Program-made: the position numbers and the translations under genes
Shown here: positions 1 to 18,322 of the stretch, piece after piece
Layout: the number at the start of each line of letters is the position of its first letter
Numbering within the stretch: the first letter of the stretch is position 1
The notes under the pieces: generated by a model
Told to the model about the DNA's origin: nothing
Databases searched by the model: none
The model's input: the letters and a program-made list of their open reading frames with translations, nothing else
Virus genome (UHGV): UHGV-1290461
DNA from: a virus
DNA length: 18,322 nt
Reading direction: 5' to 3' (one strand)

Positions 1-940
1 CGAGAACATGGCGCGGAAGGTGGATAATCAGCAACTCATGAGCATCAAATCGCAGCGATTCCATCACACCATCAGCCAGTTCATCAGCAGTGTAGGAGCG
101 GAGGATTTTCTCAATGCTCGCGCTGGCGATTGGTGACACCTGACCGGAACCGATGATGTACACAGACGGCGCACCTGTTGCCGGATTGCTGATGAACGCA
201 TAAGAATCAGCAAACGGCGTTTTGCAGTAAGTCCCGGCAATGCCTTTCTGCACCATCAGCGATGGCTGTGCGACATACAAAGCAGCACCAACAGTGGTTG
301 CACCAGTCAGGGAGAAATATTCAATCGTCGACGAGCCAAAGCAGACGATGAAGTCTCGCCATGTACCTATGCCGATGATTCCGTCAGGCTGAGACTCGGC
401 ACGATATTGTGCACTGTAGCGGTCAGGATGCGATTCGTCTTCAAGGTCAGTGATAAACCATGAATCAGTGCCGTCTTTTGACCACGCATAACGCCCACGT
501 AAGCGCGTAATGTCGCGTACTGAGCCTAACTCATACTGCGTGAATCCGCTGTCTGTAGGCCAGTTTGAGACGGTTTTAACCGTGCCATCATAGCGATACT
601 CGACCAGTTGACCATTAACGCCTACCGCCTGTGATGTTCTACCATGCGCCATTGATACGCGACCACTTCCGGCGACATCACCGACCTCACTTTCGCCCTT
701 ATACAGTTTGCCACCACACACGCGATAAACAGCATTCTGCGCCATGTTGTACTCGACGCCCCGCGATACGCCGTTCACATCAGAACGTTTGGCAATGCCA
801 GGGAATGAGCGAAGATATCCGCTGCTGTTGAGTATTTCTTTGGGCGTAGCCAGCATATTCACTGGCAGATAGTCGATATAGTCGGCGTTTCGAAAGTCTT
901 TGCCGACACCTTTCATAAGCGGAAGTTGCTGAATCGGCAT
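1..940 (-). CDS. Tail accessory factor, P22 gp10-like; N-terminal ~313 codons, 3' end lies beyond the window start
   Basis: ATG at 940 (minus). Hand translation gives MPIQQLPLMKGVGKDFRNADYIDYLPVNMLATPKEILNSSGYLRSF..., open to position 1. N-terminus resembles P22 gp10 as recalled. Sits directly downstream of the gp4-like gene, as in P22 (5-4-10 order). Confidence 0.72.
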   Translation of the reverse strand, partial: MPIQQLPLMKGVGKDFRNADYIDYLPVNMLATPKEILNSSGYLRSFPGIAKRSDVNGVSRGVEYNMAQNAVYRVCGGKLYKGESEVGDVAGSGRVSMAHGRTSQAVGVNGQLVEYRYDGTVKTVSNWPTDSGFTQYELGSVRDITRLRGRYAWSKDGTDSWFITDLEDESHPDRYSAQYRAESQPDGIIGIGTWRDFIVCFGSSTIEYFSLTGATTVGAALYVAQPSLMVQKGIAGTYCKTPFADSYAFISNPATGAPSVYIIGSGQVSPIASASIEKILRSYTADELADGVMESLRFDAHELLIIHLPRHVL

Positions 941-949
941 TTATTCACC

Positions 950-1411
950 TCACGTACTCGGATCATCTTTCTCGATGTAAAACCGATTCCACGTAAACGC
1001 GCTTTTTAACCCCGCCCCGCGAGGCATGTCATTTCGTCGCTCAAGTGGTGGTATTTTGGTTAAAGCGATACAGATTGTTTGATATGCACTGTCAGCAGCG
1101 GTAAGGAGAGCGTCTGACGGCTGAATGACGTTATCCATGCACACTTGCACAGCGAGTTTCAAGGCGACGCCATCATTTGCCCATGCAGGGATACCTGAAT
1201 CATCGTCAGGTAACGGCATGATGCCGTTTTCTGTATCAGCAAACTGATATCCAAGCTCGATACCTTTAGCCTGCCATGCTGCCATCATGTCTTCGAGGTC
1301 ATTAATGGCATCTTCAATTGCCTGAGGGTCAGCATCTGTCAACGTGGCATTGGAATACAGCCCGGCTTTTCGTAAAGCCTTAAGAACGAGATCACCCTTC
1401 GTTTTCGCCAT
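950..1411 (-). CDS. Head completion / tail accessory factor, P22 gp4-like
   Basis: 153 aa ORF. N-terminus MAKTKGDLVLKALRKAGLYSNATLTDADPQAIEDAINDLEDMMAAWQ matches the recalled P22 gp4 pattern (KTKGDLV..ALRK.G..SDATLTDV.PQ...DA.DDLE.MMA.W). Located after coat. Confidence 0.75.
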   Translation of the reverse strand: MAKTKGDLVLKALRKAGLYSNATLTDADPQAIEDAINDLEDMMAAWQAKGIELGYQFADTENGIMPLPDDDSGIPAWANDGVALKLAVQVCMDNVIQPSDALLTAADSAYQTICIALTKIPPLERRNDMPRGAGLKSAFTWNRFYIEKDDPST

Positions 1412-1580
1412 CTTCTTCCGCCTTAGCCACTTTATGCTTCGTTGCGGTTTCTTCAGGAGTTTTTACCCAGCCTTTTTTCAGGTGAGATTTAACTTCTTCG
1501 TCATCAACAATGATGTAATCGACAGCAAACTGACCACAGGTGATCATGTTGCCCGGCTTATAGAGCATTGTTCGTGCCAT
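1392..1580 (-). CDS. Hypothetical small protein between coat and gp4-like gene (62 aa, acidic C-terminus)
   Basis: ORF-track ORF 1392..1619 trimmed to the internal ATG at 1580 (MARTMLYKPG...), which is preceded by GGGAGAAG. The upstream part of the ORF overlaps a terminator hairpin. Overlaps the gp4-like start by 20 nt. Confidence 0.4.
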   Translation of the reverse strand: MARTMLYKPGNMITCGQFAVDYIIVDDEEVKSHLKKGWVKTPEETATKHKVAKAEEDGENEG

Positions 1581-1590
1581 TGTCTTCTCC

Positions 1591-1614
1591 CAATAAAAAT
1601 GGGGCCGAAGCCCC
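1591..1614 (-). terminator. Putative rho-independent terminator just downstream of the coat gene
   Basis: Minus-strand RNA GGGGC-UUCG-GCCCC (GC stem, tetraloop) followed by AUUUUUAUU, 8 nt after the coat stop codon. Confidence 0.5.
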
Positions 1615-1621
1615 ACCAAAA

Positions 1622-2875
1622 TTACTGCCCGGCAATAACGATGCCCGTATATTCAGGAACAAGTACAGAGCAACCGTACAGAGTGGTGAAACGAGCAGTG
1701 GTTACGCCTTTGATGTGGTCGAAGGCATAAGACATGATCAGCGTAGCGCCCTGCTCGGTGGTTGCTGTCATTACCTGTGGCCCCTGCCCAGTCGGGAACG
1801 CCAGTTTGCCGTACATCAGTTCAACAGAACCATCAGCCCAGAACAGGTTAGCCGGTGCGGCATTTTTGTTGAGAATGGTGATTGCTGCTGATGCTGCCGG
1901 CTTGGCATCGACGTTTGCATATGGACGACTCGCAACATCGGCATTTTCAACAGGGAGAATCTTTGGAGAGATTGTTACGGTAGTTCCGCTAACAGCCAGA
2001 ACACGGAATACCTGCGGTTGCCCGGTGGTATCTTTTGTGATCTGGTGTACGGAATTCACACCGGCAATGGTGAACGCATCACCAACCTGCAAGCCAGATG
2101 CAGATACCGTAATAGTCCCCTGTCGGTTATCAACTGGCATACCATTTGAATCTTTCGCTTCAACCTTGTGTTCAGGTTGGCCTGATACTGTCAAGGATTC
2201 AGCGCTTCCTTTCGGTAATCGACCAGAAATATCGGTCTTGTAGCTATCAAAGGAAGCAACCGGAGGGATCTGCGCTTTTTCGTATGCTGTCAGGGTTGCG
2301 CCCTGAGCATAGGCACGGTGACCAAGCTCGCCAGCAAGGTCTTTGTAGTTGAATGGGTTCCAGAAAGAGCGGCGGTTGATACCCTGTGGTACACCAATCG
2401 CCGTCATGGTGGCATCAATACCTGCCGCACAGTTCCACAAATCACGGCCCTGTGAACCAGTGGTTGAGTCAGACATTGTGATCACGTTAGTAGCACGCTG
2501 CGTAACCATGGAAATCAGGTCAGAGTCAATCTGTGCAGCAAGGCGCATACCTGCGGCGCGACCAGCTTCAGTTTTATGTTCCGGGTCACGCATTTCACGC
2601 GCATCCAGAGTGTACAGAATGTTTTTCGGCTCCTTGAACACTGAAGGAACAAGGCGCTGAACCAGTGCTGTTGGCGTTTTGCCGCTGAGATCGAGGCCTT
2701 CCTCAATGTTCATGTGGTAATGCTGCGGACGATACAGAACATCACCTGCTCGCTGCATTGCTGTATCACCGGGACGGAATTTTTTAGCGTTACGGGAAAC
2801 TACGCAGGCGGCCTCAAAGCCTTCAACGTAGTTTTCGAACATGATTTCAAGGTCTTTTGCTAATTGGTTAGCCAT
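1622..2875 (-). CDS. Major capsid (coat) protein, P22/Sf6 gp5-like
   Basis: 417 aa, the size of P22-like coat proteins. Follows the scaffold gene. GGAG Shine-Dalgarno upstream of the ATG at 2875. Conserved stretches (AKK..P...MQR near the N-terminus, FWAD near the C-terminus) recalled from P22 coat. Confidence 0.82.
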   Translation of the reverse strand: MANQLAKDLEIMFENYVEGFEAACVVSRNAKKFRPGDTAMQRAGDVLYRPQHYHMNIEEGLDLSGKTPTALVQRLVPSVFKEPKNILYTLDAREMRDPEHKTEAGRAAGMRLAAQIDSDLISMVTQRATNVITMSDSTTGSQGRDLWNCAAGIDATMTAIGVPQGINRRSFWNPFNYKDLAGELGHRAYAQGATLTAYEKAQIPPVASFDSYKTDISGRLPKGSAESLTVSGQPEHKVEAKDSNGMPVDNRQGTITVSASGLQVGDAFTIAGVNSVHQITKDTTGQPQVFRVLAVSGTTVTISPKILPVENADVASRPYANVDAKPAASAAITILNKNAAPANLFWADGSVELMYGKLAFPTGQGPQVMTATTEQGATLIMSYAFDHIKGVTTARFTTLYGCSVLVPEYTGIVIAGQ

Positions 2876-2893
2876 GCTTAATGCTCCGATAGG

Positions 2894-3787
2894 TTATATT
2901 TTTGCCTTTTTAGCGGCGAAATACGGCGTCCAGTCACCAGTTTCCAGCGCCTTGGCTTTCAGTTTGTCGAGGTTATTGATTACTGCGCCGTTGCTCCCCT
3001 TAACTGTCGGGGTTGTGGCTGCCGTGGTTTTTGCTTTTGGCATGATTCTGGCCTTCGATTCGATACGTTCCAGCAGACGACCAATTGCTACGGGGTTGGT
3101 AGCTTCTGCCAGTTGCTTGCGCAGTTCAGCGTTGCGACCAAGCGCCAGAACAACGATTTCCGGCTTCTCTGACTCAAACAGGATCGCGTTTTGTGTCTCG
3201 ATGGGGATTTCCTCGAGTACGGCCTGTTCTGCTTCCTGATAGCCAGGAACCTTGAGAGCCTTAACACGTTGCTGATATTTGGATAATCGCTCTTGATAAG
3301 CAGCCTGAAGCTCCTGCTCCTTCTGCTTGCGAGCTATCTCCTGTTGCTGGTACTTTCCGTTATCCTCTGCCCACTTAGCCATGCGTTGCTGATAGATTTC
3401 TTCATCGAAACCGATGTCCTCATCATCCAGTTTTGGCATTCGCGGTGGTTGAGTGATTACCGGCTGCTGCTCGACGGGTTTCTGAGACTGACGCATCAGC
3501 TCTTTCAGCTCGCGATCTTTCTCTTTAATCGTCTTGCGCAGGTGTTTTACCAGTCCATGCTCTGCGCTATCTTCGCTGGTTGGCGAATCCAGCTTTTCGT
3601 CACCAAAGTAGAATTCCTGTTCTGATTCGTCGTCATCAGTTTCAGTAGCTTCCTCTGCATCATTGCCAGAGGACTCACTGCCATCTTCTGTTTCGACTTC
3701 TTCAGCCAGTTCGACATCATCAGGAATCTGCTCTGACGCGTCGGTTTCGATTTCAACTTCTGGTGTGTTTTCTGCCATCTGGTCCAT
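2894..3787 (-). CDS. Scaffolding protein, P22 gp8-like
   Basis: 297 aa with a strongly acidic N-terminus (E/D-rich), a charged coiled-coil-like middle and a basic C-terminal helix-turn-helix-like tail (KLKAKALETGDWTPYFAAKKAKI). Lies between portal and coat, as in P22. Confidence 0.65.
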   Translation of the reverse strand: MDQMAENTPEVEIETDASEQIPDDVELAEEVETEDGSESSGNDAEEATETDDDESEQEFYFGDEKLDSPTSEDSAEHGLVKHLRKTIKEKDRELKELMRQSQKPVEQQPVITQPPRMPKLDDEDIGFDEEIYQQRMAKWAEDNGKYQQQEIARKQKEQELQAAYQERLSKYQQRVKALKVPGYQEAEQAVLEEIPIETQNAILFESEKPEIVVLALGRNAELRKQLAEATNPVAIGRLLERIESKARIMPKAKTTAATTPTVKGSNGAVINNLDKLKAKALETGDWTPYFAAKKAKI

Positions 3788-3877
3788 TTGTTACCCCTGT
3801 TTACTCGATGTTCAGCCCATCGGAAGGCAATAGGGTGCCAGGCCTCATAAAGACAGCCATTGCACGTTATGGGTTAA

Positions 3878-6076
3878 TTACTGCTGTGGTTGTTGCCGGG
3901 TTGATTTTTGCAGGATGCTGCTGATGTCCATGCGCTGCGCATGGCCCTGTGCCTGACTTTTCAGGACAAGCTCTGCATCAGCACGGGCATTGTCTCCTTG
4001 CTGTTGCTGGAACTGTCCGAGCAGTTTCAGAGCCTCGCGGATATCAGATTTCTGCTGGCTATCGGCAGATGCGAGGATTTTCACAACATTTGCCGCTGCA
4101 ACCTGAGCATCAGTCTGTGCCTGGAATGCTTTAACCTGAATGGCTGCCTGTTCGTTCTGCGCTTTCTGCAATTCAGCCTGACCAGCAAGAAGCTGACCTT
4201 GCGCAGCAACCATAGCCGGATCTGGCTGACTGGCCTGTTGTTGTTTCGCCTGCTCAACCATCTGCTGTTCTTCTGGCGTTCTCGGCTTGATAACTCCAGA
4301 CAGAAGCAACTGATTGCGGTTGTATTCTTTAAGGTCGTCCATCCCTTCGCCGTCCATATTGTCGAGAATCATCGACGATACAAGGTCGTGCTTCGGCGTT
4401 CCTGGTGGGATAAGTGCCAGCATGGAAAGTAACGACTTAACCGTTGCATCACGGCGAGTAGCGAACGACTGACCAACATCGACCGTCACTTCATAGTTGC
4501 CCTGCGAAAGGTCATTAAGCGCGATAACCTGCCCTGTCTGACGGTCAACCACTTCACCAGTCATCAGCGCCACGTCATCGCTGCCGTCCTCATTAACGAT
4601 ACGCATCGGCGTATCACTGCCATAGACTTCACGAGCCATAGAAAGCCACACGACGCCAGCACGGCGCATGGATTTAGCCATGTTGTCCATGTAGATATAG
4701 GACTGCGTGTCCATCCGGTTAAAGATGCTATCAACGGTATCGGTAGCGACGTTGCTCGGCATGTTCTCAAGCTGCGACGCACCTGTAATTTGCTGAATAG
4801 CCGTTCCGGTGTACTGCAATAGCCCGGCAAGAGCAGGAGGCATTTGTGTCGGAGGTGTCCAGCCAGCTACCTGAGCCTCTGAAATGACCGTTCCGTTTTT
4901 GTCCTTCTTGCTGGTCATGGGAAGAACTGCAGGTCTTTTCTTATTCCTCTCTGCCCAGTGATTCATTAATGGGCCGGGAATGAAATCAACATCCACGATA
5001 GGAATGCCATCACCGCCAGCCTGAGTAGCGTTATCTGCAATCATGGAAACCATCAGGTTCTCAAGACGCTGTGCATCCATCGCTTTTGCTGCGTGGCCTT
5101 CGATTCGCTCCTGATTATCAACAAATGAGCGACGCCCATATACCGGGATGAGAGGAATATGTTCACCCGGAATACGCTTCGGTTCTTCCAGCCATTCAGC
5201 GCCAGACAGAAGACCGCAATAAACTCTGCGTTTCTTCACTGTCCTCTCACCGATCAGCTCGAATGCACCATCGGTTAGCTCGTCAACAATATCTTTGATT
5301 TGCTCTTCATCATAGATTGCCGTTTCTCCGCTAACAGGGTTGCGCCACGCCGTGAGCTTCACCTTCTCTATGCGAACTTCGTAGTAGCGTCCAACATAGA
5401 TGGCATCGGGCGTTGACCAGTCATATTGAGTGCCAGTGTCATCACGAGAAAGGCTTGCCGCGGTGGAATCAGGGTATTCAGCCTCGAACGCTTTGGGCGT
5501 CATGGAGAACATTTCCATAGCCCACATAGCATCAGAGCGGTCATATTGCTTGCTGTCCTGATCGAAGAAGACGCATGTCGCCGGGTCGTAAACAGGAAGA
5601 AGGCTGATGCGTCGCTGCTCGTTACTTGGGTCCATTTCATCTTCGTAATCGGCACACATGCGGAAACAACCGAATCCGCCTGTTACAGCATCATCAAATG
5701 CGTTATCACACGCTTCGCCACCGGATGTTTCCTGATAGTCAGCGCGGAATTTGCCGTTCATCTTTTCGGCTAACGCTTCCGATGCCTTGTCATCCTTCGG
5801 CCTGAATTTAACGCTGATGCGATTCTGTCGATACTCGCCAATGATGCGATCACATTCACGGGCAATCTTATTCAGTTCAAAACGCGGGTAATGCTCAAAC
5901 CTGCCCTCATCAAACGAGTAACCAGCGTTTGTGCTACCTTCCCACTGTGCGCCGGACACCCTGACGAAACGTTGAGCCTCAATAATCTGCTCACGCATAT
6001 CCTGCGTTGCTGACCAGGCATTATCAAAGTTGCACAGCACCTTGCGATGCCAGTCAGCCATCTTTTTTTCTGCCAT
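3878..6076 (-). CDS. Portal protein, P22-like, with long Q/A-rich C-terminal helical extension
   Basis: 732 aa, located immediately after TerL with start and stop nearly abutting (TGAtATG). C-terminal ~130 aa is Q/A-rich and predicted helical, like the P22 portal barrel. Confidence 0.88.
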   Translation of the reverse strand: MAEKKMADWHRKVLCNFDNAWSATQDMREQIIEAQRFVRVSGAQWEGSTNAGYSFDEGRFEHYPRFELNKIARECDRIIGEYRQNRISVKFRPKDDKASEALAEKMNGKFRADYQETSGGEACDNAFDDAVTGGFGCFRMCADYEDEMDPSNEQRRISLLPVYDPATCVFFDQDSKQYDRSDAMWAMEMFSMTPKAFEAEYPDSTAASLSRDDTGTQYDWSTPDAIYVGRYYEVRIEKVKLTAWRNPVSGETAIYDEEQIKDIVDELTDGAFELIGERTVKKRRVYCGLLSGAEWLEEPKRIPGEHIPLIPVYGRRSFVDNQERIEGHAAKAMDAQRLENLMVSMIADNATQAGGDGIPIVDVDFIPGPLMNHWAERNKKRPAVLPMTSKKDKNGTVISEAQVAGWTPPTQMPPALAGLLQYTGTAIQQITGASQLENMPSNVATDTVDSIFNRMDTQSYIYMDNMAKSMRRAGVVWLSMAREVYGSDTPMRIVNEDGSDDVALMTGEVVDRQTGQVIALNDLSQGNYEVTVDVGQSFATRRDATVKSLLSMLALIPPGTPKHDLVSSMILDNMDGEGMDDLKEYNRNQLLLSGVIKPRTPEEQQMVEQAKQQQASQPDPAMVAAQGQLLAGQAELQKAQNEQAAIQVKAFQAQTDAQVAAANVVKILASADSQQKSDIREALKLLGQFQQQQGDNARADAELVLKSQAQGHAQRMDISSILQKSTRQQPQQ

Positions 6077-6077
6077 A

Positions 6078-7493
6078 TCAACCTACACCACAAGGAATTG
6101 AGTAACTGGAATAGTCGGGTTGCGCAGCCGACTCCGGGCAATGCATACACATCATCAGCGCATCAGCCAGGTTAGGAGATGGAATACCGAGCTTCTGCTT
6201 CATTTCGACCTTAGTCATTAGCTCCAGCTTCCCGTTGTTATTGAATTTGCGCTGAATCTGCGTCAGTTCTGCAAACAGCTTCTCCAGCATCTTCTCGCCT
6301 ATCGCTTCTTTGTCGAAACTCAGCATGTCGTCTGGGTCTGCATACTCACCGTGAACAACCGCCCGATATGTCAGATACAGCCTGTCAGCCAGCGCGTAAT
6401 AGAATTGCGCTCGCTTATTGCGGAATACATCGCCAATAGTGCGAACATTGTCGCCCTGTACGACTTCATCAGCCCATGCTCCGGCCTGATAAGGCGCATC
6501 TTCATCGAATGGCGATTCGCTGCCCTTGAACATCGTGGCGGTGATTTTCTTGCCGGAGAACGCTTCCGTTGTCTGTCTGCGTAGCCCGGCACCAACACCA
6601 TCACCATCCCACAGGTAATGGTCAGCGCCGTCTTCAATTGCCAGCGAAGTAGCCCAGTCAGCACCCTCGTTGATGTCCATCAACAGACCTTCGGCAATGC
6701 GCTTAACTACCGAACCGTGACGCGATGCATAACCTTTAGCATCTGGCCCTGTATCTGATGGGTCATGCGCAGAGACAACAGCGCCTTTCGCTTTCCATCC
6801 GAGTTTCTTGTGCGCATCGGTTGCGGCTTCAAGCCATTCACGTTTGATGATTGCCATATCACTTGCGCTTACTGGCTCACCAAGCCAGATATGACGATAC
6901 AGTGTCGGATTTCTGCGTTTACACTCTTCCATCTCCAGACGGAGAACTTCAGGAAAGTGCGGGTTGTCGGTGTAGTTCACCGTCAGCAGACAAATATCAT
7001 CGGGAGGATTTACAACGAATCGCTGATAGGTATCGTCGAGGATGTTCTTCGGGTTAAAGCTCACCCATATTTCAGAGAACGGCTTACGGATGGTTGGGAT
7101 CAGGATATCCCATGATTCCTTCGTTACCGCTTCCGCTTCTTCCACCCAGCAGATATCAATGCCTTCGAGTGATTTAATCTTCGTCGGGTTGTTTTTGATG
7201 CCGTAGAACATGAACTCAGCATTCGTTCCGAGATGACGAATCATGGAACGCTGAATTTCAAACTCAGCCGAATACCCTTCACGCTCTATGGTGTCTTCAA
7301 GCAACCGGATTACCGAATCGCTGATACTGTTTTGCAGTTCACGAGCGCAGAGAATACGCACTGGCTGCCGACGCGCCGCTTCAACAAGCAGCCTCGCAAT
7401 TGCCCATGACTTACCGCTACCTCGACCGCCTTTGGCGACTTTGTAGCGATGCGCCTCAATGAACGGTTCAAAGATAGGATTAATCGAGGTCAT
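6078..7493 (-). CDS. Terminase large subunit, P22/Sf6 gp2-like
   Basis: 471 aa. Walker A motif KGGRGSGKS near the N-terminus. Start overlaps the TerS stop (ATGA). Size and position match Sf6-type TerL. Confidence 0.92.
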   Translation of the reverse strand: MTSINPIFEPFIEAHRYKVAKGGRGSGKSWAIARLLVEAARRQPVRILCARELQNSISDSVIRLLEDTIEREGYSAEFEIQRSMIRHLGTNAEFMFYGIKNNPTKIKSLEGIDICWVEEAEAVTKESWDILIPTIRKPFSEIWVSFNPKNILDDTYQRFVVNPPDDICLLTVNYTDNPHFPEVLRLEMEECKRRNPTLYRHIWLGEPVSASDMAIIKREWLEAATDAHKKLGWKAKGAVVSAHDPSDTGPDAKGYASRHGSVVKRIAEGLLMDINEGADWATSLAIEDGADHYLWDGDGVGAGLRRQTTEAFSGKKITATMFKGSESPFDEDAPYQAGAWADEVVQGDNVRTIGDVFRNKRAQFYYALADRLYLTYRAVVHGEYADPDDMLSFDKEAIGEKMLEKLFAELTQIQRKFNNNGKLELMTKVEMKQKLGIPSPNLADALMMCMHCPESAAQPDYSSYSIPCGVG

Positions 7494-7930
7494 TTTCCGA
7501 ATAGAGTGCTCATCGGTGATGTTTCAATCTGGATTGCGCCGCCGTCTTTGCCTGTTAGCTCGTGATCAACCTTGTCGCGCCATTTATCCTTCTGTCGGTT
7601 CTTAAGCCAGAAGATGGCGGCGGTTGTATCAGGCGGGTAATACTTCTCAAGCGGAGTTTCGACAATTCTGTTTTCAATAACACGAATATCGATGTCTGGA
7701 GCCACGAAGCCCATAGCGCGTTGATAAAGACGGTCACTAACTTCTGCATCAGCGACGGCCTTACCCTTTTTTATGGACTCCGAAAACTTAGGATAATCAA
7801 GCTTCCACTTGTTAATAGTTGACTCACTGACTTCAAAGAAATCAGCAAGTTCTGCGTCTGTATAGCCCAGCAAGCACAGTTTGCGTGCCTGTTCGGCATA
7901 CGCCTCTTGATACTTTGTTGGGCGCGCCAT
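7490..7930 (-). CDS. Terminase small subunit
   Basis: 146 aa immediately upstream of and overlapping TerL. N-terminal helix-turn-helix-like segment (TDAELADFFEVSESTINKW). GGAGC Shine-Dalgarno upstream. Confidence 0.8.
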   Translation of the reverse strand: MARPTKYQEAYAEQARKLCLLGYTDAELADFFEVSESTINKWKLDYPKFSESIKKGKAVADAEVSDRLYQRAMGFVAPDIDIRVIENRIVETPLEKYYPPDTTAAIFWLKNRQKDKWRDKVDHELTGKDGGAIQIETSPMSTLFGK

Positions 7931-7932
7931 GT

Positions 7933-8175
7933 TTATGCTCCGGTAGTGAACAGGTCTAACGCTTCCTTCGATTTACGCACCGCTTCAAATGTACGGATCG
8001 TGATATCCGAATTAGCGCCGCCTGACTGGAAGTGAATTTTGAATAGCTCAAGCTTCAGCTCGTCAGTGCCAATGAATTGAAATGCTTCTTCTGCGGCTGC
8101 GTTCTGGTTCATTACCAGTTTGTAAATCTCTAGCTGGAATTTCTGTTCTTCAGTCATGGGAATAATCTCTGCCAT
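7933..8175 (-). CDS. Hypothetical 80 aa protein upstream of terminase small subunit
   Basis: ATG at 8175 preceded by GGAG at about 7 nt. Stop lies 2 nt before the TerS start. Not recognised as any family. Confidence 0.45.
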   Translation of the reverse strand: MAEIIPMTEEQKFQLEIYKLVMNQNAAAEEAFQFIGTDELKLELFKIHFQSGGANSDITIRTFEAVRKSKEALDLFTTGA

Positions 8176-8342
8176 TATTGGCTCCGTTTATCCGTTAAAA
8201 GGGATATCAGTTAAGTTATCCCGTGTAGGGTATAAGCCATTGTCGAGACCACTCATTGAATGGCCTCTGCAATAACCGATGTCTTTCCATCAGTCCGCCA
8301 CCACAAAGAATCTTTTTTGCCATAAGGCTGGAGGTTCATCTT

Positions 8343-8549
8343 TCAGTGGCTGCCAGTGTTATTTCCCCACTTACTGGCTTGGGTTGCTTCGTGGTACTGC
8401 CGTAACTGGTTGCCAAGAATAAATTCTGGTTTCATTATCAAGCCCACCCGTAGATAGGCTTTGTAATGGCTACAGTAACGGACTGCACAATGCGCCTGTA
8501 TTTCGAGGATGACGTCCAAATACGTTAATCTTCTCGCGAACGCTCTCAC
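8343..8549 (-). other. Overlapping ORF in a different frame (68 aa from a GTG; only ATG gives 30 aa); possible frameshifted 3' part of the upstream gene or non-coding
   Basis: Overlaps the 91 aa ORF by 80 nt in another frame. No convincing ribosome-binding site. First ATG at 8435. Confidence 0.15.
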
Positions 8550-8745
8550 TACACATTCGCTCTACAATTCGCCAAACAGCCTTTTCAGGTAAAAATTTCG
8601 GCGCTAGTGCTGAAATAGCACGCCACAGACCCCGACTAAGCGAGCATGCTGTGCTACCGAAACTAAAGATGGCGAACGAAATAGACGTGATAAACGCCCA
8701 GCAACCAGAGAGAAAAGTTGAGATGCGGTGATAAAGCTTAGTCAT
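8470..8745 (-). CDS. Hypothetical 91 aa protein with N-terminal hydrophobic segment, downstream of Rz/Rz1
   Basis: ATG at 8745 preceded by AGGAG at 6 nt. Residues 10-30 (TFLSGCWAFITSISFAIFSFG) are hydrophobic and could span a membrane. No family recognised. Confidence 0.4.
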   Translation of the reverse strand: MTKLYHRISTFLSGCWAFITSISFAIFSFGSTACSLSRGLWRAISALAPKFLPEKAVWRIVERMCSESVREKINVFGRHPRNTGALCSPLL

Positions 8746-8781
8746 GTATTGCTCCTGTTTTTTTTGGTTTTCATCGCCCGA

Positions 8782-9219
8782 TCATTTCAGGCATTGCGTC
8801 CTGATGTATTCCTGCAAGTAGTTAACCTGCGCGGTTATCCTGTCGATTCCACTTCGTAGACGGTAATAATTGAGTTCAGCATCTGCTGTAAGTCTTGGGC
8901 TTTCTCCATCGCCCATGCTGCTGGCTCCGGTCGTTGACTTTGCACAGGTGGCGGCGACTTGCAGGCGCTTACGACCAGCAGAAACATCAGCGCGGAGACT
9001 TTCGATAGTCGCGTTAGCATCAGCAAGCTCCTTTGTGTATCTGGCGTCAAGTTCTGCTACATCACGTTGACGCTTCTGCATGTCAGCGATGATGGATGCG
9101 GCTTTGTCGCGCTGCTCTTTGTAGGCGATGGCGTTATCACGGTAATGATTAACAGCCCATGACAGGCAAACGATGATGCAGATAACCAGAGCGGAGATAA
9201 TCGCGGTGACTCTGCTCAT
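8782..9219 (-). CDS. Rz: i-spanin Rz
   Basis: 145 aa. N-terminus [31 protein letters not shown] matches lambda Rz as recalled. Start overlaps the R stop (ATGA). Confidence 0.93.
8835..9020 (-). CDS. Rz1: o-spanin Rz1 (outer-membrane lipoprotein), embedded in Rz in the +1 frame
   Basis: Embedded ORF with signal-like [20 protein letters not shown] (lipobox VSAC) followed by a proline-rich segment ([13 protein letters not shown]), as in lambda Rz1. Start chosen at the internal ATG at 9020; exact start uncertain. Confidence 0.7.
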
Positions 9220-9692
9220 ACCTCAATCTCTCTGACCGTTCCGCCAGCTTCTTTGAATTTTGCAATCAGGCTGTCAGCCTTATGCTCGAACTGACCATAA
9301 CCAGCGCCCGGCAGTGAAGCCCAGATATTGCTGCAACGGTCGATTGCCTGACGGATATCACCGCGATCAATCATCGGCAAAGCGCCACGCTCTTTAATCT
9401 GTTGCAGTGCCACAGCGTCCTGGCTTTTCGGAGAGAAGTCTTTCAGGCCAAGCTGCTTACGATAGGCATCCCACCAACGGGAAAGAAGCTGGTAACGTCC
9501 GGCTGCTGTTGATTTGAGTTTTGGGTTTAGCGTAACAAGTTTGCGAGGGTGATCGGAGTAATCAGTGAATAGCTCTCCGCCAACAATGACGTCATAACCA
9601 TGATTTCTGGTTTTCTGCCGTCCGTTATCAGTTCCCTCTGACCACGCCAGCATATCGAGAAACGCCTTACGTTGATTATTGATTTCCACCAT
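9216..9692 (-). CDS. R: Endolysin R (lytic transglycosylase)
   Basis: 158 aa. [53 protein letters not shown]... is essentially the lambda R sequence as recalled. Overlaps S by 17 nt, as in lambda. Confidence 0.95.
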
Positions 9693-9999
9693 CTTCTACT
9701 CCGGCTTTTTTAGCAGCGAAGCGTTTGATAAGCGAACCAATCGAGTCAGTACCGATGTAGCCGATGAACACGCTCGTTATATAAGCGAGATTGCTACTTA
9801 GTCCTGCGAAGTCGAGAAGGTCACGAATGAACCAGGCGATAATGGCGCACATCGTTGCGTCGATTACTGTTTTTGTAAACGCACCGCCATTATATCTGCC
9901 GCGAAGGTACGCCATTGCAAACGCAAGGATTGCCCCGATGCCTTGTTCCTTTGCCGCGAGAATGGCGGCTAACAGGTCATGTTTTTCTGGCATCTTCAT
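9676..9999 (-). CDS. S: Holin/antiholin S (S107 from the ATG at 9999, S105 from the ATG at 9993)
   Basis: 107 aa beginning [43 protein letters not shown], the lambda S dual-start motif (Met1-Lys2-Met3) and sequence as recalled. Confidence 0.95.
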
Positions 10000-10241
10000 G
10001 TCTTACCCCCAATAAGGGGATTTGCTCTATTTAATTAGGAATAAGGTCGATTACTGATAGAACAAATCCAGGCTACTGTGTTTAGTAATCAGATTTGTTC
10101 GTGACCGATATGCACGGGCAAAACGGCAGGAGGTTGTTAGCGCAGCCTCTTGCCACCCGCTTTCACGAAGGTCATGTGTAGAAGGCCGCAGCGTAACTAT
10201 CACTGATGAATTCAGGATAGCCAGTGGCTACGGCTCAGTTA

Positions 10242-10317
10242 TGGTGCTGGTTAACGGACTTGAACCGCTACCCATTCGCTTACAAGGCGACCGCTCTACC
10301 ATTGGAGCTAAACCAGC
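10242..10317 (-). tRNA. tRNA-Thr (anticodon UGU), 76 nt with encoded CCA
   Basis: Hand-folded cloverleaf: acceptor GCUGGUU/AACCAGC (7 bp); D-arm GCUC/GAGC; anticodon loop CUUGUAA; T-arm AGCGG/CCGUU with loop UUCAAGU; discriminator A then CCA. Non-canonical points: G27-A43 mismatch and C at position 14. Confidence 0.65.
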
Positions 10318-10322
10318 ATGTT

Positions 10323-10397
10323 TGGCGGGACAGCGTGGACTCGAACCACGATAAGAAGGTTAACAGCCTTCCGTAATGACCTTTATACGACTGACCC
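10323..10397 (-). tRNA. tRNA-Asn-like (anticodon GUU), 75 nt with encoded CCA
   Basis: Hand-folded: acceptor GGGUCAG/CUGUCCC (one U-U mismatch); anticodon stem GAAGG/CCUUC with loop CUGUUAA (same loop as E. coli tRNA-Asn); T-arm CGUGG/CCACG with loop UUCGAGU; G73 then CCA. Weak D-stem and 4-nt variable loop. Confidence 0.55.
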
Positions 10398-10442
10398 AAA
10401 TAAAAAAGCCACCGTTGCAACTTAAGAGTCACTAACGGCAGC
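10398..10442 (-). terminator. Putative tR'-like intrinsic terminator between the late promoter and the tRNAs
   Basis: Minus RNA GCUGCCGUU...(17-nt loop)...AACGGUGGC forms a 9-bp stem including two G-U pairs, followed by UUUUUUAUUU. Lies about 45 nt downstream of the predicted late transcription start. Confidence 0.45.
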
Positions 10443-10446
10443 TTAC

Positions 10447-10482
10447 CTGCTAATTATGGCTAAATGACTAATTGCATGTCAA
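10447..10482 (-). promoter_or_regulatory. Putative late promoter pR' (-35 TTGACA, 18-bp spacer, -10 CATAAT), overlapping the 3' end of Q
   Basis: Consensus -35 TTGACA at 10482..10477 (inside the last Q codons) and -10 CATAAT at 10458..10453, immediately after the Q stop codon. Confidence 0.5.
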
Positions 10483-10978
10483 GGCTTTTAACAGCAACAT
10501 GCTTAACTTTCTCAACACGTTTACGCATTTTGAAAGCATTTTGCATTGGCTGGTACAAAACAAATAACGACGCTTTCAGGATGTCGTCAATTTCGTTTCT
10601 ACAGGTTGCCAGTGAAGGTTTTCTCCATCCCTCGCCACCACGTCCACACATCTTGCGTGGCTTTGCAGTCGCGTGATAGTAGGATGCAATTGCTCGCTTA
10701 GATGAACCATGAGCGTAGTAGCTGAGGAGGATGCCAAAGGCTTTCTTGTCAATGTACATGACGGAATCGACGACCTGAGAAATCAACATTCCATCATCAT
10801 CATTACACATTGGCCTTGTCATAATTCTTCCCGGCTCTACGCTCTCCATGAACTTCGCTATTACGCTGCTCATGCGCTTTTCCAGACGACCTGAATAAAC
10901 CCATGCGCCCCACAGTTCAAGCCAGCCATTCAGCCACTCGTGCTGCTCTTTGGTGAGGTTTAGTTCTCTTATGCTCAT
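10460..10978 (-). CDS. Q: Late-gene antiterminator Q, phage-82/QuuD-like family
   Basis: 172 aa. Motifs LELWGAWVYSG and TRPMCNDDDGMLISQVVD resemble the ERWGAW and RPxCxDDDxM motifs of the phage-82-type Q family. Sits between the nin region and the lysis genes. Confidence 0.75.
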   Translation of the reverse strand: MSIRELNLTKEQHEWLNGWLELWGAWVYSGRLEKRMSSVIAKFMESVEPGRIMTRPMCNDDDGMLISQVVDSVMYIDKKAFGILLSYYAHGSSKRAIASYYHATAKPRKMCGRGGEGWRKPSLATCRNEIDDILKASLFVLYQPMQNAFKMRKRVEKVKHVAVKSLDMQLVI

Positions 10979-11163
10979 CGTCTTCCCCTCTTGCCCTGTT
11001 TGACCATCAGGACGCCGTTAACTATTACGTGACGCTCGCCTTTGCTGTCTCGGTTGTACTTGAGCACTGTTCCTCTTGCGCAGGAAAGCATCCTCGCCAC
11101 TTCGGTCTGATTGCCTCGTGTCTGGATAAGAAGCTCTGGTATCGTTTGAATTGTGGCGTTCAT
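10975..11163 (-). CDS. ninH: NinH-like small DNA-binding protein
   Basis: 62 aa. TIPELLIQTRGNQTEVARMLSCARGTVLKY...IVNGVLMV fits the recalled NinH pattern (helix-turn-helix, Fis-like). Directly upstream of Q with an ATGA overlap. Confidence 0.6.
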   Translation of the reverse strand: MNATIQTIPELLIQTRGNQTEVARMLSCARGTVLKYNRDSKGERHVIVNGVLMVKQGKRGRR

Positions 11164-11522
11164 GCGTTCTCCAGTTCGGTGATTTTTATTCCAAGCCTTC
11201 CGCCTGGTACTTTCACGCCACGAATTACGCGAATGTCATCGAATTGCTCGTCGTCTTCCGCAAATCCGGCGTGGATAAGGGAGTCGAGTAAACCTTTCAG
11301 GATATTATCGAGGTCGCGACGGCGGGAGTCTGGAACGTCTGCGATGACTTTGATGCGGAGTCGTGATTTGGTGAAAATATCTAACTTGAGTTGGTGGATG
11401 ATTTGCTGAACGTCTTTTCGGTATTTCTGGCCTTTATCGCTGATGTAGTATTGGCTTCCCCGTCTTCGCCAGTAGGTATTCACCGACGGCGGGTATGGAA
11501 GCACAAACTGATATTCGTTCAT
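11160..11522 (-). CDS. rusA: Holliday junction resolvase RusA
   Basis: 120 aa. YPPSVNTYWRRRG, DVPDSRRRDLDNILKGLLDSL and GGRLGIKITEL match RusA (E. coli RusA is 120 aa and has the PDRRRRDLDN catalytic motif). Confidence 0.9.
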   Translation of the reverse strand: MNEYQFVLPYPPSVNTYWRRRGSQYYISDKGQKYRKDVQQIIHQLKLDIFTKSRLRIKVIADVPDSRRRDLDNILKGLLDSLIHAGFAEDDEQFDDIRVIRGVKVPGGRLGIKITELENA

Positions 11523-11797
11523 TGGACAAACACCCTCCCATTGTTAACCAATTTTTTAAGGGTAAGCACAATGGCCCGATCCATTTCAGCCCTTCGCTCT
11601 TCCCTGCTCATATCTCTCCCATTATCAATTCTTGAATGACAATCAACACATAGCGCAGCAGTAAGGCAATCATCTACTTTAATCCCAACCCCCTTCCCTT
11701 CATTTCTGTGAGCGGCCTGAACTCCGTATCTTCCGCAAAGAACGCAAAATTCAATATCCCTGACTGCCTGAAGCCATTTTTTGCTTCTAAACATCAA
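11519..11797 (-). CDS. YbcO-like (DUF1364) Cys-rich protein, putative metal-dependent nuclease
   Basis: 92 aa with Cys pairs FCVLCG ... CVDCHSR. Immediately upstream of rusA, as ybcO is in the DLP12 nin region. Start may be the second Met (11794). Confidence 0.5.
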   Translation of the reverse strand: MMFRSKKWLQAVRDIEFCVLCGRYGVQAAHRNEGKGVGIKVDDCLTAALCVDCHSRIDNGRDMSREERRAEMDRAIVLTLKKLVNNGRVFVQ

Positions 11798-12296
11798 TCC
11801 CCTCCAAAAAACGTCGGTACGCTGATTTGTTTTTTATGTTGCACACTGTCTGCGCACAAACACCAAATTCTTTGGCTATATCTCTGTATTTGCCTTTTGA
11901 TTTATATATTGATTTCACTTGTTCTGGCGTTAGTTTGCAGAAATGATGATTAAACCCATGAACAAGCAATCCGGAATCAAATCCATGTTTCGCATTTTCT
12001 GTTCGCGTTACCCACTCAAGATTTTCAACTTTATTATTAAGTTTATTTCCATCCTTGTGATTAACTTCCGGTTTGCCATCTGGGTTATCAATAAATACTT
12101 CTGCAACAATTCTGTGAACCATTTTATATGATGGTCTTTTCCCGCCACCTGGATACAGACCGACAAATGCATATCCTCCTGGTTTAATGCCATGAGATAA
12201 TTTTTTTGATTTACGGCATGAAATGATGTCTCCATTTTCAGTTACTTTATATATACCCTCAAAGCCGGGGATATCTTTTTCTTTAACATCACTCAT
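11787..12296 (-). CDS. HNH homing endonuclease (NUMOD4-like N-terminal motif plus HNH_3/AP2-type nuclease core, C-terminal helix-turn-helix-like tail)
   Basis: 169 aa. GFEGIYKVTENGDIIS (NUMOD4-like) and HRIVAEVFIDNPDGKPEVNHKDGNKLNNKVENLEWVTRTENAKH (HNH_3-like). The coding DNA is visibly AT-rich (about 36% GC by eye) against about 50% in the flanks. Confidence 0.8.
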   Translation of the reverse strand: MSDVKEKDIPGFEGIYKVTENGDIISCRKSKKLSHGIKPGGYAFVGLYPGGGKRPSYKMVHRIVAEVFIDNPDGKPEVNHKDGNKLNNKVENLEWVTRTENAKHGFDSGLLVHGFNHHFCKLTPEQVKSIYKSKGKYRDIAKEFGVCAQTVCNIKNKSAYRRFLEGIDV

Positions 12297-12465
12297 CGTC
12301 TTCTTCCTCGTACATTGAGCTATTCGGATCGCTCATCAGCTCTGCGCAGCAATCGGAGCACACGTGAACTTCCAGCACATGCAGCTTCTGACCGCAGTTA
12401 GCGCACGTTAAAGCTCGCTCGACGCTTTCTTTCTGGTATTGAATGGATTGGGATGGGCTAAGCAT
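12289..12465 (-). CDS. ninF: NinF
   Basis: 58 aa, hand-translated (below the ORF-track length cutoff): [58 protein letters not shown], matching lambda NinF as recalled. Stop overlaps the HNH start. Confidence 0.8.
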   Translation of the reverse strand: MLSPSQSIQYQKESVERALTCANCGQKLHVLEVHVCSDCCAELMSDPNSSMYEEEDDE

Positions 12466-12823
12466 TATTGGCGTCCTGCATCATGAGAAAGACAATCATG
12501 GCGGCGCGGAGTGGGTTTTCATCTTGAGTCATATGATATGGGGTACTATCACTGCCAACTTTTCTATGCGCTGCCTTCCATAATCCATTTTCTGGCGCTG
12601 GAATAATGCCAATTCTGTTCTCTACGATAATCGGCTCTGCGTCTGATGGGCTTTTACAGTAATCAACCGTTTTTATTGCATAACCAGTTTCGTCATCCCA
12701 CTCAACACCAACGATTGATGTTCCCAACTTTGCGATTTCGCAATCTTCGGGAGCAAATCCACAGCAAATTGCCACTCGCTTGTTAATTTCAAAATCACTT
12801 AACTGTGAATAATCCATTGTCAT
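12458..12823 (-). CDS. NinX-like protein (position between ninE and ninF as in P22)
   Basis: 121 aa from the internal ATG at 12823 ([23 protein letters not shown]...), which forms an ATGA overlap with the NinE stop. Assignment is positional plus weak recall. Confidence 0.45.
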
Positions 12824-12996
12824 TTCCTCGCACGATGTCTTAGCCACCGGATATCCCACAGGTGAGCCGTGTAATTGAAGGTTTTTACGTCAGATTCTTT
12901 TGGGATTGGCTTGCGTTTATTTCTGGAGCGTTTCGTTGGAAGGTATTTGCAGTTTTCGCAGATTATGTCGGTGATACTTCGTCGCTGTCGTCTCAT
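12820..12996 (-). CDS. ninE: NinE
   Basis: 58 aa from the internal [61 protein letters not shown], matching lambda NinE as recalled. ATGA overlap with the ninB stop. Confidence 0.75.
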
Positions 12997-13403
12997 TCGT
13001 ACCTCCTGTCGGTAAATCTGACACCCTGACCAATAGCCCATGCTGTCGTGTACTCAATCAGACTTGCCATACGCTTCACACTCATCTGCGCGCTACTTTC
13101 GCGAATGTTGACGTATTCGCCTTCAAGGCCGGGCAAAACATCAGCTTCCTGCTTTGTTGCCACTGCATGACCGCTGATCAACAAAACCTTCCATTGTTCC
13201 GGTTTTAACCATTTGCCGCACCATTGAACCTGACGTGCGATATCCGCCAGCATCGCGTGAAATTTTGCGTTCTGGTCAAGGTTGCGCTTGTAGTCAGTAA
13301 TGCGGATGGTGACTGGCTTGTCTTTATCGAGTGGTGTTGCGAGGATGGCATTTATTGCAGCTTGCTGTTGTTGCTTAGTTCGGAGGAAGATTGTTTGCTT
13401 CAT
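12993..13403 (-). CDS. ninB: NinB (Orf-family recombination mediator)
   Basis: 136 aa. Motif [31 protein letters not shown] parallels lambda NinB (LDQNRKLWACLGDVSRQVEWHGRWLDAESWK as recalled). Confidence 0.8.
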
Positions 13404-13405
13404 CG

Positions 13406-13690
13406 TTACTCCTTCACTTTGACTCCAGCAGCGCGGATGGCGCTCTGCACCTCGCTTACATACAGATATGGGGTTCGCCCACTATGCATGGTAAAGCTTT
13501 CAGGAAGCTCAATCTCGATAGCTGCTCGCGATGCCTGCCATAAAGCCCACCACTCATTTAAGGAGTGACGAATATCCATGCTTGAAAATGCGAAGTACCT
13601 ATCACCATTTCTTGCCTCGGTTATCATCTCGAATGGTAATCTCAATTTTTTGGCAACGTATTCCTCAAACTGCTTTCTTGATTCGCCCAT
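13406..13690 (-). CDS. Hypothetical 94 aa protein (Trp-rich central motif NEWWALWQASRAA)
   Basis: ORF-track ORF 13406..13714 starts at a GTG; the first ATG (13690) lies 1 nt after the stop of the upstream ORF, suggesting translational coupling. No family recognised. Confidence 0.45.
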   Translation of the reverse strand: MGESRKQFEEYVAKKLRLPFEMITEARNGDRYFAFSSMDIRHSLNEWWALWQASRAAIEIELPESFTMHSGRTPYLYVSEVQSAIRAAGVKVKE

Positions 13691-13691
13691 A

Positions 13692-13907
13692 TCAATCCCC
13701 GTTAGTCGTTTCACTCACGAATCTGACAAAACCAGCCATGTTAATTTGCATGAGTTTTTTCAACACTTTGTCTCGCCGGCTACGTTTTGGTTTTGGCCTG
13801 TGGTTGAATCTTTCACAAACTGGAAGGCTTGATGATTTCCAGTACCTATTACGCCTTGCTCCATCTTCCGCCATATCGGCATGAATAAGGTCTGCGAGTG
13901 TGCTCAT
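13692..13907 (-). CDS. Hypothetical 71 aa protein with highly basic core (NHRPKPKRSRRDKVLKKL)
   Basis: ATG at 13907 preceded by GGAGAGG. The ORF-track start at 13913 is a GTG. No family recognised. Confidence 0.4.
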   Translation of the reverse strand: MSTLADLIHADMAEDGARRNRYWKSSSLPVCERFNHRPKPKRSRRDKVLKKLMQINMAGFVRFVSETTNGD

Positions 13908-13921
13908 ATTCACCTCTCCAG

Positions 13922-14104
13922 TTACATTGGTTTTGTAATGTTGCTAGTCATCTTAAGAATAAAAAAATGCGTACGTAGCTTTGCTTCCCACATGTAAATC
14001 TCCTCAAGGCGAGATAAATCTACGAATACCGGACCTTTGTAATCTGGTCTTGATGCCCTTATGTATGAGCTAATAGTTTGTGCATCTTGCTCGTCAAGAT
14101 TCAT
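13922..14104 (-). CDS. Hypothetical 60 aa protein (AT-rich coding sequence)
   Basis: ATG at 14104 preceded by AGAGGGAAG. The coding DNA is visibly AT-rich. No family recognised. Confidence 0.45.
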   Translation of the reverse strand: MNLDEQDAQTISSYIRASRPDYKGPVFVDLSRLEEIYMWEAKLRTHFFILKMTSNITKPM

Positions 14105-14297
14105 GACTTCCCTCTCTAACAGATTTCAGGTTATTCCACTCCGTTACCGCACTGCGATAATTCGCGGCCGCCACAGCAGCGTGGTTAGCGCAGTAGATTT
14201 GGCACCCGTTCTCCATGTCGAATATTGTCGGTGATTTTCCGCATTTACATTTTTTGGCACGCGGTGCGTCTGAACACATTCCGTTAATGGTGTCCAT
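14094..14297 (-). CDS. Hypothetical 67 aa Cys-rich protein (possible zinc ribbon)
   Basis: ATG at 14297 preceded by GAGGGGG at 6 nt. Cys at residues 8, 17, 19, 32 and 36 (CKCGK ... CQIYCANH). 3' end overlaps the start of the next ORF by 11 nt. Confidence 0.45.
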   Translation of the reverse strand: MDTINGMCSDAPRAKKCKCGKSPTIFDMENGCQIYCANHAAVAAANYRSAVTEWNNLKSVREGSHES

Positions 14298-14320
14298 CAG
14301 AATCCCCCTCGTTCTTAATC

Positions 14321-14352
14321 CAATAAAAAAGGACTACTGTGTAAATAGCCCC
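14321..14352 (-). terminator. Putative tR2-like intrinsic terminator downstream of the Ren-like gene
   Basis: Minus RNA GGGGCUA-UUUACACAG-UAGUCC (6-bp stem with one G-U) followed by UUUUUUUAUU. Lambda tR2 occupies the same position, between ren and the nin genes. Confidence 0.45.
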
Positions 14353-14378
14353 TGTTATTAGCTCAGTGATGTAGATGG

Positions 14379-14669
14379 TCATTGCCTTACCTCCATAAGC
14401 GCCCTATTAATAAACGCCGTCATTGGATTTGCACATCCCCACCCCGTACCATCTGGATTTCTTTTAATTGGCTCCTTCTTCACTTTGCGTTTTGCATAAA
14501 TAACCGTCTTCCACTTACGCTCAACAACACTCAAATGTCCTTGTTTCACCATATGCCTTGCTGCTTGAGCGATTCTGTTATTTGGTATTCCGGTGATCAG
14601 TGCTAATTCATGTGGGGAGAATTGTTCATGAGTTTTCAGATATTCCAGGATGATTTCTTTTCCAGTCAC
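14379..14669 (-). CDS. ren: Ren-like protein
   Basis: 96 aa. N-terminus MTGKEIILEYLKTHEQFSPHELALITG resembles lambda Ren (MTGKEAIIHYLGTHNSF... as recalled). Same length and position (after the replication loader gene). Confidence 0.55.
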   Translation of the reverse strand: MTGKEIILEYLKTHEQFSPHELALITGIPNNRIAQAARHMVKQGHLSVVERKWKTVIYAKRKVKKEPIKRNPDGTGWGCANPMTAFINRALMEVRQ

Positions 14670-15511
14670 GATCTGCTCCTGTAACTATCCCATGTAAACG
14701 CAAGAGTGCACCCGCCGCCATCATTCATCCTGTCAATAACACGCTCACCAATGAATGCAGACAGTTCATCTTTGCTCTGGTTGCTAATCAGGATTGTTGG
14801 CTTCATGCGCTCGTAGCGGGTGTTGATGATTTCGAACATGATCATCTTTTCCGCCTCGCTTCCAAACTGCACACCAACCTCATCGATAATTAGCAGGTCA
14901 GGTTTAGTGAACTGTCGGATCACTTCATCCTCTGTGCGGGTGGAGTTTTTCGACCATGTTGATTTATATTCTCTGGCAATTTTCAGCGCCGTTGTGAAAA
15001 TAGCTGAGCTTTGATGTTCCGTAATTGCGTGCCGGGCGATAGCCAGTGCAAGATGATTCTTTCCAGTACCAGGCTTTCCACACATAACCAGCCCACCGCC
15101 TTTCTGTAACCTCTCAGGCCATTTGTTGGCGTATGCCTGACACACCCTGAGCACTCTCTTTGCATCGTCGTTGATTGGCTCGTAGTTCTGTAGTGTGCAA
15201 CCCTTGAATCGTTCAGGAATATCAAGATTATTCAACAGAAACTCGACATTGCGCTTACGTGATTCTTCGTCGATTTTAATCTTCTCTGCCTGTAGCCGAA
15301 TAAGCTCATCTCTCAAGCATTCAGGGCATTCGCTAGGTCTTGAGGCAAACTTAATTGGCCCAGTCGAGTAACGGTTACGCTGCTCAAACTCACCATGTTT
15401 TTCACAGATGCCAGTGCCAATTTCTACAGCTGTATGCTCGATAGCAATTGGCGGAGAACTCAATTCTGCAAGTTTTTTCTCCAGTTGGGAGATCTTTTCA
15501 TCCAGCGTCAT
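14666..15511 (-). CDS. Replication helicase loader, DnaC-like AAA+ ATPase (functional analogue of lambda P)
   Basis: Walker A GKPGTGKNHLA and Walker B LLIIDEVG. Start placed at the ATG at 15511 (MTLDEK...), which has AGGAG 5 nt upstream and overlaps the O stop; the ORF-track start is 15529. ATGA overlap with ren at the 3' end. Confidence 0.85.
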   Translation of the reverse strand: MTLDEKISQLEKKLAELSSPPIAIEHTAVEIGTGICEKHGEFEQRNRYSTGPIKFASRPSECPECLRDELIRLQAEKIKIDEESRKRNVEFLLNNLDIPERFKGCTLQNYEPINDDAKRVLRVCQAYANKWPERLQKGGGLVMCGKPGTGKNHLALAIARHAITEHQSSAIFTTALKIAREYKSTWSKNSTRTEDEVIRQFTKPDLLIIDEVGVQFGSEAEKMIMFEIINTRYERMKPTILISNQSKDELSAFIGERVIDRMNDGGGCTLAFTWDSYRSRS

Positions 15512-15513
15512 GT

Positions 15514-18322: not shown

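Follow-up and report, generated by a model that had tools for sequence, protein, structure and literature searches.

A small accessory gene and a probable Proteo-phage-1-like structured RNA between the lysis and packaging genes of a P22-like/lambdoid phage

Positions 8176-8781 of the window (the whole 18,322-nucleotide stretch of phage DNA analyzed here) contain two unrelated elements, both on the minus strand: a small gene at 8470-8745 and a non-coding spacer at 8176-8469. Comparison with related sequences indicates that the spacer is a conserved element that acts as RNA, and that its core belongs to the Proteo-phage-1 RNA family as a divergent branch that has not been annotated so far. Taken as one claim, this description (a real gene and a structured RNA of that family) is held with considerable confidence. 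Among the mechanisms considered, the RNA is most likely a cis-acting element of the late mRNA; a role in cis on the late transcript is put forward only tentatively. The statement as a whole, in which the gene, the Proteo-phage-1-like spacer RNA and the inferred cis role are joined, we judge to be reasonably probable.

The minus strand is the late-transcript strand of this phage. The gene order along it is holin, endolysin, Rz/Rz1, a 91-aa ORF, a spacer of ∼295 nt, a DUF2560 gene and terminase, and all features described in the initial annotation of the interval are present on this strand within the window. The protein-coding features and reading frames are as follows.

8782-9219, minus strand: Rz, upstream of the 91-aa ORF (Pfam Phage_lysis, 3.5e-36)
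8835-9050, minus strand: Rz1, upstream of the 91-aa ORF
8470-8745, minus strand: late-operon accessory gene for a 91-aa protein (PHROG 34701), with ATG at 8745-8743 and stop codon UAG at 8470-8472
8343-8549, minus strand: 68-aa ORF, in another frame than the 91-aa ORF
7933-8175, minus strand: DUF2560 gene (Pfam DUF2560, 2.6e-42), the counterpart of P22 orf80; its Shine-Dalgarno sequence GGAG (8185-8182) and start codon (8175-8173) were read from the sequence

The spacer is non-coding. The 68-aa ORF overlaps the 91-aa ORF by exactly 80 nt (8470-8549), as had been noted, and the stretch of about 170 bp described earlier as lacking coding signal corresponds to ∼167 bp (8176-8342) that hold only minus-strand ORFs of ≤35 aa. 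The 68-aa and 35-aa ORFs match no protein family in Pfam or PHROGs, and five further small spacer ORFs compared with PHROGs gave nothing significant (one weak match, E 0.035). The conserved block begins exactly at the stop codon of differing upstream genes, and homologues of the spacer carry +1 and +2 indels as well as 100-700 bp insertions inside the small ORFs. These findings argue against reading 8176-8469 as what is left of a decayed or frameshifted protein gene, an option raised in the initial annotation that we consider very improbable: two overlapping ORFs in differing frames would suit a remnant, as would the small ORFs or N-terminally extended DUF2560 annotated here in some records (ST64T orf118, P22 ORF25, Sf101 gp64, Emek orf53), but no ORF has a family match, the 68-aa ORF has half of its length within the real 91-aa gene, a half that other phages lack, the indel lengths are not multiples of three, and no intact longer version was found among >200 phages. 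The annotation of the interval is corrected in two respects, in that the 91-aa ORF is taken as real and the small ORFs annotated in the spacer of several records are probably spurious.

A conserved, strand-specific RNA fold

The spacer is 88-99% conserved in 207 phage records, and is present in part in 2556 of 5426 complete Escherichia coli genomes, where it is almost never annotated. Many phages of E. coli and Salmonella have it, P22 and HK022 among them. Recent horizontal spread, rather than selection, could account for the high identity. The core motif has one match in the window and none in 200 shuffled sequences. The RNA is always sense relative to the operon, with Rz upstream on the same strand in all 118 enteric loci that have a detectable Rz, and with the DUF2560 gene downstream in 99 enteric loci. 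The elements of the spacer are listed below in the order in which they would be transcribed.

8433-8468, minus strand: module A, the hairpin CAUUA-CA-AAGCCUAUC-UACG-GGUGGGCUU-GA-UAAUG, immediately past the stop codon of the 91-aa ORF
8348-8383, minus strand: pseudoknot of the Proteo-phage-1-like core (S1, L1 and S2), with conserved AGU, AACAC and 3' AGCC
8383-8381 with 8368-8366, minus strand: S1, CCC paired with GGG; L1 is AA
8378-8374 with 8356-8352, minus strand: S2, GCCAG paired with CUGGC
8297-8350, minus strand: H3, a long hairpin (GCCACU...GGUGGC) from the conserved AGCC, with a CCUCC-type pyrimidine motif apically
8276-8299, minus strand: GGCGGAC (8299-8293) and H4, CUGAUG-GAAAGA-CAUCGG (8293-8276), at the 3' end of the core
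8239-8273, minus strand: H5, a covarying hairpin, AUUG..GAGGCCAUUC-AAU-GAGUGGUCUC..CAAU
8197-8222, minus strand: H6, a terminator-like hairpin, GGGAUA-N10-UAUCCC, then UUUU

A structured RNA was among the options raised in the initial annotation, and for 8176-8469 both the strand-specific fold and covariation support it. The fold of the whole spacer has a z-score of −4.35 on the minus strand versus −1.89 on the plus strand, and the leader (8176-8277) alone reaches −4.31. The core folded alone is not thermodynamically unusual (z −0.59) in a model that leaves out the pseudoknot and truncates H4. Module A, which includes G.U pairs, gives −3.09 on the minus strand versus −0.66 on the plus strand. 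Enterobacter prophages retain it behind the 91-aa gene, with compensatory changes; it occurs alone in SPN3UB and ES18, and in Stx2 phage 1717 it directly abuts the H6 leader. Module A and type b of H5 are similar cassettes on either side of the core. A check across the window ruled out that this hairpin cassette is a general repeat.

The pseudoknot pairings are conserved as pairings. S1 is maintained in ∼15 sequence versions, and S2 covaries from A-U to G-C between lineages; in an interim set of 127 motif matches, 13 have an A.C mismatch in S2. H5 also covaries: 98.2% of its cells are paired versus 39-54% in slid controls, three pairs change from GC to AU on both sides, and one pair is found as GU, GC and AU. 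The G.U pairs of H5 can form only in the minus-strand RNA. H3 is predicted in a 298-nt fold and in an alifold of 72 enteric sequences, and a hairpin follows AGCC in most of the distant relatives, each folded singly; its support is weak because the sequences vary too little. Since the enteric core is almost invariant, H3 and H4 are backed solely by comparison with distant relatives.

H6 corresponds to the inverted repeat gggata-N10-tatccc reported earlier. The repeat itself is present, but it spans 8201-8222 rather than 8201-8226, and it is followed on the minus strand by UUUU at 8200-8197. It is a weak hairpin without covariation, a measure that is uninformative either way here because the pairs hardly vary. 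Because of its 10-nt loop, H6 went uncalled in the terminator scan. Set against the features of an intrinsic (Rho-independent) terminator (a G+C-rich stem, a loop of 3-8 nt and a U-tract of ≥5 in 8), H6 falls short, with only 3 G-C pairs in its 6-bp stem, a loop of 10 nt and UUUUAACG.

Relationship to Proteo-phage-1 RNAs

At the gathering threshold, Rfam models find two tRNAs and no other match in the whole window. The Proteo-phage-1 covariance model (RF03044) aligns to 8348-8419 on the minus strand with 17.1 bits and an E-value of 1-3, which is below its gathering threshold of 42, and the P22 and HK022 loci likewise have no RF03044 match at threshold. The alignment to the window shows the common blocks AAGCC.GU.AGUG and AACAC.GGCAGCC. 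The second hairpin of the model, with its AUAAGCCGGuuAGUG loop, corresponds to the CCC/GGG stem around AAGCCAGUAAGU at 8383-8366, and the conserved 3' tail AAaAACaCCGGCAGCC is found as AAAUAACACUGGCAGCC at 8364-8348. The 5' hairpin GCCaGgG...cCuGG is not recognizable; the alignment marks non-standard pairs there, and enteric copies carry ACGGCAGUACC(G/A)CGAAAC in its place. Both RNAs have AAGCC.G..AGUG in a hairpin loop, then AA.AACAC.GGCAGCC and the S1 hairpin, in a proteobacterial phage or prophage setting (RF03044; PMC5737381), whereas S1 of the window is only 3 bp long. The RF03044 model comprises 82 nt with two hairpins in its structure line, and includes neither the S2 pseudoknot nor H4.

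The core is homologous to RNAs of Pseudomonas. The downstream GGCGGAC element with a GAAAGA-loop hairpin, as in the window, is found in 21 Pseudomonas sequences even though it lay outside the search pattern; its use as a sign of membership is our extension and lies outside the Rfam model. The H4 stems of the Pseudomonas members differ from that of the window (GAGGG/CCCUC, GCGUG/CACGC, GCGCG/CGCGC), and these loci are bona fide RF03044 matches (42-85 bits). When a covariance model is trained on the Pseudomonas sequences alone, its best match in the window is 8272-8300 on the minus strand (E ∼0.013). Because the distant loci were fetched by a window-derived pattern, the sequence match of the pseudoknot is partly built in. 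The spacing between pseudoknot and H4 is 48 nt in the window versus 81-93 nt in Proteo-phage-1, and the placement differs as well: the window copy follows the lysis genes, whereas Proteo-phage-1 precedes the holin. In Pseudomonas prophages the RNA lies between NinG-type early genes and an S-type holin, with strong terminators behind it; one such locus (L155) carries two copies. Among viral contigs, a strict Proteo-phage-1-type pattern matched only two loci, and the pattern GGCGGACV..GAAAGA..CAATGAG gave only chance matches apart from one locus (L082).

The Proteo-phage-1 family has so far been recognized only in Pseudomonas-type sequences. The term 'Proteo-phage-1' was found in no searchable paper, and Weinberg et al. 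(2017; PMC5737381) do not discuss the family in their main text. The spacer RNA element is likewise not mentioned in a review of phage sRNAs, in the BTP1 papers or in the pid papers. If the relationship proposed here is correct, P22, HK022, Sf6-like and HK97-like phages and BTP1 carry an unannotated structured RNA in their late operons, as do about half of the sequenced E. coli genomes. The family would gain a genetically tractable host and phage system, and its architecture would be extended by a pseudoknot and a second conserved hairpin.

Possible roles of the spacer RNA

The spacer is organized as hairpin A at the stop codon, a core of ∼135 nt, and a leader for the DUF2560 and terminase genes. 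The core comprises an H-type pseudoknot, H3, GGCGGAC and H4 with its GAAAGA loop, and the leader the covarying H5 and the terminator-like H6 just ahead of the ribosome-binding site. Acting in cis as a folded leader or 3' trailer, either bound by a factor or folding co-transcriptionally, the RNA may govern read-through, processing or stability at the downstream hairpins, and so the expression of genes downstream of the lysis cassette. The invariable sense orientation, the upstream Rz and the downstream DUF2560 gene of the enteric loci favor such a role, as does the place of the Pseudomonas copies in the leader ahead of the holin, where a strong intrinsic terminator comes next. A scan found no promoter-like site on the strand of the RNA upstream in the window, and the RNA-seq annotation of a BTP1 lysogen has no separate sRNA between rha and pid. 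One Pseudomonas subgroup speaks against a cis role, since its copies are non-phage, end in a terminator and are more like free-standing sRNAs.

That subgroup is part of what suggests that the core could instead be a trans-acting sRNA, either freed from the late transcript or transcribed on its own as a short terminated RNA, that acts on host or phage targets or sequesters an RNA-binding protein. Its members (type 2) are ∼195 nt long, end in an H4 hairpin and a U-run, and have a metallothionein gene and a KGG stress gene as their chromosomal neighbors, outside any phage. Rfam classes RF03044 as 'Gene; sRNA', and the enteric conserved unit stops right after H4. Lambdoid late promoters give rise to short terminated leader transcripts, such as lambda 6S RNA and StxS of Stx phages. 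The type-1 Pseudomonas copies resemble these pR'-tR' transcripts in lying between the early/late-regulator region and the holin and in ending in strong terminators ahead of the holin; the likeness is one of position, and the window copy lies ∼1.5 kb further downstream, after the lysis genes. A trans-acting sRNA is nevertheless unlikely, since no promoter-like site is found upstream in the window, enteric copies have no U-tract after H4, and none is annotated at the equivalent position in the BTP1 lysogen data.

The hairpins might also be passive punctuation of the mRNA, in which 3' stabilizers and RNase processing sites set the lysis/moron segment apart from the packaging genes and neither a factor nor a ligand is specifically involved. 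Module A lies right at stop codons and, with compensatory changes, is preserved behind the 91-aa gene even without the core, the similar module A and H5 cassettes flank the core, and a 3' hairpin is known to stabilize the neighboring P22 pid transcript (PMC8835761). However, this explanation accounts neither for the pseudoknot nor for the near-invariant single-stranded blocks AAGCC..AGU, AACAC, AGCC, GGCGGAC and GAAAGA, which are common to Enterobacteriaceae, Pseudomonas and beyond, and we regard it as rather doubtful.

Conservation might instead operate on the DNA, with the spacer as a recombination 'linker' or a homing-associated conversion tract where mosaic segments meet; its RNA structure would then be incidental. 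Gene-sized insertions into the spacer do fall at fixed points. Sharp mosaic junctions lie at 8473, ∼8404-8410, 8278, 8224 and 8187, and the cassettes inserted at the same points include GIY-YIG and HNH nucleases, Gp49 and anti-CRISPR genes. One position stands out, right after GACAUC at the 3' end of the core, where at least five alternative continuations are found. This insertion point is a hot spot at which phages swap accessory and anti-defense genes, and the RNA, if correctly described, would mark it precisely. Identity is also very high across otherwise differing phages. Against these observations stand the strand-specific helices with G.U pairs and compensatory changes, and the homologues in Pseudomonas, Acidithiobacillus and Xanthomonadales, which have the structure in common but little sequence. 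A purely DNA-level origin of the conservation seems improbable.

The many invariant nucleotides within a compact pseudoknot, placed within polycistronic phage operons and ahead of terminators, could also point to an RNA machine. In general form, the ∼135-nt core (S1/S2, H3, GGCGGAC and H4) would be a new, distantly twister-like ribozyme class, or a factor-independent put-like RNA that modifies RNA polymerase or terminator read-through; this is a speculative reading. The narrower proposal that the pseudoknot core is a twister-like self-cleaving ribozyme or a put-like processive antiterminator is quite unlikely. Its order and sequence resemble the rice twister ribozyme, which runs CCC-AA-GC ... 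AGUG ... GGG ... U-AACACUG. The A7/G45 numbering in PMC5408937, the source of the twister consensus features used here, is consistent with that sequence. Both RNAs have a double pairing, in which CCC/GGG and GC/GC contacts surround the blocks AAGC, AGUG and UAACAC. The window core differs in that the conserved, catalytic G-A after P2 and AGUG is absent and that P2 (4 bp) and P4 fail, with no covariation support; their equivalents are not preserved in the Pseudomonas members, whereas S2, which competes with them for pairing, covaries. Conservation is also lacking at the nucleotide 5' of the putative cleavage site, and no twister, twister-sister, pistol, hatchet or hammerhead match was found at E-values up to 10. 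Membership in the twister class was rejected on these grounds.

The 91-codon accessory gene

The reading frame at 8470-8745 is, to judge from its relatives, a real and translated accessory gene. The assignment draws on homologues that run the full length, on conservation of the C-terminal half and on the constant location behind lysis cassettes of diverse kinds. Its product matches PHROG 34701, a family of hypothetical phage proteins that includes HK140 gp68, from end to end and with no difference (phrog_34701 profile, E 7e-57, residues 1-91 on profile positions 1-91). In enterobacterial prophages, 53 full-length homologues of ∼91 aa have 55-73% identity; the C-terminal half of the family is invariant and the N-terminus hydrophobic. 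The gene directly follows the lysis cassette in all contexts read (n = 4). Enterobacter prophages that carry it and were examined for the RNA core lack the core, so the two are independent modules.

An AGGAG ribosome-binding site had been described for this gene, and it lies at 8756-8752, 6 nt ahead of the ATG. The gene begins after a gap of 36 nt from the Rz stop codon, and a scan found no sigma-70-like promoter upstream of it on its own strand, which together suggest a cassette of the late operon, probably transcribed along with it, and not a moron that is expressed by itself. The position is indeed that of a known moron slot, as proposed from lambda bor, and P22 pid occupies the same place between Rz and the packaging genes (PMC3573128, PMC8835761). 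However, bor and pid have their own promoters and run against the late operon, whereas the 91-aa gene is on the late strand with no promoter-like site, and there is no sequence similarity between them. It is one of many alternative cassettes in this slot, others being Rha, KilA-N, a GIY-YIG nuclease, anti-CRISPR genes, pid and more. No Bor-like lipoprotein was detected, in agreement with the earlier reading, because the ORFs of the interval match no Pfam family; further small ORFs were compared with PHROGs only.

The gene had been described as membrane-type, with a possible exclusion or toxin role. What holds is a conserved, full-length protein family, and the hydrophobic helix is only borderline. 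The hydrophobic stretch covers about residues 8-37, and its maximal Kyte-Doolittle mean over 19 residues is 1.69 (residues 11-29), close to the cut-off used for a membrane segment of ∼19 residues or more (∼1.6). The segment holds several Ser, Thr and Gly. An AlphaFold model has one long helix (residues 2-51) at low confidence (pLDDT 62, pTM 0.28). Comparison of the protein with Pfam, NCBIfam and PADLOC gave no match and no known defense or exclusion family. The HK140 locus is 98% identical to this one in DNA, and gp68 is annotated there as hypothetical. In phage N7, the ORF is left without annotation.

Late operon setting and the 91-amino-acid gene

The gene order and the 98% identity of the interval to phage HK140 and to Lederbergvirus N7 indicate that the locus lies within the late operon of a P22-like or lambdoid phage, with lysis genes on one side and packaging genes on the other. 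Every gene in this segment is encoded on the minus strand.

Genes and noncoding stretch around the locus, in gene order
10460-10978, minus: Q-type gene
10242-10397, minus: tRNA-Asn and tRNA-Thr
9676-9999, minus: holin
9216-9692, minus: endolysin
8782-9219, minus: Rz
8835-9050, minus: Rz1
8470-8745, minus: 91-aa ORF
Between the 91-aa ORF and the DUF2560 gene, minus: ∼295 nt without a credible ORF
7933-8175, minus: DUF2560 gene, the counterpart of P22 orf80
7490-7930, minus: small terminase
6078-7493, minus: large terminase

The tRNA-Thr (UGU) and tRNA-Asn (GUU) genes (10242-10397, minus) are flanked by the Q-type gene and the holin, and phage BTP1 also has this pair between Q and S.

The initial annotation described a small membrane-type gene with an AGGAG ribosome-binding site. 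This site is present at 8756-8752, 6 nt ahead of the ATG, and the homology search proposed at that time identifies the 91-aa ORF as a bona fide gene. Its full length is spanned by a match to PHROG 34701 (7e-57), and 53 homologues, nearly all of 90-91 aa, are found in E. coli, Enterobacter, and Citrobacter with 55-73% identity. In the alignment, a hydrophobic N-terminus is followed by a variable linker and then by an almost invariant C-terminal half that reads W58..VERMCSESVREKINVFGRHPRNTGALCSPLL. The membrane assignment is less secure: as a membrane-spanning helix, the hydrophobic stretch is a borderline case. AlphaFold gives a low-quality model (pLDDT 62), and the protein has no family match in Pfam, NCBIfam, or PADLOC.

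Only 36 nt separate the Rz stop codon from the gene and no promoter-like site was seen on its strand, which suggests probable expression as part of the late transcript. Enterobacter prophages have the gene directly behind four different kinds of lysis cassette, ahead of terminase. Apart from the window, it occurs in only five of 137 related loci; elsewhere the slot is occupied by genes for Rha, KilA-N, a GIY-YIG nuclease, Gp49, or anti-CRISPR proteins. In P22 and BTP1 the slot holds the moron pid on the opposite strand (PMC3573128; PMC8835761). The gene is left without annotation in phage N7 (locus L002, 1606-1881).

A conserved, structured spacer

The initial options for the locus were a small exclusion or toxin gene acting at the membrane, a frameshifted remnant, and a structured RNA. 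As described then, a second ORF in another frame overlaps the 91-aa ORF by 80 nt; it is 68 aa long (8343-8549), and ∼167 bp lack a sizeable ORF. The remnant explanation was rejected. The small spacer ORFs on both strands have no protein family match, and the homology sets in right at the upstream stop codon, regardless of which gene it ends. The 68-aa and 35-aa ORFs would be disrupted by a +1 indel in the Emek homologue, by a +2 indel in that of P22, and by insertions, all at one fixed point, that range from 100 bp to about 660 bp.

The 8176-8473 block is 88-99% conserved across 207 phage records, including HK022, P22, ST64T, and Sf101, and is present in part in Stx2 phages; almost all of these records leave it unannotated. 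Of 5426 complete E. coli genomes, 2556 have pieces of the spacer and 656 have 80% or more of it. Among the E. coli matches listed, RefSeq gives the spacer itself neither an RNA gene nor a feature of any other kind; the entries that do appear are adjacent or inserted genes overlapped by a piece of it. Annotation of the locus differs inconsistently between phage records. ST64T orf118 (L005, 1652-2008) places the start of the DUF2560 gene inside the conserved block, and P22 ORF25 (L006, 1650-1751) and Sf101 gp64 are both short reading frames annotated within it.

The structured RNA option is supported by folding. Compared with shuffled sequences, the 298-nt stretch has a better fold on the minus strand (z −4.35), whereas its complement is not clearly better (z −1.89). 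The spacer divides into four modules: A, the core, H5, and H6.

RNA features of the spacer
8433-8468, minus: module A, a hairpin with G·U pairs (z −3.09 versus −0.66 on the other strand)
About 8410-8276, minus: core, comprising in order an H-type pseudoknot, H3, GGCGGAC, and H4
8383-8381 (CCC) with 8368-8366 (GGG), minus: S1 of the pseudoknot
Minus: L1 of the pseudoknot, AA
8378-8374 (GCCAG) with 8356-8352 (CUGGC), minus: S2 of the pseudoknot
8350-8297, minus: H3 hairpin, after the pseudoknot
8299-8293, minus: GGCGGAC, between H3 and H4
8293-8276, minus: H4 hairpin CUGAUG-GAAAGA-CAUCGG, the 3′ end of the core
8239-8273, minus: H5 hairpin, paired across 47 distinct sequences
8201-8222, minus: H6, the inverted repeat noted initially, then UUUU and the DUF2560 Shine-Dalgarno sequence

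Across the 47 distinct H5 sequences, 98.2% of cells pair, versus 39-54% with slid partners. At three H5 pairs, GC is replaced by AU through changes in both partners; a further pair is seen as GU, GC, and AU. Module A recurs behind the 91-aa gene in Enterobacter with compensatory changes. Since H6 never varies, covariation neither supports nor contradicts it, and it fails a terminator scan. The core alone gives no thermodynamic signal (z −0.59). Stems S1 and S2 are flanked by conserved AGU, AACAC, and AGCC. Because the enteric core is nearly invariant, the support for H3 and H4 comes only from comparison with distant relatives.

In 13 of 127 motif matches counted, S2 has an A·C mismatch (GCCAG facing CCGGC; viral contigs L014-L133), mostly coupled to one upstream variant (CCAGTTAACGGCAGTACCACG). 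Such an allele may be either tolerated or inactive. The apex of H3 (8318-8326, minus) reads GAACCUCCAGCC, with CCUCCU in most relatives; it shows a possible likeness to the anti-Shine-Dalgarno end of 16S rRNA. Distant members have CU-rich motifs (CCUCC, CUUCC, CUCCU) at the matching place.

A core cassette related to Proteo-phage-1

At least five different continuations directly follow GACAUC of H4. Moreover, the core is absent from Stx2 phage 1717 (L011, 1500-1595), where an A-type hairpin is joined straight to the H6 leader, and from phage Ayreon (L012, 1470-1570), where an H5-type-b hairpin replaces the A-type one. In both, the hairpin is followed by ...GAUAAUGG(C/U)UUAUACCC and then H6. 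With the common frame CCAUUACAAAGCC...GGCUUGAUAAUGG, module A and H5 type b resemble direct repeats around the core. The varied continuations and core-less joints indicate that the core is a discrete cassette between two similar hairpins.

The sole Rfam match is Proteo-phage-1 (RF03044) at 8348-8419 (minus). The conserved single-stranded blocks are identical, although the score of 17.1 bits is below the gathering score of 42. A degenerate pattern derived from the window's conserved blocks was used to fetch distant loci. Viral contigs yielded about 120 close enteric copies and one Pseudomonas-type phage (L082), a true RF03044 match (79 bits) just upstream of holin, Rz, and Rz1. With one genome per species, the pattern found many Pseudomonas loci and single loci in Stutzerimonas, Acidithiobacillus, Tahibacter, Pseudolysobacter, Burkholderia, and others. 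Rfam recognizes the Pseudomonas and Stutzerimonas loci (42-85 bits), but not the enteric or more distant ones.

The two unconstrained S2 positions are G-C in 25 and A-U in seven of the 49 distinct matches. S1, of which only one base belongs to the search pattern, pairs over 3-8 bp in about 15 sequence versions. Matches without S2 complementarity, mostly also without a clear S1 helix, look like chance hits. All Pseudomonas members have (C/U)UUGGC(G/A)GAC 81-93 nt past the pseudoknot, then a hairpin whose loop reads G(A/G)AAGA and whose stem varies by lineage. Over both strands of the whole 18-kb window, a covariance model built from Pseudomonas sequences alone has its best match at 8272-8300 (minus; E about 0.013). 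This model and the downstream GGC(G/A)GAC/hairpin module provide independent support for kinship. These comparisons indicate that the window core is a divergent branch of the Proteo-phage-1 family, itself functionally uncharacterized, and that the family extends beyond its 82-nt Rfam model.

One Pseudomonas prophage (L155) carries two copies about 1.25 kb apart (5997-6075 and 7249-7329; 58 and 79 bits). The first is directly behind a strong terminator and has AGUCGG in place of AAGCCGG and G·U pairs in S2. A small phage-like element (L199) has a c4-2 RNA (RF02944, 42.3 bits; 1363-1437, minus) and a distant pseudoknot copy that follows a capsid-like gene and precedes an integrase-like one.

Genomic context and possible role of the RNA

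The enteric core always has the sense orientation of the late operon. All 118 enteric loci with a detectable Rz have it upstream, and in 99 loci a DUF2560 gene is downstream. In Pseudomonas prophages, the RNA is located between NinG-type early genes and an S-type holin; it begins at the stop codon ending the preceding ORF, or just past a terminator, and a strong intrinsic terminator comes next.

The best-supported reading of these arrangements is that the RNA would act in cis as a folded element of the late mRNA. Such an element would affect read-through, processing, or stability at the following hairpins, and the effect would alter expression of the downstream packaging genes. A trans-acting sRNA is a live rival; the BTP1 lysogen RNA-seq annotation has no sRNA entry between rha and pid. 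Passive mRNA punctuation and a recombination linker acting at the DNA level are likewise live. A ribozyme or an RNA acting on RNA polymerase has low probability, and for the former the core has no Rfam ribozyme match. A likeness to twister was rejected on comparison with the Pseudomonas members.

In addition to the cis-acting late-mRNA copies proposed here, chromosomal, apparently non-phage copies of ∼195 nt occur in a Pseudomonas subgroup, the P. brassicacearum/corrugata/mediterranea group, at L157 (3760-3990, minus) and about 20 related loci. They lie between a prokaryotic metallothionein gene and a stress gene with KGG repeats, and end in H4 (GAAAGA hairpin) and a U-run.

Follow-up and report, generated by a model that had tools for sequence, protein, structure and literature searches.

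Stx phages of the 933W type carry the tRNA genes ileZ-argN-argO between the late promoter and terminator and the lysis (and stx) genes. Another set, a tRNA-Asn followed by a tRNA-Thr, is found in the phages 21 and Sf6. The phage 21 genome annotation gives the order late transcription start, tR' (for which the record cites PMID 1704887), tRNA-Asn and tRNA-Thr, and the Sf6 record lists both tRNA genes as 'similar to phage 21' along with pR', qut and tR'. The pair is also annotated in SfI, BTP1, SPN9CC and many prophages. Genes for tRNAs at the same position were already described in the papers on SfI and phage L, and the BTP1 transcriptomics paper mentions the two genes of the pair; the SfI authors regarded the significance of the Asn gene as 'not clear'.

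Two nucleases that act on host tRNAs provide the functional background for such genes. The P2 Old protein, the effector of the classic P2-lambda interference, is a Toprim nuclease and kills by amputating the anticodon arm of the host tRNA-Thr(UGU) (Govande et al., NAR 2025, PMC12445682). It cuts host thrU, the sole reader of ACA codons in E. coli, at a paired CNG motif, on the 3' side of C28 and of C40, and in a 245-member library of coliphage tRNAs all eight that rescued from Old were tRNA-Thr(UGU). Rescue depends on the UGU anticodon, with the phage tRNA-Thr substituting for the host tRNA and not shielding it from Old. A tRNA-Thr resists only if its CNG motif is altered and its anticodon stem is shortened as well; the tRNA-Thr of phage 21, 'Thr21', which protects against Old, carries C28U/G42A in a shorter anticodon stem and is hardly cut at Site 1 in vitro (PMC12445682). 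A 2026 preprint (bioRxiv 10.64898/2026.07.10.737580) reports independently that the tRNA-Thr(UGU) of HK446 is a strong counter-defence against Old for HK97, HK542 and Bas34, and that a single tRNA-Thr(UGU) rescued neither lambda nor the Old toxicity in recB cells. The escape of HK446 itself is credited there to the protein Oad2, and its authors suggest that the HK446 tRNA may serve another purpose. The second nuclease, AriB of the PARIS system, cuts the host tRNAs Lys(UUU) and Thr(UGU) between positions 40 and 41, and Asn(GUU) at the same site with lower efficiency, with U39, A41 and U16 as determinants; against it T5 requires resistant versions of the Lys, Thr and Asn tRNAs, all three (Belukhina et al. 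2025, PMC12409363).

The window analysed here (the whole 18,322-nt stretch of the virus genome UHGV-1290461) is a P22-like/lambdoid (Lederbergvirus-type) genome, whose closest records are the E. coli phages vB_EcoP-720R6, HK75 and CUS-3 and the Shigella phage Sf6. ARAGORN calls exactly two tRNAs within it. The original prediction had placed a Thr-UGU and an Asn-GUU gene between the late terminator and the holin, and ARAGORN, Rfam and the PHROG-supported context agree with this arrangement (Table 1). The prediction had left unstated that the genes lie on the minus strand, and it had not recognized in them the pair long annotated in phage 21 and Sf6. Along the minus strand the order is Q, pR', tR', tRNA-Asn, a 5-nt spacer, tRNA-Thr, 242 nt, S, R and Rz, followed by terminase and head genes.

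Table 1. Features of the late-leader region in the window
Feature	Coordinates	Strand	Properties	Basis
Late antiterminator Q (phage-21/Sf6 type)	10460-10978	minus	172 aa; homologous to Sf6 gp59	phrog_943 'anti-termination protein Q-like', E 4e-93
Late promoter pR'	10453-10482 (-35 at 10482 to -10 at 10453)	minus	TTGACA, 18-nt spacer, CATAAT	promoter scan
Late-leader terminator tR'	10398-10444	minus	hairpin 10444-10406 and U-tract to 10398, directly abutting tRNA-Asn	folding
tRNA-Asn(GUU)	10323-10397	minus	75 nt, encoded CCA, G73; U4.U69, U13.U22, 4-nt variable loop	ARAGORN and Rfam RF00005
Inter-tRNA spacer	10318-10322	minus	5 nt, AACAU	sequence
tRNA-Thr(UGU)	10242-10317	minus	76 nt, encoded CCA, A73; G1-C72, C2-G71, G27.A43, U28-A42, C14/A15/A16, U48; G26 allele of 'tRNA-Thr21'	ARAGORN and Rfam RF00005
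Conserved segment from cassette to holin (CUS-3 'bsq3')	10000-10241	minus	242 nt; near-identical in CUS-3 and HK446, with or without tRNAs; no Rfam hit	
ORF inside the 242-nt segment	10051-10203		50 aa; function unknown	phrog_22751
Holin/antiholin S	9676-9999	minus	first late protein gene downstream of the cassette	phrog_126, E 1e-40
Endolysin R	9216-9692	minus		phrog_90, E 2e-63
Spanin Rz	8782-9219	minus		phrog_13, E 1e-72

The pR' promoter shows 11 of 12 consensus matches, its spacer contains the Sf6-type Q-binding repeats ATTAGTCA/TTTAGCCA, and its position is that of the annotated Sf6 P R' and of the phage 21 pR'/QBE. A standard terminator scan made no call at tR', because the long and composite hairpin exceeds its loop limit of 3-8 nt; direct folding recovered tR' with -20.2 kcal/mol (z = -4.26; 0/200 shuffles as stable). 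A permissive Rfam search of 9950-10520 returned nothing beyond the two tRNAs, which leaves the 242-nt gap free of a third tRNA and of any known RNA. Judging from its position, transcription of the pair would require Q-modified RNA polymerase to read through tR', and RNase P together with 3' trimming would free both tRNAs from the 5' end of the late transcript, their CCA being already encoded. Such Q-dependent readthrough had been put forward as the route of expression, and both the position and, by analogy, the experimentally mapped phage 21 late leader of the same sequence make it the obvious one. The accompanying comparison with Stx phages is apt as far as the position goes. These phages share the tR' segment with the window but not these tRNAs: there is no sequence similarity beyond tR', and their tRNAs are of the rare-codon Ile and Arg types, unlike the Thr and Asn types found here.

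The window tRNA-Asn is identical to the phage 21, Sf6 and HK446 copies at 75/75 positions, and the tRNA-Thr matches them at 75/76, the sole difference being nucleotide 26, which is G here and A there. The G26 allele is a minority form: roughly one in four Thr copies from a sample of viral contigs has it. The spacer, the tR' hairpin and the placement between the adjoining tR' U-tract and the lysis genes are likewise those of phage 21, with the window U-tract one T shorter in a three-way alignment. Unlike in phage 21, the Q protein and the Q-binding element are of the Sf6 type, and downstream of the tRNAs lie lambda-type S, R and Rz genes instead of the pinholin and SAR endolysin of phage 21. 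By ARAGORN, HK446 has the same two tRNA genes, which are absent from the annotation of its record; it possesses a lambda-type Q, pR' and a long leader, yet the same pair starts right after the same TTTTTTATTT tract. Conversely, CUS-3 has in common with the window pR'/tR' up to the U-tract and the 242-nt segment preceding S, and an unrelated stretch of ~295 bp replaces exactly both tRNAs. The boundaries are sharp, and the pair occurs behind either 21-type or lambda-type Q/tR'; from these alignments, the two tRNAs appear to be a discrete module, a late-leader tRNA cassette, inserted directly after the tR' U-tract.

This cassette is widespread. A 181-bp region is matched in 369 of 5,426 complete E. 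coli genomes (~7%), where the PGAP annotation is tRNA-Thr and tRNA-Asn, and is found with at least 80% query coverage in 59 phage records. Among 120 viral contigs retrieved by an Asn-based pattern, the arrays comprise 94 Asn-Thr, seven Asn-Gly(UCC) and six Asn alone, along with a few Asn-Phe-Thr with or without Arg(UCU) and Gly. The Thr genes accompanying the Asn matches were unconstrained by the search pattern, while that pattern fixed positions 30, 31, 39 and 40 of Asn, making Asn conservation there (including C39) meaningless in the contig set.

Against an RF00005 gathering score of 29, the window Thr and Asn genes attain 61.2 and 55.3 bits, respectively. The same model gives 74.6 bits for E. 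coli thrT, 73.8 for thrU, 72.6 for asnT, 64.9 for glyT and 53.4 for tyrU; the window genes score below their host counterparts and within the range of genuine tRNAs. These scores, the compensatory changes set out below and the CCA in the sequence of both genes bear out the predicted cloverleaves with encoded CCA, and the proposed check by tRNA predictors came out positive, as both ARAGORN and Rfam call the two genes as tRNAs. Single-sequence minimum-free-energy folding of the Thr gene gave no cloverleaf and is uninformative, since host thrU and asnT likewise give none. Every irregularity that had been listed was recovered by the Rfam alignment and a position-by-position segmentation: in Thr these are G27.A43 and a C at the normally invariant A14, and in Asn U4.U69 and a D-stem of three Watson-Crick pairs plus U13.U22. 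The last of these had been described as a weak D-stem; it is present but not anomalous, as the U8-C9 / GUAU..UUAC D-arm with U13.U22 is also that of E. coli glyT, whose variable loop is 4 nt long. The tertiary-core nucleotides U8, A14, G18-G19, U33, U54-U55-C56 and A58 are complete in Asn, and Thr has all but A14. Under the identity rules for ThrRS and AsnRS from the established E. coli identity studies, the aminoacylation elements are intact by sequence in both genes (G1-C72, C2-G71, G35 and U36 in Thr; G34-U35-U36 and G73 in Asn).

One reading of the mismatches is that they mark lost function, the genes being decaying or hitch-hiking pseudo-tRNAs carried along with the Q-lysis module. Such decay would be consistent with Rfam scores 12-17 bits below those of host thrU and asnT, with C14 in place of the near-universal A14, with a same-slot relative (phage L / ST64T) that has a tRNA-like gene with an anticodon loop of only 4 nt, and with one contig that bears a chimera of the Thr gene and host thrU. 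It is contradicted by the pattern of change among 20 distinct Thr and 19 distinct Asn variants, for which pairs were counted on the cloverleaf with 500 shuffles and slid 3' partners as controls. In the Thr set 94.8% of cells are paired, and compensatory double changes occur at five stem pairs (3-70, 5-68, 6-67, 49-65 and 51-63); the covariation score was reached by 0/500 shuffles, and sliding the 3' partner left 22-47% paired. The Asn set has 90.0% of cells paired, with a covariation score that again no shuffle out of 500 reached, and changes on both sides at six pairs: 5-68, 6-67, 7-66, 28-42 and 29-41 (canonical numbering) and 4-69 itself, in one G.U and one U.G variant. Slid controls for the two sets together gave 22-54% paired.

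While these stems change in compensation, the non-standard pairs stay fixed: 27.43 in 20/20 Thr variants, and in Asn 13.22 in 19/19 and 4.69 in 17/19, with U4.U69 kept across three different acceptor-stem haplotypes. Position 14 of the Thr variants is C in 16, U in three and G in one, never A, and the 15-48 Levitt pair has covaried from G-C to A-U. Departures of this kind also occur outside the cassette: host thrU carries an A52.C62 mismatch, mismatches in the anticodon stem are found in each of the experimentally active T5 tRNAs for Lys, Thr and Asn (among them G27.A43 in T5 Asn), and T5 Thr also departs from the norm at 8-14. Like the host and T5 examples, the intact identity elements and CCA speak against decay. 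For Thr, two independent studies found biological activity of the allele that is one base different, and this published rescue suffices as a refutation. Hence, we find decay, which had been one of three options offered for the irregularities, hardly credible; the irregular pairs are conserved, with the neighbouring stem pairs changing in compensation. U4.U69 of Asn and C14 of Thr also count among the conserved features.

The fixed features of the Thr gene coincide with those implicated in resistance to Old. Where host thrU has C28-G42 and A27-U43, the window gene has U28-A42 and G27.A43. The paired CNG motif (28-30/40-42), CUG/CAG in host thrU, is UCG/CGA in the window Thr and in 19/19 clade variants, and the terminal anticodon-stem pair is unpaired in all 20 variants, which corresponds to a shortened stem. 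The window Thr thus has both Old-resistance features, with G26 where the alleles assayed in the literature (phage 21, HK446) carry A26. A further Old-resistant coliphage tRNA-Thr, Thr6 (Govande et al. 2025), has lost the 27-43 pair via U43A and changes G30-C40 to C-G, whereas the window gene has lost the pair via G27.A43 and changes C28-G42 to U-A. The window Thr is distinct from Thr6 and from the Thr tRNAs of T4, Bas32 and Bas33 (Govande et al. 2025 and the 2026 'OLD sentinel' preprint) in its non-canonical D-loop, C14 A15 A16, for which an A15-U48 Levitt pair compensates. It also belongs to a temperate lambdoid/P22-like phage with only two tRNAs, while the Thr6 type comes from a large tRNA array of a virulent phage.

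We propose that the tRNA-Thr(UGU) would act as a nuclease-resistant stand-in for thrU, the primary target of Old and a prime target of PARIS AriB. Its resistance would stem from the replacement of C28-G42 by U28-A42 together with an anticodon stem made shorter by the lost 27-43 pair (G.A). The G27.A43 'irregularity' would then be the adaptation itself, keeping ACA decoding going. Taking this explanation as a whole, we consider it likely that both window genes are functional decoding tRNAs and that G27.A43 in Thr is an adaptation with experimental support, obtained with an allele one base different. Phage-specific adaptation is therefore the favoured one among the three options originally offered.

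The remaining option was a role other than decoding, namely that of a decoy or competitive inhibitor of tRNA nucleases, a processing or stability element at the 5' end of the late mRNA, or a target for recombination or attachment. A processing or stabilising element would be well placed where the genes lie, at the very 5' end of the late transcript, the AriB paper mentions that viral tRNAs in general might compete (PMC12409363), and the chimeric contig points to a Thr gene able to recombine with host thrU. However, the phage tRNA-Thr did not slow the depletion of host thrU by Old, and changing its anticodon abolished rescue, so that the published requirement for UGU and the replacement of the host tRNA (PMC12445682) contradict a non-decoding function. 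Nor are the tRNAs needed for expression of the late operon, since the close relatives CUS-3 and HK75 lack them but have the same Q, tR' and lysis genes. As for attachment, P22-like phages integrate via a separate attP. We regard this entire class of roles as very improbable.

The high use of ACA by the phage raises another alternative, pure codon supplementation, whereby the tRNAs would increase the supply for phage-favoured codons and speed late protein synthesis, with the irregular pairs being neutral quirks. ACA accounts for 15.1 per thousand codons (27% of Thr codons) in the window late genes and 18.1 (37%) in the early genes, and for 5.4 per thousand (10%) in a 14,748-codon sample of E. 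coli K-12 genes; the phage use is thus ~3-fold higher, and thrU is the only host tRNA reading the codon (PMC12445682). The SfI paper reports the same ACA bias (17.3% vs 7.1%), and according to the phage L paper 24/25 Asn codons of the coat gene are AAC. The codon-usage comparison that had been suggested hence yields the expected enrichment for ACA but not for the Asn codons, which stand at 36.6 per thousand in the late genes vs 37.7 in the host sample; supplementation fits Thr and does not fit Asn. Moreover, AGA (3.9-fold in late and 16-fold in early genes), AGG and AAG are equally or more enriched without a matching tRNA. Supplementation also leaves unexplained why G27.A43 and U28-A42 are invariant across 20 Thr variants while other stems drift with compensation, and why these invariant features are exactly those conferring Old resistance. 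As the whole explanation it seems unlikely to us; it is not mutually exclusive with nuclease resistance, since high ACA use makes the loss of thrU more damaging.

Returning to nuclease resistance, a further comparison is with the Lys/Thr/Asn set of T5, which neutralises PARIS AriB (Burman 2024, Belukhina 2025) and of which the window shares two of the three anticodons, Thr(UGU) and Asn(GUU). At the AriB determinant positions, the window Thr has G39, G41 and A16 and the window Asn C39, U41 and A16; the host tRNAs have U39, A41 (thrU) or C41 (asnT), and U16. As in the T5 set, both window tRNAs are without U39 and U16 and differ at position 41. The anticodon arm of the window Thr, CCUUGUAAGC, is that of T5 Thr, and the 27-43 pair is also mismatched in T5 Asn and T5 Lys. 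With only 64% identity of the window Thr to thrU and 58% of the window Asn to asnT, differences at 3/3 determinants are only modestly beyond chance (~0.05 for Thr and ~0.07 for Asn). Unlike in the T5 set, ARAGORN found no tRNA-Lys(UUU), the main target of AriB, in the window, which is a part of the phage genome, and the overall identity to the T5 tRNAs is only 57-59%. Lys is likewise never included in the Sf6-type arrays of the 120 viral contigs. As Lys is the main AriB target and none is present in the window, Thr and Asn alone could not defeat B185 PARIS. At the level of the single tRNA, the window Thr is probably also an AriB-resistant substitute for thrU. Colicin E5 and HepS-type anticodon-loop nucleases were considered separately as the selective agent for the sequence changes and ruled out, since both phage anticodon loops are identical to those of the host (CUUGUAA, CUGUUAA).

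The Asn gene has received less attention: the preprint on Old speaks of a 'single' tRNA in HK446 (10.64898/2026.07.10.737580), the Asn gene being overlooked there. Host tRNA-Asn(GUU) is also a substrate of Old, cut more slowly. The paired CNG motif, CGG/CCG in host asnT, is AAG/CUU in the window Asn, which has thus lost this motif along with U39 and U16. By comparison with Thr, the tRNA-Asn(GUU) would most likely play the same part for the host tRNA-Asn, a secondary target of both Old and AriB, and it is plausibly the same kind of nuclease-resistant substitute. Motif loss is not universal among phage Asn genes, as Klebsiella-type variants regain a paired CNG motif (CAG/CUG) and the P1 Asn keeps the AriB motif UAAUCA.

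The Asn-then-Thr pairing itself recurs in unrelated phages, including P1, N4 and Klebsiella and Flyfo phages. The Thr genes are related (78-82% identity), while the Asn genes belong to unrelated lineages (55-57%, no closer than host asnT). Such recurrence with unrelated Asn lineages argues for a functional link between the two anticodons. This raises the tentative possibility, which we put at somewhat less than even, that the pair is a two-part module against Toprim nucleases, with Asn as a cleavage-resistant replacement and with U4.U69 and the non-A14 D-loop of Thr as further evasion features; a widespread class of defence nucleases that target the two tRNAs jointly would then account for the repeated, independent pairing of Asn and Thr in Sf6-like, P1, N4 and Klebsiella phages.

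Annotation of the pair goes back to the publication of the Sf6 and phage 21 sequences, and experiments of 2025-26 have explained what the Thr gene is for, G27.A43 included. If tRNA-Asn21 also resists Old or AriB, temperate phages with small two-tRNA cassettes would carry in them modules dedicated to counter-defence. In that event, the outcomes of prophage induction and superinfection would be affected wherever P2-like prophages or PARIS-bearing satellites occur.

The slot that the two tRNA genes occupy, running from the U-tract of tR' to the conserved pre-holin segment, is filled exactly in phage CUS-3 by a segment of ~295 bp. The pre-holin segment, the 242 nt separating tRNA-Thr from holin S, is kept with or without the tRNAs (CUS-3 'bsq3', HK446) and contains a predicted 50-aa ORF, which may be a genuine gene or else conserved leader sequence. 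The HK446 copy of the pair (NC_019714.1) has a tRNA-Asn(GUU) of the same sequence as that of the window (L134 614-688), with tRNA-Thr(UGU) directly downstream.

Features in and around the two-tRNA slot of the window and of the comparison loci (phage records or IMG/VR contigs, numbered locally)
Feature	Locus	Position	Strand	Remarks
Predicted 50-aa ORF	window	10051-10203	minus	GTG start; phrog_22751 match (E 3e-28), function unknown
Nucleotide 26 of tRNA-Thr	window	10292	minus	G26; A26 in phage 21, Sf6 and HK446
Slot segment of phage CUS-3	L003	about 2242-2535		about 295 bp; unrelated sequence
Second gene of the slot, Salmonella phage L	L006	794-865		annotated tRNA-Leu(UAA); same in ST64T-type phages
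Variable arrays with the same Sf6-type Asn gene	L007	901-1220
	L008	918-1155
	IMG/VR loci such as L104, L105, L079
Chimeric Thr gene region	L124	1359-1512		IMG/VR contig; phage-21-type late region

The annotated tRNA-Leu(UAA) of phage L combines an acceptor and T-arm of the Thr type with an anticodon arm made up of a 5-bp CCUUC/GAAGG stem closed by a loop of just 4 nt. Its tRNA score is 42.1 bits, and ARAGORN does not predict it. As drawn, the 4-nt loop makes decoding impossible; hence, the product may be a tRNA-like RNA in another role, or the gene a pseudogene.

The arrays anchored by the Sf6-type Asn gene are either Asn-Phe(GAA)-Thr, in some cases joined by Arg(UCU) and Gly(UCC), or Asn-Gly(UCC). 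Both Gly(UCC) and Thr(UGU) are listed among the preferred targets of Old, the P2 Toprim nuclease (10.64898/2026.07.10.737580). The phage Gly copies in these arrays retain the host CNG motif, the paired anticodon-stem motif at the Old cleavage site. In the chimeric Thr gene of L124, nucleotides 1-25 are phage-type and 26-76 match host thrU at every position, which gives it an anticodon arm of the nuclease-sensitive host kind. A near-copy of host glyT follows 3 nucleotides downstream, and the arrangement looks like a cassette recombined with host tRNA genes. The G26 of the window tRNA-Thr is the rarer allele: about one Thr copy in four among the 120 viral contigs retrieved with an Asn-based pattern carries it. 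It turns a potential A26-U44 pair, adjoining the G27.A43 mismatch, into G.U.

The early genes of the window (10460-16700, minus strand) use AGA at 19.1 and AGG at 11.6 per thousand codons, as against 1.2 and 0.7 in 14,748 codons of E. coli K-12 genes. This strong enrichment, in an 18,322-nt window with no Arg(UCU) tRNA, counts against a simple rule of codon demand for the tRNAs that the phage keeps.

What the first reader, a model, noticed from the sequence alone, without database searches (positions are those of the whole stretch)
10398..10482. Very compact late control region: consensus -35 inside the Q coding sequence and a ~45-nt terminated leader
TTGACA-18-CATAAT overlaps the Q stop codon and is followed about 45 nt later by a hairpin and U-tract. 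This architecture (short paused or terminated transcript acted on by Q) fits an 82-type Q and differs from lambda, where the 6S RNA is about 194 nt. Any Q-binding element must lie inside the 3' end of the Q gene itself.
Basis: inference. Interest (0 to 1): 0.4.

Follow-up and report, generated by a model that had tools for sequence, protein, structure and literature searches.

The report
Phage 21-type late promoter and terminator

Summary
On the minus strand, TTGACA (10482-10477), an 18-bp spacer and CATAAT (10458-10453) straddle the Q stop codon (10462-10460). A strong hairpin and T-run end 45-49 nt after the inferred start. Q (172 aa) belongs to the phage 21 family (Pfam PF06530; E 1e-91 to solved Q21 structures), not the 82 family (PF06323). 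The region is colinear with the curated phage 21 annotation: -35, two tandem 8-bp Q-binding subsites in the spacer, -10, start, pause element TAAGCTG, tR', then tRNA-Asn and tRNA-Thr. It is about 98% identical to Sf6, whose GenBank record already annotates pR', qut, tR' and both tRNAs. The Q-binding repeat here (AATTAGTC/ATTTAGCC) differs from phage 21 (ATTGAGCA/AATGAGCA). Q's base-reading residues differ too (H95R, R128N). The phage L genome paper already noted this. I extended it to 52 loci (30 dereplicated lineages): residues 128, 95 and 124 track bases 4, 8 and 5 of the subsite. One unusual base (T at -21, 10467) was found in no other sequence searched. Verdict: already known, low interest.

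The parts
10460..10978 (-). Q antiterminator gene, 172 aa, Q21 family, Sf6/L subtype with a 10-residue C-terminal extension
   Evidence: ORF list. Pfam PF06530, E 1.6e-25. PDB 6jnx/6p18 Q21, E 1e-91. Residues 1-86 are at least 97% identical to phage 21 at DNA level and the rest about 70%.
10477..10482 (-). -35 hexamer TTGACA of pR', inside Q codons 166-168
   Evidence: Aligns with the annotated -35 of phage 21 pR'.
10466..10473 (-). Upstream Q-binding subsite (QBEu) AATTAGTC, with an unusual T at 10467 (position -21)
   Evidence: Homologous position to phage 21 QBEu ATTGAGCA. Relatives have AATTAGCC or AATTATCC. T10467 is the only mismatch to the closest E. coli genome.
10458..10465 (-). Downstream Q-binding subsite (QBEd) ATTTAGCC, which contains the Q stop codon TAG and shares its last base with the -10
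   Evidence: Homologous to phage 21 QBEd AATGAGCA. Invariant in all Sf6-type loci examined. Same sequence proposed as the QBE of phage L (PMC8022706).
10453..10458 (-). -10 hexamer CATAAT of pR'
   Evidence: Aligns with the phage 21 -10 AACACT.
10446..10446 (-). Inferred transcription start (G), uncertain by about 2-3 nt
   Evidence: Seventh base after the -10, aligned to the annotated phage 21 start. Not mapped experimentally for this variant.
10439..10445 (-). Sigma-dependent pause element TAAGCTG (+2 to +8), identical to phage 21
   Evidence: A TAnnnT element sits at a fixed 13-nt spacing from QBEd in all 52 loci tabulated.
10398..10444 (-). tR' intrinsic terminator: hairpin 10444-10406 (G+C-rich core 10442-10408) and T-run TTTTTTATTT 10407-10398. 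The 5' arm overlaps the pause element.
   Evidence: Fold -20.2 kcal/mol, z -4.6. Hairpin identical to the annotated phage 21 terminator. Annotated as tR' in Sf6 and HK75.
10323..10397 (-). tRNA-Asn (GTT), first gene of the late transcript, starting directly after the T-run
   Evidence: ARAGORN. Rfam RF00005, 55.3 bits. Same gene in phage 21 and Sf6.
10242..10317 (-). tRNA-Thr (TGT)
   Evidence: Rfam 61.2 bits..
9676..9999 (-). Holin, the first protein-coding late gene downstream
   Evidence: Pfam PF05106, E 2.4e-30.

Best explanation
This is the late-gene control cassette of a phage 21-family Q antiterminator, in the Sf6/L subtype. Host sigma-70 RNA polymerase starts at pR' at about 10446. Sigma region 2 re-binds the -10-like element TAAGCT at +2 to +7 and pauses the polymerase after roughly 14-18 nt. 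Without Q, the polymerase finishes the hairpin (+3 to +41) and terminates in the U-run, giving a 45-49 nt RNA. With Q, two Q protomers bind the tandem 8-bp subsites in the promoter spacer (AATTAGTC/ATTTAGCC). The upstream protomer inserts a ring into the RNA-exit channel, the nascent RNA threads through it, and the hairpin cannot form. The polymerase then reads through tR' into tRNA-Asn, tRNA-Thr, the lysis genes and the head genes. What is shown here: the sequence elements, their homology and register with phage 21, the family assignment, the RNA fold, and family-wide conservation. What is inferred from phage 21 experiments: the start site, the pause, Q binding to this variant repeat, and Q-dependent readthrough.
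For: Q is PF06530, the Q21 family (PMC9388147), and matches the solved Q21 at E 1e-91. The base-by-base alignment with the curated phage 21 record puts the -35, QBEu, QBEd, -10, start, SDPE, terminator and both tRNAs in the same order and register. The SDPE, hairpin and tRNAs are essentially identical. The Sf6 record (97.9% identical over the 1-kb query) annotates pR', qut, tR' and the tRNAs, citing similarity to phage 21. HK75 annotates pR' and tR'. The leader hairpin is -20.2 kcal/mol, z -4.6. The mechanism in phage 21 is established by structures and in vitro antitermination on 21 pR'-tR' templates (PMC6606751; bioRxiv 10.1101/651190). The variant repeat is supported as the real Q site by covariation in 30 dereplicated lineages: R128 with G4 in 21/22 and N or K128 with T4 in 8/8 (p 1.5e-6); R95 with C8 (p 3.8e-6); R124 with G5 (p 4.2e-5). 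The phage L paper reached the same reading (PMC8022706).
Against: No experiment exists on this variant: no mapped start, no pause assay, no Q-binding or readthrough assay. The spacer is 18 bp (17 in phage 21). The upstream subsite carries a T at -21, and substitution of the C:G pair at that position in phage 21 affects antitermination (PMC6606751), so loading could be weaker in this particular genome. The covariation could owe much to physical linkage, since the QBE lies within about 200 bp of the codons concerned, and to shared ancestry.
Confidence: 0.9

Rival explanations
1. One reading: an 82-type Q system, in which a Q82-family protein acts on a short paused or terminated transcript.
For: Only the general architecture: Q gene, promoter at its end, short leader and terminator. 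All Q families share this (PMC9388147).
Against: Q matches PF06530 (Q21 family) at 89.8 bits, and no PF06323 (Q82 family) match was listed at E <= 0.01. E 1e-91 to Q21 structures. The pause element, terminator and tRNAs are identical to phage 21.
Confidence: 0.02
2. The 45-49 nt terminated leader is itself a functional small RNA in lysogens, acting in trans as StxS does in Stx phages, in addition to being a by-product of the switch.
For: Terminated pR' transcripts can become Hfq-binding regulatory sRNAs (PMC7547250). pR' here is near-consensus and probably constitutive. The leader sequence is highly conserved across phages with different Q/QBE blocks.
Against: Nearly the whole RNA is locked in one hairpin. 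Only 2 nt at the 5' end, a 4-nt loop and the U-tail are unpaired, which leaves no obvious seed. No Rfam family matches it. Conservation is explained by the pause element and terminator function. A second, unrelated leader module substitutes for it behind the same Q.
Confidence: 0.05
3. The two tRNAs, and perhaps the late genes, are driven mainly by a separate promoter, and the hairpin serves chiefly as a terminator for rightward early transcription through Q or as a tRNA-processing element.
For: The phage L paper states it is unknown whether these tRNAs are excised from late mRNA or expressed from an unidentified promoter (PMC8022706).
Against: There is no room for a promoter between the T-run (ends 10398) and tRNA-Asn (starts 10397). 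The only strong promoter match in 9500-11500 is pR'. Related phages carry the same cassette without the tRNAs.
Confidence: 0.03

Closest known systems
Phage 21 late control region (Q21, pR'21, QBE, SDPE, tR'21, tRNA-Asn/Thr), as curated in OL657228 and in the 2019 structure papers
   Same: The order and register of all elements are the same. Q residues 1-86 are at least 97% identical at DNA level. The pause element TAAGCTG, the terminator hairpin and both tRNAs are essentially identical.
   Different: The block from Q residue ~87 to +1 is only about 70% identical. The QBE is AATTAGTC/ATTTAGCC rather than ATTGAGCA/AATGAGCA. Base-reading residues differ (H95R, R128N), as does loop 116-119. The -10 is CATAAT rather than AACACT, and the spacer is 18 rather than 17 bp. 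Q is 10 residues longer, so the -35 and QBE lie inside or over the end of the gene. The T-run is one T shorter.
Shigella phage Sf6 gene 59 / pR' / qut / tR' (AF547987) and Salmonella phage L / ST64T gene 23 region (PMC8022706)
   Same: Same subtype: 97.9% identity to Sf6 over the 1-kb query, the same 172-aa Q, the same QBEd, -10, pause element, terminator and tRNAs. Sf6 already annotates every element. The L paper already proposes AATTATCC/ATTTAGCC as the QBE and notes the changed contact residues.
   Different: The window has T instead of C at 10467, so QBEu is AATTAGTC and Q has A171V. Phage L reportedly carries tRNA-Leu instead of tRNA-Thr (PMC8022706).
Lambda Q / pR' / 6S RNA / tR'
   Same: Same logic: a QBE in the promoter spacer, a sigma-dependent promoter-proximal pause, and Q-modified polymerase reading through tR' by a nozzle mechanism (PMC9388147).
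   Different: The protein family is unrelated (PF03589) and is not a structural homologue of Q21 (PMC9388147). By established knowledge lambda's leader is much longer (about 194 nt), and lambda needs an extra -35-like element (PMC6606751).
Phage 82 Q
   Same: Functional analogue occupying the same genomic position (PMC9388147).
   Different: Different protein family (PF06323), with no match listed here.

Membership tests
Q21-family antitermination cassette | Q protein matches Pfam PF06530 above the gathering score | tested here: met
   89.8 bits against a cut-off of 26, E 1.6e-25. PF06530 is the Q21 family according to PMC9388147.
Q21-family antitermination cassette | Sequence homology to the structurally solved Q21 | tested here: met
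   E 1.3e-91 over residues 1-162 against 6jnx/6p18. 85% identity.
Q21-family antitermination cassette | Two tandem 8-bp direct-repeat Q-binding subsites in the pR' spacer, the downstream one abutting the -10 | tested here: met
   AATTAGTC/ATTTAGCC, 6 of 8 positions identical to each other, in the same register as phage 21 QBEu/QBEd. The sequence differs from phage 21, and actual binding was not tested.
Q21-family antitermination cassette | -10-like sigma-dependent pause element at +2 to +7 | tested here: met
   TAAGCT(G) identical to the annotated phage 21 SDPE, 13 nt after QBEd.
Q21-family antitermination cassette | Intrinsic terminator between the pause site and the late genes | tested here: met
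   Hairpin -20.2 kcal/mol, z -4.6, followed by a T-run. Identical to phage 21 tR'.
Q21-family antitermination cassette | Q-dependent readthrough of tR' and a promoter-proximal pause | not testable with these tools
   Shown only for phage 21 itself (PMC6606751; 10.1101/651190).
   Only PF06530 and PF06576 were reported at E <= 0.01.
Lambda-type Q system | Q protein matches Pfam PF03589 | tested here: not met
   No PF03589 match. The leader is 45-49 nt, against about 194 nt in lambda by established knowledge.
Terminated-pR' regulatory sRNA (StxS-like) | Stable, chaperone-bound RNA with an accessible seed that pairs with targets | not testable with these tools
   No Rfam match. The fold leaves almost nothing single-stranded. 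No expression or binding data.

The most novel reading that the evidence does not exclude
The Q21 family may use a simple, readable recognition code, of which this window is one class. Residue 128 (R or N) would select base 4 of the 8-bp subsite (G or T). Residue 95 (R or other) would select base 8 (C or A). Residue 124 (R or other) would select base 5 (G or A). All four 95/128 combinations occur in nature (TGAGCA, TGAGCC, TTAGCC, TTAGCA). Sf6/L-type Q and Q21 would then be mutually orthogonal antiterminators, even though they share an identical N-terminal half, pause element and terminator. The Q 3' end plus QBE would be an exchangeable specificity cassette. The phage L paper already inferred different specificities for L and 21. 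The family-wide three-position code is, as far as I could find, not stated in the papers I read.
Probability: 0.6. Interest if true: 0.4.

Novelty: already known. Interest (0 to 1): 0.15.

Why it matters
For this window it matters little. The cassette is a textbook Q21-type late switch, annotated in Sf6 in GenBank and discussed for phage L. The 221-bp query (10380-10600) matches at 80% coverage or more in 671 of 5426 complete E. coli genomes. The practical value is correct annotation: Q family, pR', QBE, pause element, tR', and the fact that the tRNAs are the first late genes. The wider survey gives a modest extra. It offers natural evidence for which Q residues read which QBE bases, which could guide the design of orthogonal antiterminator and promoter pairs. 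It also helps explain how co-resident lambdoid prophages keep their late switches separate.

Tried and rejected
- **Rfam:** a search of 9900-10700 at E <= 1 found only the two tRNAs and no leader RNA family.
- **Terminator scan:** the simple scan missed tR' because its loop limit is too small, so I used folding instead.
- **Exact-match scan:** the window's 30-mer promoter found nothing in IMG/VR.
- **1991 phage 21 paper:** PMC207295 is not held in the library. I relied on the curated phage 21 GenBank annotation and the 2019 structure papers.
- **Base-by-base contacts:** the contacts of H95 and R128 could not be read because they are only in figures. The residue-to-base assignments therefore rest on covariation alone.
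- **82-type and lambda-type membership:** rejected on Pfam.
- **Separate tRNA promoter:** rejected for lack of space.
- **sRNA role for the leader:** judged unlikely from the fold.
- **First viral scan:** the window's Q returned only relatives at 98-99% identity, which were useless for covariation. The species-dereplicated genome scan supplied the diversity.

Full report
**Observation**

The genes in this part of the window run on the minus strand. Read on that strand, TTGACA lies at 10482-10477 and CATAAT at 10458-10453, 18 bp apart. This is 11 of 12 consensus positions and the only match of that quality in 9500-11500.

The upstream ORF (10978-10460, 172 aa) ends with TAG at 10462-10460, inside the spacer. 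The -35 lies in its codons 166-168.

From the inferred start at 10446, the RNA folds into a single hairpin spanning +3 to +41. Its energy is -20.2 kcal/mol, z = -4.6, and none of 200 shuffles folded as well. TTTTTTATTT (10407-10398) follows, so termination would give a 45-49 nt RNA.

The hairpin starts almost at the transcription start, and 45 nt is the length of the whole leader.

tRNA-Thr follows at 10317-10242.

**What it is**

The ORF matches Pfam PF06530 at 89.8 bits against a cut-off of 26. No PF06323 or PF03589 match was listed. PMC9388147 defines PF06530 as the Q21 family, PF06323 as the Q82 family and PF03589 as the lambda Q family.

The protein aligns over residues 1-162 with the crystallised Q21 (6jnx, 6p18) at E about 1e-91. 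So the "82-type" assignment is wrong.

The complete phage 21 genome (OL657228) carries a curated, literature-based annotation of its late region:
- -35
- QBEu ATTGAGCA and QBEd AATGAGCA
- -10 AACACT
- transcription start
- sigma-dependent pause element
- terminator
- tRNA-Asn and tRNA-Thr

A base-by-base alignment puts every one of these in the same order and register in the window:

| Element | Window coordinates (minus strand) | Sequence |
|---|---|---|
| -35 | 10482-10477 | TTGACA |
| QBEu | 10473-10466 | AATTAGTC |
| QBEd | 10465-10458 | ATTTAGCC |
| -10 | 10458-10453 | CATAAT |
| Start | about 10446 | G |
| Pause element | 10445-10439 | TAAGCTG |
| Terminator | 10444-10398 | hairpin and T-run |

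The pause element, the hairpin and both tRNAs are essentially identical to phage 21.

**Already annotated and described**

The 1-kb query (10000-11000) is 97.9% identical to Shigella phage Sf6. The Sf6 GenBank record annotates the late promoter as nearly identical to that of phage 21. It also annotates the qut site, tR' and the two tRNAs. HK75 likewise annotates pR' and tR'.

The phage L genome paper (PMC8022706) states the following:
- L gp23 is 80% identical to Q21.
- Its presumptive QBE is AATTATCC/ATTTAGCC rather than ATTGAGCA/AATGAGCA.
- The divergence lies from residue 94 to the C-terminus, which is the DNA-contacting part.
- Three of six contact residues differ, so a different target specificity is expected.

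That is this same subtype.

A 221-bp query (10380-10600) matches at 80% coverage or more in 671 of 5426 complete E. coli genomes.

**Mechanism**

The mechanism is transferred from phage 21, where it is experimentally established (PMC6606751; bioRxiv 10.1101/651190):
1. Polymerase starting at pR' is held by sigma region 2 at the -10-like element in the initial transcribed region.
2. Two Q protomers bind the direct-repeat QBE in the spacer.
3. The upstream protomer forms a ring in the RNA-exit channel that admits only single-stranded RNA.
4. The terminator hairpin cannot form, and the polymerase reads on.

In the window, the 5' arm of the terminator hairpin overlaps the pause element. Q must therefore load within the first ~18 nt and act about 30 nt later. 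This compactness is a property of phage 21 itself, not a novelty of this window.

For this variant, the start site, the pause, Q binding and readthrough are inferences.

**Mosaic structure**

Against phage 21, the window divides into blocks:

| Window segment | Content | Identity to phage 21 |
|---|---|---|
| 10990-10721 | Q residues 1-86 | at least 97% |
| 10720-10447 | rest of Q, -35, QBE, -10 | about 70% |
| 10446-10181 | pause element, tR', tRNAs | about 100% |
| below 10181 | lysis genes | diverged again |

Among 80 viral contigs carrying the same Q, the Q/QBE block is joined to one of two leaders. One is the 21-type leader. The other is an unrelated, longer leader with pause element TATGCT and a different terminator. 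The block also occurs with or without the tRNAs. The DNA-reading part of Q and its site therefore travel together as a unit.

**Extension: residue and base covariation**

I collected 44 species-level loci plus phage representatives. I located the QBE by a sequence-independent rule: QBEd ends 13 nt before a TAnnnT pause element. Every locus then showed a tandem 8-bp repeat next to a -35.

After dereplication to 30 cluster-by-state representatives:

| Q residue | QBEd base | Counts | Fisher p |
|---|---|---|---|
| 128: R vs N/K | position 4: G vs T | R with G 21/22; N/K with T 8/8 | 1.5e-6 |
| 95: R vs other | position 8: C vs A | R with C 10/11; other with A 18/19 | 3.8e-6 |
| 124: R vs other | position 5: G vs A | R with G 5/6; other with G 0/24 | 4.2e-5 |

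Mismatched residue and base pairings used as controls were far weaker (p 0.03-0.04). All four 95/128 combinations occur (TGAGCA, TGAGCC, TTAGCC, TTAGCA).

H95, A124 and R128 are among the residues that PMC6606751 lists as base contacts. The window has R95, A124 and N128, which fits its TTAGCC-type site.

Two caveats apply. The site lies within about 200 bp of these codons, so linkage and shared ancestry inflate the statistics. The exact base contacts are only in the papers' figures, which I could not read.

**A private variant**

The window's QBEu (AATTAGTC) was found nowhere else. There was no exact 30-mer match in IMG/VR. The closest E. coli genomes differ from the window at a single base of 221, and in the one hit I aligned (H91) that base is 10467, T here against C there.

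The base sits at -21, the position whose C:G pair affects antitermination when substituted in phage 21 (PMC6606751). It also changes Q residue 171 from Ala to Val. Natural relatives tolerate another change in this low-affinity subsite (AATTATCC), so the effect may be small.

**Verdict**

The feature is already known and annotated, so interest is low. The only modestly new element is the family-wide residue and base pattern.

Noticed in passing
window 10467 (minus strand T; position -21 of pR'; Q codon 171): A single-base variant makes QBEu AATTAGTC and Q A171V. It is absent from IMG/VR as an exact 30-mer. It is the only mismatch (221 bases compared) to the closest complete E. coli genome that I aligned. 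It sits at the position equivalent to the -21 C:G pair that matters for antitermination in phage 21.
   Followed up: partly
window + strand 10653-10666 and 10680-10685 (antisense to Q): TTGCGTGGCTTTGC fits the CII-binding pattern TTGYN6TTGY. A -10-like TAGGAT lies 13 bp downstream. Both are at the position homologous to the paQ antisense promoter annotated inside phage 21 Q (L003 1194-1226). The site is kept even though this part of Q is only about 70% identical to phage 21.
   Followed up: partly
window 10242-10397; loci L007-L086: tRNA-Asn starts on the base right after the terminator T-run, so the leader would be released by RNase P cleavage on readthrough. Relatives with the same Q either carry or lack the two tRNAs. 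Some have a different, longer leader-terminator module (pause element TATGCT, hairpin GCCCACCTCCTGTGGGC) behind the same promoter and QBE.
   Followed up: partly
window 10460-10489 (Q residues 163-172, VKSLDMQLVI): This Q has a 10-residue C-terminal extension relative to Q21. In Q21 the last six residues become ordered and contact the RNA polymerase alpha/beta interface in the loading complex (10.1101/651190). The extension could therefore alter that contact. Other family members have extensions of various lengths.
   Followed up: no
L093 (Shimwellia pseudoproteus), L109 (Cedecea), L122 (Edwardsiella hoshinae), L123 (Arsenophonus): These are exceptions or extra classes in the residue and base pattern. 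L093 has R95 but keeps TGAGCA. L109 has K128 and E124 with ATTTACCC. L122 has Q127 with ATTGGCAC. L123 may be mis-registered.
   Followed up: no
window 1622-7930 (minus strand): Large ORFs of 146, 471, 732, 297 and 417 aa downstream of the lysis genes are what I would expect for terminase, portal, scaffold and coat genes of a P22/Sf6-like head module. The closest phage hits for the Q region are Sf6-like. This would suggest a Lederbergvirus-like phage or prophage. These ORFs were not searched.
   Followed up: no
window 10460-10978, residues 56-150: Q also gives a secondary Pfam match to DUF1133 (PF06576, E 2.4e-8) overlapping the Q21-family match. This suggests DUF1133 is a related antiterminator-like family.
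   Followed up: no

Follow-up and report, generated by a model that had tools for sequence, protein, structure and literature searches.

Gene content of the nin region

The DNA analysed here, referred to below as the window, is the whole 18,322-nt stretch of the UHGV virus genome UHGV-1290461. The part between 9.2 and 14.7 kb represents the early-right/nin region of a lambdoid phage, which is read on the minus strand in the order NinB, NinE-like, NinX, NinF, an HNH endonuclease (hereafter HNH), a YbcO-like protein of 91/92 aa (hereafter Y91), RusA, NinH, and Q; beyond Q lie two tRNAs, a holin, and a lysozyme. The features relevant to this study are as follows:

12993–13403, minus strand: NinB
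12458–12859, minus strand: NinX
12289–12465, minus strand: ninF, 58 aa (Pfam NinF, E = 8e-14); the HNH start codon falls within its final codons
12303–12309, minus strand: Shine-Dalgarno-like GAGGAAG within ninF, 6 nt 5' of the HNH ATG (read from the sequence; function presumed)
11787–12296, minus strand: I-HmuI-type HNH endonuclease gene, 169 aa, ATG start, G+C content 36.5%
12153–12278, minus strand: NUMOD4 / N-terminal beta-sheet DNA-binding region, aa 7–48 of HNH (Pfam, E = 1.1e-6; beta strands at residues 6–59 in the model)
11991–12125, minus strand: HNH_3 catalytic (His-Me finger) domain, aa 58–102 of HNH (Pfam; aligned to I-HmuI, 1U3E)
11799–11933, minus strand: C-terminal helix-turn-helix region, aa 122–166 of HNH (four helices at 124–166 in the model; weak CENP-B_N HTH match)
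11799–11805, minus strand: GGAGGGG Shine-Dalgarno sequence of Y91, within the HNH codons for ...FLEG (read from the sequence)
11519–11794, minus strand: Y91, 91-aa YbcO-fold His-Me finger protein of the DUF968/DUF1364 group (PHROG 131, E = 6e-31)
11523–12288, minus strand: two-gene cassette HNH + Y91, delimited by comparison with phages in which other genes lie between the shared ninF and rusA
11160–11522, minus strand: rusA, the right-hand conserved flank (Pfam RusA, E = 2e-16)
10460–10978, minus strand: Q

A 169-aa ORF at 11787–12296 had been proposed in an earlier, sequence-only reading of this DNA, and its exact coordinates, minus-strand orientation, and ATG start were confirmed. The ATG (12296–12294) lies within the last codons of ninF, in the sequence ATGAGTGA, with the ninF stop codon at 12291–12289, while the TAG stop codon of HNH (11789–11787) overlaps the Y91 ATG (11794–11792) in the sequence ATGTTTAG. 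The overlaps with the ninF stop and with the start of the ybcO-like gene, both noticed in that reading, are therefore real, and each amounts to 8 nt. Y91 probably starts at this ATG, which is used in annotated relatives, and not at the TTG at 11797 chosen by the ORF finder.

No terminator-like sites were found at the locus, and promoter-like sites did not exceed the shuffled expectation; together with the 8-nt overlaps on either side, these scans characterise HNH as a promoterless operon member between conserved genes. An Rfam scan of the window matched only the two tRNAs and revealed no group I intron. Since the ORF also overlaps both neighbouring ORFs, the HNH gene is free-standing.

Protein family, composition and distribution of HNH

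The NUMOD4-like and HNH_3-like motifs seen by eye in the translation were verified by a domain search, in which both exceeded the Pfam gathering cut-offs: HNH_3 was matched with E = 6.2e-11 and 42.2 bits (cut-off 24.8), and NUMOD4 with E = 1.1e-6 and 29.2 bits (cut-off 23.4). The ORF also matched PHROG 59 "HNH endonuclease" (E = 7.6e-51). Its closest solved relative by sequence is I-HmuI (1U3E, E = 8.9e-19), and the same structure was the sole significant PDB match (E = 4.7e-10, TM 0.61, 162 of 169 columns) of an AlphaFold2 model of HNH built from 39 homologues (pLDDT 92.8), the fold match taking in the C-terminal helical DNA-binding part. Residues H80 and N101, located in the motif VNHKDGNK...NLEW...EN, align with the "DH" and "IN" positions of I-HmuI, i.e., with its catalytic His and Asn, and residues N79, H80, N92, W95, N101, and H104 are invariant across the 39 homologues. 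The residue preceding the His is Asn, not Asp: Asn79 aligns with Asp74 of I-HmuI, which binds the catalytic metal. The roles of the catalytic His and the metal-binding Asn in the beta-beta-alpha-metal site of I-HmuI were reportedly assigned by Shen et al. in 2004.

The likeness to I-HmuI, a His-Me finger group 2 enzyme encoded in an intron of Bacillus phage SPO1, extends to protein size (169 aa for HNH and 174 aa for I-HmuI), the order of parts (N-terminal sheet, HNH core, and C-terminal helix-turn-helix), and the conserved catalytic His and Asn, at about 30% identity overall. The two differ in the Asp74/Asn79 substitution and in genetic context, since I-HmuI is intron-encoded, whereas HNH lies outside any intron and overlaps both neighbours; moreover, the former comes from a Bacillus phage, while HNH belongs to a lambdoid enterobacterial prophage. 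[quoted passage not shown] Altogether, we conclude with high confidence that HNH is an I-HmuI-type endonuclease, in the homing-endonuclease family, and that it is carried in a mobile cassette; its action on DNA would be site-specific. The possibility of a chance ORF was rejected. The protein already bears the RefSeq name "NUMOD4 motif-containing HNH endonuclease"; a literature search found no paper characterising it, and a search of the NCBIfam library gave no match.

The low G+C content of the gene relative to its flanks, previously estimated by eye, was confirmed by a sliding-window calculation, and the composition of the region is far from uniform. HNH has a G+C content of 36.5% (GC3 27.1%), against a mean of 47.8% for the whole window (sd 3.4, 510-bp intervals), 50.8% for ninF, and 48.5% for rusA. 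Only 0.12% of the 510-bp intervals are this low, every one of them overlapping the HNH ORF, which is the lowest stretch in the window. In each of the 11 loci compared, the G+C content of HNH was below that of the left flank, and in 10 it was below that of both flanks.

Closely similar HNH DNA was detected in 34 of 5426 complete E. coli genomes, with identities of 97.8–99.8% and a chromosomal location in all cases, and in 2 of 50,697 phage records, coliphages Louie and Dewey, which are P22-like members of Lederbergvirus (PMC12243541). A relative of HNH is present in 2739 phage records, none of which falls between 99% and about 44% identity in this phage collection. In IMG/VR, one protein match of 100% was found, with contig DNA 98.3% identical, and the other relatives were at most 54% identical. 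The species-representative genomes gave one useful locus, and a clade of relatives with 58–75% identity was traced via the protein index. No end-to-end match of the region was found in the complete E. coli genomes or the phage records, the best having 89% coverage and 95% identity. The gene is patchily distributed and not a fixed resident of this position in related phages, and both flanks also occur in alleles that lack HNH. Two strains, E10 and ET729, each carry a second copy of HNH + Y91.

Among nine HNH alleles, 16 synonymous and 4 non-synonymous variants were counted, which indicates purifying selection on the gene. Two dead alleles were identified, one in EA7 with a stop codon in place of W95, within the invariant NLEW motif, and another in AH19B041 with an in-frame deletion of aa 55–164. 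Both retain the 3' end with the Shine-Dalgarno sequence and start codon of Y91, and an intact Y91 is kept beside them. Rarity, patchiness, purifying selection, and the occurrence of dead alleles fit a free-standing homing endonuclease gene.

The second gene and the borders of the cassette

The matches of Y91 to Pfam DUF968 and YbcO are weak and below the gathering scores of both families. The AlphaFold2 model of Y91 (pLDDT 89.6) found as its best PDB match the E. coli YbcO structure 3G27, with a probability of 1.00, TM 0.59/0.65, and 16% identity. DUF968 and YbcO/DUF1364 constitute one His-Me finger group, group 7, whose members are neighbours of RusA and Q (PMC5714182); Y91 has the same fold, length, and place before rusA or Q and the conserved CxxC...H...CxxCH pattern, while the low identity to 3G27 and the sub-threshold Pfam scores set it apart. 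Y91 is a YbcO-fold gene distinct from the common DUF1364 YbcO.

HNH relatives with 58–75% identity were found in prophages of E. coli, Salmonella, K. aerogenes, C. koseri, Superficieibacter, and Morganella, and each of them is followed by a 91-aa Y91 with an overlap of 8–14 nt. This pairing holds with NinF, hypothetical genes, a DNA methylase, or DUF1367 upstream and with RusA or Q downstream, and the identities of HNH and Y91 vary roughly in parallel across the relatives. In one relative, L019, GGAGG is conserved at the point of the Y91 Shine-Dalgarno sequence. In two E. coli prophages whose flanks are unrelated, a block of about 810 bp is shared with about 98–99% identity, extending from the ATG of the leader that opens their HNH ORF to the ATG of rusA. 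A rule set beforehand, according to which the MFRS form of exactly 91 aa has HNH upstream and the 92-aa form does not, held in both cases to which it was applied (Morganella and Raoultella). The cassette spans 0.77–0.81 kb and fills the "ybcO slot" upstream of rusA or Q.

Since Y91 always follows HNH in this clade, with its start codon and Shine-Dalgarno sequence within the 3' end of HNH, the mobile unit is HNH + Y91. The picture of HNH inserted between two resident genes consequently has to be abandoned: the gene on its right is not the common YbcO and travels with HNH as part of a two-gene unit. What stands of the earlier proposal is a free-standing, AT-rich, and patchily distributed HNH gene of the I-HmuI type, and what does not is its lone insertion without disturbing the neighbours. 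The pairing is not universal, since an Aggregatibacter relative of HNH has an intact ybcO on one side and rusA on the other and lacks Y91, and a relative from the Logan metagenomes is followed by a 120-aa RecA_dep_nuc protein in place of Y91.

The Y91 allele of the window is present in 37 E. coli genomes, 34 with HNH and 3 without it. In the three HNH-free copies the ninF gene is of a different type, which cannot be aligned with that of the window. In these genomes, as well as in the Salmonella phage SEN22 and a Raoultella prophage, Y91 overlaps this different ninF type by 17–23 nt and is slightly longer, beginning with MAIY..., MRIF..., or MIY... and having 1–7 extra N-terminal residues, whereas the HNH-linked Y91 is 91 aa long and starts with M[FY]RS. 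The overlap of ninF with the longer Y91 looks like the ancestral state, in which HNH is absent. Y91-type genes without HNH are common in the same slot before rusA, e.g., in RM8082, SEN22, HK225, and Raoultella.

The 3' end of the ninF gene found in the window occurs in 1191 of the 5426 E. coli genomes, and in 33 of these 1191 it is joined to HNH exactly as here. In other phages, at least four further modules begin at this ninF-embedded ATG: ninG in Huey, roi in HK97 and HK620, and hypothetical genes of 89 aa in mEp235 and of 70 aa in 683R2. The modules that follow ninF start with ATGAGTGA(T) or a close variant, and the identity of Huey, HK97, HK620, mEp235, and 683R2 to the window stops directly after ATGAGTGAT. 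The ninF-stop border is a general mosaic border of lambdoid phages. Because other genes start at the same ninF-embedded ATG, the "precise slotting" remarked on earlier is a property of the site and not of HNH. Homology with 683R2 and mEp235 ends at 12288 and restarts at 11522, the start of rusA, so the replaced unit is HNH + Y91; the rusA-start border is likewise general among lambdoid phages.

Among the carriers, HNH + Y91 are 98–100% identical and ninF is 93–98% identical, while rusA is 96–98% identical in carriers and non-carriers alike. The rusA genes of carriers resemble one another no more closely than those of non-carriers do, and hence no co-conversion tract can be seen. A search for the precise empty site, this ninF type abutting Y91, was conducted with a gapped exact pattern and gave no match in 185,579 genomes (one per species) or IMG/VR. 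The comparison with insert-free loci suggested in the sequence-only reading thus yielded HNH-free alleles of both flanks and no isogenic ninF/Y91 junction.

ybcO junctions and the spread of the cassette

Most HNH relatives are 178–180 aa long owing to an N-terminal leader of 15–17 codons that are the first codons of the DUF1364 ybcO (MANLRKEARGRECQV, MADLRKAARGREC..., MSKLTK.ARGRDC...). The leader looks as if it had been joined in frame to the native HNH start. At the DNA level it forms a 45-nt island, 84–93% identical to the intact ybcO of HK97, mEp235, and 683R2, and the homology stops after ...GAATGCCAGGT. The leader types match different ybcO alleles, one of them presumably that of DLP12. 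The HNH lineage of the window has no ybcO leader and uses the start embedded in ninF instead. In one genome of this lineage, QML220601, ninF and roi are followed by the initial 29 nt of ybcO, then by roughly 15 nt from the 3' end of ninF, and then by HNH, the joint being located at a patch of imperfect similarity. It represents a second junction, independent of the leader and again within this short part at the 5' end of ybcO. We read both the leader and the QML220601 junction as scars of ybcO breaks repaired from a cassette-bearing genome. The leader could also derive from one ancient inherited fusion and not from repeated events, and 15 conserved residues cannot separate the two. Our confidence that ybcO is the target of HNH is low to moderate.

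Taken together, the data are best explained by HNH being a free-standing homing endonuclease gene within a cassette that would swap out the common ybcO for HNH + Y91, a reading to which we assign a probability of roughly 0.55. That HNH homes at all seems likely to us with moderate confidence. The narrower version, in which HNH cuts the 5' end of DUF1364 ybcO in competing phages and brings the cut-resistant equivalent Y91, the type of gene being swapped at each event, is offered only tentatively. One could propose the following sequence of events, in which HNH has no promoter of its own and is transcribed with the delayed-early nin operon of its lambdoid prophage. A phage with the cassette would meet a related phage or prophage that has the common DUF1364-type ybcO, and the nuclease would nick or cut this gene near codons 10–17. 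The phage recombination functions would then repair the break with the cassette genome as a template, using homology in ninF or the retained 45-nt ybcO leader on the left and in rusA or Q on the right. As a result, ybcO would be replaced by HNH and by Y91, a putative functional analogue without the cut site. Clean loss of HNH would be disfavoured, because its 3' end carries the ribosome-binding site and start codon of Y91.

Several parts of this scheme have precedents. The free-standing endonucleases of T4 are promoterless cassettes amid conserved genes, which cut a neighbouring gene and co-convert the flanks (PMC2988022), and I-HmuI-like HNH enzymes of Skunavirus phages perform marker exclusion (PMC12724721). 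Lambda Red recombines short and diverged homologies efficiently and has been proposed as a source of lambdoid mosaicism (PMC2327257).

The last observation equally serves ordinary module shuffling, which is a serious rival to homing and which we regard as quite possible, at odds well short of even. HNH + Y91 would then be a nin module like many others, exchanged at gene borders through homologous, homeologous, or illegitimate recombination, after which selection would do the sorting; the spread would owe nothing to the nuclease, which may be a passenger or perform some other service for the phage. Both borders in the window are indeed ordinary lambdoid module borders, the one at the ninF stop being common to ninG, roi, and the two hypothetical genes and the one at the rusA start being general as well, and the equal identity of rusA in carriers and non-carriers also agrees with this explanation. 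However, two kinds of junction, at nucleotide ~45 and at nucleotide 29 of ybcO, lie inside a gene and not at gene borders, the characterised enzymes of the HNH family are homing enzymes (PMC5714182), and the dead alleles, rarity, and low G+C content fit the life cycle of a selfish element.

Another explanation for the linkage would be joint action of two nucleases: HNH, perhaps a nicking enzyme like I-HmuI, would be retained together with Y91 because the pair might introduce double-strand breaks, or might act against competing phages or host DNA by exclusion or attack. The nuclease folds of both proteins and their tight, translationally coupled linkage in six genera, with roughly parallel divergence, are in line with this idea, which we nevertheless consider improbable, given that Y91-type genes are common before rusA without HNH, HNH relatives without Y91 exist, and Y91 stays intact beside dead HNH alleles. 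Moreover, the PADLOC defence library matched HNH only with generic "homing endonuclease" models and gave none for Y91. As for packaging, HNH proteins that assist terminase are known in cos phages, whereas P22 packages by a headful mechanism. Packaging assistance had been mentioned among the functions of phage HNH proteins in the earlier reading; a role of this kind, in which HNH would aid DNA cutting by terminase like gp74 of HK97, is very unlikely in this case, since the place of the gene between ninF and rusA, within the nin part of the early-right operon, is distant from every terminase gene. Moreover, HK97 gp74 is a member of another HNH family. The packaging-helper reading was rejected on account of the lack of terminase adjacency, the I-HmuI domain architecture with its DNA-binding modules, and the two P22-like phage carriers of Lederbergvirus (PMC12243541).

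Much work on free-standing homing endonucleases has been devoted to virulent T-even and Bacillus phages and far less to temperate lambdoid phages, whose mosaicism is usually ascribed to undirected recombination. If ybcO is targeted and its replacement is brought along, a part of lambdoid mosaicism would be endonuclease-driven and directional, and under the allele-replacing reading the endonuclease would be a site-directed driver of module exchange across several enterobacterial genera. The cassette-bearing phages Louie and Dewey and the cassette-free Huey, HK97, and mEp235 would then provide a ready system in E. coli K-12. If not, this would be one more annotated, uncharacterised HNH gene. HNH is best seen as a further free-standing homing endonuclease with one unusual aspect, its linkage to a substitute for the presumed target gene; the cassette is interesting and basically an ordinary selfish phage element.

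Of the known systems, the mobA–E and segA–G genes of T-even phages, the agents of "intronless homing", are similar in being promoterless cassettes amid conserved genes of a polycistronic unit (PMC2988022), in carrying the expression signals of the downstream gene inside the endonuclease gene, as HNH does for Y91, and in their patchy distribution. The mob and seg enzymes cut a neighbouring conserved gene and the recipient allele is replaced, which for HNH is only proposed; the HNH context is that of temperate lambdoid phages, with no co-conversion tract seen at rusA. In addition, the HNH cassette appears to carry a distant analogue of its target, unlike the near-identical allele of the T-even systems. 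A further comparison, made by description, concerns gene 31 of the P22-like Salmonella phage epsilon34, which is located in the early-left operon with no linked second gene described and which encodes the eaE N-terminus joined in frame with an HNH homing endonuclease (PMC2629481). This takeover of the 5' codons of a resident gene resembles the ybcO leaders of the HNH relatives and the "MSD" start of HNH in the window.

Joints at the ninF stop and in E. coli QML220601

The ATG located inside the stop of ninF is a multi-allelic mosaic joint: depending on the phage, the gene starting at this position is ninG, roi, one of two genes of 70 and 89 aa, or the gene of the I-HmuI-type endonuclease (HNH). 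A hybrid joint is present in E. coli QML220601, where the roi stop is followed by 29 nt of the 5' end of the common ybcO type (DUF1364), about 15 nt of the 3' end of ninF, and then HNH; this arrangement leaves a 16-codon ORF that ends within the HNH start region. Coordinates of related loci (L-numbers) are their own.

Window 12289-12296: ATG inside the ninF stop, with matching sites in L003, L004, L015, and L037
L012 (E. coli QML220601) 2955-2995: hybrid joint

Copies of the two-gene cassette in E. coli

Two sites matching both HNH and the adjacent gene of the 91-aa YbcO-fold protein (Y91) were found in each of the chromosomes of E. coli E10 (NZ_CM143887.1) and ET729 (NZ_CP100927.1), which may reflect the presence of two cassette-bearing prophages per cell. 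In ET729 (L014 3495-3769), Y91 is annotated as frameshifted, and HNH in the same carrier is intact.

HNH relatives and further HNH genes

A relative of HNH with 55% identity was found in Aggregatibacter actinomycetemcomitans between an intact DUF1364 ybcO and rusA, with no Y91 gene beside it; the ybcO-rusA neighbourhood is the location of this HNH family even beyond the Enterobacterales. Relatives with about 40% identity occur in phages N7 and HZ41, outside their ninF-rusA region. Further HNH genes occupy different positions of related nin and late-regulatory regions.

L036 (A. actinomycetemcomitans) 2211-3471: HNH relative
L016 457-1038: HNH gene of Salmonella phage SEN22, between ninB and ninD
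L008 4022-4534: HNH gene of E. coli AH19B041, between Q and the holin gene
L020 1996-2544: second HNH_3 gene, on the upstream side of the cassette
L124 3325-4455: 376-aa product with HNH_3 and Q-antiterminator matches, on a Morganella-type metagenomic contig

Other features of the window

The NinE-like ORF (12820-13041) and the NinX ORF, for which a GTG start at 12859 is listed, overlap by 40 nt (12820-12859). Since NinX is annotated as 354-384 nt in relatives, its true start is probably located downstream of the listed GTG. The window also carries a pair of phage-borne tRNA genes, Thr(TGT) and Asn(GTT), which is likewise annotated in E. coli EC581.

Window 10242-10397, minus strand: tRNA-Thr(TGT) and tRNA-Asn(GTT), between the Q antiterminator and holin genes

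Follow-up and report, generated by a model that had tools for sequence, protein, structure and literature searches.

In lambdoid phages the order of genes in the nin region is fixed as a rule. Phage lambda itself has no gene in the 73 bp between ren and ninB (ren ends at 40570 and ninB starts at 40644), and the initial annotation of the DNA described here was correct in giving lambda just a short spacer at this place. In Sf6 (genes 45-50) and in phage L/ST64T (ninA, orf90, orf69, orf86, orf98, ninB), the NinA ORF has tR2 inside it and is followed by three to five small coupled genes before ninB, with four annotated in each phage (46-49 in Sf6; orf90, 69, 86 and 98 in L). Genes that are tightly packed, with ATGA overlaps, are typical of every lambdoid nin region according to one description (PMC8022706).

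The window, by which we mean the whole stretch of DNA that was analysed (18,322 nucleotides of the virus genome UHGV-1290461), shows the same slot and the same strand logic. Its genes run in the order O-like, DnaC-like, Ren-like, NinA/tR2, four small genes, NinB, NinE, NinX, NinF and so on to Q, and the PHROG assignments of the neighbouring genes agree with the RefSeq annotation of a 98.7%-identical prophage. We therefore place the stretch at 13406-14352 in the nin region, where it fills the ninA/tR2-to-ninB slot within the early-right operon of a lambda-like prophage. The features discussed below are as follows.

14379..14669, minus strand: Ren/MarR-like 96-aa gene, the last gene before the terminator; phrog_1687 'MarR family', E = 6e-40
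14284..14382, minus strand: NinA-like 32-aa ORF (MTIYITELITG...), putative product, enclosing the tR2-like terminator; phrog_5907, E = 1.7e-16
14329..14353, minus strand: tR2-like intrinsic terminator, a 10-bp hairpin and U-run found in a terminator scan
14094..14297, minus strand: o67, Cys-rich 67-aa protein with ATG start and 5 Cys, module 1; phrog_6308, E = 8e-51
14100..14115, minus strand: junction AGAGGGAAGTCATGAA at the o67/o60 border, 16/16 bases of the lambda ninB ribosome-binding site and start
13922..14104, minus strand: o60, AT-rich 60-aa gene (GC 37.7%), left part of module 2; phrog_21123, E = 1e-39
13692..13907, minus strand: o71, basic 71-aa DUF7301 protein with ATG at 13907, module 2; PF23975, phrog_1785
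13406..13690, minus strand: o94, 94 aa with ATG at 13690, phiTE_015 / PF26207 / phrog_343 family, internally mosaic, module 3
12993..13403, minus strand: ninB (Orf recombination mediator), the conserved right-hand anchor of the slot

At one border of the slot, the Ren-like gene, which also matches phrog_142 'Ren-like exclusion protein' (E = 3.5e-13), occupies the position of lambda ren, and the ATGA junction into ninA is common to both phages. At the other border, the window ninB, whose start region with its Shine-Dalgarno sequence is AAGGAGTAACGATG, is 97.8-100% identical to the annotated NinB of records L001-L003. The NinA-like ORF aligns both with the lambda ren-ninB interval and with Sf6 gene 45, which is annotated as 'similar to phage 21 NinA' and bears both an annotated tR2 and a 'bsq6 boundary sequence'. 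The terminator noted earlier in this position was confirmed as a hairpin and U-run: the hairpin folds at -14.7 kcal/mol (z = -4.4; 0/200 shuffles fold equally well), and it is aligned in position with lambda tR2, although its stem sequence is wholly different. The lambda/Sf6 alignment, the fold, the annotations of Sf6 and phage L, and tblastn all identify this region as a NinA/tR2 element. The 32-aa NinA homologue had been passed over in the initial annotation; in some homologues (P0002) it is joined in frame to o67. With regard to other RNA elements, Rfam gave only two tRNAs, elsewhere in the window and none in the cassette, and the cassette held no meaningful repeat and no further terminator or promoter beyond shuffled expectation.

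Between these borders, the initial annotation had reported four packed minus-strand ORFs of 67, 60, 71 and 94 aa, and we verified their coordinates, their Shine-Dalgarno sequences and the overlaps and abutments between them. The ORF list had given o71 as a 73-aa GTG version ending at 13913 and o94 as a 102-aa GTG version from 13714. A purine-rich Shine-Dalgarno sequence lies ahead of every start, and stops and starts overlap or abut; the start regions are GAGGGGGATTCTGATG for o67, GAGGGAAGTCATG for o60 (overlapping the o67 stop), GGAGAGGTGAATATG for o71 and GGGGATTGATATG for o94. All four ORFs match PHROG families (E = 1e-23 to 1e-51). Variable sites were concentrated at third codon positions (9/8/22, 8/7/15 and 6/9/16), and NG86 dN/dS was 0.21 for o67, 0.29 for o60 and 0.11 for o71, compared to 0.07 for ninB. 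Thus o67, o60 and o71 are under purifying selection (dN/dS 0.1-0.3). Having too few comparable alleles, o94 was omitted from the dN/dS run: there were just 4 full-length ungapped alleles with 4 variable sites, 0 of them at third positions, and the codon changes were 0 synonymous versus 4 non-synonymous.

It could be argued that some of these ORFs, chiefly o60 and o67, are chance ORFs or recombination scars and not genes, given that RefSeq PGAP calls nothing at their positions in two near-identical prophages, that o60 is rich in AT and its family very narrow, and that one o60 allele has a stop codon inside it. However, the ORF is intact in 19/20 o60 alleles and in 43 o67 alleles; each of the two genes has a good Shine-Dalgarno sequence and a coupled start, and each shows the third-position excess along with the dN/dS values given above; and both are PHROG families called as proteins in many GenBank records. 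We therefore consider such an origin very unlikely, and the four small genes to be real, beyond chance ORFs.

The initial annotation had gone on to propose that the four genes make up one undescribed accessory system, of an anti-defence, host-takeover or toxin/antitoxin-like kind. The genes do lie on a single strand, are translationally coupled and are under purifying selection wherever this was measurable, and the complete order recurs in some prophages (MB64 and UPEC_U013, with 88% coverage of the block). The co-occurrence data nevertheless speak strongly against a single system. By megablast, at least 80% of the four-gene stretch was present in only 2 of the 498 matching E. coli genomes and in 0 of the 42 matching phage records. 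Among IMG/VR loci, o67 directly adjoins ninB without the other three genes in 64/80, an o94-family gene stands beside ninB in at least 35/80, with o67, o60 and o71 all missing, and the full order o67-o60-o71-o94 family is seen in 14/80 o67 loci and 15/48 o60 loci; these module frequencies are biased, since the sample is redundant, consists mostly of Escherichia and Salmonella prophages and was gathered by searching with the window's own proteins. Moreover, the genes found upstream of the o94 family are of at least five kinds, o60 is missing from a divergent DUF7301 clade, and PADLOC, Pfam and NCBIfam returned no toxin, antitoxin or defence match for the four proteins. A single co-functional system is extremely improbable on these data, which largely refute it, and the sole invariant adjacency, from DUF7301 to the o94 family, holds in one direction. 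The initial annotation had itself named a survey of this slot, and lack of conservation as a block, as what would overturn its proposal; because the block is not conserved and splits instead into three modules, the proposal fails on its own terms. The recurrence of the full order in a minority of loci may still allow for some co-function.

Comparison of the related genomes instead indicates a slot filled by three modules that assort independently: o67; o60 together with o71; and the remainder of the o94-family gene, module 2 extending into the conserved 5' end of this next gene. Breakpoints cluster at query 93-113 (the middle anchor of o94), 255-278 (its 5' anchor) and 695-711 (the o67/o60 junction), and many megablast records break at query 695 and 711, at the last of these. 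The modules are joined at short conserved junctions, namely AGAGGGAAGTCATGAA, the opening of the o94 family (~10 codons) and its middle, WQASRAAIEI, and related genomes break exactly at these three places. Such a pattern is that expected of homologous recombination at boundary sequences between lambdoid phages. The module borders are in this way mapped at base resolution, and the lambda ninB ribosome-binding site and start are reused as a recombination joint.

Within module 2, o60 and o71 were found together in 48/48 IMG/VR loci. The o60 family is small, with only 11 clusters found; o60 lies upstream of the window-type DUF7301 allele in 35/40 unique contexts, and the divergent DUF7301 clade has no o60 upstream. 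The assignment of o71 to DUF7301 is clear (108.6 bits versus a cut-off of 27, E = 1.6e-31, covering model positions 1-64 of 65), a protein identical to o71 is named 'DUF7301 family protein' by PGAP, and tblastn gave 64% identity over 64 residues to orf69 of phage L/ST64T. The compositional features reported earlier for the four proteins were also borne out: o67 has 5 Cys, o71 has a pI of 10.35 and 15 K+R, o60 has a GC content of 37.7%, and o94 has 3 Trp in NEWWALWQ.

The o94 protein belongs to the phrog_343 family (E = 3.3e-23). Nearly all of the 120 homologues listed bear a precomputed PF26207 label, and the PF26207 assignment of o94 comes from such labels only, because the copies of Pfam and NCBIfam searched directly with o94 gave no match. 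PGAP calls a 67%-identical homologue 'phiTE_015 family protein', and tblastn with o94 reaches phage phiTE itself (E = 8e-5). In a 32-sequence alignment of the family, three anchors were invariant or nearly so, and o94 holds all of them: N-terminal M-D/G-E-S-R-K-x-F-E, central W-Q-A-S-R-A-A-I-E-I and C-terminal I-R-A-A-G-I/V-K-V-K-E. Two hypervariable segments reassort on this framework, with 26 x 23 types, 54 combinations and 46 four-gamete quartets. The family looks like a conserved helical scaffold with two swappable variable segments, and these segments fit recognition of polymorphic partners.

An o94-family gene lies directly after DUF7301 in all 65 unique contexts examined (40/40 and 25/25), the divergent contexts coming mostly from IMG/VR because a GTDB genome scan for DUF7301 gave a single locus. 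This invariant adjacency could mean that DUF7301 (o71) works together with the o94-family protein as a two-gene functional pair, with o94 setting specificity and DUF7301 serving as cofactor or regulator. It holds across two DUF7301 clades that are only 59-64% identical and across many o94 variants, in contexts that include an Enterobacter prophage, and the DUF7301 stop and the o94-family start abut or overlap; a specificity subunit would also agree with the way in which the two variable segments reassort like cassettes on their conserved scaffold. The dependence is one-way, however: among 98 unique o94-family contexts DUF7301 is upstream in 39, and the remaining upstream neighbours are small membrane proteins, an Sf6 gp47-like protein and others. 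The adjacency may also be positional only, since nin-region gene order is fixed as a rule; a recombination boundary also lies at the conserved 5' end of o94, and this alone would keep DUF7301 adjoining o94. On balance we regard a functional pair as rather unlikely. That the two genes further constitute an unrecognised conflict module, with exchangeable segments tuned to polymorphic targets in host defence or rival phages, is quite doubtful; were the pair a counter-defence or exclusion module of this kind, able to swap its specificity, the known anti-defence repertoire of temperate enterobacterial phages, Shiga-toxin phages among them, would gain a new family.

Turning to module 1, the o67 family is narrow, with 8 representatives found in an exhaustive profile search of 1.84 billion proteins. 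Four of its Cys residues (C8, C17, C19 and C32) do not vary, C36 and H39 are almost invariant, and the AF2 model (mean pLDDT 67) has four short strands and a helix at 39-63. Genes of the Lar family (PF14354) lie directly 5' of ninB in sibling phages, and o67, which is similarly small, shares the position of these genuine Lar genes, 5' of ninB and overlapping its start. By eye, the Cys pairs C17xC19 and C32xxxC36 followed by a long helix with A-x-x-x-W-N recall the A..WNRR of Lar, and hhalign aligns exactly this helix. A divergent Lar-type zinc-ribbon restriction-alleviation protein is thus conceivable, but systematic comparison did not bear it out. The true Lar proteins of the slot score 50.5 and 37.8 bits against the Pfam cut-off of 28.6, whereas o67 matches no Pfam family at E <= 1; BLASTP of o67 against a true Lar from the slot gave no alignment at E <= 100; hhalign of the family alignments covered the helix (AVTEWNNL in o67) over 15 columns only, with a probability of 2%; the profile search of 1.84 billion representatives found no relatives beyond the narrow family; and Foldseek against BFVD found no match for the low-confidence model (best E = 1.8). 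In addition, the knuckles of o67 are CxC and CxxxC, and those of Lar are two CxxC. A Lar identity is accordingly improbable, and we consider o67 to be probably a small metal-binding protein at the position of true Lar genes in sibling phages. Members labelled 'HNH endonuclease' and 'NinX' in the 90% clusters of o67 and o60 showed no similarity to either protein when placed side by side, and we took their presence there to be a clustering artefact.

Because they lie downstream of a tR2-type terminator, the four genes would, as in lambda, be delayed-early, read from pR only after N antitermination, and, with their overlapping or abutting stops and starts, they would be translationally coupled. 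Apart from DUF7301, nothing matched the four proteins in searches of Pfam, NCBIfam, PADLOC, and PDB sequences and folds. The initial annotation was right to call the proteins unassigned, but not in regarding the cassette as undescribed, for all four proteins are in catalogued families (phrog_6308, phrog_21123, DUF7301 and phrog_343). Its suggestion of an anti-defence role gains some ground from the Lar genes in this slot of sibling phages, whereas the PADLOC, Pfam and NCBIfam searches gave no sign of a toxin-antitoxin or defence-system character. We found no papers on DUF7301, phiTE_015, PF26207, PF23975, the PHROG ids or 933W L0091. Judged by position and composition, the products may be non-essential accessory proteins acting individually, most plausibly by binding host or competitor factors. 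If DUF7301 and the o94-family protein were a functional pair, 'acting individually' would be wrong for those two.

Taken together, the observations are in all likelihood best explained by a nin slot that holds three shuffled modules, recombined at boundary sequences, expressed as delayed-early genes and encoding individually acting accessory proteins. The four genes are pieces of the well-known variable nin region, and their families are already catalogued and present in hundreds of E. coli and Salmonella genomes. As first posed, then, the finding matters little, the region being an ordinary, heavily mosaic nin region. The candidates for experiment are the narrow Cys-rich family at the Lar position and the invariant DUF7301-to-phiTE_015-family pair.

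With regard to the described systems, lambda and the window share the ATGACCATCTACAT...CTGAGCTAATAACAGG leader, a hairpin and U-run at the same place, and AGAGGGAAGTCATGAA; in the window, however, the hairpin stem is replaced, ~900 bp of genes stand where lambda has none, and the sequence that starts lambda ninB serves o60. Sf6 and phage L are closer in content. Sf6 gp48 and o94 share 75% identity, and phage L encodes a DUF7301 protein (orf69) and an o94-family member (orf86). Neither o67 nor o60 is related to Sf6 genes 46, 47 and 49 or to phage L orf90 and orf98, and the particular combination of o67, o60, o71 and this o94 allele is rare. More broadly, Silas et al. (bioRxiv 10.1101/2023.04.06.535777) have described phage accessory regions, hotspots where variable genes for anti-defence gather. 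Signature peptides of the four proteins were absent from those supplementary files of that screen and its follow-up (PMC12373910) that were available to us, and these files list no phenotype for the proteins. The slot resembles such regions nonetheless: it is likewise highly variable, it holds small, putatively non-essential genes between two conserved anchors, the replication genes and ninB, and known counter-defence genes (Lar) are among the alternatives that occupy it.

Gene assignments, made from PHROG matches and from a prophage (98.7% identical) annotated in RefSeq, identify this part of the window as the early-right operon of a lambda-like prophage, in which the minus strand carries every gene. 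In order of transcription, the features are:

15514-16359 (-), O-like initiator, first of those listed
14666-15529 (-), DnaC-like loader
14379-14669 (-), Ren/MarR-like gene, 96 aa
14284-14382 (-), 32-aa ORF, NinA homologue, enclosing the terminator hairpin
14353-14329 (-), tR2-like terminator hairpin, inside the 32-aa ORF
14094-14297 (-), o67, 67 aa, Cys-rich
13922-14104 (-), o60, 60 aa, AT-rich
13692-13907 (-), o71, 71 aa, DUF7301 protein
13406-13690 (-), o94, 94 aa, phiTE_015 / PF26207 family
12993-13403 (-), ninB, followed by NinE, NinX, NinF, HNH endonuclease, RusA and Q

Between NinF and RusA, in the nin region (window 11519-12296 (-)), lie a 169-aa HNH endonuclease ORF (11787-12296) and, beside it, a 92-aa ORF that matches an HNH-endonuclease PHROG. 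Genes for tRNA-Thr(tgt) and tRNA-Asn(gtt) are found at 10242-10397 (-), just 3' of the Q-like antiterminator gene (10460-10978).

The terminator hairpin consists of 10 bp and a U-run, with a folding energy of -14.7 kcal/mol (z = -4.4). The DNA of the surrounding 32-aa ORF aligns with the lambda ren-ninB interval and with Sf6 gene 45, which is annotated as 'similar to phage 21 NinA' with tR2 and a 'boundary sequence' marked inside it; the alignment identifies the ORF as the NinA homologue. Some GenBank records name this peptide 'histone H1'. An in-frame fusion of the ORF with o67, 98 aa long, occurs in some homologues from E. coli (P0002, with 20 member sequences).

The initial annotation had described small ORFs between the tR2-like terminator and ninB, and this observation was confirmed: its four lengths agree with our ORF list, o67 has five cysteines, o60 is AT-rich (GC = 37.7%), o71 is basic (pI 10.35), o94 carries the Trp-rich motif NEWWALWQ, and each gene is preceded by a Shine-Dalgarno sequence, with stops and starts abutting or overlapping. 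The phage L paper describes ATGA overlaps and tight packing as general to lambdoid nin regions (PMC8022706). The four ORFs are real genes. All of them match PHROGs (E = 1e-23 to 1e-51), variable sites among alleles from related loci are enriched at third codon positions, and NG86 dN/dS was 0.21 for o67, 0.29 for o60 and 0.11 for o71, compared with 0.07 for ninB on the same loci. We left o94 out of this estimate, having only 4 full-length ungapped alleles that differ at 4 non-synonymous sites; because comparable alleles are so few, its coding status rests on family evidence. The positions of o60 and o67 are empty in the RefSeq PGAP annotation of two near-identical prophages (97-98% identical to the window; L001 3085-3555 and L255 1897-2370), which looks like under-annotation rather than gene absence since both ORFs show purifying selection.

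Searches assigned no function to any of the four proteins. The DUF7301 hit of o71 was the only Pfam match among them, and none of the four matched NCBIfam, PADLOC or PDB sequence profiles, and a weak predicted model of o67 (pLDDT 67) had no structural match. PF26207 is the precomputed label on nearly all of 120 listed o94 homologues; a local Pfam-A scan found no match for o94 or 32 family members, this copy seemingly being without the PF26207 model. The o67 family is very narrow (8 representatives among 1.84 billion proteins). The 90%-identity clusters of o67 and o60 also hold HNH endonucleases (161-201 aa) and NinX proteins (122 aa); we rejected these identities, as neither protein is visibly similar to the co-clustered sequences, and the co-clustering is probably an artefact of chimeric ORF calls.

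Lar-family anti-restriction genes (PF14354) scoring above the Pfam cut-off lie directly 5' of ninB in 19 fetched loci, E. coli MB64 among them; therefore, the slot hosts counter-defence genes. These genes (1180-1362 (-) in L255, and 18 other loci) stand between the o94-family gene and ninB, and in one locus the o94-family ORF reads through into Lar, forming a fusion. By eye o67 itself resembles Lar, with Cys pairs and a helix bearing A...WN, but profile, BLASTP and profile-profile tests against Lar were all negative, and we consider it unlikely that o67 is a Lar-type protein.

When the whole four-gene stretch was compared with 5426 complete E. coli genomes and with phage records, 498 genomes gave a partial match and only 2 reached at least 80% coverage, as did 0 of 42 matching phage records. 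This rarity, in a slot already known, leaves the proposal of an undescribed four-gene system unsupported. IMG/VR loci were fetched separately by each protein and then scored for all four. In 64 of 80 loci o67 had NinA/tR2 and ninB as its immediate neighbours, o60 and o71 were found together in 48/48, and in no fewer than 35 of 80 loci an o94-family gene was the sole member of the four before ninB; the full order was present in 14/80 o67 loci and 15/48 o60 loci. Breakpoints in other genomes cluster at three points of the query: 695-711, where o67 meets o60; 255-278, in the first codons of o94; and 93-113, in its conserved middle. The o67/o60 junction, AGAGGGAAGTCATGAA, is identical at 16/16 bases to the lambda ninB ribosome-binding site and start; in most phages o67 ends in ...GSHEKTNL, overlapping a lambda-type ninB start, and in the window the same joint runs into o60, not ninB. 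Such a pattern would be expected of recombination at short conserved boundary sequences. Taken together, the comparison shows three independently assorting modules (o67; o60 with o71; the rest of the o94-family gene) joined at conserved boundary sequences within a known variable slot.

The adjacency of DUF7301 to the o94 family is the sole robust linkage among the four genes. An o94-family gene immediately follows DUF7301 in 65/65 unique contexts (loci L132-L177, L259, L308-L336): 40/40 with the window-type allele, which has o60 upstream in 35 of them, and 25/25 with a divergent clade (59-64% identical, including an Enterobacter prophage), where the preceding gene is orf90-like, of some other kind or absent. 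The linkage is one-way: of 98 unique contexts of the o94 family, just 39 have DUF7301 upstream; in the remainder, small two-helix membrane proteins, an Sf6 gp47-like protein or others take its place. These other occupants (loci L178-L254) include at least three families (52-77 aa) whose members have two hydrophobic helices, together with the 66-aa gp47-like protein, and had no Pfam match.

Members of the o94 family share three conserved anchors (MDESRKQFEE, WQASRAAIEI and IRAAGIKVKE) separated by two hypervariable, unalignable segments. Among 155 distinct proteins, segment 1 falls into 26 types and segment 2 into 23, and these pair in 54 combinations and yield 46 four-gamete quartets. The window o94 has the commonest type of both (homologues in loci L178-L254, L308-L337). 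In its AF2 model (pLDDT 81) the helices and two short strands are built from the anchors, and confidence is lowest in the second variable segment.

By analogy with lambda, the four genes would be delayed-early, read from pR via N-dependent read-through of tR2, and may be translationally coupled. Their position and composition suggest that the products could be non-essential small binding proteins in phage-host or phage-phage conflict, with the o94 family as a putative scaffold for exchangeable recognition segments and DUF7301 as its possible partner. The finding is an ordinary one; experiments might be worthwhile only for the pair that DUF7301 makes with the phiTE_015 family and for the mosaicism within genes of that family. 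In lambda the ren-ninB gap is 73 bp and holds no gene, whereas the window has four small genes there; in Sf6 the same slot is occupied by genes 46-49, of which gp48 is 75% identical to o94, and in phage L/ST64T by orf90, orf69, orf86 and orf98, where orf69 is a DUF7301 protein (64 residues aligned with o71 at 64% identity) and orf86 belongs to the o94 family.
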